Assembly (NCBI GenBank): GCA_963805625.1
Contig: CAWDVE010000011.1
Span: 32,001 to 96,000, forward strand
Source: an uncultured Candidatus Rokubacteria bacterium
Lineage (GTDB): Bacteria > Methylomirabilota > Methylomirabilia > Rokubacteriales > DASRDR01
Length of the DNA stretch: 64,000 nucleotides
Direction of reading: 5' to 3'
In this document: one piece after another, positions 1 to 64,000 of the stretch
Numbering within the stretch: the stretch's first letter is position 1
Layout: every line of letters begins with the position of its first letter
Made by a program: the position numbers and the translations under genes
Notes under the pieces: generated by a model
Told to the model about the DNA's origin: nothing
The model's input: only the letters and a program-made list of their open reading frames with translations
Database searches by the model: none

Positions 1-382
1 CCAGGCTGGCGACCAGGCCGGTCCCGACCGGATCACCGCTGGTCATCACGATGGGAATGGTAGGGGTTGCTCTCTTGGCCGGCAGCGCCGCGAGCGTACT
101 GAGCGCCACGATCACATCAACCTTGAGACGGACCAGCTCGCCGGCCAGCTCAGGAAGCCGGTCACGCTTCCCGTCAGCATAGCGGTACTCGATGACGATG
201 TTCTTGCCTTCGGTATAGCCGAGATCACGCAAGCCCTGGCGGAATGCCTCCACGCGAGGCGAAGGGCCCGAATCGGGCCACAATACCCCGACCTGTGGGA
301 TCCTCCGCGCCGGCTGCGCCTGGACCACAAGCGGCGCGGCGAGGAGGCTGAGGGTACCCACAATGAACGCTCGTCGTTCCAC
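1..382 (-). CDS. ABC transporter substrate-binding protein (ABC_sub_bind family), runs off window edge
   Basis: Manual translation from GTG 382: VERRAFIVGTLSLLAAPLVVQAQ...EAFRQGLRDLGYTEGKNIVIEYRYADGKRDRLPELAGELVRLKVDVIVA. Confidence 0.9.
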   Translation of the reverse strand, partial: MERRAFIVGTLSLLAAPLVVQAQPARRIPQVGVLWPDSGPSPRVEAFRQGLRDLGYTEGKNIVIEYRYADGKRDRLPELAGELVRLKVDVIVALSTLAALPAKRATPTIPIVMTSGDPVGTGLVASL

Positions 383-387
383 GCGCG

Positions 388-3300
388 TCATCGCTCGACT
401 CCACCCAGCTCCGCGTCGGCCTTCTCCAGCCAGAAGGTCATGCCCATCTCGCGGTACATCGTTGTGGCGGTGGTGAGGTGCTCCTCGGCCTTCGCGCGGG
501 GACCGGTGCGCCGATAGAGCGTGCCGAGGCCGAGGTGGCAGTGGGCGGCGAGGGGACGCATGCCGAGCTCCTCGGCCAGCGCCGAGGCCTCGCGGAACCA
601 CCGCTCGGTCTCTCGCGAGTCCGGTGGATCGGAATGCGCGGCAACCTCCCCGAGGAGGCGGAGCGTCCAGGCCTCGACCCCGCGCTCGCCCCTGACCCGC
701 GCCGGCTCCAGCGTCCGCGTAGCCTCCCGCCCGGCCTCGACCGGACGGCCCGCTAGAAGGTATCCCTCGCCGAGGCAGGCGAACGGTAGTAGGTGCGTCC
801 AGCTTCGCGTGCGCTCCTCGACCGCCTCGCTCAGGAGCGGGAGGGCTTCGGCCTGCCGGCCCGCCAGCGCGTAGGCGAGGCCCAGCGTGGAGGCGAGGGG
901 CGTGAGGAAGAGCGGCGCCATGGCGCGACTGCGCTCGAGGGCCGGCTCGAGCACCCGGGCGGCTTCTGCCAGGTCGCCTCGGCGAACGCTGGTGAAGCCT
1001 GCGCTCCAGGCCGCGAACACGTGGCTGTATCGCGGCTCGACGGCCTCGGCGCGGCGGAGGGCCTCCCGGGTCACCGCGATCGCCTCGCCGAACTCACCCC
1101 GCTCGGCCAGCGCCCATCCGAGGAAGCCGAGTGCCCCGACTGACATCCGGATGAGCCCGAAGAAGTGTGGCGTCGGTCCCTCGTCGGCCAGCTTGGATGC
1201 AATCCGCCGCAGGGTGTTGGATGCCCGGTGGTATTCGCCGCGCGTGATGTGAAGGATCGCCAGCCCGATCCGCGTCTCCAGTTGGAGAGCCGCATCCCCG
1301 CTCGACTCGGCGGCCTGCACGGCGCGCTGCCCGATCTCATCCGCGCGCGCGCAGTCCCCGAGAAACATGAACTCGGTGGACACGTAGCGGAGCACCCGCG
1401 CTAGCCGGGTGGGGTCTCCCCGCTCCACTGCCAACGGCTCGGCCGCCTCGAGATGGGCGAGGGCACGCTCGTGCTCGCCGAGGGCGTAGAGGGCGTTTCG
1501 CAGGCTCAGCCGCAGATCGATGGCCTCGTCTAGCGTGTCCGGCGCGCGCGGGAGATGCCCGAGCGCCGCGAGGGCCTGCTCGAGGTGGGTCACCGCTTCC
1601 CGGAGCGCCCCGCGGCCCAGAGCCTTCTCTCCCGCCTGGCGCAGGTAGCCGGGGGCCTTCTCCCACACCTCGCCGCAGAGGGCATGGTGGGCGAGATGCT
1701 CGATCTGCTCCACGACGCGGTCGGCAGCCCGTCGCTCGATGACCTTGACAATGCGGGCGTGCAGGGCGCGGCGCTGGTCGTGCATCAGGCTCTGGTAAGC
1801 CACCACATGGGTCAGCGCATGCTTGAAGGTGTATTCGACCTCGGGGAAGAGCGCGGTCTCGTACAGGAACTCCCGGGCCTGGAGCCGTGCCAGCCCGGCG
1901 CGAAGCCGGTCCGGAAGCAGATTGCTGGCTCCTTCCAGGATCGGCAATGGCACGCTCGTGCCGACGACCGCGGCCTCCTGGAGGAGTCGCTTGTCGTCGG
2001 CCTCGAGTCGGTCGATGCGGGCCGCGAGCACGGCCTGGACCGTCGCCGGCACCTGGAGGTCCTGAAGCAGGCGCGTCAGACGGTGGGCGCCGCGCTCCCC
2101 CGCGAGCACGCCGGTCTCGATCAGGGCGCGCACGCCCTCCTCCAGGAAGAACGGGTTGCCCTCGGTCCGCTGGATCAAGGCCCGCTTGAGCAGCTCGAGG
2201 GATCGATCCCTCCCCAGCAGGGCGTCGAGCAGGGCCTCGGCGCTTTCCGCCGGCAGCGGGTCCAGTCGGAGCTGGGTATAGAAGGTCTTGCCCCCCCAGT
2301 GGTGCTCGTACTCGGGCCGGTAGTTCACCAGGACCAGCAGCCGGGCCGTGGGCGCGCTCTCCACCAGGCTGTCGAGCAGCGCCTGGCTCTCGGAGTCGAT
2401 CCAATGGAGATCCTCGAGGACCACGAGCACTGGCTGGACCTGGCTCTCCCGGAGCAGCAGGCGCTTGATGCCATCGAGGGTGCGCTGCCGGCGTTGGGAC
2501 GGATGGAGCGCGTGCCACTCGGGTTCCTCGACGGGCACGTCGAGGAGCGCCAGGAGCGCGGGCATGGTCGGCTTGAGCGTCTCGTCCAGCGTGAGGAGCT
2601 TGCCGGTGACCTTCTCCCGGATCTTCCGGTGCTCGTCCCGCTCGTCGACTTGGAAGTAGCCTTTGAGGAGGTCGATGACCGGGAGGTAGGCCGTGGCCTT
2701 TCCGTAGGAGACCGAGCCGGCCTGGACAATCCGCCAGCCGTGGGTGCGATGGGAGTGCGTCACCTCCCAGACGAGGCGGGACTTGCCGACACCCGGCTCC
2801 CCCACGATGGCCACGACCTGGCCGTGTCCCGCCGCCGCCCGCCCCAGGGCTTGTCGGAGCTGTTCCAGCTCGATGTCGCGACCGACGAACCGGGTCAGCC
2901 CCCGCGCCACCGCCGCGTGCATACGCGAGCGAAGCGACCCGGCTCCGACCATCTCGTAGACCTCGACCGGCGCGTCGAGCCCCTTGACCGGCACCGGTCC
3001 GAGTGGCTTGACCTCGACGTACCCTTCAGCGAGCCGCAGCGTGTCCGCCGTGAGCCGGATGCTGCCCGGCGGGGCGAGCTGCTCCATCCGCCCCGCCAGG
3101 TGGGTGGTCTGGCCCACCGCGGTGTAATCCATGTGGAGGTCGCTCCCGATGGCCCGGACAACCACCTCCCCCGAGTTCAGACCGACCCGGATCTGTACCT
3201 CGATGCCGTGGGAGCGGCGGACCCCCTCGGCATAGCGCCGAAGCGAGGCCTGCATGTCGTGCGCGGCGTAGCACGCCCGCACGGCGTGGTCTTCGTGGGC

Positions 3301-3743
3301 GACCGGCGCCCCGAACAGCGCCATGATCCCGTCGCCCATGACCTGGTTGACCGTGCCCTCGTAGCGGTGGACGGCCTCCATCATCCGCTCGAGGACCGGG
3401 TCGAGCAGCTTGCGCGCTTCCTCGGGATCTCGATCTGCCAACAGCTCCATCGAGCCCTTCAGGTCGGCGAAGAGCACGGTGACCTGCTTACGCTCGCCCT
3501 CGAGGGCCGCCTTTGATGTGAGGATCTTCTCGGCGAGATGCTTGGGCGTGTATGACTGTGGAGACGCGAACCGCGCTTCGACGGGATGGCTTGCCGCGGC
3601 GAGCGGTGCGGCGCACCCTCCGCAGAAGTCCTCGCCCGGCTCGTTCGAGAACCCGCAGGATGGGCAAGCCACGGCCAGGGGCGCCGCGCACTTGGCGCAG
3701 AACCGACGCCCTTCGCGGTTCTCCGCGTGGCACCGAGGACAGG

Positions 3744-3747
<4 letters not shown>
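388..3747 (-). CDS. Double zinc ribbon + class III nucleotide cyclase + STAND/AAA ATPase + TPR protein
   Basis: Four CxxC at N-terminus, VLFADLKGS and GDGIMALFG cyclase motifs, Walker A GEPGVGKS, Walker B LEDLHW, TPR-like C-terminus. Confidence 0.93.
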
Positions 3748-7913
<4,166 letters not shown>

Positions 7914-8269
7914 CGCGCGATGGTCGGCGCCAGGCTACGCCAAGGCGTTAGTGGGGGCAAGTACGAGTGGCCGTGCTAGAGGAGCACGTCTGGGCTGGAC
8001 TGGGCATCGGTCCCAAGGAGACCCATTGGGGCGCCAAGGCGTCGCCGCCTTCACACTGCGCGTCCTTCCTGATCTCGTTTCGCCTGCGGCGCGGGAAACC
8101 CTGGGCCTCCAGTGCGATGCTTCCCCACCCTGCGAACTCCCGCGGGTGTCGTCCTATCCACCTACCGCGGAGGCGGCCACCGTGAAGTCCGCTTCAATAG
8201 GCGCTGGTCACTCAAGCCTGCCTCGCGCCACTCGTGTATGTATCGACACTGAACCACTCGCAGCTCCGG

Positions 8270-8713
8270 TCATTGAGCCGGGGAGTGGCGCTTCCAGTGC
8301 GCAACTAAGGCACGCATCTGGTCCCGCATCTCCTCCACTGGCCAACTGCGCGATGTCGTGTACCGTAGCTGGGTCGGATGTGCGAGAAACTTGTTCAGCT
8401 TTCGTCCCCACTTCGCTTCGAGGGTTGCCGCAAGCTTCTCGACCGATTGCAGCGTCTCGCCCGCGGGCGAGATCTCACATGTCAACGGAAGCTGAAAATA
8501 CACGTTGTCCTTGTATCGCTCGTTCGGCTTTCCGAAGAACTCGAGCAAAATCCGAAAGTGCAATAGGAACGCCTCCAAGAACGCGAATTGATCATGGTTA
8601 CCGGCGTCCTGCCCGCCAGCCAAAACACGCGTGGCGCAGTGCTCCATCATGTCAATCTCGTAGTCGACTACATCCTTCGCACTGCCCTTGGGCGGGCGCT
8701 CATAGTGCCGCAT
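8270..8713 (-). CDS. Hypothetical helical protein, possible divergent HEPN-like domain
   Basis: ORF with GAGGTG RBS before ATG 8713; LEAFLLHFRILLEFF and RKLNKFLAHPT motifs. Confidence 0.6.
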   Translation of the reverse strand: MRHYERPPKGSAKDVVDYEIDMMEHCATRVLAGGQDAGNHDQFAFLEAFLLHFRILLEFFGKPNERYKDNVYFQLPLTCEISPAGETLQSVEKLAATLEAKWGRKLNKFLAHPTQLRYTTSRSWPVEEMRDQMRALVAHWKRHSPAQ

Positions 8714-8750
8714 CAGCACCTCATGCACCACATTGGGCCGTGCTCACTGA

Positions 8751-8777
8751 GTTCCTGGATCGGTCTGATCCAGGGAA
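8751..8777. repeat. 27-bp palindromic inter-gene site, copy 1
   Basis: GTTCCTGGATC-GGTCT-GATCCAGGGAA. Confidence 0.9.
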
Positions 8778-8778
8778 G

Positions 8779-8807
8779 GCTCGGGTCTCGGACACCGAGA
8801 CCCGAGC
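8779..8807 (-). terminator. Hairpin downstream of the GYD gene
   Basis: GCTCGGGTCTCG ... CGAGACCCGAGC 12-bp perfect stem. Confidence 0.65.
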
Positions 8808-8828
8808 ACAGGCCCGACGAGACGTCCT

Positions 8829-9161
8829 CTACCGAGCGGGACGGTACTGGGCGCTAACCGCAGGAGCCTTCTTGAGCGCCGCCACCCACTGAGAGCCGTT
8901 CAGCAGCGGGGTGGTCTTCGCGGCTTTGACGGCACCGCCGGCCGCGATAGCTAGCGCCACCGCCGCCATCGTGACGTCGTCCGGAGCTTCGACGATAACC
9001 GAGACGTCATACTCGCCATAGGAAAAGCCGCCAGCGAGAATCTTCGCGCCGACAGTGTCGGTCAACTGCTTCCCGACGATCTGAAGCCGATCCTGGGGGT
9101 TTTTGATCTGGGCGGCAAGAGATTCCGGTGTGTAGGCGACCTGATACAAGTACTGCGGCAT
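8829..9161 (-). CDS. GYD domain protein
   Basis: MPQYLYQVAYTPES...SYGEYDVSVIVEAPD; RBS GGAGA. Confidence 0.88.
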   Translation of the reverse strand: MPQYLYQVAYTPESLAAQIKNPQDRLQIVGKQLTDTVGAKILAGGFSYGEYDVSVIVEAPDDVTMAAVALAIAAGGAVKAAKTTPLLNGSQWVAALKKAPAVSAQYRPAR

Positions 9162-9253
9162 CTAGTTCTCCTTTGCGCATCTGCGGTGCGTGCTACGACC
9201 AGAAGTCAGGGCCTCTAGCAATATGCTAGGTCCGGAACGCTGCCTCCTTTTCC

Positions 9254-9280
9254 GTTCCTGGATCGCTCTCATCCAGGGCC
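9254..9280. repeat. 27-bp palindromic inter-gene site, copy 2
   Basis: GTTCCTGGATC-GCTCT-CATCCAGGGCC. Confidence 0.9.
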
Positions 9281-9338
9281 TCAAGCCGATCATACCCACT
9301 GCACTGGAAAGCTCACCGCTGTCGGAGAGAACGCTCGG

Positions 9339-10028
9339 CTAATGCGCCTGGAAGGAGCCTTCGGTGATGGTCTGGTTTCCGCTAATGTCTATCGCCAGCA
9401 CTTCGAAGGCCTGCTTCCCGCCCCCGAGGGACCGTACGAACTCGGGCGGAAGCGTCACTGCCGTGCTCGATGCCGGGAGAGTGACCTGAAACGCGCCGAC
9501 GATGACCTGATAGCCGACGATGGTGACGCTCTTGTCCGGAAGGATGTCCGCCGGACCAGTGACGGGCTCCCAGCGGATGACGACGGTGTCGCCATTGACC
9601 TCTGCGGACACGGCGGGTCCGGCCGGAACGGCATGCGAGAGCGTCGGCTTGCTCATTAGCTGGGTTCCCCCCACCGTAACGCCGATGAACGTGTACTTCC
9701 CCTCCGGGAAGCGGGCCAGGAGCTGGCTGAGCAGGAACTCGTCGAGCGATGGCTCCGCGCCCTCGAAGAACAATTCGGTCAGGCCGAGACCCACGTAGCC
9801 CCCCTTGCCCTCGACGAAGAAGATCTCGGTCCCGGCTGGGTCGAGGATGCGGAGCGTCTCCCAGTCTTCGGCATCGAGGGAGACATGAAAGCCAAGGTCG
9901 TTCGCCGAGGAGTTGTACTCGATGTAGATCCGCGCTTCTTTGAACGGCGCGGCCCATGCAGGAGCCACCAGGCCGAGAGCGATCGCTCCTAGCAGAAAGC
10001 CGGGCAACAGACGCGTATGTCGTCTCAT
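9339..10028 (-). CDS. Secreted protein with C-terminal fibronectin type III-like segment
   Basis: Signal peptide ending APAWA; VVIRWEPV...IVGYQVIV...FEVLAID; RBS GAGGAGG. Confidence 0.75.
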   Translation of the reverse strand: MRRHTRLLPGFLLGAIALGLVAPAWAAPFKEARIYIEYNSSANDLGFHVSLDAEDWETLRILDPAGTEIFFVEGKGGYVGLGLTELFFEGAEPSLDEFLLSQLLARFPEGKYTFIGVTVGGTQLMSKPTLSHAVPAGPAVSAEVNGDTVVIRWEPVTGPADILPDKSVTIVGYQVIVGAFQVTLPASSTAVTLPPEFVRSLGGGKQAFEVLAIDISGNQTITEGSFQAH

Positions 10029-10258
10029 TTCTCATTCCTCCTCTTGCTCGCTGATCAGTCCTTGGGGGGCGCCGAGTTCTCTCCGAGCCACGGTGTGAAC
10101 TCTGACGCCTCGCTTGGCCAGACTTCCCGCAGATCCACCCACTTCAGCACACCGAACTCCGGCATCGTCTGTCCCCCTGAGAGTCCGCCGCTCGCCCCGC
10201 CCAGCGCTGCCCTCCGGCCTCCCTCCGTCACGGGCCAAGAAATATCGAATCAGCCACA

Positions 10259-10285
10259 GTTCCTGGATCGCCCGCTTCTAGGAAC
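10259..10285. repeat. 27-bp palindromic inter-gene site, copy 3 (contains stop codon of the upstream methyltransferase)
   Basis: GTTCCTGGATC-GCCCG-CTTCTAGGAAC. Confidence 0.9.
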
Positions 10286-11153
10286 TCCTTCTCGAACCCG
10301 CAACGTGGGCAGGTCGGCTGGTCACGACATTCAGGCACACTCCAGGGATGGCATAGCCGCCGTTCCTACGGAACGAGCCCAAGCGATCCTGTAGCGTCTG
10401 CCGCATGGAATCCTGGCGATCCTCGGATAGCCCGGTGATCACCGCCGCCAACGCGCCTGCAACCTCTCGTAGAAGCGACCAGTACTGATCGGCGCTCTCA
10501 AAGCTCCAGACGATGGGAACCTCTTCAATCCGGGGAAGCCCGAACCCGGCATCCGAAAGGAGTCGCTTGATCCGGTCCGGGTTCGCGAGTGCGAGGATTC
10601 CCGGCGCCTCCGGGGCGGGGGGCGCCATGTGGCCTCCCTCGATCAGGACCCGGGCAGGTATCGCGGCCCACGGGTTGCGCTCCGCGCTCGCAAAGACTGA
10701 AAAGCAGAGATGGCCGTCTGGGCGGAGAACTCGTCGAGTCTCTCGAAGCGCCACCGCCGGGTCTGCCATGAGCATGTAGCCCCAGCGGCAGACCACCCCA
10801 TCCACGGTGCCATCGGGGAGGTCAAGTCGCTCCGCGTCCATCACCCGATACTCCACGTTGGTGAGCCCCAGTTCGGCCCCACGACGTCGAGCCGCCTCCA
10901 CCATTCTCGGCGCGAAATCGGTCAGGATCAGTCGTCCAGTAGAGCCAAGGAGTGGCGCGGCGGCGAAGCCCGTGTCCCCAGGGCCACACGCAAGCTCGAG
11001 GACCGTCTGTCCCGGCCGCACGTCCAGGTTCGCGATGAGCCACTCGCTGATGTGCCTCGACACACCCCAGAGGTAGGCACGTTTCGTCTCCCAACCGGCA
11101 GCCATCGCGTCCCAGACGGCTTTGCTCCTCTGGCGGAAGTCATCAGGGTTCAT
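10278..11153 (-). CDS. Class I SAM-dependent methyltransferase
   Basis: VLELACGPGDTG motif I, LTDFAPRM, MDAERL. Confidence 0.9.
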   Translation of the reverse strand: MNPDDFRQRSKAVWDAMAAGWETKRAYLWGVSRHISEWLIANLDVRPGQTVLELACGPGDTGFAAAPLLGSTGRLILTDFAPRMVEAARRRGAELGLTNVEYRVMDAERLDLPDGTVDGVVCRWGYMLMADPAVALRETRRVLRPDGHLCFSVFASAERNPWAAIPARVLIEGGHMAPPAPEAPGILALANPDRIKRLLSDAGFGLPRIEEVPIVWSFESADQYWSLLREVAGALAAVITGLSEDRQDSMRQTLQDRLGSFRRNGGYAIPGVCLNVVTSRPAHVAGSRRSS

Positions 11154-11178
11154 GCCATTCCCCCGTGACGAGCTTGGA

Positions 11179-11343
11179 TCAGCTCTTCTTCGACGTCTGC
11201 GTTGTAAAGCTTCCAAGCTGCGCGACGACCCTCGTGCTCTTACACGTCGGGCACCGCACCTTCTCCTTCTCGTGCTCCGAGATGGTCATGGTGAGTTCGA
11301 ACGACTTCTGGCACTTCTCGCAGAGGTACTCGTAGCGCGGCAT
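11179..11343 (-). CDS. FmdB-family zinc ribbon protein (54 aa, not in ORF track)
   Basis: MPRYEYLCEKCQKSFE...CPTCKSTRV; RBS AGGAGG. Confidence 0.88.
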   Translation of the reverse strand: MPRYEYLCEKCQKSFELTMTISEHEKEKVRCPTCKSTRVVAQLGSFTTQTSKKS

Positions 11344-11444
11344 CGATCTCCTCCTTGAAGACGGAGGTGATCCGAAAATGTAGGGCGACGAAGGGCCTCC
11401 GTCAACCCGACGTATCGGTAGGGATACGCTTAGAGGTGGGCACC

Positions 11445-11600
11445 TTACTTTCCTTCCGCCTTGCTCCGGCGTTTGATATCTTGCCCGTGCGCCCGCTTGT
11501 AGGTCTGAATGTCCTTGAATTGGCCTTTCGCGTCACGCTTGGCGTAGAGCTTCGTCCCGGAGACGCTCTTATGCGTTGTGCGCTGTCCCTTCTGGGCCAT
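11445..11600 (-). CDS. Small basic hypothetical protein (51 aa)
   Basis: MAQKGQRTTHKSVSGTKLYAKRDAKGQFKDIQTYKRAHGQDIKRRSKAEGK; RBS GAGAGGG. Confidence 0.7.
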   Translation of the reverse strand: MAQKGQRTTHKSVSGTKLYAKRDAKGQFKDIQTYKRAHGQDIKRRSKAEGK

Positions 11601-11692
11601 TAGCCCGCCCTCTCGCCTAAGAGGTCGCCTTCGGCCGCCCGCAGCGTTTCGGAGTCGTGGTGCCCTACCATCCGGGTCGTCTCGGGTGTGGC

Positions 11693-11971
11693 TCACACCG
11701 CCTTCGCGAACCGGTTGTAGAGCCACGCCCACGCGTACCCGAGGACCCACGCCATGCCGATCATGAGTACCAGCGTGACGAGCGATGCGGCGGACGGTTG
11801 AATCTTCGGGAACAACGAGGCGACATTCGCCCCGAAGAACTGGGCATCGAACAGAATCCCGAACGCCCGCGTCGACACGAGAGCGATGATGGCAAACAGA
11901 ACGTAGAGCGCCGCCGTCAGAACGGCCAGCGAATTCGCGAAGGCCAGCTTGTTCAGCATTACCCACTCCAC
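11693..11971 (-). CDS. Small two-TM membrane protein (DUF5676-like)
   Basis: Two hydrophobic helices, ends AWLYNRF. Confidence 0.7.
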   Translation of the reverse strand: MEWVMLNKLAFANSLAVLTAALYVLFAIIALVSTRAFGILFDAQFFGANVASLFPKIQPSAASLVTLVLMIGMAWVLGYAWAWLYNRFAKAV

Positions 11972-11992
11972 CGATTATTTGGTTTTAGAGAT
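11966..11992. repeat. Possible degenerate copy of the 27-bp site
   Basis: CTCCACCGATT-ATTTG-GTTTTAGAGAT, 16/27 to copy 4, lies at a gene boundary. Confidence 0.35.
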
Positions 11993-12041
11993 TCCCACAG
12001 GCATTGGACGAATAGATTCAAGGCTCTCGCACGAAACTCTC

Positions 12042-12851
12042 TCAGGCGCGCGCGGTCAGGAGATTGTTGCCCATCGGGAATTTGATTCCGCCATCCGCCT
12101 GGCGAAACGGTCGAACCTCTGCCTCAACTTCGGCCGTGATTTCCGCGAGCACTGCGTCACCTTGCTCTGCGAGGGAGCCTAGCATAGTCGGCGCAGAAAC
12201 CGCGGTCGCTCGAACGAACAAGTTCGTTGATGGCCACTCGACCATTTTCGTCTTGCTCTCAACTTCGACCTGTCGAAAGCCTGCTCCCTCGATGAGTGTC
12301 CGCAACTGCCCCGCGTCGCTCAGCGAGAACGGCGGCAGCTTGCCTCGCTCAGATCCGAGACGACGCGCAAGCGCATGCTCGATGGCCGCGTAGGCCGGAC
12401 TCTCGGCAGAGGTGCGCCAGCAAGATACGCCAAGCCGCCCGCCTGGAACCAGCACCCGTCGCATCTGTCGAAGGGCCAATGGTTGATCGGGAAAGAACTG
12501 TAGACCCTGCTGACAGATTACAAGGTCGAATGACCGATCGCCAAATGGGAGCTCGAGGACGCTCGCCTCTCGCCATTGAATGTTCGGCGCAGAGACCAGC
12601 GATCGAGCGACTGCGAGCATGCCGGCATTGACGTCGAGGCCAACAACCCTGCCTTCCGGCGCGACTCGCTCTGCAACCAAGCGTGTCACGGCGCCCGTGC
12701 CGCAGGCGACATCCAATGCACGCTCGCCGGGTTTCGGAGCAACGAGGTCAACGAGATCACGTGCCCACGGCAGGAAAAATCGTGGGACAAGGTGCCGTTC
12801 ATAGATCTCAGCCGGTGCGCCAGTAAGGTCGAGCCTCTCGGTGTCTTCCAT
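12042..12851 (-). CDS. Class I SAM-dependent methyltransferase
   Basis: ALDVACGTG, GLDVNAGML, FDLVICQQGLQFFPD. Confidence 0.92.
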   Translation of the reverse strand: MEDTERLDLTGAPAEIYERHLVPRFFLPWARDLVDLVAPKPGERALDVACGTGAVTRLVAERVAPEGRVVGLDVNAGMLAVARSLVSAPNIQWREASVLELPFGDRSFDLVICQQGLQFFPDQPLALRQMRRVLVPGGRLGVSCWRTSAESPAYAAIEHALARRLGSERGKLPPFSLSDAGQLRTLIEGAGFRQVEVESKTKMVEWPSTNLFVRATAVSAPTMLGSLAEQGDAVLAEITAEVEAEVRPFRQADGGIKFPMGNNLLTARA

Positions 12852-12895
12852 GCCCGTTCTCCCCAGCTACCGCCACCCCGTCGGCGATTACTTAC

Positions 12896-12922
12896 GTTCC
12901 TGGATCACTTGGTTCTAGGAAC
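12896..12922. repeat. 27-bp palindromic inter-gene site, copy 4
   Basis: GTTCCTGGATC-ACTTG-GTTCTAGGAAC. Confidence 0.92.
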
Positions 12923-12982
12923 CGTCGGCACACCTTCCTTGCCACGCGCAGGAGTGGTGCGCCACGCCCCAGTGAAGGATGC

Positions 12983-13615
12983 TCATGGAGCGACCCATGC
13001 AGCGGAGAGGCCGGACTCGGTCCAACGGATGAAGGCGCGACGCATATCGCCCGGACCGAGCCAGAACCAGTCCAACGCAGTCGCGTGGACACGCACGACC
13101 GCGAAATGGCTCAGGGCGACCTCGTCGTCAGTCGTGGTAGGAAGCGCATCGAAGCGCGACGGCGCAGAGAGCACGGCGCCAGGCGCGTATTCGATCTCGC
13201 TGGCCATGCGACGAAGCGGCGAAACCTGTTGCCATGCCTCGCGTGCGACCTGGTCTCGACAATGCACGCTCGCCGTTCCGGTAAAGCGCGCCTCTATCGC
13301 ATCTCCGGGATCCCAGAAGACCACCGACACGCGACCATCCGCTCTCAGCTCTCGCACCTTATCCGAGCGGACGTCGGTGTGGAACACGAACAGTCGTTCG
13401 CCGGGCTCGACGCTGCGCAACGCGAGGACCCGGGCCCGCGGCCCGTGCGGCGACAGCGTGGCGAGCATCGGTAGCGCCCAGGCTGGCCAGCGACCGTTCA
13501 GACCTCCAGAGATGCGCCTCCACACATCGTCGAGCAAAGCCGGAAGCGTCTGAGGCAGTGACTCGACCGGCGCAGCAATGGGTGCAGTGAAAGAGCGGGA
13601 GGAGCCAGTGCTCAT
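12983..13615 (-). CDS. Pyridoxamine 5'-phosphate oxidase-like FMN-binding protein
   Basis: LATLSPHGPRARVLALR, FHTDVRSDKVREL. Confidence 0.85.
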   Translation of the reverse strand: MSTGSSRSFTAPIAAPVESLPQTLPALLDDVWRRISGGLNGRWPAWALPMLATLSPHGPRARVLALRSVEPGERLFVFHTDVRSDKVRELRADGRVSVVFWDPGDAIEARFTGTASVHCRDQVAREAWQQVSPLRRMASEIEYAPGAVLSAPSRFDALPTTTDDEVALSHFAVVRVHATALDWFWLGPGDMRRAFIRWTESGLSAAWVAP

Positions 13616-13647
13616 CGGATCAGCCCCCGTATTTCAGCTTCATTTGT

Positions 13648-13674
13648 ATACCTAGATCACTTAGTTCTCCGACC
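13648..13674. repeat. 27-bp inter-gene site, copy 5 (degenerate; upstream gene's stop codon lies in the spacer)
   Basis: ATACCTAGATC-ACTTA-GTTCTCCGACC, 20/27 to copy 4. Confidence 0.75.
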
Positions 13675-14323
13675 TTTCCGTGATGACAATCTCCTTGAAC
13701 ATGTCCCTCTCGTCGGGTCTCCATGTTCCAGACCAATCTATTCTGAACCGTCGTCTCACGTGGCCACAGTTCTCTCCATACAGAACAACCACGATCTCAT
13801 ATGATCCGGGGCCGACATAGCTCCGCTGCACAAATGGAAGTACCTCTTGGCCAAAAAAGAAACTGGGTACGTTTCGATCACCAGGCTGGAACTCGGGCCG
13901 TCCCTGCTGGAAGTACACAGCTTGCTTGGCCGGCTCTGGGATAAAGCCGATATCGCAGTAGATCCTACGCTCGGGATTCAGATCAATGAATTGACCACCG
14001 ACAACACTCCACACGAGGTACACCCCAAAGAAGTTTGCCTCTCGAATGTACCGTCCAGCACTATCGCGTACCCACAACTCCTCGAGTATCATCTCGCAAC
14101 GTCGCGCTTGAGTACCTCCTCTGTTCTGGACCGAGAGCCGAAAGTAGTATACAGGCCACCCACCTCCCGTCCCGGTCCGGTGACTCCATGGTGGCTCGAG
14201 ACGAAATTCGATTCGCAAATCCGGCCCGAACCATCTTCGCTTAATCCATTCGGCCCCAGCCGGTCCAAGAAGCGCACCGACGAGGCCCGAAAGTAAGGCA
14301 ATCACAACATTCGTAATGATCAT
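13661..14323 (-). CDS. Hypothetical protein with N-terminal TM helix; lower GC than its neighbours
   Basis: MIITNVVIALLSGLVGALLG; RBS GGAGGGGG before ATG 14323. Confidence 0.75.
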   Translation of the reverse strand: MIITNVVIALLSGLVGALLGPAGAEWIKRRWFGPDLRIEFRLEPPWSHRTGTGGGWPVYYFRLSVQNRGGTQARRCEMILEELWVRDSAGRYIREANFFGVYLVWSVVGGQFIDLNPERRIYCDIGFIPEPAKQAVYFQQGRPEFQPGDRNVPSFFFGQEVLPFVQRSYVGPGSYEIVVVLYGENCGHVRRRFRIDWSGTWRPDERDMFKEIVITERSEN

Positions 14324-14352
14324 CCCCCCTCCCGCTATCACCCGCTCGAGCA

Positions 14353-14379
14353 AGCCTTAGATCACCGTGATCTAGGGTC
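14353..14379. repeat. 27-bp palindromic inter-gene site, copy 6
   Basis: AGCCTTAGATC-ACCGT-GATCTAGGGTC. Confidence 0.78.
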
Positions 14380-14479
14380 ATATCTTCTGAGGAGCGGAAT
14401 CAGCCACTGGGGCAACCTCGTCATGCTCGAAGCACCGTACCATCACGCTTCCGCCGCAGCTCGACGCGAGTTCACGTCG

Positions 14480-14720
14480 TCTGGCCTGCGCCTGGGCGGC
14501 GAGCGGCGCGGCGAGGAGGCCGCCTGCCATGCCCGTGATGAAGGCCCGCCGGTCCACTATTGAATCACCTCATCCGCCCGCGCGAGCACCGCCGGGGGAA
14601 TCGTGAGGCCGAGGGCCTTGGCCGTCTTGAGGTTGATGACCAGCTGGGGCTTTCTGGGCTGCTCCACGGGGAGATCGGCCGGCTTCGCGCCCTTGAGGAT
14701 CTTGTCCACGAAACCGCTGC
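14480..14720 (-). pseudogene. Two ABC substrate-binding protein relics: C-terminus of one (14557-14720) fused to the N-terminus of the next (14480-14557)
   Basis: [19 protein letters not shown]...[28 protein letters not shown] overlapping VDRRAFITGMAGGLLAAPLAAQAQ. Confidence 0.85.
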
Positions 14721-14901
14721 ATGCCAGTAGTTGGCAACGGTGCTCCAAGCACTTCCTAGGTTCCAGAGGACCGGCCCGTCCACTGGTAGCTGTTACGGCT
14801 CTTACTTCTATCACACCATCCCGACGCCCGAGCCCTGGCGGCAGCGCTAGGCAACCGGCGCGCACGCCTGCTGCCCAGGCCCTGGCACAACGGCTCTATT
14901 C

Positions 14902-15684
14902 CTACGGGGTGGTGCCGCTCAAGGAGAAACTGCCGTTAAACCTCGGGCCCGACGCTGGGGTGGGGCCGACGATATCGCCGCCAACCCGCAGCCAGTCCGG
15001 ATCCAGGTCCGCGTTGCGGATCCACATCTGCAGGTCGCCGGTAAACAACGGCGGGACAGGTCCAGGTGCGGACAGCCACAGGAAGTTGCCAGCCCGACCT
15101 TGCAACTGCACCTGGGGCACGAAGAAGTAGTGATCGGCGGGCAGGTTCAGGGGCGGCTCGAATACCACATCGAAGAGAACCTCCTGCCCCGCCACCGGCC
15201 CTTCGCCCCCCGTAGTTTGATCCGGAGATGGATGGATGCCATCGATCACCGAGTTGGCGGCCTCGAAATGGGGATTGATGACCGTGGCCGTGAACCGCAG
15301 GGTTCCAGCCGCGCTGCGGCGGTCGGCAAACGCATCATCCGAAGGCGAGTTCGTCCGGGTGGGTACCTGCCCCGACGGTGGATCGGTCGAGTCGTTCGGG
15401 AACACGCGGTAGATCTCCACGACCACGTCGCGTATCTCCCCGTGCCCACCATGGGACAGGAGCCCGGTAAAGGTGGCTCCACTGATGGTCGTGGGCGACG
15501 TGAGGATAAAGTCATCGGCGGCCTCAATCTCAATCTTGTGGCGGCTTTCGGGGCGGGAGGCAGCGGCCATTCGGCCATCCGGGTCGCCCGTGGTGAAGAA
15601 GAAATCGGCTGCGGAGGCCGTGGCGCCCAGCATCAGCACCAGTGCCAAGGTCGTCAAGAAGCAAGGCATCCGTCGCATCGTCAT
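14902..15684 (-). CDS. Secreted hypothetical protein (resembles N-terminal domains of PEP-CTERM proteins)
   Basis: RBS GGAGA, signal peptide ending ASA-ADFFFTTG; long ORF with biased codons. Confidence 0.7.
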   Translation of the reverse strand: MTMRRMPCFLTTLALVLMLGATASAADFFFTTGDPDGRMAAASRPESRHKIEIEAADDFILTSPTTISGATFTGLLSHGGHGEIRDVVVEIYRVFPNDSTDPPSGQVPTRTNSPSDDAFADRRSAAGTLRFTATVINPHFEAANSVIDGIHPSPDQTTGGEGPVAGQEVLFDVVFEPPLNLPADHYFFVPQVQLQGRAGNFLWLSAPGPVPPLFTGDLQMWIRNADLDPDWLRVGGDIVGPTPASGPRFNGSFSLSGTTP

Positions 15685-16712
15685 TCTCCTCTTGGAGGAT
15701 TGGGAATTACTGTCTGTCTGCCGGTACACACCGGCAGGCTGCTGGACTGTTCGAACAATACTGTATTGCTGCGGGCTGGGCGGTGTCCCGATCGATGTGG
15801 GAATTGACAGGCGCTCTTCCGCCCTGATGCCGTGACGATCGCATCGGGTGGTTCATCACGGGGCCTCCGGTGCGCCAAGGCTAGCATGGCGAAAGGGCGT
15901 CAAGCACTGCGCCTCCTTCTGCTCGGCCGGCTGGTGCCGGCGCGACGATCGTGGTGACGGCCGACACTCCTGCTGGCTCGAGGTGTGGCGCCGCACAACC
16001 GGGCCGGCCTGGAGGATCATTGTCGACGATCTGCGAGCAAGTCAACGAGGTCCGCTTCGTCCACTACTCCGAGAGGTACACCCCAACCTAACTTAGACCA
16101 GGACGAAGCAGAGCGGCTGCTTAACTCGAACGAACTTGTGTTCAAGGACAACCTATCTGCATGCCGCGGGGATCTCTTGCCGGCAGCTGCCCGCCACTTC
16201 TAACTGACAATCTGTTGCCTAGCTCCGCACATTTGGGCGGCGGGACGCCGACATGAGCCGCTCGCTAGCCGCGCGGGTGCTTTCTTTCCCCGATTCCAGA
16301 ATTGCGAGGCGTCCGGCAGCACGTGGCGCCAGACGCGGAAATGCGCCCGGGATTTTCAGTCGTGCGGACAATGGTTCGCGAATGGAACGAGATCGGACGG
16401 AATCGTTGTGCATTGCAGTACTCGCCGTGTCGGGCGCTGGGTTGTGTTCACCGATCGTATGTGATCCCGCCCGATGATTCGGTCAAAGCTGGGTCAAAGC
16501 AACCGCAGCGCCCCCCCCCCGGCACCGCCGCCGCCGCAGTCCCAGTCTACCCGCCGACCCGCGGAGGCCTGTCCACACCCACGTCTCCCCGAGTCCACCC
16601 CGGCGCGCTCTGGCCCTTGCCGGGCCGGCCTGCCGCGCGCGAGAGTCCGGTCACCGGTCACCCTGGGAATGCGCCCGCTGGGCTGACGGCGGGATCGCGG
16701 CGCGGGCGGGAA

Positions 16713-16958
16713 TCAGGCTTTGCACCGCCTACGATCTGGGAGCGACAAGCGAGCTCCGAACAGCATTCGGCTGAAGGTGTCGCGCCCGAGCCGGTCAGTA
16801 CCCATCAGATGCGCCCATGTCGGTGGAGAGAGCGGTGACGCCGTGCCCGTGATGTAGGGGTCATAGGGTGCGAGGCGATCGGCGACGAGGGCCGAGACCG
16901 TCACGAGCACAAAAAAGATGGCCGACGCCAGGGCCGCCGGACTCCATACGAGTCGCAA
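16713..16958 (-). pseudogene. DppC/OppC ABC permease N-terminal fragment
   Basis: LAPYDP...LSPPTWAHLMGTDRLGRDTFSRMLFGARLSL, then truncated. Confidence 0.8.
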
Positions 16959-17244
16959 GAAGCCGCGCGCAAATCCCCGCGCCCATTGGCTCAGCCTTGA
17001 CTCAGGCCCAGTCCAGAATCCCGCGCTTTTGCATGTTCGTGCAACACCCCATCGCTTCCTCGGCGACTGACCTTCCTCCCCTGCTTCCTCCTTGTCTGCT
17101 GTCGGGTCACGTCATCGTTGACAGTGCCCGTGCCGCTGAGTATGATCGCCTGCAGGTCAGGCGGGCGGGCTTTTCTGTCTCGACCAGCAGGCTTTGTCGG
17201 CCCGACGCTGGGGGTAGTACTCTAGTCTCATAAGGGAGGTACCT

Positions 17245-17511
17245 ATGAAACGCTATTTTATAGTAGCTCTTTCGATTTTCGCCGCGGCGGCAACCGTGGG
17301 ATGGAAGCTCGCAAGTCTTCCGGAAATCTCGGTGGAGCTTCAGGACATCAGCCTGATCCAGAACTCCGAACACTCGCAGCCTGGCCCGACCAACGCACTG
17401 GCAGGTATCCGTATTCGCATAAGTCCCAGCGATTTCGGCTACGACATCGGGGCGACGGCCGACGCCGTTCCGCAAATCTCCTTGGCTGCCCTTAGTGCCA
17501 CGGGGTCTTGA
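17245..17511 (+). CDS. Small secreted/membrane-anchored protein, 3' end apparently replaced at an inversion breakpoint (~17485)
   Basis: RBS GGGAGG, MKRYFIVALSIFAAAATVG signal-like start. Confidence 0.6.
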   Translation: MKRYFIVALSIFAAAATVGWKLASLPEISVELQDISLIQNSEHSQPGPTNALAGIRIRISPSDFGYDIGATADAVPQISLAALSATGS

Positions 17512-17670
17512 GCGTTACGAGGGATGCGTCCGTCGGGCCGAAACTCCACGCGGTCCTGCGCCAGCGGCGGGCGGAGCAGATACCGGTAGAGTCCGTCCAG
17601 CCCAGCGCGATCGTGGGCCGCCACCCGCACCTGGGCGTGCAGATCGAAACCCGCCAGGTGCGGAGTTCGT
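17485..17670 (-). pseudogene. IS91/ISCR-like Y2 transposase fragment A
   Basis: AGFDLHAQVRVAAHDRAGLDGLYRYLLRPPLAQDRVEFRPDGRI/VTLKTPWH. Confidence 0.8.
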
Positions 17671-17703
17671 CCGAGCTTCGCGTCCCAAAAATGGAGGTAC
17701 TCT

Positions 17704-18270
17704 ATGTTATTCAAAAAACTCGCAGTTGTGTTCATGCCCTCCTTCTTTGCCGCAGCGGCGCTCGTCGGCAACTCGGCCGAGGTTAGCGGAGCGGAAGACA
17801 AGCCCAATTTGGAGCGGGCATTGTCGGTCCTGCACGCGACCAGTCAGGCCGGCGTCAATGTCAGTAATTTGGCGGACAAGAGCGCCAAGTCGGATCTCGT
17901 GAAAGAATACGCCCGCACAGTGTCAAGCGGTAATGCTAAGTTCGACGCACAGCTCATGCTCATCGCCCAAAAACAGGGAATCAAGGTCCTTCCGCTGGAT
18001 CCGAAAACCGAAGCGGGTAAGAGCCTGATCGACCGACTCAAAGCTGAAGCGGTAATGCTGCGCTCTCTCAAGGGTGATGCCTTCGACAAACAGTATATGA
18101 CCCTCGTAACCAACACCCAGCAAAGCATCATGAATTTGGCGAACGCGCACATTGCGTCGGCCACGGATCCTGAGGTCAAAGCTTTCTTCACTGACTTGAA
18201 GACCATTATCGAGAAGCGTTTGACGACTGCCCAAGACATCTTGGCGAAGGTCTACGGCGACGACATCTAA
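17704..18270 (+). CDS. DUF4142 family secreted ferritin-like protein
   Basis: Signal peptide; LVKEYARTVS, LKGDAFDKQYM, ATDPEVKAF. Confidence 0.85.
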   Translation: MLFKKLAVVFMPSFFAAAALVGNSAEVSGAEDKPNLERALSVLHATSQAGVNVSNLADKSAKSDLVKEYARTVSSGNAKFDAQLMLIAQKQGIKVLPLDPKTEAGKSLIDRLKAEAVMLRSLKGDAFDKQYMTLVTNTQQSIMNLANAHIASATDPEVKAFFTDLKTIIEKRLTTAQDILAKVYGDDI

Positions 18271-18286
18271 CTTCCACGCTTCACAC

Positions 18287-18316
18287 TCACCTCCTCGCTT
18301 ACCGGTGGGGAGGTGA
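18287..18316. terminator. Hairpin between convergent genes
   Basis: TCACCTCC...GGAGGTGA stem. Confidence 0.6.
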
Positions 18317-18319
18317 CAC

Positions 18320-19768
18320 CTACCTCACGCGGGTGAAGACCTGCACCGGGTCGTCCAAATCGAAGTTGAACGGAACGAAGAGCTGTTGAGACTCGTCTAG
18401 CCTCGGGTTCGAGAATCGAACCGAAATCTGCGGCCCCCCGTCGAGAATGGGTTCTCGGCTGAGAAACCCCAGTTTGCCCTGATAAACTAGCGTGAAACGA
18501 AGGTTCCGAAACTGCATCAAGAGTTGGTCCCCGTTGGCACGAACCGTGAGCGGCCCGTACGCGCGATGCTCGTATCTTCCCGCCACCTTGCTCAGCGGAA
18601 AGTCGAGCGGGACGGCAGGGACATCCTGCAACGGTGGCTGCGTTTCTTCGACGAGTCTCGTCTCCCAGTCGAGCGGCTCGAGCCCTAGAAGGTGATCATA
18701 GGCGCTGTAGGCAAGCGCCATCAGAGTCGCGGTCGCGACATCTCGGTTCATCAGGAGAATGAGCCCTTGTCCCGTTTCGGGAAGAAACCCCAGATGCACC
18801 GTATAGCCGTCGATGGCCCCGTTGTGGACCACCAGGGGATGGCCGCGGTAGCTTTCGTGAATCCACGCCAAAGCGTAGTAGGGCTGCTGGACTTCGGGCT
18901 GGTCCGGCGCCGGCATTTCCGCTTGCGGGCGATGAAGGTCACGCCAATGATCCTCCCCGAGAAGACCCGGTGATCTCGTCGCGTGAAATGTGAGCCAGCG
19001 GGCGAGATCCCGTACGCTCGAGCTCACGGCTCCGGCGGGCGCGATGGCACTCAATTGTTTCAGCATCGGTATTTTTTGTACGCTCCCCTCGTGAATAGCA
19101 TAGGGGGACGCATGATCGGAGTCGGTCGCCATCTCTTCCGCCGAAAGGACGGTGCGTCGCATTTTGAGGGAAGAGAGTATCCGGGCCTGCACGAAGCTCT
19201 CCCAGCTCTCGCCGGTGACTTGCTCGACGATGCGACCGGCGACGACGTACATCAGGCTGTTGTACCGCCACTGCGCGTGAGGGGGGCCGGCGGGCTCGAG
19301 GAAGCGAAGGCGGCGGTAGAGCTCATCTCGCGAGAATGGCGCCTGGTACCAGAAGAGATCATGCCGCGGTAATCCGCTGCGGTGGGTGAGAAGATCCCGC
19401 GTCGTCAGGGTCGCCGTCGCCACCGGATCTTCGAGGGCAAAGTCGGGAAGGTAAGTGCGTACGGGAGAGTCGAGCGCGATTTTTCCCTCGTCCGCAAGCA
19501 GAGCGATCGCCGTCGCCGTGAAAGCCTTCGAACAGGATCCGAGAGCAAAGAGCGTGTCGGGCGTTACTGGTAGGTGAGTGTACGCGTCGCGGTAGCCGAA
19601 GCCGCGGGCGAAGACGAGGCGCCCCCGCTCGACGAGTCCCACGGCCAAGCCCGGAATCTGGTCGCGTGCCATGAGACGGCGGACAAGGGGCGTAAAATCG
19701 TCGGACAACCCCGATGCACCTTTTGCCTCGAGTCCGAGAGGCAAAAGGCAAATGGCCACGAGGGGCGG
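18320..19768 (-). CDS. Serine hydrolase (beta-lactamase/AmpC family) with C-terminal DUF3471-like domain; cut from the upstream HTTM domain by IS256
   Basis: FALGSCSKAF (SxxK), LLTHRSG, WRYNS, HNG. Confidence 0.9.
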   Translation of the reverse strand, partial: PPLVAICLLPLGLEAKGASGLSDDFTPLVRRLMARDQIPGLAVGLVERGRLVFARGFGYRDAYTHLPVTPDTLFALGSCSKAFTATAIALLADEGKIALDSPVRTYLPDFALEDPVATATLTTRDLLTHRSGLPRHDLFWYQAPFSRDELYRRLRFLEPAGPPHAQWRYNSLMYVVAGRIVEQVTGESWESFVQARILSSLKMRRTVLSAEEMATDSDHASPYAIHEGSVQKIPMLKQLSAIAPAGAVSSSVRDLARWLTFHATRSPGLLGEDHWRDLHRPQAEMPAPDQPEVQQPYYALAWIHESYRGHPLVVHNGAIDGYTVHLGFLPETGQGLILLMNRDVATATLMALAYSAYDHLLGLEPLDWETRLVEETQPPLQDVPAVPLDFPLSKVAGRYEHRAYGPLTVRANGDQLLMQFRNLRFTLVYQGKLGFLSREPILDGGPQISVRFSNPRLDESQQLFVPFNFDLDDPVQVFTRVR

Positions 19769-21156
19769 GCTCAAGTCCGAGCCTTGCTGGATAATCTGAC
19801 GGGGGACGCACTCACGGTCGGGCGAACCGCCGGAGTGGTGCGCTCGGCGTGAGCCCGGTCCAATTCGGCGCGAATCGCCTTGAGCTGCCGCCGCTCGAAC
19901 TCGCCGACGGTGAGACCCCGCCAGCGATCGGCCGCGCGGATCACCGCGGCGTACATGAGCTTCAACACCGGCCGTTCGCCGAAGACATGGGGGAGGACCT
20001 TGGTGCGGCGCCGTTCCTCGCCGAAGAGGCGCTCAAGAGATTCGTGGTCCGGATGACCTTGCGGTGCTGGAGCGGAAACCGCAGGTGGGCGACGCATGCG
20101 TCAAAGTCCTCGAGGAAGCAGCGGACGGCCGCGGGTAGGTCCCGCTCGTAGGTCTGCACGACATCGTCCCGGAGCACGGCGGCCAGGCGGGCGACGCGGC
20201 CTCGTAGCAAGCGCGGGCGCGGAGGCCACCTCCGGCCAGGTCGCCTCCGGCACCTTGCCACGCAGGTTCCGCATCCGATGGGCCAGGCAGCGTTCGCGCA
20301 GCGCCCGCGGGAAACACGTCTCGACCGCGCGAATCAGCCCCGGCGCGCCATCGGTCACCGTCAGCAGCGGGTCCGGCAGGCCCCGGCGCTTGAGGTCTTC
20401 GAAGAAGGCGGTACAGCTTGCGGTGTCCTCCTTCGTGCCCGATGCCAGATGTAGCAGCACCTTCCGCCTGTCCTCGGTGATCCCCCAGGCGCAGAGCACC
20501 GCCTCCCGCGGCATCCCGGCATGGAGCCGCTCGGCGACGCCATCGACGAACAGGTAGGCGACCACGAACTCGCTCAGGTCCCGGGGTGGCGAACGCTTCG
20601 TATTCCTGCCACAACCGCTCCGTCACCTGACTCACGGGCGTCCGACTGAGGAGGGGCTGCCCGGCCGGCCCCTGGAAGGCCGCCTCGATGTCCCGAGTGC
20701 TCAGACCGCGCGCGTACATCTCGACGGCCAGCCGTTCGAGCTCCGCCGTGCGCCCGGGCAGACGGGCGCGGATCCGCGAGACGAAGGGATCGGGCCGATC
20801 AGCCACCTGGGAGACTCCATACTCGATGCGGCCTTCGCCCGTCTGGAGGCGGCTCCGGCGGTACCCATTGCGGTAACCGGTCCCGGGGGCTGCGCCGTTC
20901 TCGTAGTACCCGCGGCCCAGGACCTCACTGACTTCGGCTTCCAAGGCCTCCTCCACGATCTTCCGCACCGCCAGCTTGATCAGCTCGGTCTGGTCATGCT
21001 ACGCCCTGCCCCAAGAACTCCTGCAGCCCCTGGTGCGTCTGCTCCGACGCGGGTACCCTCTGTCCCATCGGGGATGCTCCTCTCGGCGTCTCGGGTTTCG
21101 AGTTCGAAGCAAGAGTGCATCCCCCATCTGTTTTCCAGTAAGTCTAGGACTTCACC
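19769..21156 (-). mobile_element. Degenerate IS256-family element with frameshifted transposase (~19771-21068)
   Basis: GYRNGYR, EMYARGLSTRDI, AYLFVDG, TVTDGAPGL, RTTNLL; 26-bp imperfect terminal inverted repeats (20/26); 8-bp flanks AGGGGCGG / CGGTGCGG. Confidence 0.9.
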
Positions 21157-22100
21157 CGGTGCGGCGCCAGGAGCGGCTCTAGTTGCCTTGGTGCTGCGGG
21201 CTGCTCCTGGATTTCCTCCGGGATCTTTTCGGGAATCAGAAAGAGACAGCCCGTCAGGAGAATCATCACGCTCGAAAAAAAGACGAGCCCCATGCAAAGA
21301 GCAATGCCCAAATGCAGTCCGATCGTCGCGAAGCCCCAGATCTTCCGGGTGCGGCGTAGACAGATGAAAAACGGATAGCCGATCTCCACCACCAAAGTGC
21401 CCCAGCCAGCGAGCATCGGGATCAAGGAATACTTCGCGAGCCAGCTTAGATCGAAAGTGCTAAAGGCGGGTTGAGAAATCACCTGCCAGATTGCCTCGCC
21501 GTTCCACCATTGTCTCCCCATTGCTTTATCTAAACCGGCGGCAAAATAGATGACGCAGAGGTGGACTTGCATCGCCCTCAGACAACCGACTGGAATCGTG
21601 TCCTCTCGGTCGGCGGCGGCAGGACGAGACGCGAACGTCCAGGCACGCCCGGACGGAAAGAGAAAGAGATAGAAAAGGAACGTATTGGCTAACTGATCCA
21701 CTCCATAAAAAGAAGCAGAACCGCTCGTCATGAGGCTGCGGTGAAGGCCCCATACGAGAAACGCCGCGAGGCGGGTGTGAAATCCCAGTGCGAGACTGAG
21801 GAGGCTTCCGGCGTAGCTCGAGAGCAAAAGGATAATGGCGGTGTGCGTACTGATGCCGAGAGGCAGAAAGGCCTTAGCTAGAGTCGGGAGGCCTGGCACC
21901 CAAGGATCACGCAGCAGGTCCGTGAGCTCCCAGGGAATGATTCCCCGACTGCCGTGCAGTGCGAGGATATCGCTCGAGAGCCAGACCAGATGAATGAGCA
22001 GCAGCAGCGCCAACCCCACTCTGAGTCCCGCGAGTGGGCGAGCCGACACCGGCCGAAACCACGTGTCGCACTCAATGCATCGGTAATTCCACGACCTCAT
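21144..22100 (-). CDS. HTTM domain (SdpB / vitamin K-dependent carboxylase-like) membrane protein
   Basis: LAGLRVGLA, QVHLCVIYFAAGLDK, WWNGEAIW, LHLGIALCMGLVFF. Confidence 0.88.
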   Translation of the reverse strand: MRSWNYRCIECDTWFRPVSARPLAGLRVGLALLLLIHLVWLSSDILALHGSRGIIPWELTDLLRDPWVPGLPTLAKAFLPLGISTHTAIILLLSSYAGSLLSLALGFHTRLAAFLVWGLHRSLMTSGSASFYGVDQLANTFLFYLFLFPSGRAWTFASRPAAADREDTIPVGCLRAMQVHLCVIYFAAGLDKAMGRQWWNGEAIWQVISQPAFSTFDLSWLAKYSLIPMLAGWGTLVVEIGYPFFICLRRTRKIWGFATIGLHLGIALCMGLVFFSSVMILLTGCLFLIPEKIPEEIQEQPAAPRQLEPLLAPHRVKS

Positions 22101-22600
22101 GGCTGGCTTCTCTTTGTGCGCACGAACGTCGCGTCGTTCAGCACGCGCCACCGCGGCCGTACCCCCGCGCGGTAGTCGGCCATCGTGGGCATTACCCACT
22201 CCTCGATATTCACCTGCACATGGCTCGCTTCAGGATGTGCGCCGAAGCTACTCGCCGCGAGCGCACCGAGAAACGCCCGTCGCAGGTCGGTGCGCTTGGC
22301 CGCGATATAGATTGTTCCGGCGAGATTTCCGAGACGGAAGCCGACCTCGCGACTCTTCCCGGTTTCCAGTGTTTCCTCGGAGCGTTCTCCCTGCGGCGAA
22401 GAAAGGATAAACCGAGCGCGCAACTGGGGACCTACCGTCGGAGCGAAGAAAGAATAGGAGTCGCCAGCACCCGACAGTGCACTATAAAAGCGAAGTCCTC
22501 TTCCTACAGGCCCATGCACGTTTGAAGTGAGATGAGCGGCCCCTGCGACGACGAGCGCGATGTGGCAACTGAAAAAACCCACCAAGAACATGCGTTGCAT
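22097..22600 (-). CDS. SdpA/DUF5819-like partner of the HTTM protein
   Basis: N-terminal TM, YSFFAP motif, ATGA overlap with the HTTM gene. Confidence 0.65.
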   Translation of the reverse strand: MQRMFLVGFFSCHIALVVAGAAHLTSNVHGPVGRGLRFYSALSGAGDSYSFFAPTVGPQLRARFILSSPQGERSEETLETGKSREVGFRLGNLAGTIYIAAKRTDLRRAFLGALAASSFGAHPEASHVQVNIEEWVMPTMADYRAGVRPRWRVLNDATFVRTKRSQP

Positions 22601-22648
22601 GCGTCGTTTGCCTAGCACAGGGGCTCCACCCAATCCGATCTATCCCAC

Positions 22649-22759
22649 ACCACGCACCTGGTGTTCGACCCCCTCGAACTGCTGGAGAAGCTCGCCGCCC
22701 TGACGGCCCGGCCAGAGATCAATTTGCTCATCTATCATGGGGTCCTGGCCCCGCACGGT
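22649..22759 (+). pseudogene. IS91/ISCR-like transposase fragment B
   Basis: TTHLVFDPLELLEKLAALTARPEINLLIYHGVLAPHG. Confidence 0.8.
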
Positions 22760-22917
22760 GCAGTGACATTGTGCATCCTTTCGTCAAATACCTGCAATCT
22801 CGAGGTTGGGCGAATCGCCGATGCGACCCCGTGAGCGACGATGGCGACCCTGCACCCCGTCCTTTGTGGCGGCGCGAATGGCGTCGGTGTCGAGCACCGC
22901 AGGATCGAGCTGCGGTG

Positions 22918-23019
22918 GCCGACGGCTCGACCGCGCTGCTCTTGGAGCCGTTGGAGTTGCTCGAGCGCTTGGCGGCCCTCGTGCCGCCGCCGCGCCGGCC
23001 CTTGCTCGCGTATCACGGC
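22918..23019 (+). pseudogene. IS91/ISCR-like transposase fragment from a second element
   Basis: ADGSTALLLEPLELLERLAALVPPPRRPLLAYHG. Confidence 0.75.
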
Positions 23020-23116
23020 TTCAGTCTCTTCTCAACTTGATCGGACGGCCTTCGGCCTGTGGCGGCCTGTGGGCGAATCGGAGGCGCAGCGACCACGTCG
23101 CGCGCAAGGAGTGCGG

Positions 23117-23578
23117 ATGGACTCGCTGATCTGGACGGGCAACTGGGCGTGGGGCGTGCCCCTGATCGTGCTGACCTCGGTGGTCCACGTCCTCGGGCTC
23201 AGTCTCATTAACGACGCGGTCACGGGTGCGCTGGTTCGCAGAGCAGCCCGCCGCCAATTCATGGCGATGTTTGCGGCAGCCCTCAGCCTGACGGTCCTGC
23301 TGGTCACGTCGCTTCACGCCCTCGAGGCCGCAATCTGGGCGGTCGCATACCGTCTTCTCGGTGCCCTCCCTGATGCCAAGGCCGCGATGCTCTACTCGGT
23401 GAGCGCGCTGACGACCTACGGGCACGCCAGCGCCCTCCTTCCGGAGCACTGGAGGATGCTCGGGGCCCTGGAGGCTCTGAACGGGATGATCCTGTTCGGT
23501 TTGACGACGGCGTTTCTCTTCGCCATGATCCAGGAGGTCTGGCGACCCGGCAGCCGGCCCGGGCACGTGCTTGCATAG
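23117..23578 (+). CDS. Small ion-channel-like (Ion_trans_2) membrane protein
   Basis: HALEAAIWA, YSVSALTTYG, WRMLGALEALNGMILFG; RBS AAGGAG. Confidence 0.82.
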   Translation: MDSLIWTGNWAWGVPLIVLTSVVHVLGLSLINDAVTGALVRRAARRQFMAMFAAALSLTVLLVTSLHALEAAIWAVAYRLLGALPDAKAAMLYSVSALTTYGHASALLPEHWRMLGALEALNGMILFGLTTAFLFAMIQEVWRPGSRPGHVLA

Positions 23579-24065
23579 GTTTCGCCCGCGGAGGGGCACG
23601 TCGCGGCAGTGATGGTCCCAAGCCTGGGGCGCCTGCGCGTTGAACTCGATGCGGAACCGCCCCGTGCAGGGTGGGTGATAGCGGGCCGGTGGAAATAGTG
23701 ACCGGTGCCGAGAATAGCAACCCGTCCTCTCCGTGGTCCCGTTCCCTTCAAGACATGCGCGCGCTCTGCGCTGGCGTTTCTGTAATAAAGGTGCTTCCCG
23801 CGAATCGAGATTCCGAGCCGAACGGGTTCTCTTTTAAACGGTTTTCCTCAGAAAATCCCCCGCCGGCCAATGCTCGCGCCCAGGCTGCGGCCGATGCGTT
23901 TCAGACTCGGCCAGCCGTGGCGTCTGGCAGCCGGGTGCTTCCAGTACCACCTCGGGCCGCAGCCGGTATTTCCAATCCCGTTACCTTCAGAGTTCCCCAG
24001 CGTCCTTCCTCGTACACCAGGCTTAGGATCGGGCTCAGTGATTCCAAGAGCTCTCGGCAACTACC

Positions 24066-24584
24066 CTAAGTCCCAAGCTCCCGCAGCTGGCTCGACGCTG
24101 CTGCGATCCGCCGATGCAGCACGGCGAGCCCTCGTCGCCACCCTTCCACATCGGCCTCGGACCTCGCGATGTCCCCTTCGAGCTGGCGTGCTTCCACTTG
24201 GTCGAGGGCGATGCCTTGGCGGAGGCGGAGGGCCTGGTTCCGGATGTCATCGATCGCCATCGTCGCGGCGGTCACGGTGGCCTTCCGGCGTTCGATGACC
24301 AGGTCCTGGGCGGCGATCTCTTTGGCCAGGTCGGCCCGCTGGGTGTCGATGGCGGCCATCCGCTCCTGGCCAGAGCGAATGGCGGCCCGATCATCTGCCT
24401 GGCGCAGGGTGGCGTGCACGCGCCGGGTTTCGAGGGCCAGCTGTTGATCCCGGGCGTGGATCTCGGCCAGCTGTGCCTGTTCATGCCGAACGGCATGCTC
24501 GGCCTCGGCGAGCACCAGCCTCGCTTTGGCCAGCTGGGTGTCAACGATCGGCGGTGTCGTCGTCGTGGTGGCGTCGTCCTCCAT
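24066..24584 (-). CDS. Coiled-coil protein of the phage-like module
   Basis: Ala/Leu/Gln/Arg heptad-rich; RBS GGGGAGG. Confidence 0.65.
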   Translation of the reverse strand: MEDDATTTTTPPIVDTQLAKARLVLAEAEHAVRHEQAQLAEIHARDQQLALETRRVHATLRQADDRAAIRSGQERMAAIDTQRADLAKEIAAQDLVIERRKATVTAATMAIDDIRNQALRLRQGIALDQVEARQLEGDIARSEADVEGWRRGLAVLHRRIAAASSQLRELGT

Positions 24585-24597
24585 GATGACCCTCCCC

Positions 24598-25173
24598 CTA
24601 AGGGGTGTGCATTGCGCGCTGGACCCCGAGCACGATCGCCCGGCGCACGACGGCGAGCACATCCGGCGGCAGCAACCCGGCGGGCGTCAGCCCCAGGGCC
24701 TTCAGCCGCCGGGTGGCCTCGGCGTTGGCGGGGATGGGGACGAGGGAGATCTCCATCAATTCCCATCGCTGGTGGTCGTATCCGTCCCACTGGTTCAGCG
24801 TGCTCTCCAGCGGCATGAACCCGATCGAGGCGGCCCGAATGATCCCCTGGTCCCAGGCGTTCTTCACCCGGTCGGCAAAGGCGTCCCCCACCAGCCAGCG
24901 CCACCGCGCCCGCAGTCCACGAGCGGGCTCGAGGGTGAGCTGCGTCACCGTGCCAATGGGCAAGGCGTAGGCATCGTGGCCCCAGAGGAGAACGGGATTG
25001 CGCCGAAAGCGAGTTAGGTCGGCCCCGTCCAGCAACACGCGATCCCCTTCGGAGTCGCGTCCCGGGGTGCTGACGACCATTTCGGCCTCGGGGGCGTTGG
25101 CCCCACCGGGGACCGACGCGGTAACTGTGTCGAACACCATGTGTTGCAGCGGCGCTCGTGTGGTGTTCATCAC
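24598..25173 (-). CDS. HK97-family prohead protease
   Basis: DSEGDRV, NPVLLWGHD, LPIG, AASIGF, LMEISLVPIPAN. Confidence 0.9.
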   Translation of the reverse strand: MMNTTRAPLQHMVFDTVTASVPGGANAPEAEMVVSTPGRDSEGDRVLLDGADLTRFRRNPVLLWGHDAYALPIGTVTQLTLEPARGLRARWRWLVGDAFADRVKNAWDQGIIRAASIGFMPLESTLNQWDGYDHQRWELMEISLVPIPANAEATRRLKALGLTPAGLLPPDVLAVVRRAIVLGVQRAMHTP

Positions 25174-25283
25174 TTGGTGACCATCCTTTCGAGGAAGCTC
25201 GGTCGGGATGCGGCCGGCGGCTTGCGGGGTTTACGGGGTTTGCGGGGCTTCCGTTTCGGTTTGTCGGGAGACTTCGGCATCAT
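25170..25283 (-). CDS. Tiny basic peptide with RKP repeats
   Basis: RBS AAGGAG, MMPKSPDKPKRKPRKPRKPRKPP...; stop overlaps the protease start. Confidence 0.5.
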   Translation of the reverse strand: MMPKSPDKPKRKPRKPRKPRKPPAASRPSFLERMVTK

Positions 25284-25302
25284 GCAGCTCCTTTCTCTAT
25301 GG

Positions 25303-26805
25303 CTACTCGGTCCACCACCCGCGCCCCGTCCACAAGGCGTGGCGTTCGCGCCGCGCAAGCTCCGCTAACTCGGCGGCCGTGTTCGGCGCGGCGGGGTCCA
25401 GAATGGCCATGGGCAGGCCCGAGGTGCGCCGCCGCGCCGCCAGCACCAAGGCCCCGGCGGCGGCATTGGCTAGGTCATCGTGGGCCCCCGGGGGGTGATC
25501 GATTTGGTCGCGCCCGCCACGGCCGGTGCGGCGCTCCAAGCGGCAGAGCTGGGTCACCACGCGGGGGTGGTCCAGTAGCGCGACCTGCTGCGAGGTGATG
25601 AGGGGCAGCAGGTCCCGGTACAGATCGGAACGCACCGTGTCCGCCACCTCATAGGCGATGCCGTGCCGGCGGAATGCCTCGCGCGGCCACTCGCCGGCGT
25701 AGCGATCGCCGACGACGGTCGTGACCTGGTAGGTGGACAACAACCGGGCAAAGTCCTCGACCACCGCTTCGGGGCTGAACGGGGGCCGGCGCTCGGCCAC
25801 GGCGTCGAGCGTGACCCGTCGATCGTCGGAGTGAGTGATGGCGAGGGTCATCGCGTCGGCCGCCCCGCCCGAGGGGTCGACGAACGCGATGTACTGCACG
25901 TCCGGCAGCGGGGCACGTTCGCGGCAGTCGACGTCGACGCAGGCGTCGATCGCCTCGCGCGTGAGGAATCCTTCGATGTCTCGGCGGAACTCCGCCCCGT
26001 ACTCGGCGGCCGCCGCACTCTCATCGGCGGCATAGGCGGCCCGCACCACGCCTGCATCCAACTGGGGGTTCATGACGCGGGACGGCGCTTGCCAGACCAG
26101 GACCGGATCACCCTCCTGGCCGTAGTGCTGCCGATAGGCCTCCCACAGCGCTCCGCGGCGTGCGTAGGGCGAGCTGATGCACAAGAGCAACGCGCCTGGC
26201 ACCGTAGCCATGGCGGGGCGCAATGCGGCGAGAATCTCGGTATCAGGGTTGGCGCTCTCGTCGGAACGCCAGAAGGCGATCTCGTCGCAGATCGCCGCGG
26301 CCACCGTGTACCCGCGCACGGCCCGGAAGCTTGCGGTGTGCACCTCGATCGTCACGCGACTAGTCAGGTGAATGGCTTCGGCCGTGCGGCGCTGAATGAG
26401 CGGCCGGAGGAGCGGGATGCTCTCGAAGAAACCTGCGATGTAGCGGAGTACCACCCGGGCCTGGCGTCGGTCGGCCGCAATCACCATGACCGTGGCTCGC
26501 TCGCCCGGAGCCAGCGACGAACGATAATCGCGGAAGCATGCGAGGTACACCGCCACGAGGGCGGCGATGCGGCTCTTCCCACCGCGTCGGCCAACGACGA
26601 ACCAGGCTTCACGTGCCGGTGTGGTCGGCCAACTGAGACGGCCAGTATGTGCGGTGTAGACGGCGACATCGTCGGCCGTCATGGGCAGACCGAATAGCGC
26701 CCGGAGCACTGTCCGCCACGCCCTCCAGGTCTCGTGAGAAGTGAACTGGCTGGCGAAGAGGTTGGGATCATCCAGGACGTCAAGGATGGTCAGCGTGGCG
26801 TTCAT
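25303..26805 (-). CDS. Phage terminase large subunit
   Basis: Walker A GRRGGKS, Walker B AICDEIAFW, coupling motif ISSP, nuclease FVDPSGG and HDDLANA. Confidence 0.9.
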   Translation of the reverse strand: MNATLTILDVLDDPNLFASQFTSHETWRAWRTVLRALFGLPMTADDVAVYTAHTGRLSWPTTPAREAWFVVGRRGGKSRIAALVAVYLACFRDYRSSLAPGERATVMVIAADRRQARVVLRYIAGFFESIPLLRPLIQRRTAEAIHLTSRVTIEVHTASFRAVRGYTVAAAICDEIAFWRSDESANPDTEILAALRPAMATVPGALLLCISSPYARRGALWEAYRQHYGQEGDPVLVWQAPSRVMNPQLDAGVVRAAYAADESAAAAEYGAEFRRDIEGFLTREAIDACVDVDCRERAPLPDVQYIAFVDPSGGAADAMTLAITHSDDRRVTLDAVAERRPPFSPEAVVEDFARLLSTYQVTTVVGDRYAGEWPREAFRRHGIAYEVADTVRSDLYRDLLPLITSQQVALLDHPRVVTQLCRLERRTGRGGRDQIDHPPGAHDDLANAAAGALVLAARRRTSGLPMAILDPAAPNTAAELAELARRERHALWTGRGWWTE

Positions 26806-27173
26806 AGCGTGGCCATGCCGGCACGCTGGGCGGGAAGGCGGGAAACGTATGGGCGCGGCGGGCCGACCGTGGTGCCGCACCCCCGGGCGGTTGGGGTGGA
26901 TGGGGTGGTTGCCGGGGGCACACGGGCCGGTCCACGCGCACCGCACGGCACCCCGGGGTGGCGTGGTGGGGCGCCCCCTGCGGGCCCCTGGGGGCTCTCC
27001 CCCGTCTCCACGTACCCGGCCGGGCACCCACCCCATGCGGCAAGAACGTAGACAAGGCGAGAGGGCGCCTTGGCGCCCACGTAGCGCCGCCGTGGCCCGG
27101 CCGGCACGGCGGGCGTGCCGGTTAACCCGTTAACGGCCCTAACCGGCGGCAGCGCCTCATGCCGTGTGTTCAC
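26802..27173 (-). CDS. Hypothetical protein, overlapping both neighbours by 4 nt
   Basis: GTGA overlap at 27170-27173 and ATGA overlap at 26802-26805. Confidence 0.45.
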   Translation of the reverse strand: MNTRHEALPPVRAVNGLTGTPAVPAGPRRRYVGAKAPSRLVYVLAAWGGCPAGYVETGESPQGPAGGAPPRHPGVPCGARGPARVPPATTPSTPTARGCGTTVGPPRPYVSRLPAQRAGMATL

Positions 27174-27754
27174 GGGGTGGCTCTCTCTGATTCCGAATCG
27201 CGTGAGGTCGTCGTGGGCGCGAGAGACCCATCCGGAGGTTGTGCTGTTCGAGTAATGTCGGACGCGGTTCGACGCGAGAGATATTCGCGCAGGTCGAGAG
27301 GCTCCGGCGTGCGACGTTCTAGGCCCAACTGCCCGAGCAGCCGAGCGAGACTCTCGGCCAGCCGCTGCCGTTGCTCCACGAGGGGCAAGAGTCGACCTCG
27401 AAGCCGAGCACGCTTCATGATCAGCGACGGCTGCGACATCAGGAATGCGTCGACGTGATCGAGGTAGAGCCGCGTGCGCACCGCCATCTCCACCAGAGCG
27501 AGTCGGGCTGCCGAGATGGAGGGCTCGCCGCCAAGGTCGTCGAGCAACTCGCGACGGAAGTCGAGTAGGGTGCGTGCCGCCGTGGTGCGGCGGTCGATGG
27601 CGGCCAATCCCCGCACGGCCACGCGGCTTTTCAGGGCCCGTAGCCCCGTACGGGTACGGGCGGGTCCCCCCGGGGTACCGCCCGTAGTGCGGCCTTTGTG
27701 CTTTGGCAGCTCGGGTTTAGGCCCTACGGCGGGGTTGTGGGGCAAGGTCGGCAT
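27170..27754 (-). CDS. Putative terminase small subunit-like protein
   Basis: Position upstream of TerL; Gly/Pro-rich basic N-terminus, helical core, LLGQLGLERR. Confidence 0.55.
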   Translation of the reverse strand: MPTLPHNPAVGPKPELPKHKGRTTGGTPGGPARTRTGLRALKSRVAVRGLAAIDRRTTAARTLLDFRRELLDDLGGEPSISAARLALVEMAVRTRLYLDHVDAFLMSQPSLIMKRARLRGRLLPLVEQRQRLAESLARLLGQLGLERRTPEPLDLREYLSRRTASDITRTAQPPDGSLAPTTTSRDSESERATP

Positions 27755-27807
27755 GCTAGGCCGCCTTTACCCGCCCACGTAGGGGTACGGTCAAGCTAAA
27801 GCGGGCG

Positions 27808-27882
27808 TGGCTCCAACGGGATTCGAACCCGTGTTTCAGCCTTGAGAGGGCCGTGTCCTAGGCCGGGCTAGACGATGGAGCC
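27808..27882 (-). tRNA. tRNA-Glu (anticodon CTC), CCA not encoded
   Basis: GGCTCCA/TGGAGCC acceptor stem, CGGCC-CTCTCAA-GGCTG anticodon arm, GGTTCGAATCC T-loop. Confidence 0.95.
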
Positions 27883-27912
27883 GGCACCACCACCCATAAC
27901 AAACAATGAAAA

Positions 27913-27986
27913 TGGCTGGGAGAGGAGGAGTCGAACCTCCGCTACGTGGTCCAGAGCCACGCGTCCTACCACTAGACGATCTCCCA
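27913..27986 (-). tRNA. tRNA-Gln (anticodon CTG)
   Basis: TGGGAGA/TCTCCCA acceptor stem + GCCA, CGTGG-CTCTGGA-CCACG anticodon arm, GGTTCGACTCC. Confidence 0.95.
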
Positions 27987-27996
27987 GCGCGCGGCC

Positions 27997-28025
27997 ATTG
28001 TAGCGGCCGGGCCCGGGGGCGTCAA
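27997..28025 (-). promoter_or_regulatory. Sigma70-type promoter of the tRNA operon
   Basis: TTGACG-17 nt-TACAAT, 10 nt upstream of tRNA-Gln. Confidence 0.8.
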
Positions 28026-28032
28026 GGAAGCG

Positions 28033-29396
28033 CATCGACTCAAAACTTCGGTTACCGAGAGAGGCCCCCCTGCTCAAAAGTCAGGGTTACCGAATCCACC
28101 CAGGAGGTGACGGTGACCCGAGCGAGCCTGCGGGAGTACGCGGCCAAGCAACGCGAGCGGGACCAAGGCGCCACCCGAGCCGAGAAGCACCGGCTGCTGG
28201 ACGAGGTGGTGGCCGTGACCGGCATCCACCGCAAAGCGGCCATCCGGCTGCTCCGCCGCGCGCCGCGGCCCCGGGCTCGGCCCGGGCCCGGCGGCCGCCC
28301 ACGCCGGTACGGGCCGGAGGTGGCCGCCGCCGCCGAGGTCCTCTGGCAGGCCAGTGGGCGGATCGGCGCCCACCGCCTCCAGCCCTTCGTGCCGGAACTC
28401 TTGGACCGCCTCCTCCGGTGCGGCGAACTCACCCTCGCCCCGGCGGTCGACAAGCTCGTGCGGCAGGCGAGCCGGCCGACCCTCGCCCGCCTGCTGGGCC
28501 CGGCCCGCGCGCAGTACCCGCTGCGCGGGGCCACGATCACGCGGCCCGGGACCGTGCTCCGGCACGAGATCCCGATCCGCACCTTCACCGAGTGGACCGA
28601 TGCCCGGCCCGGCTTCCTCGAAGTCGACCTCGTCGCCCACCGTGGCTCCAGCACCGAGGGCTTCTACCTGTGTACCCTTTGCGCGGTGGACATCGCGACC
28701 GCGTGGGTCGAGCTGGAGCCCGTCTGGGGCAAGGGCCAGATCCGCGTCGGGGGGGCCGTCGATCACGTCCGGACACGCCTGCCCATACCGATGCTCGGCC
28801 TGGACAGCGACAACGGCTCCGAGTTCATCAACCGCTCCCTGCGGGATTACTGCCGCCGCCACGGCGTGACCTTCACCCGCAGTCGCCCGTGGAAGAAGAA
28901 CGACAGTGCCCATGTCGAGCAGAAGAACGGCGCCGTCGTCCGGCAGCTCATCGGCTATGATCGCTTCGCCTCCCGGGCGGCCTATGCACAACTTACCCGC
29001 GTCTATCGCCTCGCCCGTCTGCACGTCAACTTCTTCCAACCCGTGGAGAAACTCGTGAGCAAGACCCGCCAGGGCGCTCGGAGCCGCCGGATCTACGATC
29101 GCGCCCAGACGCCCTACCAGCGCCTCTGCGCCGCTGGCGTCCTGGCGGCTGACGTCCGCCGTGAGCTCGACGCCCTCTACCAATCGCTCAACCCGCTCCA
29201 GCTCCGTCGGCAGCTCGAGCGCGAACTGGAGCGGCTCTGGACCCTCGCCGCACCCGACCCCCGCCGCGCCCCAGGCAATATCCAGCTAGCCACCCCCCCT
29301 GACGTCGCCTCCTGGAGGCTCCTAGACAATGGCTCTGGTAACCCTGAGTTTTGAGCTGACGAGAACCGGAGGGTAACCCTCAGTTATGAGCGGCGA
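28033..29396 (+). mobile_element. ISNCY-like insertion sequence; ends approximate
   Basis: Two copies of CTCAAAA..GGTTACC at left (28039, 28073) and two inverted copies GGTAACCCT..GTT.TGAG at right (29337, 29372). Confidence 0.8.
28113..29354 (+). CDS. DDE integrase-core (rve) transposase
   Basis: EVDLVAH, LDSDNGSEF, NDSAHVEQKN; RBS AGGAGG. Confidence 0.92.
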   Translation: MTRASLREYAAKQRERDQGATRAEKHRLLDEVVAVTGIHRKAAIRLLRRAPRPRARPGPGGRPRRYGPEVAAAAEVLWQASGRIGAHRLQPFVPELLDRLLRCGELTLAPAVDKLVRQASRPTLARLLGPARAQYPLRGATITRPGTVLRHEIPIRTFTEWTDARPGFLEVDLVAHRGSSTEGFYLCTLCAVDIATAWVELEPVWGKGQIRVGGAVDHVRTRLPIPMLGLDSDNGSEFINRSLRDYCRRHGVTFTRSRPWKKNDSAHVEQKNGAVVRQLIGYDRFASRAAYAQLTRVYRLARLHVNFFQPVEKLVSKTRQGARSRRIYDRAQTPYQRLCAAGVLAADVRRELDALYQSLNPLQLRRQLERELERLWTLAAPDPRRAPGNIQLATPPDVASWRLLDNGSGNPEF

Positions 29397-29652
29397 CGGG
29401 AAGGTGCCGCCAAGACGCGCCAATCGACGCCAGCACGCGAGGCTGAGGTCCCCGGAACCCGCCAGCCAAGGGCGCGCCAGCCCGACGTGGGCCGAGTCCG
29501 AGACGAACCCGCGTCACGACGCCCCTGACGCAGGCCATCCCCGTCCGGCTCGCCGCCAAGGCCCTCGGCACGGCGATCCCCGTCCAGCCCTCCCCGGCAA
29601 ACCCAGCGCGCCAGCGCCTCCCGCACCTCCCCCCTGGGGTAACATCCCCGCC

Positions 29653-30834
29653 ATGGCCGACAGCGCGGACGGCCGTCCCCACCCCCTCGACCGCGTCTGG
29701 CAGCTCGCCCCACTGATCGAGGCCTCCGCGGCCGAGGGCGAGCGAGCGCGCCGGCTGCCGGAACCCCTGGTCACGGCACTCGTCGACGCGGGGCTCTACC
29801 GCCTCCTCCTCCCCCGCTCGCTCGACGGGGCGGAGCTCGATCCCGCAACCTTCGTGCGCGTCCTGGAGCAGGTGAGCCGGGCGGACGCCAGCACCGCCTG
29901 GTGCCTCTGCCAGGCCGCGGGCTGCACCATGATCTCCGGGTACGTGGCGCCCGCCGTGGCGCAGGAGATCTTCGGCGACTGGCGGGCGATCCTGGCCTGG
30001 GGGCCGAGCCCCGATGGGCGCGCGGTCCCGGTCGACGGCGGCTACCGCGTGTCGGGTACCTTCACCTTCGCCAGCGGCTGCCGCCAGGCGACGTGGCTCG
30101 GCGGCCAGTGCACGATCTACGGGTCCGATGGCACAATGCGAAGACGGCCGGACGGATCCGCCGAGACGCGCTGGATGCTGTTTCCGGCTGCGCGCGCGAC
30201 CCTCTTCGACACCTGGAACGTGATCGGCCTCCGGGCGACGGGCAGCGACTCGTTCACAGCCTCGGACCTCTTCGTGCCGCGCGAGCACTCGGCGGCGCGG
30301 GACGACCCCGCGGAGCGCCGCGACGGCGGGCCTCTCTACTGCTTCCCGACGACGAGCCTTTACGCGTCGGGCTTCGCCGGGGTCGCCCTCGGCAACGCCC
30401 GGAGCGCGCTCGACGCCTTCGTCGCCCTCGCGCAGACGAAGACGCCGCGCGGGCTCCGCCAGCCGCTCCGCGAGAGCGCGGTGGTCCAGTCGAAGCTCGC
30501 CAGGACCGAAGCGCGGGTCGGTGCCGCCCGGGCGCTCCTCCTCGGCTCGCTGGAGGAGGTCTGGCGCGGCGTCGTGGAAACGGGCACGCTCGGGCTCGAC
30601 CAGCGCGTCCGGATCCGGATGGCGGCGACCCACGCGATCACCGAGGCGACGGCGGCCGTCGACTTCGCCTACCAGACGGCCGGCGCGACCGCGATCTTCG
30701 ACGAGAACCCCTTCGAGCGGCGCTTCCGGGACGCGCACACGGTGGCCCAGCAGGTGCAGGGCCGCCAGACGCACTTCGAGACCGTGGGCCGCTTCCTCCT
30801 GGGGCTCGAGCCCGACACGACGACTTTCCTGTAA
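29653..30834 (+). CDS. Acyl-CoA dehydrogenase-fold flavin-dependent monooxygenase (HsaA-like)
   Basis: FASGCRQATW, TWNVIGLRATGS, ERRFRDAH. Confidence 0.88.
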   Translation: MADSADGRPHPLDRVWQLAPLIEASAAEGERARRLPEPLVTALVDAGLYRLLLPRSLDGAELDPATFVRVLEQVSRADASTAWCLCQAAGCTMISGYVAPAVAQEIFGDWRAILAWGPSPDGRAVPVDGGYRVSGTFTFASGCRQATWLGGQCTIYGSDGTMRRRPDGSAETRWMLFPAARATLFDTWNVIGLRATGSDSFTASDLFVPREHSAARDDPAERRDGGPLYCFPTTSLYASGFAGVALGNARSALDAFVALAQTKTPRGLRQPLRESAVVQSKLARTEARVGAARALLLGSLEEVWRGVVETGTLGLDQRVRIRMAATHAITEATAAVDFAYQTAGATAIFDENPFERRFRDAHTVAQQVQGRQTHFETVGRFLLGLEPDTTTFL

Positions 30835-30843
30835 GTCGCGCCC

Positions 30844-30902
30844 AGAACGTGCGACAGGCCTCCAGGTCGCATCAAGCAGCCAAGAACGTGCGACTGGTCT
30901 CC
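30844..30902. repeat. Intergenic 20-bp direct repeat
   Basis: AGAACGTGCGACAGGCCTCC / AGAACGTGCGACTGGTCTCC (18/20). Confidence 0.7.
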
Positions 30903-31001
30903 GAACCGCCCCGCGGCTATACTGGCGCCGCCTTGGCGCGCGCCACCGTCGCCCGCAGCGCGAGCTCCCCGGAACCCCCCGCCCAGAGGAGCTGGCTCCG
31001 C

Positions 31002-31492
31002 ATGCACGGCTTCGACTTCATCACCTATGGCCTCGCGGCCGCGGTCACGGTCGCCGCGTACCTCCGGGACCCGAGCTTGCCGGGCGTCGGCCTCCGCGCC
31101 GGCGGCCAGCTCCTCCTGGACGTCCTGCTGCGCCTGGTCGCCGCGCTCATCCTAACGGGGATGATCCAGCTAACGGGGATGATCCAGGCCATGATCTCGC
31201 CCGAGTGGATCCAGCACTGGCTCGGCCGGGGCTCGACCCACCGCGCCATCTTCCCCTCACACCGGGCGGGCTGCTGGTGAGCGTCCCGATCATGGCGGTC
31301 TTCTACAAGGGCGGCGCGTCCCTGTCGGCCCTCGTCGTCTACATGACGAGCTGGTCGCTCTTCGGGTTCCAGCGGGTGCTCGCGTGGGAGCTGCCGTTCA
31401 TGGGGACGCGCTTCCTCCTCGCGCGCGTGCTGCCGACGCTCGTGTTCCCGATCGTCGCGGGCTACCTCGTCCGCTTCATCTCTAACGACTAG
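31002..31492 (+). pseudogene. DUF318-like permease, frameshifted near 31255, with an 18-nt tandem duplication (31152-31187)
   Basis: ISPEWIQHWLG then frame change to TPGG...YMTSWSL...WELPFMG. Confidence 0.75.
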
Positions 31493-31496
31493 CGCA

Positions 31497-32957
31497 ATGA
31501 GCTTTCTGGATCTGCGGGAGTTCATGCAGCTCCTGGAGGACCGGGGGCAGCTCCGCCGCGTCGGCGCGCCCGTCAAGCGCGAGCTCGAGATCACGGAGAT
31601 CGCCGACCGGCTCGTCAAGGGTCCGAAGGACCAGAACCACGCCCTCCTCTTCGAGCACGTCGAGGGCACCGCCATGCCGGTCCTGATCAATGCGTTCGGC
31701 ACCGAGGAGCGGATGGCGTGGGCCCTCGGGGTTAAGCGCCTCGACGAGCTCGGCGAGAAGATCAAGGGGCTCCTCGACCTCAAGATGCCGGGCTCGCTCC
31801 TCGACAAGATGCGGAAGGGGCTCGAGCTCCTCGACGTTGCCCGCGCAGGGCCGAAGTCGGTCAAGAGCGGCCCCTGCCAGGAGATCGTCGAGACCGACCG
31901 CCCCTCGGTCGCCGCGCTCCCGATCCTCTGGTGCTGGCCGAAGGACGCGGGCTACTACATCACCCTCCCACTCGTCATCACGCGGGACCCCGTCACTGGC
32001 CTCCGGAACGTCGGCACCTACCGCATCCAGGTCTACGACGAGCGGACGCTCGGCCTCCACTGGCAGACCCACAAGGGCGGGGCCGAGCACGAGCGCGAGG
32101 CGCGCCGCACGGGAAGGGAGCGCATCCCGGTAGCGATCGCGCTCGGCGCCGACCCGGCGACGATGTACGCGGGCACGGCGCCGCTTCCGCCCGGGCTCGA
32201 CGAGATCCTGCTGGCCGGCTGGCTCCGCGGCAAGGGCGTCGAGATGGTCAAGTGCCGGACGATCGACCTCGAGGTGCCGGCCCAGGCGGAGATCGTGCTG
32301 GAGGGCTACTGCGACCCGGCGGAGTCGCGCGTCGAGGGCCCGTTCGGCGACCACACGGGCTACTACTCCCTCGCGAACCCCTACCCCGTGTTCCACCTGA
32401 CGGCGGTGACGCGCCGGCGCGACGCGATCTACCCGACGATCGTCGTGGGGCGGCCGCCGATGGAGGACTACTGGCTCGGGAAGGCGACGGAGCGGCTCTT
32501 CCTGCCGCTCATCCGCACGATGCTGCCGGAGATCGTCGACATGAACATGCCGGCCGAAGGCGTCTTCCACAACCTTGTGATCGTCTCGGTGAAGAAGCGC
32601 TACCCGGGACAGGTCCGGAAGGTGATGTACGGGCTCTGGGGGCTCGGGCTCCTCATGCTGGCGAAGAACGTCGTGGTCGTCGACGAGTGGGTCAACGTCC
32701 ACGATCTCTCCGAGGTCGCCTGGCGGGTGACGAACAGCATCGACCCGGCGCGGGACCTCGTGGTCGTGGAGGGCCCGTCGGACGACCTCGACCACGCCGC
32801 CCTCCGCCACCGCTACGGCGGGAAGCTCGGGATCGACGCCACGGAGAAGCGGGCGCCGCTCGACCGGGTCGAGCAGCCGTGGCCGGAGGAGATCCGCATG
32901 TCGGACGAGGTCCGACAGCGCGTCGCGATGCGGTGGCGCGAGTACGGCCTCGGGTGA
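31497..32957 (+). CDS. ubiD: Menaquinone biosynthesis decarboxylase (UbiD/MqnL family)
   Basis: NVGTYRIQ, EGPFGDHTGYY, GRPPMED, KLGIDAT. Confidence 0.93.
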   Translation: MSFLDLREFMQLLEDRGQLRRVGAPVKRELEITEIADRLVKGPKDQNHALLFEHVEGTAMPVLINAFGTEERMAWALGVKRLDELGEKIKGLLDLKMPGSLLDKMRKGLELLDVARAGPKSVKSGPCQEIVETDRPSVAALPILWCWPKDAGYYITLPLVITRDPVTGLRNVGTYRIQVYDERTLGLHWQTHKGGAEHEREARRTGRERIPVAIALGADPATMYAGTAPLPPGLDEILLAGWLRGKGVEMVKCRTIDLEVPAQAEIVLEGYCDPAESRVEGPFGDHTGYYSLANPYPVFHLTAVTRRRDAIYPTIVVGRPPMEDYWLGKATERLFLPLIRTMLPEIVDMNMPAEGVFHNLVIVSVKKRYPGQVRKVMYGLWGLGLLMLAKNVVVVDEWVNVHDLSEVAWRVTNSIDPARDLVVVEGPSDDLDHAALRHRYGGKLGIDATEKRAPLDRVEQPWPEEIRMSDEVRQRVAMRWREYGLG

Positions 32958-33015
32958 GCGAGCGGCCCGCCCTGGCGACAGAGCCGCCAGCTTCCCCGGA
33001 AAAAGGAGCATCGCC

Positions 33016-33633
33016 ATGTCCTTTCTAGCGACGGTCCCCGTCAACGAGTCGGCGGGCGAGGTGCGCGCGATGTACGAGCGCAGCCAGGCCCAGCCCGGAT
33101 ACGTGCCGAACTACGCGAAGGCGTTCAGCCACCGCCCCGACGTCTGGGCCGCGTGGGGGGCCCTCCTGGCGACCATCCGCGGCCACCTCGACCCGCGCCG
33201 GTACGAGCTCGTGACGGTCGCGGCGGCCCGCGCGCTGGGGTGCTCGTACTGCGCGCTTGCTCACGCCCGGATCCTGCGCGAGCGCTTCTACGCGGCGCCC
33301 GAGCTGGCTGCGATCGTGGACGGCCGCGCCCGCACGCTCTCGCCGGCGGATGCGGCGCTGATGGCGTTCGCCGAACGGGTCGCGCGCGACGCCAACGAGG
33401 TCACCGCCGCCGACATCCAGGCGCTCCGCGACCACGGCCTGTCCGACGCGGAGATCTTCGACGTCGCCGCTGCGGTCGCGGCCCGCTGCTTCTTCAGCAC
33501 GATGCTGGACGCGGTCGGCGCGGAGCCGGATGCCGCGCTCGCGGAGCTCGGGGACGATCTGGTGCGCCGCCTCGAGGTCGGGCGCGCGATCTCGACGGCG
33601 GCCGTGGAGCGGGTGCCGCCCGCCGATGTCTAG
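33016..33633 (+). CDS. Carboxymuconolactone decarboxylase / AhpD-like protein
   Basis: YELVTVAAA...CSYCALAH. Confidence 0.85.
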   Translation: MSFLATVPVNESAGEVRAMYERSQAQPGYVPNYAKAFSHRPDVWAAWGALLATIRGHLDPRRYELVTVAAARALGCSYCALAHARILRERFYAAPELAAIVDGRARTLSPADAALMAFAERVARDANEVTAADIQALRDHGLSDAEIFDVAAAVAARCFFSTMLDAVGAEPDAALAELGDDLVRRLEVGRAISTAAVERVPPADV

Positions 33634-33952
33634 CCGGCTGCCCGCCTCCCGGAGCGCGGCCTCCGCCGCGGTCCCCTACCGGCCACAGCCGTGAGGTCCG
33701 GACCCGGCGTCCCCGCGGAGCCTCGGTCAGAGCGGGGGCGCCCAGCGAGTCGGCGAGCTCGCGTGGCGGGGCGCGCGGCTCCTCGAGCTGGAGCGCCGGC
33801 CGCCGATGACCACGTCCGCCGCCAAGATCCTGCATCTCCACGCGCCGCGCTGAGCCGCGCCGCCGGGCAGGCCGGTGATATACTCACCGCCGCGCGACGG
33901 CCCGATCCCTCCGGACGCCGGCCGAGCCGCCGTGCGCGGGTCCCCTCACATC

Positions 33953-34801
33953 ATGTCGACGCTCCGGCACTTCCTCGACGCGATCAAGGTCGAGCACACC
34001 GTCTTCGCGCTGCCGTTCGCGTACCTCGGCATGGTGCTGGCGGCGCGCGGCTGGCCCGGGTGGCACGCCGTCCTCTGGATCAGCGTGGCCATGGTCGCGG
34101 CGCGGACGACCGCGATGGCGGCGAACCGCCTGATCGACCGCCACCTCGACGCCCGGAACCCGCGGACGGCCGGCCGCCACCTTCCGCGGGGGCTCCTCGC
34201 GCCGCGCGACCTCACCCTGGCCGCCCTCGCCTCGGCCGCGCTCTTCTTCGTGGCCGCGTGGCAGCTCGGGCCGCTCTGCCTCGCGCTGGCCCCGATCGCG
34301 CTCGTCTTTCTGGTGGGCTACTCCTACACGAAGCGCTTCACGTGGCTCTCGCACTGGATCCTCGGGTTCACGGACGGTGCGGCCGCGGCCGGCGCCTGGA
34401 TCGCCGTGCGCGGCACGATGGAGCTGCCGGCGTGGCTCCTCTGGCTCGCCGTCACCGTCTGGATCGCGGGCTTCGACCTCCTCTACGCCTGCCAGGACGT
34501 CGAGTTCGACCGGCGGGAAGGCCTCCACTCCGTGCCCGCCCGCTTCGGCATCGCCGCCGCGCTCCGGGCCGCGCGCGTCTCCCACGTCCTCACCGCCCTC
34601 GCCCTCGCCGCCGCGGGCTGGAGCCTCGGGCTCGGCGTGCTCTACTGGGTCGGCTGGCTCGTCGTGGTGGGGCTCCTCGTCTACGAGCACTCGCTCGTCT
34701 CGGCGACCGACCTCTCGCGGCTCGACATGGCCTTCTTCAACGTGAACGGCTACATCAGCGTCATCACGTTCGTCGCCGCGGTCGCCGGCCTGTGGTACTG
34801 A
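33953..34801 (+). CDS. ubiA: UbiA-like polyprenyltransferase (MqnP type)
   Basis: IKVEHTVFALPFA, NRLIDRHLDARNPRT, YSYTKRFT, YACQDVEFD. Confidence 0.93.
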   Translation: MSTLRHFLDAIKVEHTVFALPFAYLGMVLAARGWPGWHAVLWISVAMVAARTTAMAANRLIDRHLDARNPRTAGRHLPRGLLAPRDLTLAALASAALFFVAAWQLGPLCLALAPIALVFLVGYSYTKRFTWLSHWILGFTDGAAAAGAWIAVRGTMELPAWLLWLAVTVWIAGFDLLYACQDVEFDRREGLHSVPARFGIAAALRAARVSHVLTALALAAAGWSLGLGVLYWVGWLVVVGLLVYEHSLVSATDLSRLDMAFFNVNGYISVITFVAAVAGLWY

Positions 34802-34874
34802 CCCGACTCGCCCTTCGAGCGTCCACCCGCGGGTCCTGTCGCCGGCCCCCGCAGCTGTCGTGGGAATCGGCGGC

Positions 34875-35618
34875 GTGAACGACAAGTCGACGCGGGTGCA
34901 GGCGATGTTCGCGCGCATCGCGCCGCGCTACGACCTCATGAACGCGCTGATGACGGGCGGGCGCGACCGCGCGTGGCGGCGGGCCGCCGCGCGCCTCGCC
35001 GCGCCGCCGGCGGGGAGCCTCGCCCTCGACCTCGCCACCGGCACGGGCGACCTCGCGCTCGCGCTCCTCCGCGAGACCCGGGTGCGAGGCGTGGTGGGCG
35101 TCGACTTCGTCGAGGGGATGCTGCGCCTCGGCCGGGCGAAGCTCGGCACCCTCGGGGAGCGGCGGGTCCGGCTCCTCGCGGGCGACGCGCTGGCACTCCC
35201 GTTCGCCGATGCGAGCTTCGGCTGCGTCGGGTCGGCCTTCCTCCTGCGGAACCTGGCCGACCTGCGGGCCGGTCTCGCCGAGATGCGGCGCGTGACCGCC
35301 CCGGGCGGGAGCGTCGTTGCGCTCGAGATCACGCAGCCGACCCTCCCCGGCTGGCGCCAGGCCTTCCGCCTCTACTTCCACCACGTCGTCCCGGCGGTAG
35401 GGGCGCTGATCGCGGGGAACCGCGAGGCCTACACGTACCTGCCGCAGTCGGTCGACCGCTTCGTGACGCCGGGCGAGCTCGCCCGGCTCATGGAGGCGGT
35501 GGGGCTCCGCGACGTGCGCGTCTGGCGCGTGGGGCTCGGGACCGTGACGATTCACGTCGGTCATGTCGGTCACGCCACTTCCATCGGTCGCGCTGGGCGC
35601 GCGAGCGTCGCGGCCTGA
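34875..35618 (+). CDS. menG: Demethylmenaquinone methyltransferase
   Basis: MFARIAPRYDLMN, LDLATGTGD, AYTYLPQSV. Confidence 0.92.
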   Translation: MNDKSTRVQAMFARIAPRYDLMNALMTGGRDRAWRRAAARLAAPPAGSLALDLATGTGDLALALLRETRVRGVVGVDFVEGMLRLGRAKLGTLGERRVRLLAGDALALPFADASFGCVGSAFLLRNLADLRAGLAEMRRVTAPGGSVVALEITQPTLPGWRQAFRLYFHHVVPAVGALIAGNREAYTYLPQSVDRFVTPGELARLMEAVGLRDVRVWRVGLGTVTIHVGHVGHATSIGRAGRASVAA

Positions 35619-35633
35619 CCCGGAGGCATCGCC

Positions 35634-36425
35634 ATGCCTTTCCTCGAGCGCGACGGCGCCCGGCTCTACTACGAGACCCACGGCGCGGGCCCCGCGCTCG
35701 TCTTCGCCCACGGCCTGGGCGGGGGCCATCTCAGCTGGTGGCAGCAGGTGCCCCACTTCCGCGACCGCTACACGTGCGTGACCTTCGACCACCGGGGGTT
35801 CGGGCTCTCGCGGGAGACGCTCGGCGGGCGCGGCCCCGACGCCTACGTCGATGACCTCGCCGCGCTCGTCGACCACCTCGGGGTCCCGGACGTCAGGCTC
35901 GTGGCGCAGTCGATGGGCGGCTGGACCTGCCTCGGCTACGCGCTCCGTCATCCGGAGCGGGTGCGCGCTCTGGTGATGGCCTGCACCACGGGCACGCTCG
36001 ACGATCCGGAGACACTCAGCATCTTCCGCGCCCACGGAGCGACGCGGCCGGAGGCGGCGGTCTTCGCGAAAGGGATCCATCCCGCCTGCGGTGAACGCAT
36101 GGCGCGGGAGCAGCCCGCCCTCCACTTCCTCTACCGCGAGGTGGACGCGCTCTCGCACGACCTCGACAAGGACGCGGTGCGGAAGAAGCTGATCGCGATG
36201 CGGGCGACGCCGCGGGCGACGATCGCCGCCCTCCGGACGCCCCTCCTCTGCGTCACCGGCGAGGAGGACGTCGTCATCCCGCCGGCGGCCGTCGCCGTGC
36301 TGGCATCGATCGTCCCGGGCGCCCGGCTCGCGCGCGTGCCGGAGACGGGGCACTCCGTCTACTGGGAGCGGCCCGGCGCCTTCAACCGCCTCGTCGACGA
36401 GTTCCTGGCCGGCGCGGCGGGCTGA
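35634..36425 (+). CDS. Alpha/beta hydrolase
   Basis: HGLGG, DHRGFG, AQSMGG, GHSVYWE. Confidence 0.9.
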   Translation: MPFLERDGARLYYETHGAGPALVFAHGLGGGHLSWWQQVPHFRDRYTCVTFDHRGFGLSRETLGGRGPDAYVDDLAALVDHLGVPDVRLVAQSMGGWTCLGYALRHPERVRALVMACTTGTLDDPETLSIFRAHGATRPEAAVFAKGIHPACGERMAREQPALHFLYREVDALSHDLDKDAVRKKLIAMRATPRATIAALRTPLLCVTGEEDVVIPPAAVAVLASIVPGARLARVPETGHSVYWERPGAFNRLVDEFLAGAAG

Positions 36426-36433
36426 GCACGGCC

Positions 36434-36835
36434 GTGCCCGCTTTCGAGACGAGACGGCTCCCAGCGGAGCCCGACGCCCGCGCCCCGGACGGGGCCGACG
36501 TGCGGATCCTGCTCCGGCTCGCCGGCGGGAGCGTCGCACACTTCGAGCTCGGCCCGGGCCGGGTCTCGCGCGCGGTGACGCACCGGACAGTGGAGGAGAT
36601 CTGGTACGTCCTCGGCGGGCGGGGCGAGATGTGGCGGCGCCAGGGCGATCGCGAGAGCGTGGTCGTGCTCGAGGCCGGCGTGTGCCTCACGATCCCGCTC
36701 GGCACGCACTTCCAGTTCCGGTCCCTCGGTCCCGGATCGCTCGCCGCCGTCGCCGTCACGATGCCGCCCTGGCCCGGGCCGGACGAGGCGGTTCCGGGCG
36801 CCGGCACGTGGTCCCCGACCGAGCCGGCGGGCTGA
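36434..36835 (+). CDS. Cupin domain protein
   Basis: THRTVEEIWYVLGGRG, IPLGTHFQFR. Confidence 0.88.
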   Translation: MPAFETRRLPAEPDARAPDGADVRILLRLAGGSVAHFELGPGRVSRAVTHRTVEEIWYVLGGRGEMWRRQGDRESVVVLEAGVCLTIPLGTHFQFRSLGPGSLAAVAVTMPPWPGPDEAVPGAGTWSPTEPAG

Positions 36836-37063
36836 TCTGTCCCCGCGTCCGCCATGCGCTCAGGGCTGGCACCGATCGGCAGCAGTCGGCACGTCGATGC
36901 GCGAGACCAGGGCTTGGACCAGGTTCAGCCGGGGTGGCGCGGCCACGGGCCCGCGCCTATACTCCCTCTGGTGCCGGAGGGCCGGATCTCCGGCCTCTCG
37001 GAGCTGACGGCCGCCGCCCGCGGCGGCGATCCTCACGACGGACCATTCGGGAAGGAGCCTGAT

Positions 37064-37852
37064 GTGCGCGAGAACACGGTGAAGACGATCTGGGCCAAGG
37101 GCGGGGTCGTGGTCAACGGGTGGTTGTCGATCCCGTCGAGTTTCTCGGCGGAGGTGATGGCGCACCAGGGCTTCGACTCCCTGGTCGTGGACATGCAGCA
37201 CGGCGTCGTCGACTACCAGACCGCCGTGACGATGCTCCAGGCGATCTCGACGACGGGTGTGATCCCGTTCGCGCGCGTGCCCTGGAACGATCCGGCCCAC
37301 ATCATGAAGATCCTGGACGCCGGCGCCTACGGGATCATCTGCCCGATGATCAACTCCCGGAAGGAAGCCGAGCAGCTCGTCCGCACCTGCAAGTACGCGC
37401 CGAAGGGCTACCGGAGCTTCGGCCCCGTGCGCGCGTCGATCTACGCCGGCTCGGACTACGCCCAGCACGCGAACGACACGCTCGTCGTGATGCCGATGAT
37501 CGAGACGAAGGAAGCCGTCCAGAACATCGACGAGATCCTGAGCACGCCCGGCGTCGACGCGATCTACGTCGGCCCTGCCGACCTCTCGCTCACGCTCGGC
37601 TGCACGCCAAAGCTCGACCAGACGGAGGCGCCGGTCGTCGAGGCCCTCGGCAAGATCCTGGCCGCCTGCAAGCGCCACAAGGTGATCGCCGGCCTCCACA
37701 ACGCGACCAGCCAGTACGCGCTCAAGATGGCCAGCCAGGGCTGGCAGTTCGTGACGCTCGCGAGCGACAGCCGCTTCCTCGCCGCCCGGGCCTCCGAGGA
37801 GGCCGCCGCCGTGAAGCAGACCGTCGCCAGCGGGAAGCTGCCCGCCTACTGA
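37064..37852 (+). CDS. HpcH/HpaI aldolase family protein
   Basis: VDMQHG, LDAGAYG, MIETKE, VGPADLS. Confidence 0.92.
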   Translation: MRENTVKTIWAKGGVVVNGWLSIPSSFSAEVMAHQGFDSLVVDMQHGVVDYQTAVTMLQAISTTGVIPFARVPWNDPAHIMKILDAGAYGIICPMINSRKEAEQLVRTCKYAPKGYRSFGPVRASIYAGSDYAQHANDTLVVMPMIETKEAVQNIDEILSTPGVDAIYVGPADLSLTLGCTPKLDQTEAPVVEALGKILAACKRHKVIAGLHNATSQYALKMASQGWQFVTLASDSRFLAARASEEAAAVKQTVASGKLPAY

Positions 37853-38088
37853 GGTGCCGGTTACTTCGCGCTTACGCCGAGCGGGGTAGCACCCCGGCTT
37901 GTTCCGGGGGGCTTGCCCCGCGGCGTGGGGTGGTGCGCGTGCCGAATACCATGGGCGAGGTCGTTCGGGGCGCGAGGCGAGATTACGGCGGGGCGGCGCC
38001 CAGGACCCGCTCGGGGTGCCGCTCCCCAATATATGGCATCTGACGCACCCCATAATCAACCGTCGGGGCCGAGCTATGCTGGGGGAGC

Positions 38089-40201
38089 ATGCCCATGACC
38101 ACCCCGCAGATCGAAGCGCTCCTCGCCCCCTTTCCGCCGGAGCGGACGTGGCTGCTGCCGGCGCTCCAGCGCGTCCAGGCGGAGCGGGGGTGGCTCGCCG
38201 CCGACGACCTCGCGGCGGTGGCCGCCCACCTCCACGTCCCGCGGAGCGAGGTCTACGGCGTCGCGACCCACTACCCTGAGTTCCGTCTCGCCGCGCCGGG
38301 GCGTCACGTCGTCCGCGTTTGCGCGGGCGTCTCCTGCCGCGTGAACGGAGGCCTCGGGTTGCTTGCCGAGCTCGAGCGGCGGCTCGGCATCGCGGCGGGG
38401 CACACGACGGCCGACGGCGAGGTGACGCTCGAGGAGGCTGACTGCTGCTTCGTCTGTAGCGTCGCGCCCGTGGTCGAGGTGGACCATGCCTACCTCGGCG
38501 GGCCAACGGCCGAGGCGGTTCTCGCGGCCGGCCGCGGCCCACATGCCGGCGCCCACGCAGCGCTGCCGTCCGGGATGGCCGTGACTGGTCCGCTCGCCGC
38601 GGGCGGCGGCGCGGCGGCCCCGGTGGCGGCGCCGTCAGGCTCGACCGCCCGGGCCCGGCTCGAGGCGCTCGTCGCCCGCGCGCGCCAACGAGACACGGGC
38701 ACGACGCGGCTCCTCGTCGCCACCGGCTCCTGCGGGCTCGCGCGCGGCGCGGCGGCGACGCGGGACACCCTCCAGGACGCGGTCCGGCGCGCGGGGCTCG
38801 CCGCGACGGTCGAGGACAGCGCGTGCACCGGCCTCTGTCACGCCCAGCCCGTCGTCGAAGTGCTCACGCCCAGCGTGCCACGCCTCACCGTAGAGCGCGT
38901 CACGCCCGACTGCGTCCCCGCGCTCCTGCGGCTCCTCCAGGGCGCGGGCGACCATAGCCTTTCGACGACGGCTTGGCCCCACGCGGCGCATCCCGTGCTC
39001 GGCGGCCAGGAGCGGATCCTCGCCGAGCGGTGGGGCGCGATCCGCCCGGGCTCGCTCGACGACGCGCTCTGCGCGGGCAGCTATGCCGCCCTCGCGGGCA
39101 CCCTGGACGCGGGCGACCCCGGCGCCGTCGCCGCCACCGTGAAGGCCGCGGGCCTCCTCGGCCGAGGCGGCGCCTACTTCCCGGCCGCGGTGAAGTGGGA
39201 GGGCTGCCGCGCCGCGCGCGGCGCGCCGAAGTACCTCGTGGCCAACGGCGAGGAGGGCGAGCCGGGGATTTTCAAGGACCGCCATCTGATGGAAGCGGAC
39301 CCGCACCGGCTCCTGGAGGGTATGCTTCTCGCCGCGTATGCGGCCGGCGCGAGCCGGGGCATTCTTTATATCCACGGCGAGGCGGGACTCTCAGCCGAGC
39401 GGTGCGCCGGGGCCGTGCGGGAGGCGCACGCCGCTGGGGCTCCTCGGCTCGCGCGTCCTCGGCACCGACTTCGCGTTCGAGGTCGAGATCCGGCGCGGCG
39501 CCGGCGGCTTCGTCCTCGGCGAGGAGACGGCCCTCCTCGAGTCGATCGAGGGCAAGCGCGCGATGCCGCGGCCGAAGCCTCCGTTCCCGGTGGACGTGGG
39601 CGTCCATGGCCAGCCCACGGTCATCAACAACGTGGAGACGCTCTCCGCAGTGCCGCTCATCGTGGGCGGCCGTCCCGAGGCGGCGCGCACGAAGCTCTTC
39701 GGTCTCTCGGGCCACGTCCTCTGGCCGGGCGTCGTCGAGGCGGCCCCGCCGCTCACGCTCCGGCGGCTGATCGACGGTCTTGGTGGCGGCCTCGCGACCG
39801 GGCGACCCCTCGGCGCGGTGGTGATCGGCGGGCCGTCCGGCATCGTCGTGCCGCCGGCGTTCCTCGACCGGCCTCTCGAGCGCCCGGCGCTCTCGCCCGG
39901 AACCGGCGGGATCGTCGCCCTCGACGCGCGAGCGGACGTCCGCGACGTGGTCCGGACGCTCCTCGCATTCAACGCCCGCGAGTCCTGCGGCAAGTGCACG
40001 CCCTGCCGCGAGGGCACGGCGCGGATGCTCGAGCTCCTCGACGGCGTCGCCCGCGCCGGGGTCGCCGACTCGCTCGCGGAGCTCCGCGAGCTGGCCGACG
40101 TCATCCAGCTAGCCTCGCTCTGCGGCCTCGGCCAGGCTGCGCCGCTCTCGCTCCGGGCCGCGCTCGAGCACTTCCCGGAGCGCCTCTCCGGCGCCCGCTG
40201 A
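38089..40201 (+). pseudogene. NuoE-NuoF fused diaphorase (formate dehydrogenase beta/gamma type), one frameshift near 39440
   Basis: CAGVSC...CCFVCSVAP, GRGGAYFP, NGEEGEPGIFKD, GEETALLESIEG, ESCGKCTPCREG, SLCGLG. Confidence 0.88.
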
Positions 40202-40231
40202 GGGTCGCCTCCGGCCGAAGGCCGCCCCTCG

Positions 40232-41287
40232 GTGCCAGACACGCCCGTCACGCCGGGCCTCCCGGGCGAGGGCGGCGATCCCGGCGGGCCCCTGTGGGCG
40301 GCGGCGCAGGTGCCGATCGGGGCCGCCGTCGACCCCGACCTCCTCCAACGCGACCCGGCCTACCGCGCCACGCTCGTGCGCGAGTTCAACGCGATCACGC
40401 CCGAGAACGCGATGAAGTGGGGCGCGGTCCACCCCTTCGAGCGCGAGTGGAGCTTCGACCCCGCGGACCAGCTGGTCACGTTCGCGGAGGCGCACGGGAT
40501 GCGCATCCACGGCCACACGCTCGTCTGGCACCGCCAGCTCGCCGACTGGCTGACGCCGGCGCTCACTCGGCGCGAGGTGGCGCGCGCTCTCGCCTCCCAC
40601 ATCGAGACCCTCGTGGGACGCTACGCGGGACGCATCGCGTCGTGGGACGTCGTCAACGAGGCGATCGCCGACGGCGGGGGCCTCCGCGACACCTACTTCC
40701 TCCGCGCCTGCGGGGAGGACCACATCGCGGAGGCCTTCCGGCGGGCCCACGCGGCCGATCCCGGCACCCGGCTCTACTACAACGACTACGGCGCTGAGAG
40801 GTCCGGGCGGAAGTCGGACGCGGTGTACGCGCTCGTCCGGCGGCTCCTCGACGCGGGCGTCCCCGTCCACGGGGTCGGCCTCCAGATGCACCTCCAGACC
40901 ACCCGCCCGCCGAAGCCCGCCGCCATCACGGCCAGCGTGGCGCGGCTCCTCGGGCTCGGCCTCGAGGTCCGGATCACGGAGATGGACGTCCGGGTCCGCA
41001 GGATCCGCCGGACGGATCCCCTCGCCCTCCAGCGCCGCGTCTACCACGACGCGATCGCGGCCTGCGCGGGGCTGTCGGGCTTCGCGGGCGTGACGTTCTG
41101 GGGCGTGAGCGACCGGCACTCCTGGGTCCACAGCGAGTTCGGCGAGGACGCTCCCCTGCTCTTCGATCGGGACTACGCGCCGAAGCCCGCCTACTTCGGC
41201 GTGCGCGACGCGCTCGCGGCGGCTCAGAAGGCCACGGCCAAGTCGATCCCGAACGTCCAGCCGGAGAACGCGTCGGACCAGAAGTAG
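40232..41287 (+). CDS. Glycoside hydrolase family 10 (endo-1,4-beta-xylanase-like), no signal peptide
   Basis: TPENAMKW, GHTLVWH, WDVVNE, LYYNDY, GLQMH, ITEMD. Confidence 0.92.
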   Translation: MPDTPVTPGLPGEGGDPGGPLWAAAQVPIGAAVDPDLLQRDPAYRATLVREFNAITPENAMKWGAVHPFEREWSFDPADQLVTFAEAHGMRIHGHTLVWHRQLADWLTPALTRREVARALASHIETLVGRYAGRIASWDVVNEAIADGGGLRDTYFLRACGEDHIAEAFRRAHAADPGTRLYYNDYGAERSGRKSDAVYALVRRLLDAGVPVHGVGLQMHLQTTRPPKPAAITASVARLLGLGLEVRITEMDVRVRRIRRTDPLALQRRVYHDAIAACAGLSGFAGVTFWGVSDRHSWVHSEFGEDAPLLFDRDYAPKPAYFGVRDALAAAQKATAKSIPNVQPENASDQK

Positions 41288-42213
41288 GAGCCCGCCAGCC
41301 CCACCTCTGTCACCTTCCAGAGCCGGCCCTTCGGATCAAGCGCGATGTGGGCCCCGGTCGAGTGGAAGTGGTCACTTTTGAGGCTCTGGCGGATCCCGCC
41401 GAAGAGCTCCGCGCGATTGACGAACCCGCCCACCAGGAGCGGCCAGCCGGCGACCTCCCAGGGCGTGACGACGTCAACCTCCACGCGGTTGTTCCAGACC
41501 TGGGACTCGCTCGTGAACGAGTATGCATCCGTCGAGCGCGCGATCGGGACGGTGGCGAAGTACGTGTAGGTCGACGTGAGCCCGAGCGTCACGCGCCCGA
41601 AGGTCGGCCGGTAGCGGAGCGCGAGCGAGGGGATGAACGTGAGCGTGTGCGTGTGCCAGTTGACGAGCTGCCCGTCGACCGCCTGCTCGGCCGCGCGCCC
41701 CGGCTCGGTCCCGGCATCGAAGTCGTTCTCCGTGTACGCGTAGAGCAGGCTGAAGCTCGGCAGCACGCTCAGGTCCGGCAGGAGCCCGATGCGCGGGCCC
41801 GCGCCGAGGCCGAGCGAGTAGGTGGTGTAGGTCGACTCGTTGCCAGCGAGCGGGCCGTTGCGGAACTGGTTGGTGAAGTAGGCGGTGCCCACCGAGCCGA
41901 GGAGGACCGGCGTCCAGGTGAGCCCACCCGCGCCGAGCGGTCTGGGGGCGCCCAGCTCCGTACTCCACGGGTACTTGAGGACGCCCGCGTCGACGTCGTT
42001 GAAGCCCCAGCCGAAGAGCCCGCCCTGGGGTGCCTCCTGGCCGCCGAGGATGGCGGTCGCCTCCACGCGGTTGCCGACGACCTGGTCGAGCTGGTTCCGG
42101 ATGTCCGTGAGCGACGGGGCCGGCTGGGCGGCGGCGCGCCGGGCCCCGCCGAGCAGGCACAGGACCAGCGCGAGCAGGACCGGAATCCACGATCTGGGCG
42201 TCGGTCTATGCAA
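41224..42213 (-). CDS. Solitary autotransporter-like outer membrane beta-barrel protein (start uncertain)
   Basis: Signal peptide ending AAA-QP, amphipathic beta strands, terminal aromatic ...IDLAVAF. Confidence 0.7.
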   Translation of the reverse strand: MHRPTPRSWIPVLLALVLCLLGGARRAAAQPAPSLTDIRNQLDQVVGNRVEATAILGGQEAPQGGLFGWGFNDVDAGVLKYPWSTELGAPRPLGAGGLTWTPVLLGSVGTAYFTNQFRNGPLAGNESTYTTYSLGLGAGPRIGLLPDLSVLPSFSLLYAYTENDFDAGTEPGRAAEQAVDGQLVNWHTHTLTFIPSLALRYRPTFGRVTLGLTSTYTYFATVPIARSTDAYSFTSESQVWNNRVEVDVVTPWEVAGWPLLVGGFVNRAELFGGIRQSLKSDHFHSTGAHIALDPKGRLWKVTEVGLAGSYFWSDAFSGWTFGIDLAVAF

Positions 42214-42280
42214 CGTGGCCAGGCTAGCAGCGGCGCCCCTCCGGCGAGGTCCGCAACCTTCGGAACACAGTCCCGAGATC

Positions 42281-42528
42281 AGCCACGCGCACGGGGCGGG
42301 ACCGGAGACGATTCGCCGATGGATCCGGACAGGCAGCTCCGCGCCCGGAAGATCGGCACCCAGCATGTCGTGGAAGAGCGCGATCTGGCGGTGCTGCTGG
42401 ACTGCAACTCGCTTCCGCTCCCGAGGGCCTGGACGATCACGAGCACCCGTGAACCGATGCCGAACGTCCTGGACGTCCTGGGTCGGTCGCGCAGCGCTGA
42501 CGTCGTACGCCCGGGCAAGGTATCCTAG
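42281..42528 (+). pseudogene. Excisionase-like HTH (HTH_17) relic
   Basis: PETIRRWIRTG / QLRARKIGTQHVVEERDL across a frameshift. Confidence 0.55.
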
Positions 42529-42533
42529 GAACC

Positions 42534-45387
42534 ATGCTGCTTCGGCTGACCATCGACGCTCGGCCGGTGGAGGTGCCCGAGGGCGCCACGGTGCTCGACG
42601 CCGTGAACCGCCTCGGGATCGCCCTCCCCCAGCTCTGCAAGGATCCCGACCGGGCGCCGCTCGGCGCCTGCCGCACGTGCCTGGTGGAGGTCGAGGGCCA
42701 GCGCGGCTTCCCCGCCTCCTGCCACCTTCCGGCCCGCGACGGGATGACGGTGCGCACGGACACGCCCGGCGTGACGCGGCTCCGGCGGGGCGTCCTCGAT
42801 CTCACGCGCTCCATGCTCGACGGCGGGCGACGGGCGCGACGGCTTCGGCCAGCTCGGCGAGGCGGCGGCGCGCCACGGGCTCGCGGCGCCGACCTGGGCG
42901 CCCCTGCACCGGCACGCCGTCGACGACTCGAAGTCGTTCTTCGTCCTCGACCGCGAGGCCTGCATCCTCTGCGGGCGCTGCACGACCGCCTGCGACGACG
43001 TCCAGCGGATCGGGGCGATCAGCCTCGTGGGCCGGGGCCACGCCGAGCGGGTCGGCGTCTTCGGCGACGGCCTCATGGCGTCGTCGATCTGCACGTCCTG
43101 CGGCCAGTGCGTCGCCACCTGCCCCACCGGCGCGCTCCGCCCGAAGGAGGCGCCGGCCCGGATCGAGCGGCGCGTCGAGACCACCTGCCCCTACTGCGGC
43201 GTCGGCTGCGGCATCGTCAACGCGGTGCGGGACGACGGGCGGCTCGCCGTGATGGCCGACGACGTGCCGGCGAATCGCTCGAGCGAGGGCATGCTCTGCG
43301 TGAAGGGCCGGTTCGGGACGGGCTTCCTCCACGCGAAGGACCGCGTCGTCCGCCCGATGGTCCGGCGGGACGGCCGCTGGGAGCCGGTCTCCTGGGACGA
43401 GGCCCTCGACGCCGCCGCGGCCGGGCTCGCGCGCCACCGCGGGCGCTTCGGGGCGCTCGCCTCGGCCAAGGCGACCAACGAGGACGGCTACCTCATCCAG
43501 AAGCTCTGCCGCGCGTGATGGGCACGAACAACGTCGACCACTGCACGCGCCTCTGCCACTCGCCCTCGGTCGAGGCGATGCTCACGTCGATGGGCTCGGC
43601 GCCACCTCGAACTCGTACGTCGACTACGAGGAGGCCGGCTGCCTCATGATCGTGGGGGCGGACGCGAGCGCGAACCACCCGGTGATCGCGATCCGGCTTC
43701 CGCCGCGCCGACGCGCGCGGGGCGCGGATCGTCGTGGTCAATCCCAAGCGGATCGAGCTCTGCGACTACGCCCACGTCTGGATCCGCCAGCGCCCGGGGA
43801 CCGACGTCGCCCTCTTCAACGCGATGGCGCGGGTGATCCTGGCCGACGGCCTCTGGGACGACGGCTTCGTGCGGGCGCGCACCGAGGGGTTCGACGCCTG
43901 GCGGGCCGCGGTCGAGCCCTACACGCCGGAGCACGCCGAGGCGATCACCGGCGTGCCGGCCGCCGACATCGTCCAGGCCGCCCGCTGGTACGCGCGGCCG
44001 CCCTACGCCGGGTCCTGCCTCATCTGGGGCATGGGCATCACGCAGCACACGAACGGGACCGCGAACGCCCACGCGCTCCTGAACCTGGCGCTCGTCGCCG
44101 GCCAGCTCGGGAAGCCGGGCAACGGCGATCTCGCCGCTCCGCGGCCAGAACAACGTCCAGGGCTGCGGCGACGCGGGGTGCATCCCGACGAACCTCCCGG
44201 GTTACCAGAGCTACGACGCGCGCGACGCTCGCGAAGTTCGAGCGCGCCTGGGGCGTCCGGCCGCCGGCCGAGCCCGGCCTCGTCGTGACGGACATGGTCG
44301 AGGGCTGTCTCGACGGGCGGATCCGCGCGATGTACGTCGTCGGCGAGAACCCCCTCCTGTCGGAGCCCGACCTCCACCACGCGCAGAAGGCCCTCGCCCA
44401 GCTCGACTTCCTCGTCGTCCAGGACCTCTTCCTCCACGAGACGGCGGAGCTCGCCCACGTCTTCCTCCCGGCGGCCGGGTTCGCCGAGAAGGAAGGCACG
44501 TTCACGAACTCCGAGCGGCGGGTCCAGCGCGTGCGGCGGGTGCTCGCCCCGGCCGGGGACGCGCGCCCGGACTGGTGGATCACGGCCGAGCTCGCGAAGC
44601 GCGTCGCGCGGCGGCTCGGCCTCCCCGCGCAGGGCTTCGACTACCCGGACGCCGCGGCGGTGTGGGACGAGATGGCGGGGCTCGTGCCGTTCCTCGCGCG
44701 GGATCTCGCACGCGCGGCTCGACCGGGAGGGCGGGCTCCAGTGGCCGTGCCCGGCGCCGGACCACCCGGGCACCCGCGTACCTCTACGCGGAGAGCTTCT
44801 CGCGCGGCCTCGGGAAGTTCGTGCCGGTCACCCAGGGCGCGGCGGCCGCCGAGCTGCCGGACCCGGACTACCCGTTCGTCCTCAACACCGGGCGGCTCCT
44901 CTACCACTGGCACGGCGGCACGATCACCCGGCGCGTGCCGGGGCTCCTCGAGCTCGAGCCGAGGCTCCGCGTCGCGATCCACCCGCTCGACGCGCGGCGG
45001 CTCCGGCTCCACGACGGCGACCCGGTGCGGGTCACGTCCCGTCGCGGCGAGCTGGAAGGCTACGCGCGCCTCACCGACGACGTGCGGCCGGGCGCGGTCT
45101 TCGTGCCCTTCGTCAAGCTCGCCGAGTCGGCGGCGAACTTCCTGACGAACTCCGCCCACGACCCCACCTCGAAGATCCCCGAGTACAAGGTCTGCGCCGT
45201 CCGCGTCGAGCCCGTGCATGCCGACGCGGACACCCGATCCGCCGCGACCAGCGCGCCCAGGCGCCTGACCGCCGCGCCCCCGGCGCCACGGCCCGGCGCT
45301 CCGCTCACGACTGCCGCGCTCGCGGCCGATCGATCGGGGCTCAGAGCGGGCGGGCGAAGGAGAGCTCGTGCCCGTCCGGGTCCGTGA
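42534..45387 (+). pseudogene. fdhF: Formate dehydrogenase alpha subunit with many frameshifts
   Basis: GACRTC, CILCGRC, CTSCGQC, TCPYCGVGC, LCVKGRF, DHCTRLCH, RGQNNVQG, GTFTNSERRVQ, KIPEYKVCAV spread across frames. Confidence 0.9.
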
Positions 45388-45703
45388 GGTGGAAGTAGCG
45401 CTCGCCCCATTCGGCATCTCGTGGCGAGGCTTCAGGAGCGAGCCCCGCCGCGCGAGCGCGGGCATGGAGTGCGTCCACGTCGTCGACGTGGATGATCACC
45501 CGGCCCCACCAGCTCCAACGGGCCTCCGGCGGCGCCGCAATGAGGTTGAGATAGCCGTCGCCGACGACGAAGGACGTGAACTCCACCGTCTCCCCGCCGC
45601 TCGCCAGGTCGAAGCCGAGCGCACGATAGAAGCGAACGGCGCGCGCCATGTCCCGGGTGGCGAGGGTGACGGCGCTGATCGAGCGGAAGCGCGGGCGGTC
45701 CAC
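45341..45703 (-). CDS. VOC/glyoxalase family protein
   Basis: SAVTLATRDM...FYRALGF, WGERYFHLTDPDGHELS. Confidence 0.9.
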   Translation of the reverse strand: MDRPRFRSISAVTLATRDMARAVRFYRALGFDLASGGETVEFTSFVVGDGYLNLIAAPPEARWSWWGRVIIHVDDVDALHARARAAGLAPEASPRDAEWGERYFHLTDPDGHELSFARPL

Positions 45704-45817
45704 GCGGCATTGTAGCCTCGAGCGAGGCCGACGCGGGCCAGCCACACCGGGCGAATTGAGCTAGGATTGGGCCGCTGACTCCTCGTTCAAACGAACCCGT
45801 CTCCGGAGGGAGGGACC

Positions 45818-46066
45818 ATGGGCCTCATCGTGACCCTGATCATCGGGGGAGTGATCGGATGGCTGGCCAGCCTTCTCATGAAGACTGGCGCCCAGATGGG
45901 CCTCATCGCCAATATCGTCGTCGGGATCATCGGCGCCGTGCTCGGGTTTTGGTTGGCAGGAGCGCTCGGGATCGTGGCGGTGGGCTCGGTGGGCGCCTGG
46001 ATAATCAGCATCTTCGGCGCCGTGGTGCTGCTCGCCATCCTCAAGGCGTTGAACATCTACAAGTAG
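45818..46066 (+). CDS. GlsB/YeaQ/YmgE family membrane protein
   Basis: IIGGVIGWLAS, NIVVGIIGA. Confidence 0.92.
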   Translation: MGLIVTLIIGGVIGWLASLLMKTGAQMGLIANIVVGIIGAVLGFWLAGALGIVAVGSVGAWIISIFGAVVLLAILKALNIYK

Positions 46067-46252
46067 CCCTCCGTCGGCGCGCGATCCCCGGGGTCGACCG
46101 GCCCATGAGCGCATCCTGGGCTCGCTGGGCCGTGGCCTGCTTCTCGGCGGTGTACGCGCACGTCAGCCGCCGCGCTCGCCTCCTGTGCCGAACCCCGCCG
46201 CCACCGGCTCCCGCGCGCTTCAGTCCCGGGGCGATCCGGACCCGTGGCCTGA

Positions 46253-46837
<585 letters not shown>

Positions 46838-46841
46838 GCCG

Positions 46842-48368
<1,527 letters not shown>

Positions 48369-48390
48369 GACCGACGCTCGCGGCTCGGCC

Positions 48391-48430
48391 CTCAGGCCGC
48401 CGGAGGATCCCTCCCCTCCGGCGGCCTGAG
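48391..48430. terminator. Bidirectional hairpin
   Basis: 16-bp perfect stem CTCAGGCCGCCGGAGG / CCTCCGGCGGCCTGAG. Confidence 0.75.
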
Positions 48431-48435
48431 CCGTT

Positions 48436-48930
48436 CTACCCCAGGTAGGCAACGACGAAGATGGCAACCATCGCCAGAACGAGGGCGAGCCGGCCCGCGG
48501 TCCCGAGCAGGAGACCCAGCCAGGCCCCGAGTCCCGCGCGACCGGCCTGCCTCACGTCCCGCCGCGCCATCAGCTCCGCCGCGAACGCGCCGAGGAATGG
48601 GCCGGCCAGAAGCCCCGCGAGGCCGAAGAAAAGTCCGACGACGATGCCCGCCAGTGCGCCGAGGACACCCCACCAGCTCGTCCCGAAGCGCCGGGCCCCG
48701 ACCGCGGTCGCGACGAAGTCCAGCGCGTACGCGGCCAGTGTGAGGACGGCCAGGACGGCGAGGGTCCCCGGACCCACCCGCGCGAACCCGTCGATCCACG
48801 CCGCGAGGACCAGCCCGGCGAGCACCAGGATGGCGCCGGGCAGAGCCGGCAGCACGGTGCCGACGAGGCCAACGAGGACCAGTCCGAGCGCCACGACCCA
48901 GAGGACGAGGGCTCCGGCCGACCCGTCCAT
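48436..48930 (-). CDS. DUF456 family membrane protein
   Basis: GTVLPALPG, GARRFGTS, GPFLGAFAAE. Confidence 0.85.
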   Translation of the reverse strand: MDGSAGALVLWVVALGLVLVGLVGTVLPALPGAILVLAGLVLAAWIDGFARVGPGTLAVLAVLTLAAYALDFVATAVGARRFGTSWWGVLGALAGIVVGLFFGLAGLLAGPFLGAFAAELMARRDVRQAGRAGLGAWLGLLLGTAGRLALVLAMVAIFVVAYLG

Positions 48931-48940
48931 GTCGGGGAGC

Positions 48941-49798
48941 TCAGCCCCGGAGCGGGGTGACGACCTCCTGCCAGAGGCGGCGGACGCCGGCGGCGCTATA
49001 GGGAATCGGACACGTGTAGATGAGGTGGGTCGCCCCCGCCGCGACGAACTCGCGCGAGAGGGCCACCAGCGCGACCGCGCCGTTCTGGAGGGCGTCCGCC
49101 CCGAACTGGATGGAGCGCTCCACGGCCGCCGGGGCGCGGCCAGCCTCCCGGCAGAAACCGTCGAGGAGCTCCGAGAGGCGCCGGAACTCCGCGGGCGTGC
49201 CCTTGGACATGTTCCATTCCTGGGCGTGCCGCGCGACGATCCGGAGGCCGACCTTCTCCCCGCTGGTCCCGATGACGAGGGGCGGATGCGGCCGCTGGAC
49301 CGGCTTCGGCTCGTGGAAGGCCTCCCGCACCTGGTAGTAGGTGCCCTCGACGGTGGTGCGCGGCTCGGTCCAGAGCGCCCGCAGGATCTGGCAGGCCTCC
49401 TCGAGTCGGCGCATGCGCTCGCCGAGCGGCGGAAGCGGGAGCCCGTACTGGCGGTGCTCGTCCTCGTGCCAGCCCGCGCCCAGGCCGACCTCGACGCGTC
49501 CGTGCGACACCACGTCCACCGTGGTCGCGATCTTCGCGAGGACGGCGGGATGGCGGAACGTGTTCGCCGTCACCATGAGGCCGCCTCGGATCCGCCGCGC
49601 CTCGACCAGGAGCGCGGTGAGGATGGTCCACCCCTCGTCCTCGGATTTCGAGTGGTCGTTCTGGTTGAGGAGGTGGTCGTGGGCCCAGGCGGTGTCGAAC
49701 CCGAGGCGGTCGGCCTCGAGCCACGCGTCGCGGATCTCCGCGTAGGTCCCGCTCATCTGGGCGACCTTCAATCCGAACCGGAGGCGTCGTGGGGACAC
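48941..49798 (-). CDS. Luciferase-like (LLM) flavin/F420-dependent oxidoreductase
   Basis: GFDTAWAHDH, FRHPAVLAK, GRVEVGLGAGW, PKPVQRPHPP. Confidence 0.9.
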   Translation of the reverse strand: MSPRRLRFGLKVAQMSGTYAEIRDAWLEADRLGFDTAWAHDHLLNQNDHSKSEDEGWTILTALLVEARRIRGGLMVTANTFRHPAVLAKIATTVDVVSHGRVEVGLGAGWHEDEHRQYGLPLPPLGERMRRLEEACQILRALWTEPRTTVEGTYYQVREAFHEPKPVQRPHPPLVIGTSGEKVGLRIVARHAQEWNMSKGTPAEFRRLSELLDGFCREAGRAPAAVERSIQFGADALQNGAVALVALSREFVAAGATHLIYTCPIPYSAAGVRRLWQEVVTPLRG

Positions 49799-49824
49799 GG
49801 TCGGTCTCCTTTGCGCGGCACCGT

Positions 49825-50619
49825 TCAGGCGCGCGTGATCTGCGAGAGCCCCGGCAGGCGGCCGAGGAAGTTGCCGGTGACGCCACCGTCGACGACCAGG
49901 TCGTGGCCGTTGACGTAGCGGGCATCGGACGAGAGCAGGAATGCGATGGCCGCCGCCATGTCGTCGGGCGTGGCCACGCGTCCGAGCGGCACGAGGGCGT
50001 CCCGCTCGGCGGCGACGCGGGCGTCGGCGTAGATGCGCGCGGTCATCCCGGTGCGTGTCATGCCGGGCGAGACCGCGTTGACGCGGATGCCGTCGGGGCC
50101 GAGCTCCTGTGCGAGGACGCGGACCAGCATGATGACGGCCGCCTTGCTCGGGCCGTAGGCGCCCAGGCCCGCGTGGGCGTGGGTGCCCGACATGGAGCCC
50201 ACCGCCACGATGGCGCCGCCCGAGGCGCGGAGGGCGGGATGCGCCGCCTTCGCGAGAAGCCACGTCGCCCGCGTGTTCACCGCGAAGAGCCGGTCCCAGT
50301 CCTCGACCGTGTACTCGACGAGGGGCCCGGCGCGATTGATGCCGGCGTTGCTGACGAGCCCGTCGAGGCCACCGAAGCGCCGGACCGCCTCGCCCACGGC
50401 CCGCCCGGGCGCGTCCGGCGTCCCCATGTCGCCGTGGATGGGGAGCGCGTCGGCGCCGAGCTCTCGGAGCTCGGCCACCAGACCGTCCAGCTGGGCCGGC
50501 GGCACGACGTCCACCGCCGCCACCCGGGCGGCCCGGCCGGCCAGCTTCGCGTCCCGGGCGAGCCGGACACACGTGGCGCGGCCGATCCCGCTCGCCGCTC
50601 CCGTCACGAGAACACGCAT
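49825..50619 (-). CDS. SDR oxidoreductase
   Basis: TGAASGIG, SNAG, YGPSK. Confidence 0.92.
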   Translation of the reverse strand: MRVLVTGAASGIGRATCVRLARDAKLAGRAARVAAVDVVPPAQLDGLVAELRELGADALPIHGDMGTPDAPGRAVGEAVRRFGGLDGLVSNAGINRAGPLVEYTVEDWDRLFAVNTRATWLLAKAAHPALRASGGAIVAVGSMSGTHAHAGLGAYGPSKAAVIMLVRVLAQELGPDGIRVNAVSPGMTRTGMTARIYADARVAAERDALVPLGRVATPDDMAAAIAFLLSSDARYVNGHDLVVDGGVTGNFLGRLPGLSQITRA

Positions 50620-50662
50620 GAGGTCTCCTTTCCGCCCTGCCGGCCCGAGCAGCTCACGATCG

Positions 50663-51487
50663 TCAGTCGAGCCAGGTCAGGATGGCAGCCGCCAGGGCGC
50701 GCGGGGCGTCGAAGGTCACGTGGTGGTGGGCTCCGGGGATCTCCTCCAGCGCGGCCGAGGGCAGGTCCTTGACCATGCGGCGGGCGATGTCCCGATCGAG
50801 GATCGTGCTGTGCTCACCCCGCACGACGAGCGTCGGCGCAACGATACGCGGGAGGAGCGCCCAGCAGTCGACCGGCATCCGCGTGCGCTCGCACGCCGGA
50901 TCGAAGCGGTAGCGCCACCGCCCCGACGGGAGCCGCACGAGGCCATGGCGGGCGATGGTCCGCAAGAGCGCCGGCGTGGCCGTCGTCTCCGGCGGACGGA
51001 GCCGGAAGCGGACCAGCGCGGCCGCCAGGCTCGGGAACTCGGTCTGGGGGCGAGGCGCCCGACGCTGGAGCGCCCGGAGACGCTCGTAGTTGACGTGGGG
51101 ACGCGCGTCGACGACGACCAGTCGCGCGAGCCGGTCCGGGTGCCAGGCGGCGAACGCCATGGCGTTGTGGCCCCCCATGGAGTGGCCGGCGACGACGACG
51201 TTTTCCAGACCGAGCCCTGCGATCACCCCGGCGAGCTCGGCGGCGAAGTCCTCGCTCCGGTACGCCGGGGGCCTCGGCCACGCGCTCCGCCCGTGCCCCC
51301 GCCAGTCGAGGGCCAGCACGCGAAGGCGCCGCGAGAGGTGAGGCGCTACCGGGTCCCACCAGTGGGCATGGGCAGCGGCACCGTGGAGTGCCAGGAGCGG
51401 CCGGCCGTCACCGCCCCAGTCGCGATAACGAAGCCGCAGGCCGTGGACGGTGACGAAGCGGTCGCGGGGGCGCCGGGGGCCGGGCAT
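50663..51487 (-). CDS. Alpha/beta hydrolase
   Basis: DWRGHG, GHSMGG, GAHHH. Confidence 0.9.
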   Translation of the reverse strand: MPGPRRPRDRFVTVHGLRLRYRDWGGDGRPLLALHGAAAHAHWWDPVAPHLSRRLRVLALDWRGHGRSAWPRPPAYRSEDFAAELAGVIAGLGLENVVVAGHSMGGHNAMAFAAWHPDRLARLVVVDARPHVNYERLRALQRRAPRPQTEFPSLAAALVRFRLRPPETTATPALLRTIARHGLVRLPSGRWRYRFDPACERTRMPVDCWALLPRIVAPTLVVRGEHSTILDRDIARRMVKDLPSAALEEIPGAHHHVTFDAPRALAAAILTWLD

Positions 51488-51890
51488 CCCCGGATTATGC
51501 CGCGAGATGCGACCGGCGGCGCGGAGCCTCTGACGTCAGCGGCACCCGCGTGGCCGCCAGTCAGCGCAGGATGGAGTACTCGACGTGCCACTCGAACGGA
51601 TCGTCGCCGTTCTGGTCGCGGAAGCGCACCAGGAGCTCCCGGTCCCGGGCAAGGTCGACGGTGATCCGCTGGAGGTGATGGTCCCCGTTGGCGCCCAGGC
51701 GAGCAAGGCCAGCGCCGCCGCACGGGCGGCCAGGCCGTCCCGGCCCCGGGCGCTCATCTGCGGACGGCCATGAGTCGATCCGTGAGCATGTGGACGTCGG
51801 GGTAGTGCCACAGCTTAGCCCGAGACGCGACTTGATGTCAGCCGCGGGCGCGCTGTCGTGCGGGGCCTCGACCGAGGCCCCTCATCCGCA

Positions 51891-52157
51891 TCAGCCGTAT
51901 CCTCCGCCGCACGCCGGACACACGGGTGGTACGGGCCGCCGGGAGACAAGGCCGCAGAGGTCGCAGAGGGCGACCTCTTCCGGACCCCCACCGGCCAAGG
52001 GCGGAGCCACGACATCCCGGAAGGTCGACGGCGAGACGGGGGCCTCGGCCGCCGCCGTCGGCACGAAGGCCGGCGCTTGGCTTCCGGGCGCCGTGGCGCT
52101 GTCGGGCCCGACCTCTCGCGGCCCGGCGCCGTCCTGCCCCGTGCGGGTCGAGTTCAC
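51891..52157 (-). CDS. Small protein with C-terminal zinc ribbon
   Basis: CDLC...CPAC. Confidence 0.55.
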   Translation of the reverse strand: MNSTRTGQDGAGPREVGPDSATAPGSQAPAFVPTAAAEAPVSPSTFRDVVAPPLAGGGPEEVALCDLCGLVSRRPVPPVCPACGGGYG

Positions 52158-52162
52158 GCGGG

Positions 52163-52471
52163 CTACGCGACCTCCTCGAGCACGAGCGCCTCATTCTCGG
52201 CTGGCTCGGCCCGCGCGTCGTTAACGCGCGACCACACACGGTAGAGCTCGCCGACCGCCTCCCGCCAGCGCACGAGAGTGACGTCCGCCTCGCAGAGGGC
52301 AGCGTAGAGCGTCCCGACCTCGCGCTCCGCGCGCTCCAGCGCCTCGTGCCACTCGGGGTTCTGCGCGGCCAGGCGCTCGACGCTGCCCGGCCGGTAGCCG
52401 CGCCCCACGGCCCGCGTGACGGCCTCGAGGTCACCGCTCGCCATCGTCTCCAGCAATCCTGTTCGTCTCAT
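52163..52471 (-). CDS. Hypothetical helical protein
   Basis: RBS AAGGAGG, 102-aa ORF. Confidence 0.7.
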   Translation of the reverse strand: MRRTGLLETMASGDLEAVTRAVGRGYRPGSVERLAAQNPEWHEALERAEREVGTLYAALCEADVTLVRWREAVGELYRVWSRVNDARAEPAENEALVLEEVA

Positions 52472-52662
52472 CGGTTGCCTCCTTCCCTCACTTACTGCGC
52501 TTGCCCTGCTCCCATCCTCCGTTCTCAGCGTTGGATGGTAACATCTGTTTAGTATCGCGGCAATCCGCTACATCTTGTAGACAAGCAATCGCGATGCCAC
52601 GACTGAATGTACTGGAGCCGGTTTCACCCGCGCGGTGGTCGTCGTCGTACCCTTGTGGGGCC

Positions 52663-53874
52663 ATGGCGCCCACCCCCACGTCGACCGTCTGGCTCGTCTT
52701 CGCGGCCAAGGCGGTGCGCACCTTCTGCTACGGCTATCTCGGGATCCTCCTCCCGCTCCACCTCGCCGCCCTGGGCCTCGGCGCCGGCGGAATCGGGGTG
52801 GCCGTGACGCTGACGCTCGGCGCCAGCGCGCTCCTTACCCTGCTGATCCGGCGCCCGGCCGAGCGCCGCGGGGGCCGCGCCGTCCTTGTCGCGCTCGCGT
52901 GCCTCGTCATGGGAGCGGGGGTGCTCCTCGCGACGGCGCGTGCGCCCGCGCTGGTCGTGCTGGCCGCGATGCTCGGCAACGTGGCCGTCAGCACGGGAGA
53001 GACGGGGCCGTTCCTGTCGATCGAGCAGGTGCTGGTGGCACGGGCCGCCGCCGGGCGCGATCTCACGCTCCGGATGAGCCTCTACAACCTCGTCGGCTAC
53101 GTCGCCTCCGGGCTTGGCGCGCTGGCCGTCGCCGCCTTGCCAGGCGGGGGACACGCGGACGGCGCGGGCCCCGCAGGGTACGGCATCCTCTTCTGGCTCT
53201 TCGCGGTCTCGGGCGGCGTCCAGGCCCTCCTCTACGCGCGACTGCCGGACATCCCCGTACGGCCGCCCGTGGCCGGCGCCCAGCGCTTCCCGTCGCGCCG
53301 CCTCGTCTACCGCATCGCCGCGCTCTTTGCGCTCGACTCGTTCGCGGGCGGCTTCGTCCTCCAGAGCCTCCTGGTCTACTGGCTCTACGCGCACTTCGCG
53401 CTCACTCCGGCCGGCATCGGCACCGTGTTTTCCGCGGCCCAACTGCTCACGGCCTGCTCGGTCCTGCTCGCGGTCCGGGCCTCGCACTGGTTCGGGCTCG
53501 TGAACACGATGGTGTTCTCCCACCTCGCCTCGAACGTCCTCCTGGTCGCCATGGGGCTCGCGCCGACGGCGGGCCTGGCGGTGGCGCTCCTGCTCCTGCG
53601 GGCGCTGCTCTCGCAGATGGACGTCCCCACCCGCCAGGCGTTCCTGATGCTGGTCGTGCACGATGACGAGCGGGAGGCGACGGCGACCGTGACCAACGCG
53701 GGCCGGACCGTGGCGCAGGCGGTGAGCCCGGCGCTGACCGGCTACGTCATGCAGGCGGTGTCGCTGTCCGCGCCCTTCGTCCTCGGGGGCGTGCTGAAGA
53801 TCGTGTACGACCTCCTGCTCTACCAGACTTGCCAGCGGGTGGTGCCGGTCAGCGCGCGCGAGCGCGCGGGCTGA
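52663..53874 (+). CDS. MFS transporter
   Basis: About 12 TM helices; ETGPFLSIEQ, LDSFAGGF, SQMDVPTRQ. Confidence 0.92.
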   Translation: MAPTPTSTVWLVFAAKAVRTFCYGYLGILLPLHLAALGLGAGGIGVAVTLTLGASALLTLLIRRPAERRGGRAVLVALACLVMGAGVLLATARAPALVVLAAMLGNVAVSTGETGPFLSIEQVLVARAAAGRDLTLRMSLYNLVGYVASGLGALAVAALPGGGHADGAGPAGYGILFWLFAVSGGVQALLYARLPDIPVRPPVAGAQRFPSRRLVYRIAALFALDSFAGGFVLQSLLVYWLYAHFALTPAGIGTVFSAAQLLTACSVLLAVRASHWFGLVNTMVFSHLASNVLLVAMGLAPTAGLAVALLLLRALLSQMDVPTRQAFLMLVVHDDEREATATVTNAGRTVAQAVSPALTGYVMQAVSLSAPFVLGGVLKIVYDLLLYQTCQRVVPVSARERAG

Positions 53875-54649
53875 ATCGGAGGAGCAGGCGGTCGACGAGG
53901 CCGGGCGCGAGGGCGTTCACGAGGAACAGGAGCCGCGCCGGCGGATACGGGTGCACCTCGGCGCGGGGGCGGCGCAGCCCCCGCACGATCGCGCGGGCGA
54001 CGTGCTCGGCGCTCTGGATGGGCCCGCCCCGCCCGGAGACCCCCAGGCGGTTCGCCTCGACCTCGTGGAACTCCGTCGCGGTGCCGATCGGGCAGACGCA
54101 CGTCACGTGGATCCCCGTCCCGAGAAGCTCCATCCGGAGCGCCTCCGAGAAGCCCACCAGCGCGAACTTCGACGCGACGTACGCCGCGCGGAACGGGCTC
54201 GCGCGCTTCCCGACCACGGAGGCGACGTTGACGATGTGGCCCCCGCCCTGGCGCCGCATGTGCGGGAGCGCCGCCAGCACGCCGTGGACCGCGCCGAGGT
54301 AGTTGACGCGGACGAGTCGCTCGAACTCCGCCGGCGTCGTCTGCTCCACCGTCGCGAGGATCCCGACACCCGCGTTGTTCACGAGGACGTCCAGCCGGCC
54401 CCACGCGGCGACGGTGCCATCGATCAGCGCCCGGACGGCGGCCTCGTCGGCGACGTCGGTGGAAACGACGCGCGCATCGCCACCGGCCGCTGTCACGTCG
54501 GCGGCGACGGTGGCCAGCCGATCCGCGCGCCGGGCCGCCAGCACGACGCGCATCCCAGCGCGCCCGCACGCGACGGCCGTGGCGGCGCCGATCCCGCTCG
54601 AGGCGCCGGTGATGACGACGACACGGCCGGCCAGATCGCGCGACTTCAC
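53849..54649 (-). CDS. SDR oxidoreductase
   Basis: TGASSGIG, NNAG, YVASK. Confidence 0.92.
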   Translation of the reverse strand: MKSRDLAGRVVVITGASSGIGAATAVACGRAGMRVVLAARRADRLATVAADVTAAGGDARVVSTDVADEAAVRALIDGTVAAWGRLDVLVNNAGVGILATVEQTTPAEFERLVRVNYLGAVHGVLAALPHMRRQGGGHIVNVASVVGKRASPFRAAYVASKFALVGFSEALRMELLGTGIHVTCVCPIGTATEFHEVEANRLGVSGRGGPIQSAEHVARAIVRGLRRPRAEVHPYPPARLLFLVNALAPGLVDRLLLRFSPRARAR

Positions 54650-54733
54650 GCATGCTACTCTAGGCGGGCCGGTGAGTGCGTCAAGCGCGCTTCGCGCCGG
54701 CGTCACCGGTCACGCCGACCCACGGGAGGCCGC

Positions 54734-55357
54734 ATGTCCCTCGCCGCCGAGTTCGCCAAGCTCTCGCCCACGAGCATCGCCGACGCGCTGACCCGCGACC
54801 GGGTGATGGACATCGGCATCCGGCCCCTCTGGCCCGGGATGCCCCGGGTCGCCGGCCCCGCCTACACCGTCCGCTGCGCCCCCGGCGACAACCTCATGGT
54901 GCACGCGGCGATCTACCGGGCGGCGCCGGGCGACGTCATCGTCGTCGAGGCCGGCGATGTGACTTACGCGGTCGCCGGCGGCAACGTGTGCGCCATCGCC
55001 CAGCGGCGCGGCGTGGCGGCGTTCGTGGTGGACGGGGTGATCCGCGACGTGGCCGAAGCGCGGGAGCGCGGCTTCGCCGTCCTGGCCCGCGGCGTCATCC
55101 CCATCCCGGGGGCCAAGGACACGCTGGGCGCCCTCGGCGGGCCGGTGCGGGTCGGCGGCGTGGACGTGCGGCCGGGCGACGTCGTCGTGGGCGACGAGGA
55201 GGGCGTCGTCGTCGTGCCGGTCGCCCGCGCGGCGGCGGTCCTCGAGGCGGCGCGGGCCCGCGCCGAGAAGGACGCCGCCACGTCCCTCGACGCGTGGGAG
55301 AAGGCCCACCGCGCGCGGATCGAGGAGACGCTCCGCCAGAAGGGCTTCGCGGGCTAG
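54734..55357 (+). CDS. RraA / HMG aldolase family protein
   Basis: GDNL, DGVIRD, PGDVVVGDEEGVVVVP. Confidence 0.9.
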   Translation: MSLAAEFAKLSPTSIADALTRDRVMDIGIRPLWPGMPRVAGPAYTVRCAPGDNLMVHAAIYRAAPGDVIVVEAGDVTYAVAGGNVCAIAQRRGVAAFVVDGVIRDVAEARERGFAVLARGVIPIPGAKDTLGALGGPVRVGGVDVRPGDVVVGDEEGVVVVPVARAAAVLEAARARAEKDAATSLDAWEKAHRARIEETLRQKGFAG

Positions 55358-55360
55358 CTC

Positions 55361-55429
55361 GGGGTCAGACTTTGACTTCTCAACAATCCGCGACCTCCGC
55401 CCGATGTTGAGAAGTCAAAGTCTGACCCC
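55361..55429. repeat. REP/MITE-like 25-bp perfect inverted repeat
   Basis: GGGGTCAGACTTTGACTTCTCAACA-19 nt-TGTTGAGAAGTCAAAGTCTGACCCC. Confidence 0.85.
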
Positions 55430-56196
55430 TACCGCGTCGTGGCGGTCAGGCCGGCGTCGATGACGAGAACCTGGCCGGTCACCCAGCGCGACTCGTCGCT
55501 GGCCAGGTAGACCGCGCCCCAGCCCACGTCCCAGCCGGTGCCCTCCGTGCCGAGCGGGCTCGCCTTACGACGCCGCTCCCGCGCCTCGGGCCCGAGCCCC
55601 TCGACCATCGGCGTCCACACCGTGCCGGGGGCGATGGCGTTGATGCGGACGCCCTGCGGCCCGAGCTGGACGGCCACCGTGCGGACGAAGCCCTCGATGC
55701 CCGCCTTCGCGGCGGCGTAGGCCGTGCGCCCGTGGCCCCGGTGCCCGGCGATCGACGACACGCAGATCACGGAGCCGCCCCCGCGAGCGATGATGGCGGG
55801 CGCGGCCGCCCGCGTGGCGAGGAACACGGACTTCAGATCGACCTCGAGCACCTGGTCCCACTCCTCCTCGGTCGTCTCGAGGAGGTCCTTCCGGGACTCG
55901 ATCCCGACGTTGTTGTGGAGGACGTCGAGGCCGCCCCAGCGGGCGACCGCCGCGTCCACCATGGCGCGGCAGTCGTCGGCCCGCGTGACGTCCGCCGCGA
56001 GCCCCACCGCCTCGCCGCCCTCGGCGCGAATCTGTGCGACCGTCTCCTCGGCCCGCGCCAGGGCCTGGTCCACGCAGAGCACGCGGGCGCCCTCCCGCGC
56101 GAAGAGGATCGCGGCCGCCTTGCCGTTCCCGAGACCCGGGCCGCGCGAGCCCGCGCCCGTCACGATCGCCACCTTGCCCCGCAGCCGATCCCCCAT
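55429..56196 (-). CDS. SDR oxidoreductase
   Basis: TGAGS..GNG, NNVG, YAAAK. Confidence 0.92.
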   Translation of the reverse strand: MGDRLRGKVAIVTGAGSRGPGLGNGKAAAILFAREGARVLCVDQALARAEETVAQIRAEGGEAVGLAADVTRADDCRAMVDAAVARWGGLDVLHNNVGIESRKDLLETTEEEWDQVLEVDLKSVFLATRAAAPAIIARGGGSVICVSSIAGHRGHGRTAYAAAKAGIEGFVRTVAVQLGPQGVRINAIAPGTVWTPMVEGLGPEARERRRKASPLGTEGTGWDVGWGAVYLASDESRWVTGQVLVIDAGLTATTR

Positions 56197-56539
56197 GGCG
56201 CGCCGAGCCTAACGGGCCCGCGCGCGACGGTCAAGGCACGGCCAGGCGCTCGGATTCGACGTGGGCGACTGACGGAATCTGTCCTGCTGGTGCAGTGCCC
56301 GATCGATCGGCGGGGAGCCTAGCAAGTCTTCCCGCGCGTCGTCAACGCGCCCGAATCTCCCCAAACGCGCCTCGCCGCGACTCCGGCGGTCCTTCGGGCC
56401 GGTTCGAAGCGGGGCCTGCGCCGGCGGCCGGGCGACTCGCTTCTGTGCCCACGGGCCGCGAAGCAGTGTGCGCCCCCGGCCCACGAGGCCCACGGGCACT
56501 GCCTGCGCGCACGGGCCGGGATGGCCCCGGCCCCGTGGG

Positions 56540-58006
56540 CTACGGGGAGCCCGCCGGGCGATCGGCGAGGACCGGCGCGGAAGGGAAGCGCCGTCGGAAC
56601 AGCTCGCGCAGGAGGTCGGCCAGCAGCGGCCGGAGGCGCTCGGCCACCACCGGGGCCGCGCCGCGGGCGCCGCGCGCCGCCTCGTGCCAGGCGGCCTGGA
56701 AGGCCTCGCGCCGCCGCCCGAGCTGCTCGTCGACGTCGGCCACCCAGGCCGCCGGAACGTCCAGGTCCGCGTAGTCCCCGCGCCCCCGGCCGTGGTGCGC
56801 GACCAGCAGGTAGCGCACCACGGCCTCCCGCAGGAGCCGGTCGAGCGCCGCCGGCTGGAACTGGATCCCCGACTCGCCGCCCGTGGCGAGCCGGTAGGCG
56901 CCGCCGAACGCGTAGCCGCCGAGAGCGCCGAGCATGGCGCCGAGGATCGCGCCGCCGCCGAGGGAGAGCCCGCCGGCGAGGACGTCGGCGCCCAGGCCGG
57001 CCAGCAGCCCGCTCACGGCGCCCCCGGCGATCGCACCTGTGGTCGGGTTGATCGCCTGGTCGCCCTGGATCGCCGTGTCCTCGAGCCGGCGCTCGACCTG
57101 GGCCCGGCTCGTGCCGGAGAGCTCGTGGAGCTCGATCAGGCGGTCCATCAGCCGTCGCGTCGCCGCCTGCACGCGGTCGAACAGGGCGCCCATGGCGCGC
57201 TCGCGCTCGGCCCGGGAGAGGGCCTGGAGATCGGCGAGGCGCTCCCGCACCCACGAGGCGCCCGCGCCAGGCGGCCGCCCGACCGGCTCGCGGTCGACGG
57301 CGATCCCGGCCAGGTACGCCGCGATCGCGTCGATCGAGGCGTCGAGGACGCGCAGGTTGCGGGCATTCCACGCCCGCACGAGCCGCGTCATCGCCGCCCG
57401 CTTGTCGCCCTCCAGCAGGCCCACGACACGCTGGAGGAGCAGGCTCTCCTCCACCCACGCACGGCTGAACGCGTCGAGGGCAAGCACGTCGTGAACCACC
57501 GCGAAGGGTGCGAGGTGGCGCCGCCACGTCTCGAGCGTCCGGGCGGCGTCGTCCACGGCGACCTGGTTCAGGACGACGAGGACCGGCCGGTTCATCCACG
57601 ACAGGAGCTCGAGTTCGTGCCGCAGGTAGCCCGCCGCCTCGGGGTCCTCCGTCGCGTTCACGAGATAGAGGACGACGTCCGACTCCTGCCGGACGTTCCG
57701 CACCGCCTCCTGGCTACACCAGAGCGCGCGGTCGAGCACGCGGTCCCAGGCCTGGTGCAGGAACCAGCCGATCGGGTTCTTCTCGAGGCGGAGCCGCGTC
57801 ATGAGGCGCACCGTGTCCCCAAACCCCGGCGTGTCCCAGAGCAGCAGGCGCGCGCCGTCCGCCTCGATGAGCCGGTGTGCCTCGGCGAGGGTGGTGACGT
57901 GGGGCTCGTCGCGCACCTCGCCGATCTCACGGCGCAGCAGGGTGCGGGCGAGCGTCGTCTTGCCGACGTTGGTGTGCGAGATGAGGCTCAGCGTGACCGT
58001 CGTCAT
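56540..58006 (-). CDS. GTPase domain + DUF3482-like protein
   Basis: SHTNVGKTT (G1), WDTPGF (G3), Gly-rich hydrophobic hairpin. Confidence 0.85.
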   Translation of the reverse strand: MTTVTLSLISHTNVGKTTLARTLLRREIGEVRDEPHVTTLAEAHRLIEADGARLLLWDTPGFGDTVRLMTRLRLEKNPIGWFLHQAWDRVLDRALWCSQEAVRNVRQESDVVLYLVNATEDPEAAGYLRHELELLSWMNRPVLVVLNQVAVDDAARTLETWRRHLAPFAVVHDVLALDAFSRAWVEESLLLQRVVGLLEGDKRAAMTRLVRAWNARNLRVLDASIDAIAAYLAGIAVDREPVGRPPGAGASWVRERLADLQALSRAERERAMGALFDRVQAATRRLMDRLIELHELSGTSRAQVERRLEDTAIQGDQAINPTTGAIAGGAVSGLLAGLGADVLAGGLSLGGGAILGAMLGALGGYAFGGAYRLATGGESGIQFQPAALDRLLREAVVRYLLVAHHGRGRGDYADLDVPAAWVADVDEQLGRRREAFQAAWHEAARGARGAAPVVAERLRPLLADLLRELFRRRFPSAPVLADRPAGSP

Positions 58007-58011
58007 GGCGC

Positions 58012-59424
58012 TCACACGAGGTCGCTCGCGGTCAGCTGCAGATCTCGCAGGAGGCGCCCCCACGTCGCCCGCCGCTCGCGCACCCGGTCCTCCGAGCCGA
58101 CGCGCCGCCGGTAGGTCGCCACCTCCAGGACCACGCGGAGCTCCCAGCCGGCGCGGTCCAGGCGCTCGCGGAGACGCTCGATGAACTCCCCGTGCACCTC
58201 GGCCTCGGGCGTCTGGGCCAGCGGAAAGACCAAAACCAGCAGGCCGGGCGGGGCGGGCGACTCGGGCAGGGCGACACGCTCGGCGCTGTCGCCATACTCC
58301 AGGCGCGCGCCGTCGCGGATGGCGGCCCGCGCCCCGGCCTCCTCCTGAAGCGCCGTGTGCAGCCGCTCGCGGAGCGCCGTGTCCGGGGCGCAGCTGTAGT
58401 AGACGACCTCGACGCGCGTGGCCACGCCGCGGCCGCTGTGGAGGGCGCGCCGGGCGTAACCGGCGTCGAGCGGAACCGGCAGCCCCCGGGCTAGGCGCCC
58501 GGCGATCGCCGCCTCCAGGAGCGCCAGCGCCGCCCGCGGGATCACGACCGCGAGGACGAGGGTCGTCGCCCACAGGTGGATCCAGGGGGCGGCGGGGCCC
58601 TCGCCGGCGGGGCTCCGCAGGGGGGCCACGTCCGGCACTGGCGTGCCCAGGACGCGCGCCGCGGGCCCGAGGAGCGCGTCGAGGTAGCGCTGCACCGCCC
58701 GGGCGTCCAGCCAGGTGCTCTCCCAGGTCGCGCGGTACTCGAGCGCGATCCCCGAGACGTACATGCCGGCGAGCGCGCCCAGGGCCACGGCCAGCGCGGC
58801 GAGGTGCAAGACGACCTGCACGCGCGCCGCGATCAGCGGCGCGGCGGTCGGCAGCCACAGCCGTGCGAATCCCCGGACGGCGTCGGCCACAACGGCGGAG
58901 CGCGCGGCCACCCCCAGCCGGCGCGCGAGTCCGGCGAGCCACGCCCCCTCGAGCCACCCGCCCGCGCGGGCCAGGCGCCCGGTCGGGAGTCGCCGCCCGC
59001 GCGCTCGCGCCGCCGTGCGGGCGACGAGGGCGGCGTAGACGAGGAGGTTCCAGGCCAGAATCCCGGCGAGGGGAAACGCCAGCACGCTCACGTGGCGCGC
59101 GGGGCCGAGCGCGTTCGTCAGCGCGCCGCTGGCCGCCGCCGCTGCGACGGCGACCGCGACGACGGGCCCCCGCCACCGGGGCGGATGGAGCAGGCGCTCG
59201 AGGGCAGGCGCCTCGCGCCGCAGGTCGTCCCGCAGCACGAGGGCTCGCGTCCGGAGCCGGGCCGAATCGTCGGCGAACCCGCCCGGGTCGTCGAACACGC
59301 GGCGGGTTGCCGCCGCGCGCGCCCGCGGCGAGAGGAGCACGCCGTCCCGGTCGGCCTCCTCGACCGCCTGGACCAGGAGCAGCGTCCTGGCATCCTCCTC
59401 GGGCAGCCGGAGTGGGGTCGTCAT
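58012..59424 (-). CDS. DUF2868-like membrane protein
   Basis: TM helices, YRATWESTWL, VVIPRAAL; co-transcribed with the GTPase. Confidence 0.8.
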   Translation of the reverse strand: MTTPLRLPEEDARTLLLVQAVEEADRDGVLLSPRARAAATRRVFDDPGGFADDSARLRTRALVLRDDLRREAPALERLLHPPRWRGPVVAVAVAAAAASGALTNALGPARHVSVLAFPLAGILAWNLLVYAALVARTAARARGRRLPTGRLARAGGWLEGAWLAGLARRLGVAARSAVVADAVRGFARLWLPTAAPLIAARVQVVLHLAALAVALGALAGMYVSGIALEYRATWESTWLDARAVQRYLDALLGPAARVLGTPVPDVAPLRSPAGEGPAAPWIHLWATTLVLAVVIPRAALALLEAAIAGRLARGLPVPLDAGYARRALHSGRGVATRVEVVYYSCAPDTALRERLHTALQEEAGARAAIRDGARLEYGDSAERVALPESPAPPGLLVLVFPLAQTPEAEVHGEFIERLRERLDRAGWELRVVLEVATYRRRVGSEDRVRERRATWGRLLRDLQLTASDLV

Positions 59425-59599
59425 CCTGCCATGGCTCTGCGCCCCAGCATATAGGGACTCGCCAGGACGGGGGCACCGCGCGGCCGCGGCTGGGGTAGAG
59501 TGGGGACCGCCCGCGAAGGGTGTCGCCCCGGGGATGTCTCGTGGGAACGTCCCGTCACGGGTGCGAGGCCACCTCGCATCCCGAGAGGAGGCTCGCCAC

Positions 59600-59920
59600 G
59601 TGCGACCGCCGGTAACGCTCGGAGGACTCGCGCTCATCCTCGCACTCGCCGCCGGCTGCGCCTCGTCGTCCCCGCACGCATCGTCCCAGCCGGCGCCTCC
59701 CCCGACGGCCACGTCATCGCCGGCGCCACCTCCAGCGTCCCCTCCCCCGCCCGCCGCGCCGGCGTCCGCGACCCCCCAGCCCGCGGCCCCGCCGGCGGCG
59801 CCCGGAAGTGGCATCGTCCTGCGCGAGAAGGACCTGGCCAAGGGGCTCGGCGACTTCGTGGCCAGGACCAAGGGCCGTAGGACTTCCTCGCTCGCGCGAA
59901 AGGGCACCGCGGCCTCCTGA
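59600..59920 (+). CDS. Putative lipoprotein, probably truncated or frameshifted
   Basis: Lipobox LAAGC then Pro/Ala linker; RBS GAGGAGG. Confidence 0.5.
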   Translation: MRPPVTLGGLALILALAAGCASSSPHASSQPAPPPTATSSPAPPPASPPPPAAPASATPQPAAPPAAPGSGIVLREKDLAKGLGDFVARTKGRRTSSLARKGTAAS

Positions 59921-60140
59921 GCGTCACGGTGCCCGTCGGCAAGGGCGAGGAGGTCGCCTTCAAGCCCGCCGAAGGTCGGCCGCTCCGCGGTGTGGGCGAG
60001 CCGGCGCCCGCGAACGTGGTCGATCGAGAGACGGCTGACAGGACCCCGACTCAGCGCCCGCCGGGAAGCGAACGGGGCGCCGGCCTGACGGCCGACGCCC
60101 CCTCCTGTGCTCGCACGGACGGCCGGACCGCGCCGCGACG

Positions 60141-61523
60141 CTACGCCGGGATGACCGCCTTGATCGACGCCCGGACGATCTCCAGCACGCGGTCGATCTG
60201 CTGCTCGGTGATGACGAGCGGTGGCGAAAAGAAGATCTGCTCGGAGAACGTACCGCCCGGCACGGGGTAGCTCCGGATCCGGGTCGCGAACCCGCGCTTC
60301 TCCATGTCCCGGCGGATCCGCAATCCCACCTTCTGATCGGCCGGGAATCCGGCCTTCGTCGTCCGGTCCGAGACGAGCTCCGCGGCGGCGATCAGGCCCT
60401 TGCCGCCCCGCACGTCACCGATGACCGGCAGCTCCTTCTGGAGCTCGAGCAGCCCCTGGTAGAGCCGCGTCCCGAGCCGAGCCGAGCGCTCCCACAGCCG
60501 CTCGCGCTCCATGATCGCGATGTTCGCGAGGCCGACCGCGCAGCACATGGGGTGACCCGAGTAGGTGTAGGCGTGCATCCACCGGTCCTCGGGCTTGACC
60601 GTGTTCATGGTCTCGAAGATGTCGCGCGACACCACGATGCCGCCGAGCGGCGCATAGCCGGACGTCACCGCCTTCGCGAAGGACTGGATGTCCGGCTGGA
60701 CGTTCCAGTGCGTCAGCGCGAACCACTGGCCGGTCCGGCAGAAGCCCGTGATCACCTCATCGCCGATGAACAGCACGTCGTGCTTGGTGCAGATCTCGCG
60801 GATGCGCGGGAAGTAGTCGTCCGGGGGCACGATCACGCCGCCGCCGCCAATGATCGGTTCGGCGATGAACGCCGCCACCGTGTCGGGACCCTCCCGCAGG
60901 ATCGCCTCCTCCAGCTCCCGGGCCGCCGCCTGGCCCACCGTCTCCCCCGTGCGGGCGCCCTGGAAGCGGTACGGGTACGGCGCCTGGATGTGGAGGAAGC
61001 CCGGCACGCGCGGCTCGAACATCTTCCAGTATGGCGCCATGCCGGTGGCGCTCATCGCCTGGAGGGTGACCCCGTGGTAGGCGTTCTGGCGCGCGATCAC
61101 CTTGATCTTGTCCGGCTTCCCCTTGGCCTTCCAGTAGAAGCGGGCGGTCTTGAAGGCGGACTCGTTCGCCTCGGCGCCGCCGCAGGTGAAGAAGACGGCG
61201 GCCATGTTCGGGTAGGAGAGGCTCACGATCTTGGTGGCGAGCTCGGCGGCGGGGATGTTCGCGTTGCCCACGTAGTTCGAGAAGTAGGCGAGCTTCTTCA
61301 TCTGCTCGAAGGCCGCGCGCGCCAGCTCCTCCCGGCCATGCCCCACGCTCACGTTCCAGAGGCCGGCGAGGCCGTCGATGTACTCGTTGCCGTGGATGTC
61401 CTTGATGACCGCGCCGTGGCCCTCCACGATCACGAGCGGCTCGGCCGCCTCCGAGGAATGGTGGAGCGGGTGGATGACGTGTGCCTGGTCGTTCTTGATG
61501 ATGTCGGATGCCGTCATGCTCAT
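60141..61523 (-). CDS. Class III PLP aminotransferase
   Basis: YIDGLAGLW, YHG, FIAEP, DEVITGFCRTG, FAKAVTSG. Confidence 0.94.
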   Translation of the reverse strand: MSMTASDIIKNDQAHVIHPLHHSSEAAEPLVIVEGHGAVIKDIHGNEYIDGLAGLWNVSVGHGREELARAAFEQMKKLAYFSNYVGNANIPAAELATKIVSLSYPNMAAVFFTCGGAEANESAFKTARFYWKAKGKPDKIKVIARQNAYHGVTLQAMSATGMAPYWKMFEPRVPGFLHIQAPYPYRFQGARTGETVGQAAARELEEAILREGPDTVAAFIAEPIIGGGGVIVPPDDYFPRIREICTKHDVLFIGDEVITGFCRTGQWFALTHWNVQPDIQSFAKAVTSGYAPLGGIVVSRDIFETMNTVKPEDRWMHAYTYSGHPMCCAVGLANIAIMERERLWERSARLGTRLYQGLLELQKELPVIGDVRGGKGLIAAAELVSDRTTKAGFPADQKVGLRIRRDMEKRGFATRIRSYPVPGGTFSEQIFFSPPLVITEQQIDRVLEIVRASIKAVIPA

Positions 61524-62002
61524 CGAGGGTCCTCCAGAGTTGACACGGTATGGGTTCCACGCGCGCTCGTCAGGTGGGCGCGCCAGTCGCCGGACTCGAC
61601 CCGGGGCCCCCGGCCAGCCGCGGGCCCGAATCGCTCGTTGTACGCGTACACCCAGGCCTCCCGCACCACTCCACCTGCGGCCTGTACCGGCACCGTGCGC
61701 CGCACGTAGAGGCTCCGCGTCTCGTCCGCGGGGTCGTACCACTCCTCCCGGTCCAGGGCCGGCAGCCGGTCCGGCAGGTCCGGGACTTGGTAGAGCTCCC
61801 CGGTCACCCAGCCGCCGTCGTCGAGGACCAGGCCAGGATACTCGCCGAAGTGGTAGAGAGAGCCGCGGATCCGCCCGAGCCCTTCGAGGAGCGCCCCGCC
61901 GAGGAGCGGGCGTCGCGAGAAACCGGTCATCAGCGTTCCATAGGTGAACAGCCGGTCCGGACCCGGAGCGGGACCAGCGCCGGCTGCCGTCACGGCGGAC
62001 AT
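61520..62002 (-). CDS. Gamma-glutamylcyclotransferase family protein
   Basis: LFTYGTLM, YPGL, VTGELY, LDREE, AWVY. Confidence 0.9.
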   Translation of the reverse strand: MSAVTAAGAGPAPGPDRLFTYGTLMTGFSRRPLLGGALLEGLGRIRGSLYHFGEYPGLVLDDGGWVTGELYQVPDLPDRLPALDREEWYDPADETRSLYVRRTVPVQAAGGVVREAWVYAYNERFGPAAGRGPRVESGDWRAHLTSARGTHTVSTLEDPR

Positions 62003-62187
62003 TGTAGCAGCGGGCTCGGACCGCGTCGAGGCGCCGGCGGCGAAGCCCAGGCTCGGCCCCTCCCCGGCCGACCTGGGGCGTTGACGCCTCGTCCGTCCAC
62101 CGGTATCGACGACGAGACACGGTCTGACTCCCGCGCAGTCCGACGAACGCGCGCGGGACACGTCGGAGCCAACGCAAGGGAGGAATC

Positions 62188-62545
62188 GTGACGATCCACG
62201 CTCGCGTCTTGTGCTGGCGCTCTTGGTCTCGGCGCTGCTCGCCGCCGGATCCGGCGCGGCGGCCCAGCGGCCCGGCGAGGGCGCCAAATTCTACGCGGAG
62301 TACCGGGCCGCCTTCGCGAAGGCCAAGGCCATCGAGGATCTCGTACCGTTCCTGTCCAAGGGGCGGGCTGAGATGGTGCAGAAAACGCCGAAGGAGGACC
62401 GCGCCAAGATGTTCGGAATGATGAAGGCCATGGACGCCAAGGAGGTCAAGGTCCTGAAGGAGACGAAAACGGACGCTGGCTACCTCCTGGACGCCACCGG
62501 CAAGGGGGGCATTGTCCCGGGAGGGTCGAAGGGCACGAGGCCGGA
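62188..62545 (+). pseudogene. Secreted protein, apparently 5' frameshifted and 3' truncated
   Basis: Signal peptide and Lys-rich domain end at GGSKGT; the ORF then runs antisense into the HD-GYP gene. Confidence 0.45.
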
Positions 62546-62558
62546 CCCGGATCCGTCG

Positions 62559-64000
62559 TCACACGCTGCCCAGGCCCGGGCGTTCGGAAGAGGCGGCTTC
62601 GTCGTGCTCGTCGGCGAAGTCGATCGCGATCCGGCGCCACTCCTCCTGGATCGCGAGGAAGGCGTCGACCATGTCGGGATCGAAGTGGATCCCCCGTCCC
62701 GCCACGATGGCCCGGACGACCTCACCGTGCGGGAGCGCCCCCTTGTACACGCGCGCGCTCGCCAGGGCATCGTAGACGTCCACGAGCGCGACCATCCGCC
62801 CGGGGATGGGGATCGCCTCCCCCCGCAGGCCCTCCGGGTATCCCGAGCCGTCCCAGTGCTCATGGTGTGAGTAGACGATCTCCTTCGCCAGTTTCAGGAG
62901 GAAATCGTCCCGCACTCCCACCCGCTCCTCCGTCCGCGCGATCACGTCGCGCCCGTAGATCGGGTGCCGCGACATCTCCTCCCGCTCGTCGTCCGAGAGG
63001 GGCCCGGGCTTCCGGAGCGTCCGGTCCGCGACTCCGACCTTGCCGATGTCGTGGATGGGCGCGAGCCGCGCGATCAGGTCGATCGTCTCCGGCGTGAGGA
63101 AGTCCCGGAACCTCGGGTGGAGCGCCAGGGCCTCACCCAGAGCTCGCGCGTAGCGGCTCGTCCGGATGAGGTGAGCGCCGGTCTCGAAGTCCCGCGTCTC
63201 CGTGAGCGAGGTGAGGGCGTGCAGCACCATCTCGCGCGCCGTCCGGAGCTGGCGGTCGCTCTGGTCGGCGCGCGCGCGCTCGGCGACGAGCCGGTGAAGC
63301 GCGGCGACGGTCAGGGCGCCGACGAGCGCGATCGCCGGGAACAGGGGCGAGACGTACCAGCCGCGAGTGCCGAGAAGCCACCCCGCTCCGAGCCAGAGGA
63401 GAAGCCCGCCGCCGAGCGCGAGGGAGAGGGTCCACCGCCACCCGAGCCCGAGAACGCTGAGGACCACCCCCACCGGGACGCCGAGGACGAGGGCCAGTTC
63501 GGCGACGGTCCCGCCCGGCGGGCGGCGGACGAAGTCCGCGCTGAGGAGATTGTCCGCCACGGTCGCGTGAACCTCGACGCCGGGAAGGAACGAGCCGAGC
63601 GGCGTGGTGACCGTGTCGCCGAACCCCAGGGCGGACACGCCCACGAACACGATCCGGCCCCCGAGCGCGCCGGCGGGCACCCGGTCCTCTAGCACATCGA
63701 CGGCCGAGAAGCGCGAAAAGCTCCCGGCCGGCCCGCGAAACCGCACGAGCACGCTCCCGTCGGCGTCGAGGAGAACCTCGCGGTCGTCGAGCCACAGAGC
63801 CGGCCACCGCCCCACTCGGTCGGCGAGCCCGAGTCGCCGCGCCACGACGCCGGTTCGGGCGGTCGCGACGGTTGCGAGCGCCAGGCTCGGGTAGACCTCG
63901 CCGCCGAACTCGACGATCTGGGGCATCCGCCGGAGGATCCCGTCCGCGTCCGGCGACGCGTTCATGAAGCCGGAGGACGCCGCCGCCGCCCCGAGCGGGG
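62559..64000 (-). CDS. CHASE2 + HD-GYP phosphodiesterase (5' end outside window)
   Basis: PDADGILRR, PGVEVHA, three TMs, HDIGK, HHEHWDGSGYP, DVYDAL. Confidence 0.93.
   Translation of the reverse strand, partial: PLGAAAASSGFMNASPDADGILRRMPQIVEFGGEVYPSLALATVATARTGVVARRLGLADRVGRWPALWLDDREVLLDADGSVLVRFRGPAGSFSRFSAVDVLEDRVPAGALGGRIVFVGVSALGFGDTVTTPLGSFLPGVEVHATVADNLLSADFVRRPPGGTVAELALVLGVPVGVVLSVLGLGWRWTLSLALGGGLLLWLGAGWLLGTRGWYVSPLFPAIALVGALTVAALHRLVAERARADQSDRQLRTAREMVLHALTSLTETRDFETGAHLIRTSRYARALGEALALHPRFRDFLTPETIDLIARLAPIHDIGKVGVADRTLRKPGPLSDDEREEMSRHPIYGRDVIARTEERVGVRDDFLLKLAKEIVYSHHEHWDGSGYPEGLRGEAIPIPGRMVALVDVYDALASARVYKGALPHGEVVRAIVAGRGIHFDPDMVDAFLAIQEEWRRIAIDFADEHDEAASSERPGLGSV

Follow-up and report, generated by a model that had tools for sequence, protein, structure and literature searches.

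The palindromic sites that punctuate the genes of this Rokubacteria window (the whole 64-kb stretch of DNA that was analysed) are probably address-coded crossover points. Each site is formed by two 10-bp arms around a 7-bp centre (10-7-10), the centres follow a set order, and a dedicated tyrosine recombinase would exchange DNA between matching addresses. From the sequence comparisons, the best reading is a slot-by-slot exchange of cassettes between matching addresses and not a stacking of the integron type. Our literature search found no description of such address-coded site arrays. G000 refers to this genome and other G numbers to the related genomes compared, while the letter labels of the sites were assigned in this analysis.

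Six sites are located at positions 8751, 9254, 10259, 12896, 13648 and 14353. When the arms and spacers were re-read from the sequence, the six 27-bp palindromes described by an earlier, sequence-only reading were found to be exact in position, arms and spacers, as were its unit lengths of 503, 1005, 2637, 752 and 705 bp and the identical left arm GTTCCTGGATC in four copies. A scan of the window with the consensus pattern gave eight matches (four sites, both strands) against 0.31 expected, and a position weight matrix (PWM) found no extra site of at least 13 bits, in agreement with the claim that there are no copies elsewhere in the window. Genome-wide, 23 sites of at least 20 bits were observed and two shuffles gave 0 and 0, the PWM being trained on sites of this same genome. 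Both arms fit one consensus. The 10-7-10 layout is preferred over the 11-5-11 layout first suggested because base 17 belongs with the centre, with G following GGTCT in 37 of 38 cases and C following GCCCG in 27 of 28. What had been taken as a variable 5-nt spacer is part of a 7-bp centre that recurs as an address and is not noise. Among the PWM matches of at least 20 bits in G000, 23 have N5 spacing and none N6; the N6 pattern, used as a spacing control, matched once each in 9/173 genomes and not in G000. No 6-bp spacing of the dif type was observed, as expected from the claim that the site is not dif. Only one of 181 sites was located deep in a called gene, compared with 109 of 150 random positions.

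All sites in the window are on the plus strand and, as had been claimed, every cargo gene is on the minus strand. To the left of site A (8751..8777, centre CGGTCTG) is a 153-aa ORF with no Pfam match (8270..8731); its left site is not detectable here, and its G045 homologue is flanked by a Z-like site on one side and an A site on the other. A GYD-domain protein (8829..9161) forms the A-B cargo. Between site B (9254..9280, CGCTCTC) and site C (10259..10285, CGCCCGC) is a 229-aa protein with a signal-peptide-like start (9339..10028) and no Pfam match, and the FN3-like label proposed for the secreted cargo has no Pfam support. The region between sites C and F holds SAM methyltransferase 1 (10278..11216), which is 94% identical to a site-free G150 copy over 10287-11178, a 54-aa zinc-ribbon protein (Zn_ribbon_8; 11179..11343) that is repeatedly found beside C sites, a 51-aa basic ORF (11445..11600), a DUF5676-like membrane protein scoring slightly below the Pfam cut-off (11693..11959) and SAM methyltransferase 2 (12042..12851), whose G138 homologue is located between F and G. 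The weak copy reported at 11966 is a genuine but decayed F site (11966..11992) with centre TATTTGG, where the G150 homologue has CACTTGG. Sites F (12896..12922, CACTTGG) and G (13648..13674, CACTTAG) enclose a PNPOx-like protein (12983..13615) with site-free homologues (87-91%) in four genomes, and homology to these breaks off beyond F and G, in the closest cases by 3-4 bp. The G-H cargo is a 220-aa orphan of ~54% GC (13661..14323), whose gene end and stop are overlapped by the right arm and centre of site G. The two stop codons claimed to lie inside sites were both located there, namely TAG of methyltransferase 1 at 10278-10280 in site C and TAA of the orphan at 13661-13663 in site G. Site H (14353..14379, CACCGTG) is followed by 105 bp (14380..14484) that is 93% common to the DNA after site H at C13:414933 in the same genome; the G-H cargo of that array is unrelated to the one in the window.

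The 7-bp centres form a small set which recurs in other G000 arrays and in related genera and families, and the addresses follow the order Y, Z, A, B, C, E, F, G, H. Our comparison of adjacent exact-address pairs gave 55 forward steps, 8 back and 2 to the same address; outside G000 there were 42 forward against 7 back, and all seven back-steps restart at Z or A. Adjacent sites were observed to be co-oriented in 81 pairs and inverted in 10, and cargo genes, as called by our own gene caller, were co-oriented in 102 cases versus 20. Because the same limited set of centres is used in a constant order, adjacent sites are expected to be mostly incompatible, and the idea of equivalent, freely stacking sites in an integron-analogous system found no support. 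We noticed that order neighbours resemble each other in their centres more than in random order (28/362,880 permutations), a likeness that is proposed to come about because new addresses would arise by duplication of a site followed by mutation of one centre. A pattern match at two mismatches was found in 76/151 genomes, a tally set aside as a measure of prevalence because many single matches have random centres.

Distinct cargo was found in 15/16 Z-A, 11/11 A-B and 6/7 B-C slots, and homology between arrays ends at the sites. The breakpoints fall inside them, which upholds the claim of recombination-type sites bounding exchangeable cargo. For example, public contigs diverge from the window sequence inside site A, at 9256 in B, at 10267 in C and at 12901 and 12914 in F. 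The centres are identical in 25 of 30 one-sided junction pairs (chance 0.084) and within one base in 28, these pairs not being independent since one cargo family supplies six; two of the five pairs with differing centres differ by two bases. On the shared side the arms carry 0.77 mismatches on average, compared with 3.1 on the opposite side, and the crossover was placed in the centre because the shared-side arm is the conserved one and the centres are identical. G138 and G212 have a common 827-bp block of 99.6% identity extending from F into E between unrelated flanking sequences, and a cassette with 98% identity occupies G-H in G000 but Z-H in G208. A few X-cargo-X repeats are also present. 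The sequence-only reading was to be refuted if cargo homologues elsewhere were never flanked by the motif. This applies in part: several are site-free, and those in G045 and G138 are site-flanked. In several of the site-free homologues the homology ends just outside the arms, which is not accounted for by a crossover in the centre. Among the contig joints listed for the public contigs, no site-to-site return joint indicating a circle was found.

A family of XerC/D-like tyrosine recombinases of no named class was found to be linked to the sites. All five copies (in 4/251 genomes) are located 7-841 bp from a site, or 4/4 without the query copy, and none of 66 other recombinase loci, XerC/D-like ones included, has a site within about 1.5 kb. 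The earlier expectations that one recombinase clade would co-occur with the sites and that the recombinase is absent from the window were both borne out, the first by the sites adjoining this clade in relatives. The family was not found in the array-bearing G000, G138, G150 and G108, and G000 seems to carry orphan arrays while lacking the enzyme itself. In the relatives, a Z-type site lies some 0.3 kb from the gene, and four loci share a conserved leader between the site and the recombinase start codon. The protein has a PF00589 domain, and in 30 sequences the catalytic set R-K-H-R-H-Y was observed with R184, K208, R278, H301 and Y311 invariant and H275 and Y310 nearly so. Four proteins score 67-76 bits on the IntI model TIGR02249, where the cut-off is 265, and the family does not reach the cut-offs of the XerC, XerD and XerA models; the nearest solved structures are XerD and XerA. 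All four DNA copies that include a 5' C/T run are out of frame at it, and others are truncated. P0130 and P0031 are natural in-frame members of the family, which counts 934 proteins. No family member was found in plasmids or in viral contigs, the latter giving three distant matches only (28-34%).

Several other candidates were rejected. An integrase gene near the C12 array (G000:C12:158.4-159.5 kb) is read as a tRNA-integrated element, because two tRNA genes lie between it and the array and it directly borders the 3' end of tRNA-Arg. A Xer-like family present in 22/173 genomes (G000:C10:2008646) has no site of at least 15 bits at any of its 24 loci, the contig of a 175-aa mini-recombinase in G045 is without a site, and clustering of array-neighbour proteins gave no recombinase among them. 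The H-site pattern has no match in viral contigs, and 11 single matches there to the general pattern, in DNA of 34-45% GC with centres outside the vocabulary, were treated as chance or repeats. Entry of arrays into cryptic targets, for which weak outer arms are expected, found no support, the outer arms scoring 11.1 and 10.5 bits and the inner 11.0 and 11.2.

In the proposed mechanism, the enzyme would bind both arms as a single protein type and would require matching centres. An array arriving on a second DNA molecule would join at one shared address and resolve at a second, swapping the block between them; such a swap would preserve the order, and so would deletions. Two direct-repeat arrangements, H-recombinase-Z-A-H and B-recombinase-A-B, agree with the joined intermediate that this mechanism predicts. 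The same exchange might be performed by host XerC/XerD or another resident recombinase, with the site-linked family as a passenger. G000 has many arrays and no family member but does carry XerC- and XerD-like genes, a canonical dif search of this genome gave none convincing, and copies of the linked family are frequently broken. We consider this unlikely, in view of the single arm consensus, the N5 and not N6 spacing, the leader from the site conserved at the family gene, the absence of nearby sites at the 66 other recombinase loci and the patchiness of the sites among close relatives, with no matches in G065, G096 and G107 (97-98% completeness).

Integron-like stacking, with single-site circles entering at one point by a recombinase and no restriction by the centres, is less plausible still. 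Free stacking would scramble the order, yet it is conserved, and junction partners have common centres. In favour of stacking are the co-oriented cargo, the fixed place of Z before the recombinase (as attI), the few mismatched-centre junctions and the X-cargo-X repeats. attC sites end in RYYYAAC...GTTRRRY; in line with the earlier claim, no such pattern (30-130 bp apart) was found up to 150 bp away from the seven window sites, an Rfam search of positions 6000-17000, which is not the IntegronFinder covariance model, gave no matches, and the enzyme is far under the IntI cut-off. It is very improbable that the arrays descend as old copies from a single ancestral element, that their order is simply inherited and that host recombination, homologous or illegitimate, changed the cargo using the sites as short anchors. 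Decay of many sites and recombinase copies and capture of cargo ending outside the arms would suit this, but the 99.6% identical site-bounded block in two species points to recent exchange, and retention of the centre while the unshared-side arms differ is the opposite of homology-driven pairing. A fixed-spacing palindrome that is nearly always intergenic could also serve a dimeric transcription factor as its operator, an idea to which we give hardly any likelihood: the distance to the next start codon varies (31-1060 bp, 10th-90th percentile, n=83), the cargo is unrelated, and an ordered spacer code and the marking of DNA junctions are unexpected of an operator. The junction data already largely refute this reading.

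Exchange between matching addresses has likenesses to known systems. The dif modules of Acinetobacter plasmids similarly have short two-arm tyrosine-recombinase sites (pdif) bounding accessory genes, recombination there needs identical or near-identical spacers, and replacement of a single module via a cointegrate and resolution at a second site pair has been proposed (PMC13141974). Crossover at matching spacers also appears to apply here, on the comparative evidence of the 25/30 identical centres. However, the XerC and XerD arms of pdif differ from each other, its spacer is 6 bp, its sites alternate in orientation and host enzymes act on it, whereas the sites here have symmetric arms and a 7-bp centre, are co-oriented and are linked to a separate recombinase family. 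The pdif text consulted describes no fixed spacer order (PMC13141974); here the order is conserved across genera, and the arrays lie among chromosome-type genes. Integrons and CALIN, as far as the consulted part of the source describes them, likewise form co-oriented, often enzyme-less arrays of one- or few-gene units with stop codons in or near sites, (PMC4889954), but the sites here are 27 bp and probably not interchangeable, and the enzyme is not IntI. Cre/loxP, in the sections consulted, shares a palindromic site, a directional spacer, a single recombinase and exchange between two heterospecific sites; loxP is 13-8-13 and not 10-7-10 (PMC10250229), though a site does adjoin the recombinase gene here. 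The enzyme here is structurally nearest XerD and XerA. Recombinase-mediated cassette exchange is engineered and uses two sites (PMC10250229), whereas here it would be natural, with at least nine ordered addresses.

A wider reading is put forward tentatively. The arrays might be an order-wide exchange platform in Rokubacteria, in which one undescribed recombinase family reads at least nine cyclically ordered 7-bp addresses and blocks of any genes move between genomes, each into its numbered slot. The code would grow by duplication and mutation, and the enzyme, carried on a rare circle with a slippery C/T run as its switch, would act in trans on orphan arrays. E. coli offers a setting in which the enzyme, the sites and the matrix of compatibility predicted for them can be tested, and the candidate recombinase with a ready set of naturally coexisting spacers is a possible tool. 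Next to integrons and dif modules, address-coded exchange would give bacteria a third means of organising accessory genes and would be a natural counterpart to engineered multi-site cassette exchange. For a lineage represented here by metagenome-assembled genomes only, it also provides a route of gene flow that can be tested.

The six sites of the window, with centres A (CGGTCTG, 8751), B (CGCTCTC, 9254), C (CGCCCGC, 10259), F (CACTTGG, 12896), G (CACTTAG, 13648) and H (CACCGTG, 14353), were found as the sequence-only reading had given them, and the consensus pattern gave eight matches in the window where 0.31 were expected. The array is real. A symmetric position weight matrix trained on 24 sites of the window's own genome (G000) returned 23 matches of at least 20 bits in that genome and 0 and 0 in two shuffles, and the same arms set at spacings of 3, 4, 6, 7 and 8 gave 1, 2, 0, 1 and 2 matches; both counts contain the training sites and therefore the weight rests on the evidence from other genomes. 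Base 17 was observed to follow the 5-mer in 37/38, 27/28 and 24/28 copies of the three commonest 5-mers, whereas base 18 is less constant (30:8, 25:2:1 and 20:7:1). We therefore read the site as 10-7-10, and base 17 belongs with the centre instead of with an arm as in the 11-5-11 layout proposed earlier. At 11966, the weak copy lines up with a site of centre CACTTGG in a related genome (G150), and homology stops four bases beyond the centre. To the right of site H lies a broken ABC-transporter substrate-binding gene (14486-14865), and a broken Mutator-family transposase is located at 19771-20968.

The centres of the window are reused in the same order on other contigs of G000, as A,B,C,E-like,F on C12, F,G,H on C13, Z,A,C on C19 and Z,A,H on C10. 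The first ~130 kb of C10 hold AT-rich stretches in a genome of 69% GC, which are possibly foreign DNA or contamination; the contamination estimate for G000 is 6.26%. Order was analysed in G000 and in loci of other genomes, excluding viral loci, using sites exact or one base off twelve main centres and omitting sites with other centres (269 sites, 234 non-redundant, in 50 arrays). In the order Y,Z,A,B,C,E,F,G,H, adjacent exact-address pairs step forward 55 times, back 8 times and to the same address twice, counts in which related genomes are not independent and in which about three pairs are biased because Y and exact E were placed from arrays outside G000. Outside G000 there were 42 forward and 7 back-steps, and each of the seven begins again at Z or A, a pattern expected of tandem or circularly permuted arrays. 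Neighbouring sites are co-oriented in 81 cases against 10, and cargo genes read against the address order in 102 cases against 20 (our own gene caller). Cargo was distinct in 15/16 Z-A, 11/11 A-B, 6/7 B-C, 3/4 F-G and 5/5 A-H slots. Successive centres differ by 3, 3, 2, 2, 3, 1, 1 and 3 bases, a likeness equalled by 28 of 362,880 orderings. The reading of the 7-bp centres as an address code has good support.

A comparison of 219 non-redundant sites gave 30 pairs with site-abutting homology on one side only, six of them belonging to one cargo family. The centre is the same in 25/30 pairs (chance 0.084) and at most one base apart in 28/30, and the arms differ on average by 0.77 bases on the shared side and 3.1 on the other. 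As aligned, the junctions lie within the centres. Whole cassettes occur in differing neighbourhoods, B-C in loci L086 and L015 and E-like-F on C12 and C13, while genomes G138 and G212 have in common 827 bp (99.6% identical) running from site F into site E, beyond which the sole further match is a 69% paralogous gene. It had been suggested to test whether cassette content differs with breakpoints inside the site, and contigs from public runs do leave the window within A (8758), B (9256; three contigs of one study), C (10267) and F (12901 and 12914). One contig joins 11959 to 12901, a form without methyltransferase 2. Among the public-contig joints listed (8 of 21 runs) there was no site-to-site return joint. 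Two exceptions were observed. One cassette, 98% identical between the two genomes, fills a G-H slot in G000 and a Z-H slot in G208; methyltransferase 2 occupies an F-F slot in the window and an F-G slot in G138. Crossover between unlike centres, or mutation of a centre, therefore takes place.

The exact A-site pattern matched six stretches among 185,579 species genomes, four titled Rokubacteria and two 'uncultured bacterium'. Together with a recombinase family protein named from Rokuibacteriota (below), this points to Rokubacteria as the source of the window. None of the conclusions draws on the unpublished genomes G058 and G101. Scanning metagenomes with the 5-mer left free gave at least 120 loci, in which, together with 11 viral loci and before de-duplication, CGGTCTG occurred 12 times, CGTTGAG 10, CGCCCGC 10, CAATCAG 9 and CACTTGG 5. 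CATCAAC (10 occurrences), found as single sites mostly in loci of 42-44% GC, was discounted because we took these sites for repeats in unrelated DNA. The same arms carry a second set of centres (CGTTGAG, CAATGAG and CAATCAG) in L032, L080, L101, L241, L246 and L247, and the L032 array adjoins a tRNA-associated integrase. Pairs of Z-type sites 32-43 bp apart were seen at L026:4239/4271, L263:15309/15342 and L264:14189/14232, two of the three inverted.

None of the 24 PF00589 matches in G000 is convincingly tied to an array; in five array-bearing relatives 1/43 PF00589 loci had sites, and additional loci showed the same recombinase family, which is XerC/D-like, adjoining Z. Two protein searches of 251 genomes of the phylum gave five family copies in four genomes, each 7-841 bp from a site, against 0/66 other recombinase loci with sites nearby (about 1.5 kb each side); the earlier reading had proposed to test whether one tyrosine recombinase clade co-occurs with the sites. 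Two further fragments lie 321 and 1187 bp from a site, in loci that had been chosen for sites. At four family loci the start codon follows a site by about 0.3 kb and the leader is conserved; both copies in G214 are instead directed towards the array. The family (934 clusters at E<=1e-60; one protein named from Rokuibacteriota) has the full catalytic set, scores under the XerC, XerD, XerA and IntI cut-offs and has XerD and XerA as nearest solved structures. It is the likely candidate for the enzyme acting on the sites, with its chemistry predicted. A family HMM search of G000 found no member, the best match being a XerC-like protein at 126 bits against 340-564 for near-complete members. Four copies include a C4-5T4-6 run near the 5' end, and in each of them the reading frame is off by one or two bases at the run. 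Of 149 family proteins analysed, 37 begin just past it; P0130 is in frame, though it shares a 90% cluster with several of the proteins starting after the run. The run may be a slippage switch, or may instead reflect decay or assembly error. Elsewhere, L233:11860-12387 encodes a stand-alone 175-aa mini tyrosine recombinase on a contig without these sites, and L165 (G000:C10:2008646-2009464) with L166-L188 forms a conserved Xer-like family in 22/173 genomes, often adjacent to an HU-like gene and truncated in G000.

Site-free homologues of the PNPOx cargo occur in four genomes, two matching to a point 3-4 bp outside sites F and G; the match of methyltransferase 1 to a site-free copy starts 1 bp outside C. 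The first capture of host genes is left unexplained by the swap mechanism set out below. A second, site-free PNPOx copy (90%) lies at G000:C11:20951-21656, on the window's own contig and 11 kb to the left of it. A sharp homology edge without a scored site separates methyltransferase 1 from a zinc-ribbon gene at 11178/11179, and on other contigs site C is joined almost directly to the zinc-ribbon gene. A GYD homologue of the A-B cargo gene in L288 (G032:C134) lies between direct repeats of about 33 bp (about 1465-1500 and 1935-1970), unrelated to the palindromic site and possibly another cassette-like system.

By membership tests the array falls outside pdif, integrons and lox geometry, and the integron-analogous reading proposed earlier, with equivalent sites and free stacking, is unlikely given the fixed order of the centres. 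These hosts may contain true integrons as well, as fragments at G000:C24:21703-21828, L101:6731-7099 and L218 carry a C-terminal motif which we take to resemble that of integron integrases. A full-text literature search, outside which subscription papers mostly lay, returned no account of the site, the role of the family or an ordered address code. The closest systems in working are dif modules and engineered cassette exchange.

Tyrosine recombinases are established to require spacer identity (PMC13141974, PMC10250229). We infer that a second array with two common addresses could be joined through one of them and resolved through the other, swapping the intervening block. Such a scheme predicts direct-repeat intermediates, and H-recombinase-Z-A-H (G119) and B-recombinase-A-B (G214) may be examples. 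Swaps between matching addresses would keep the order, and slots may be skipped. Since spacer identity is needed, co-oriented sites with unlike centres should not excise their cargo and the array should be stable.
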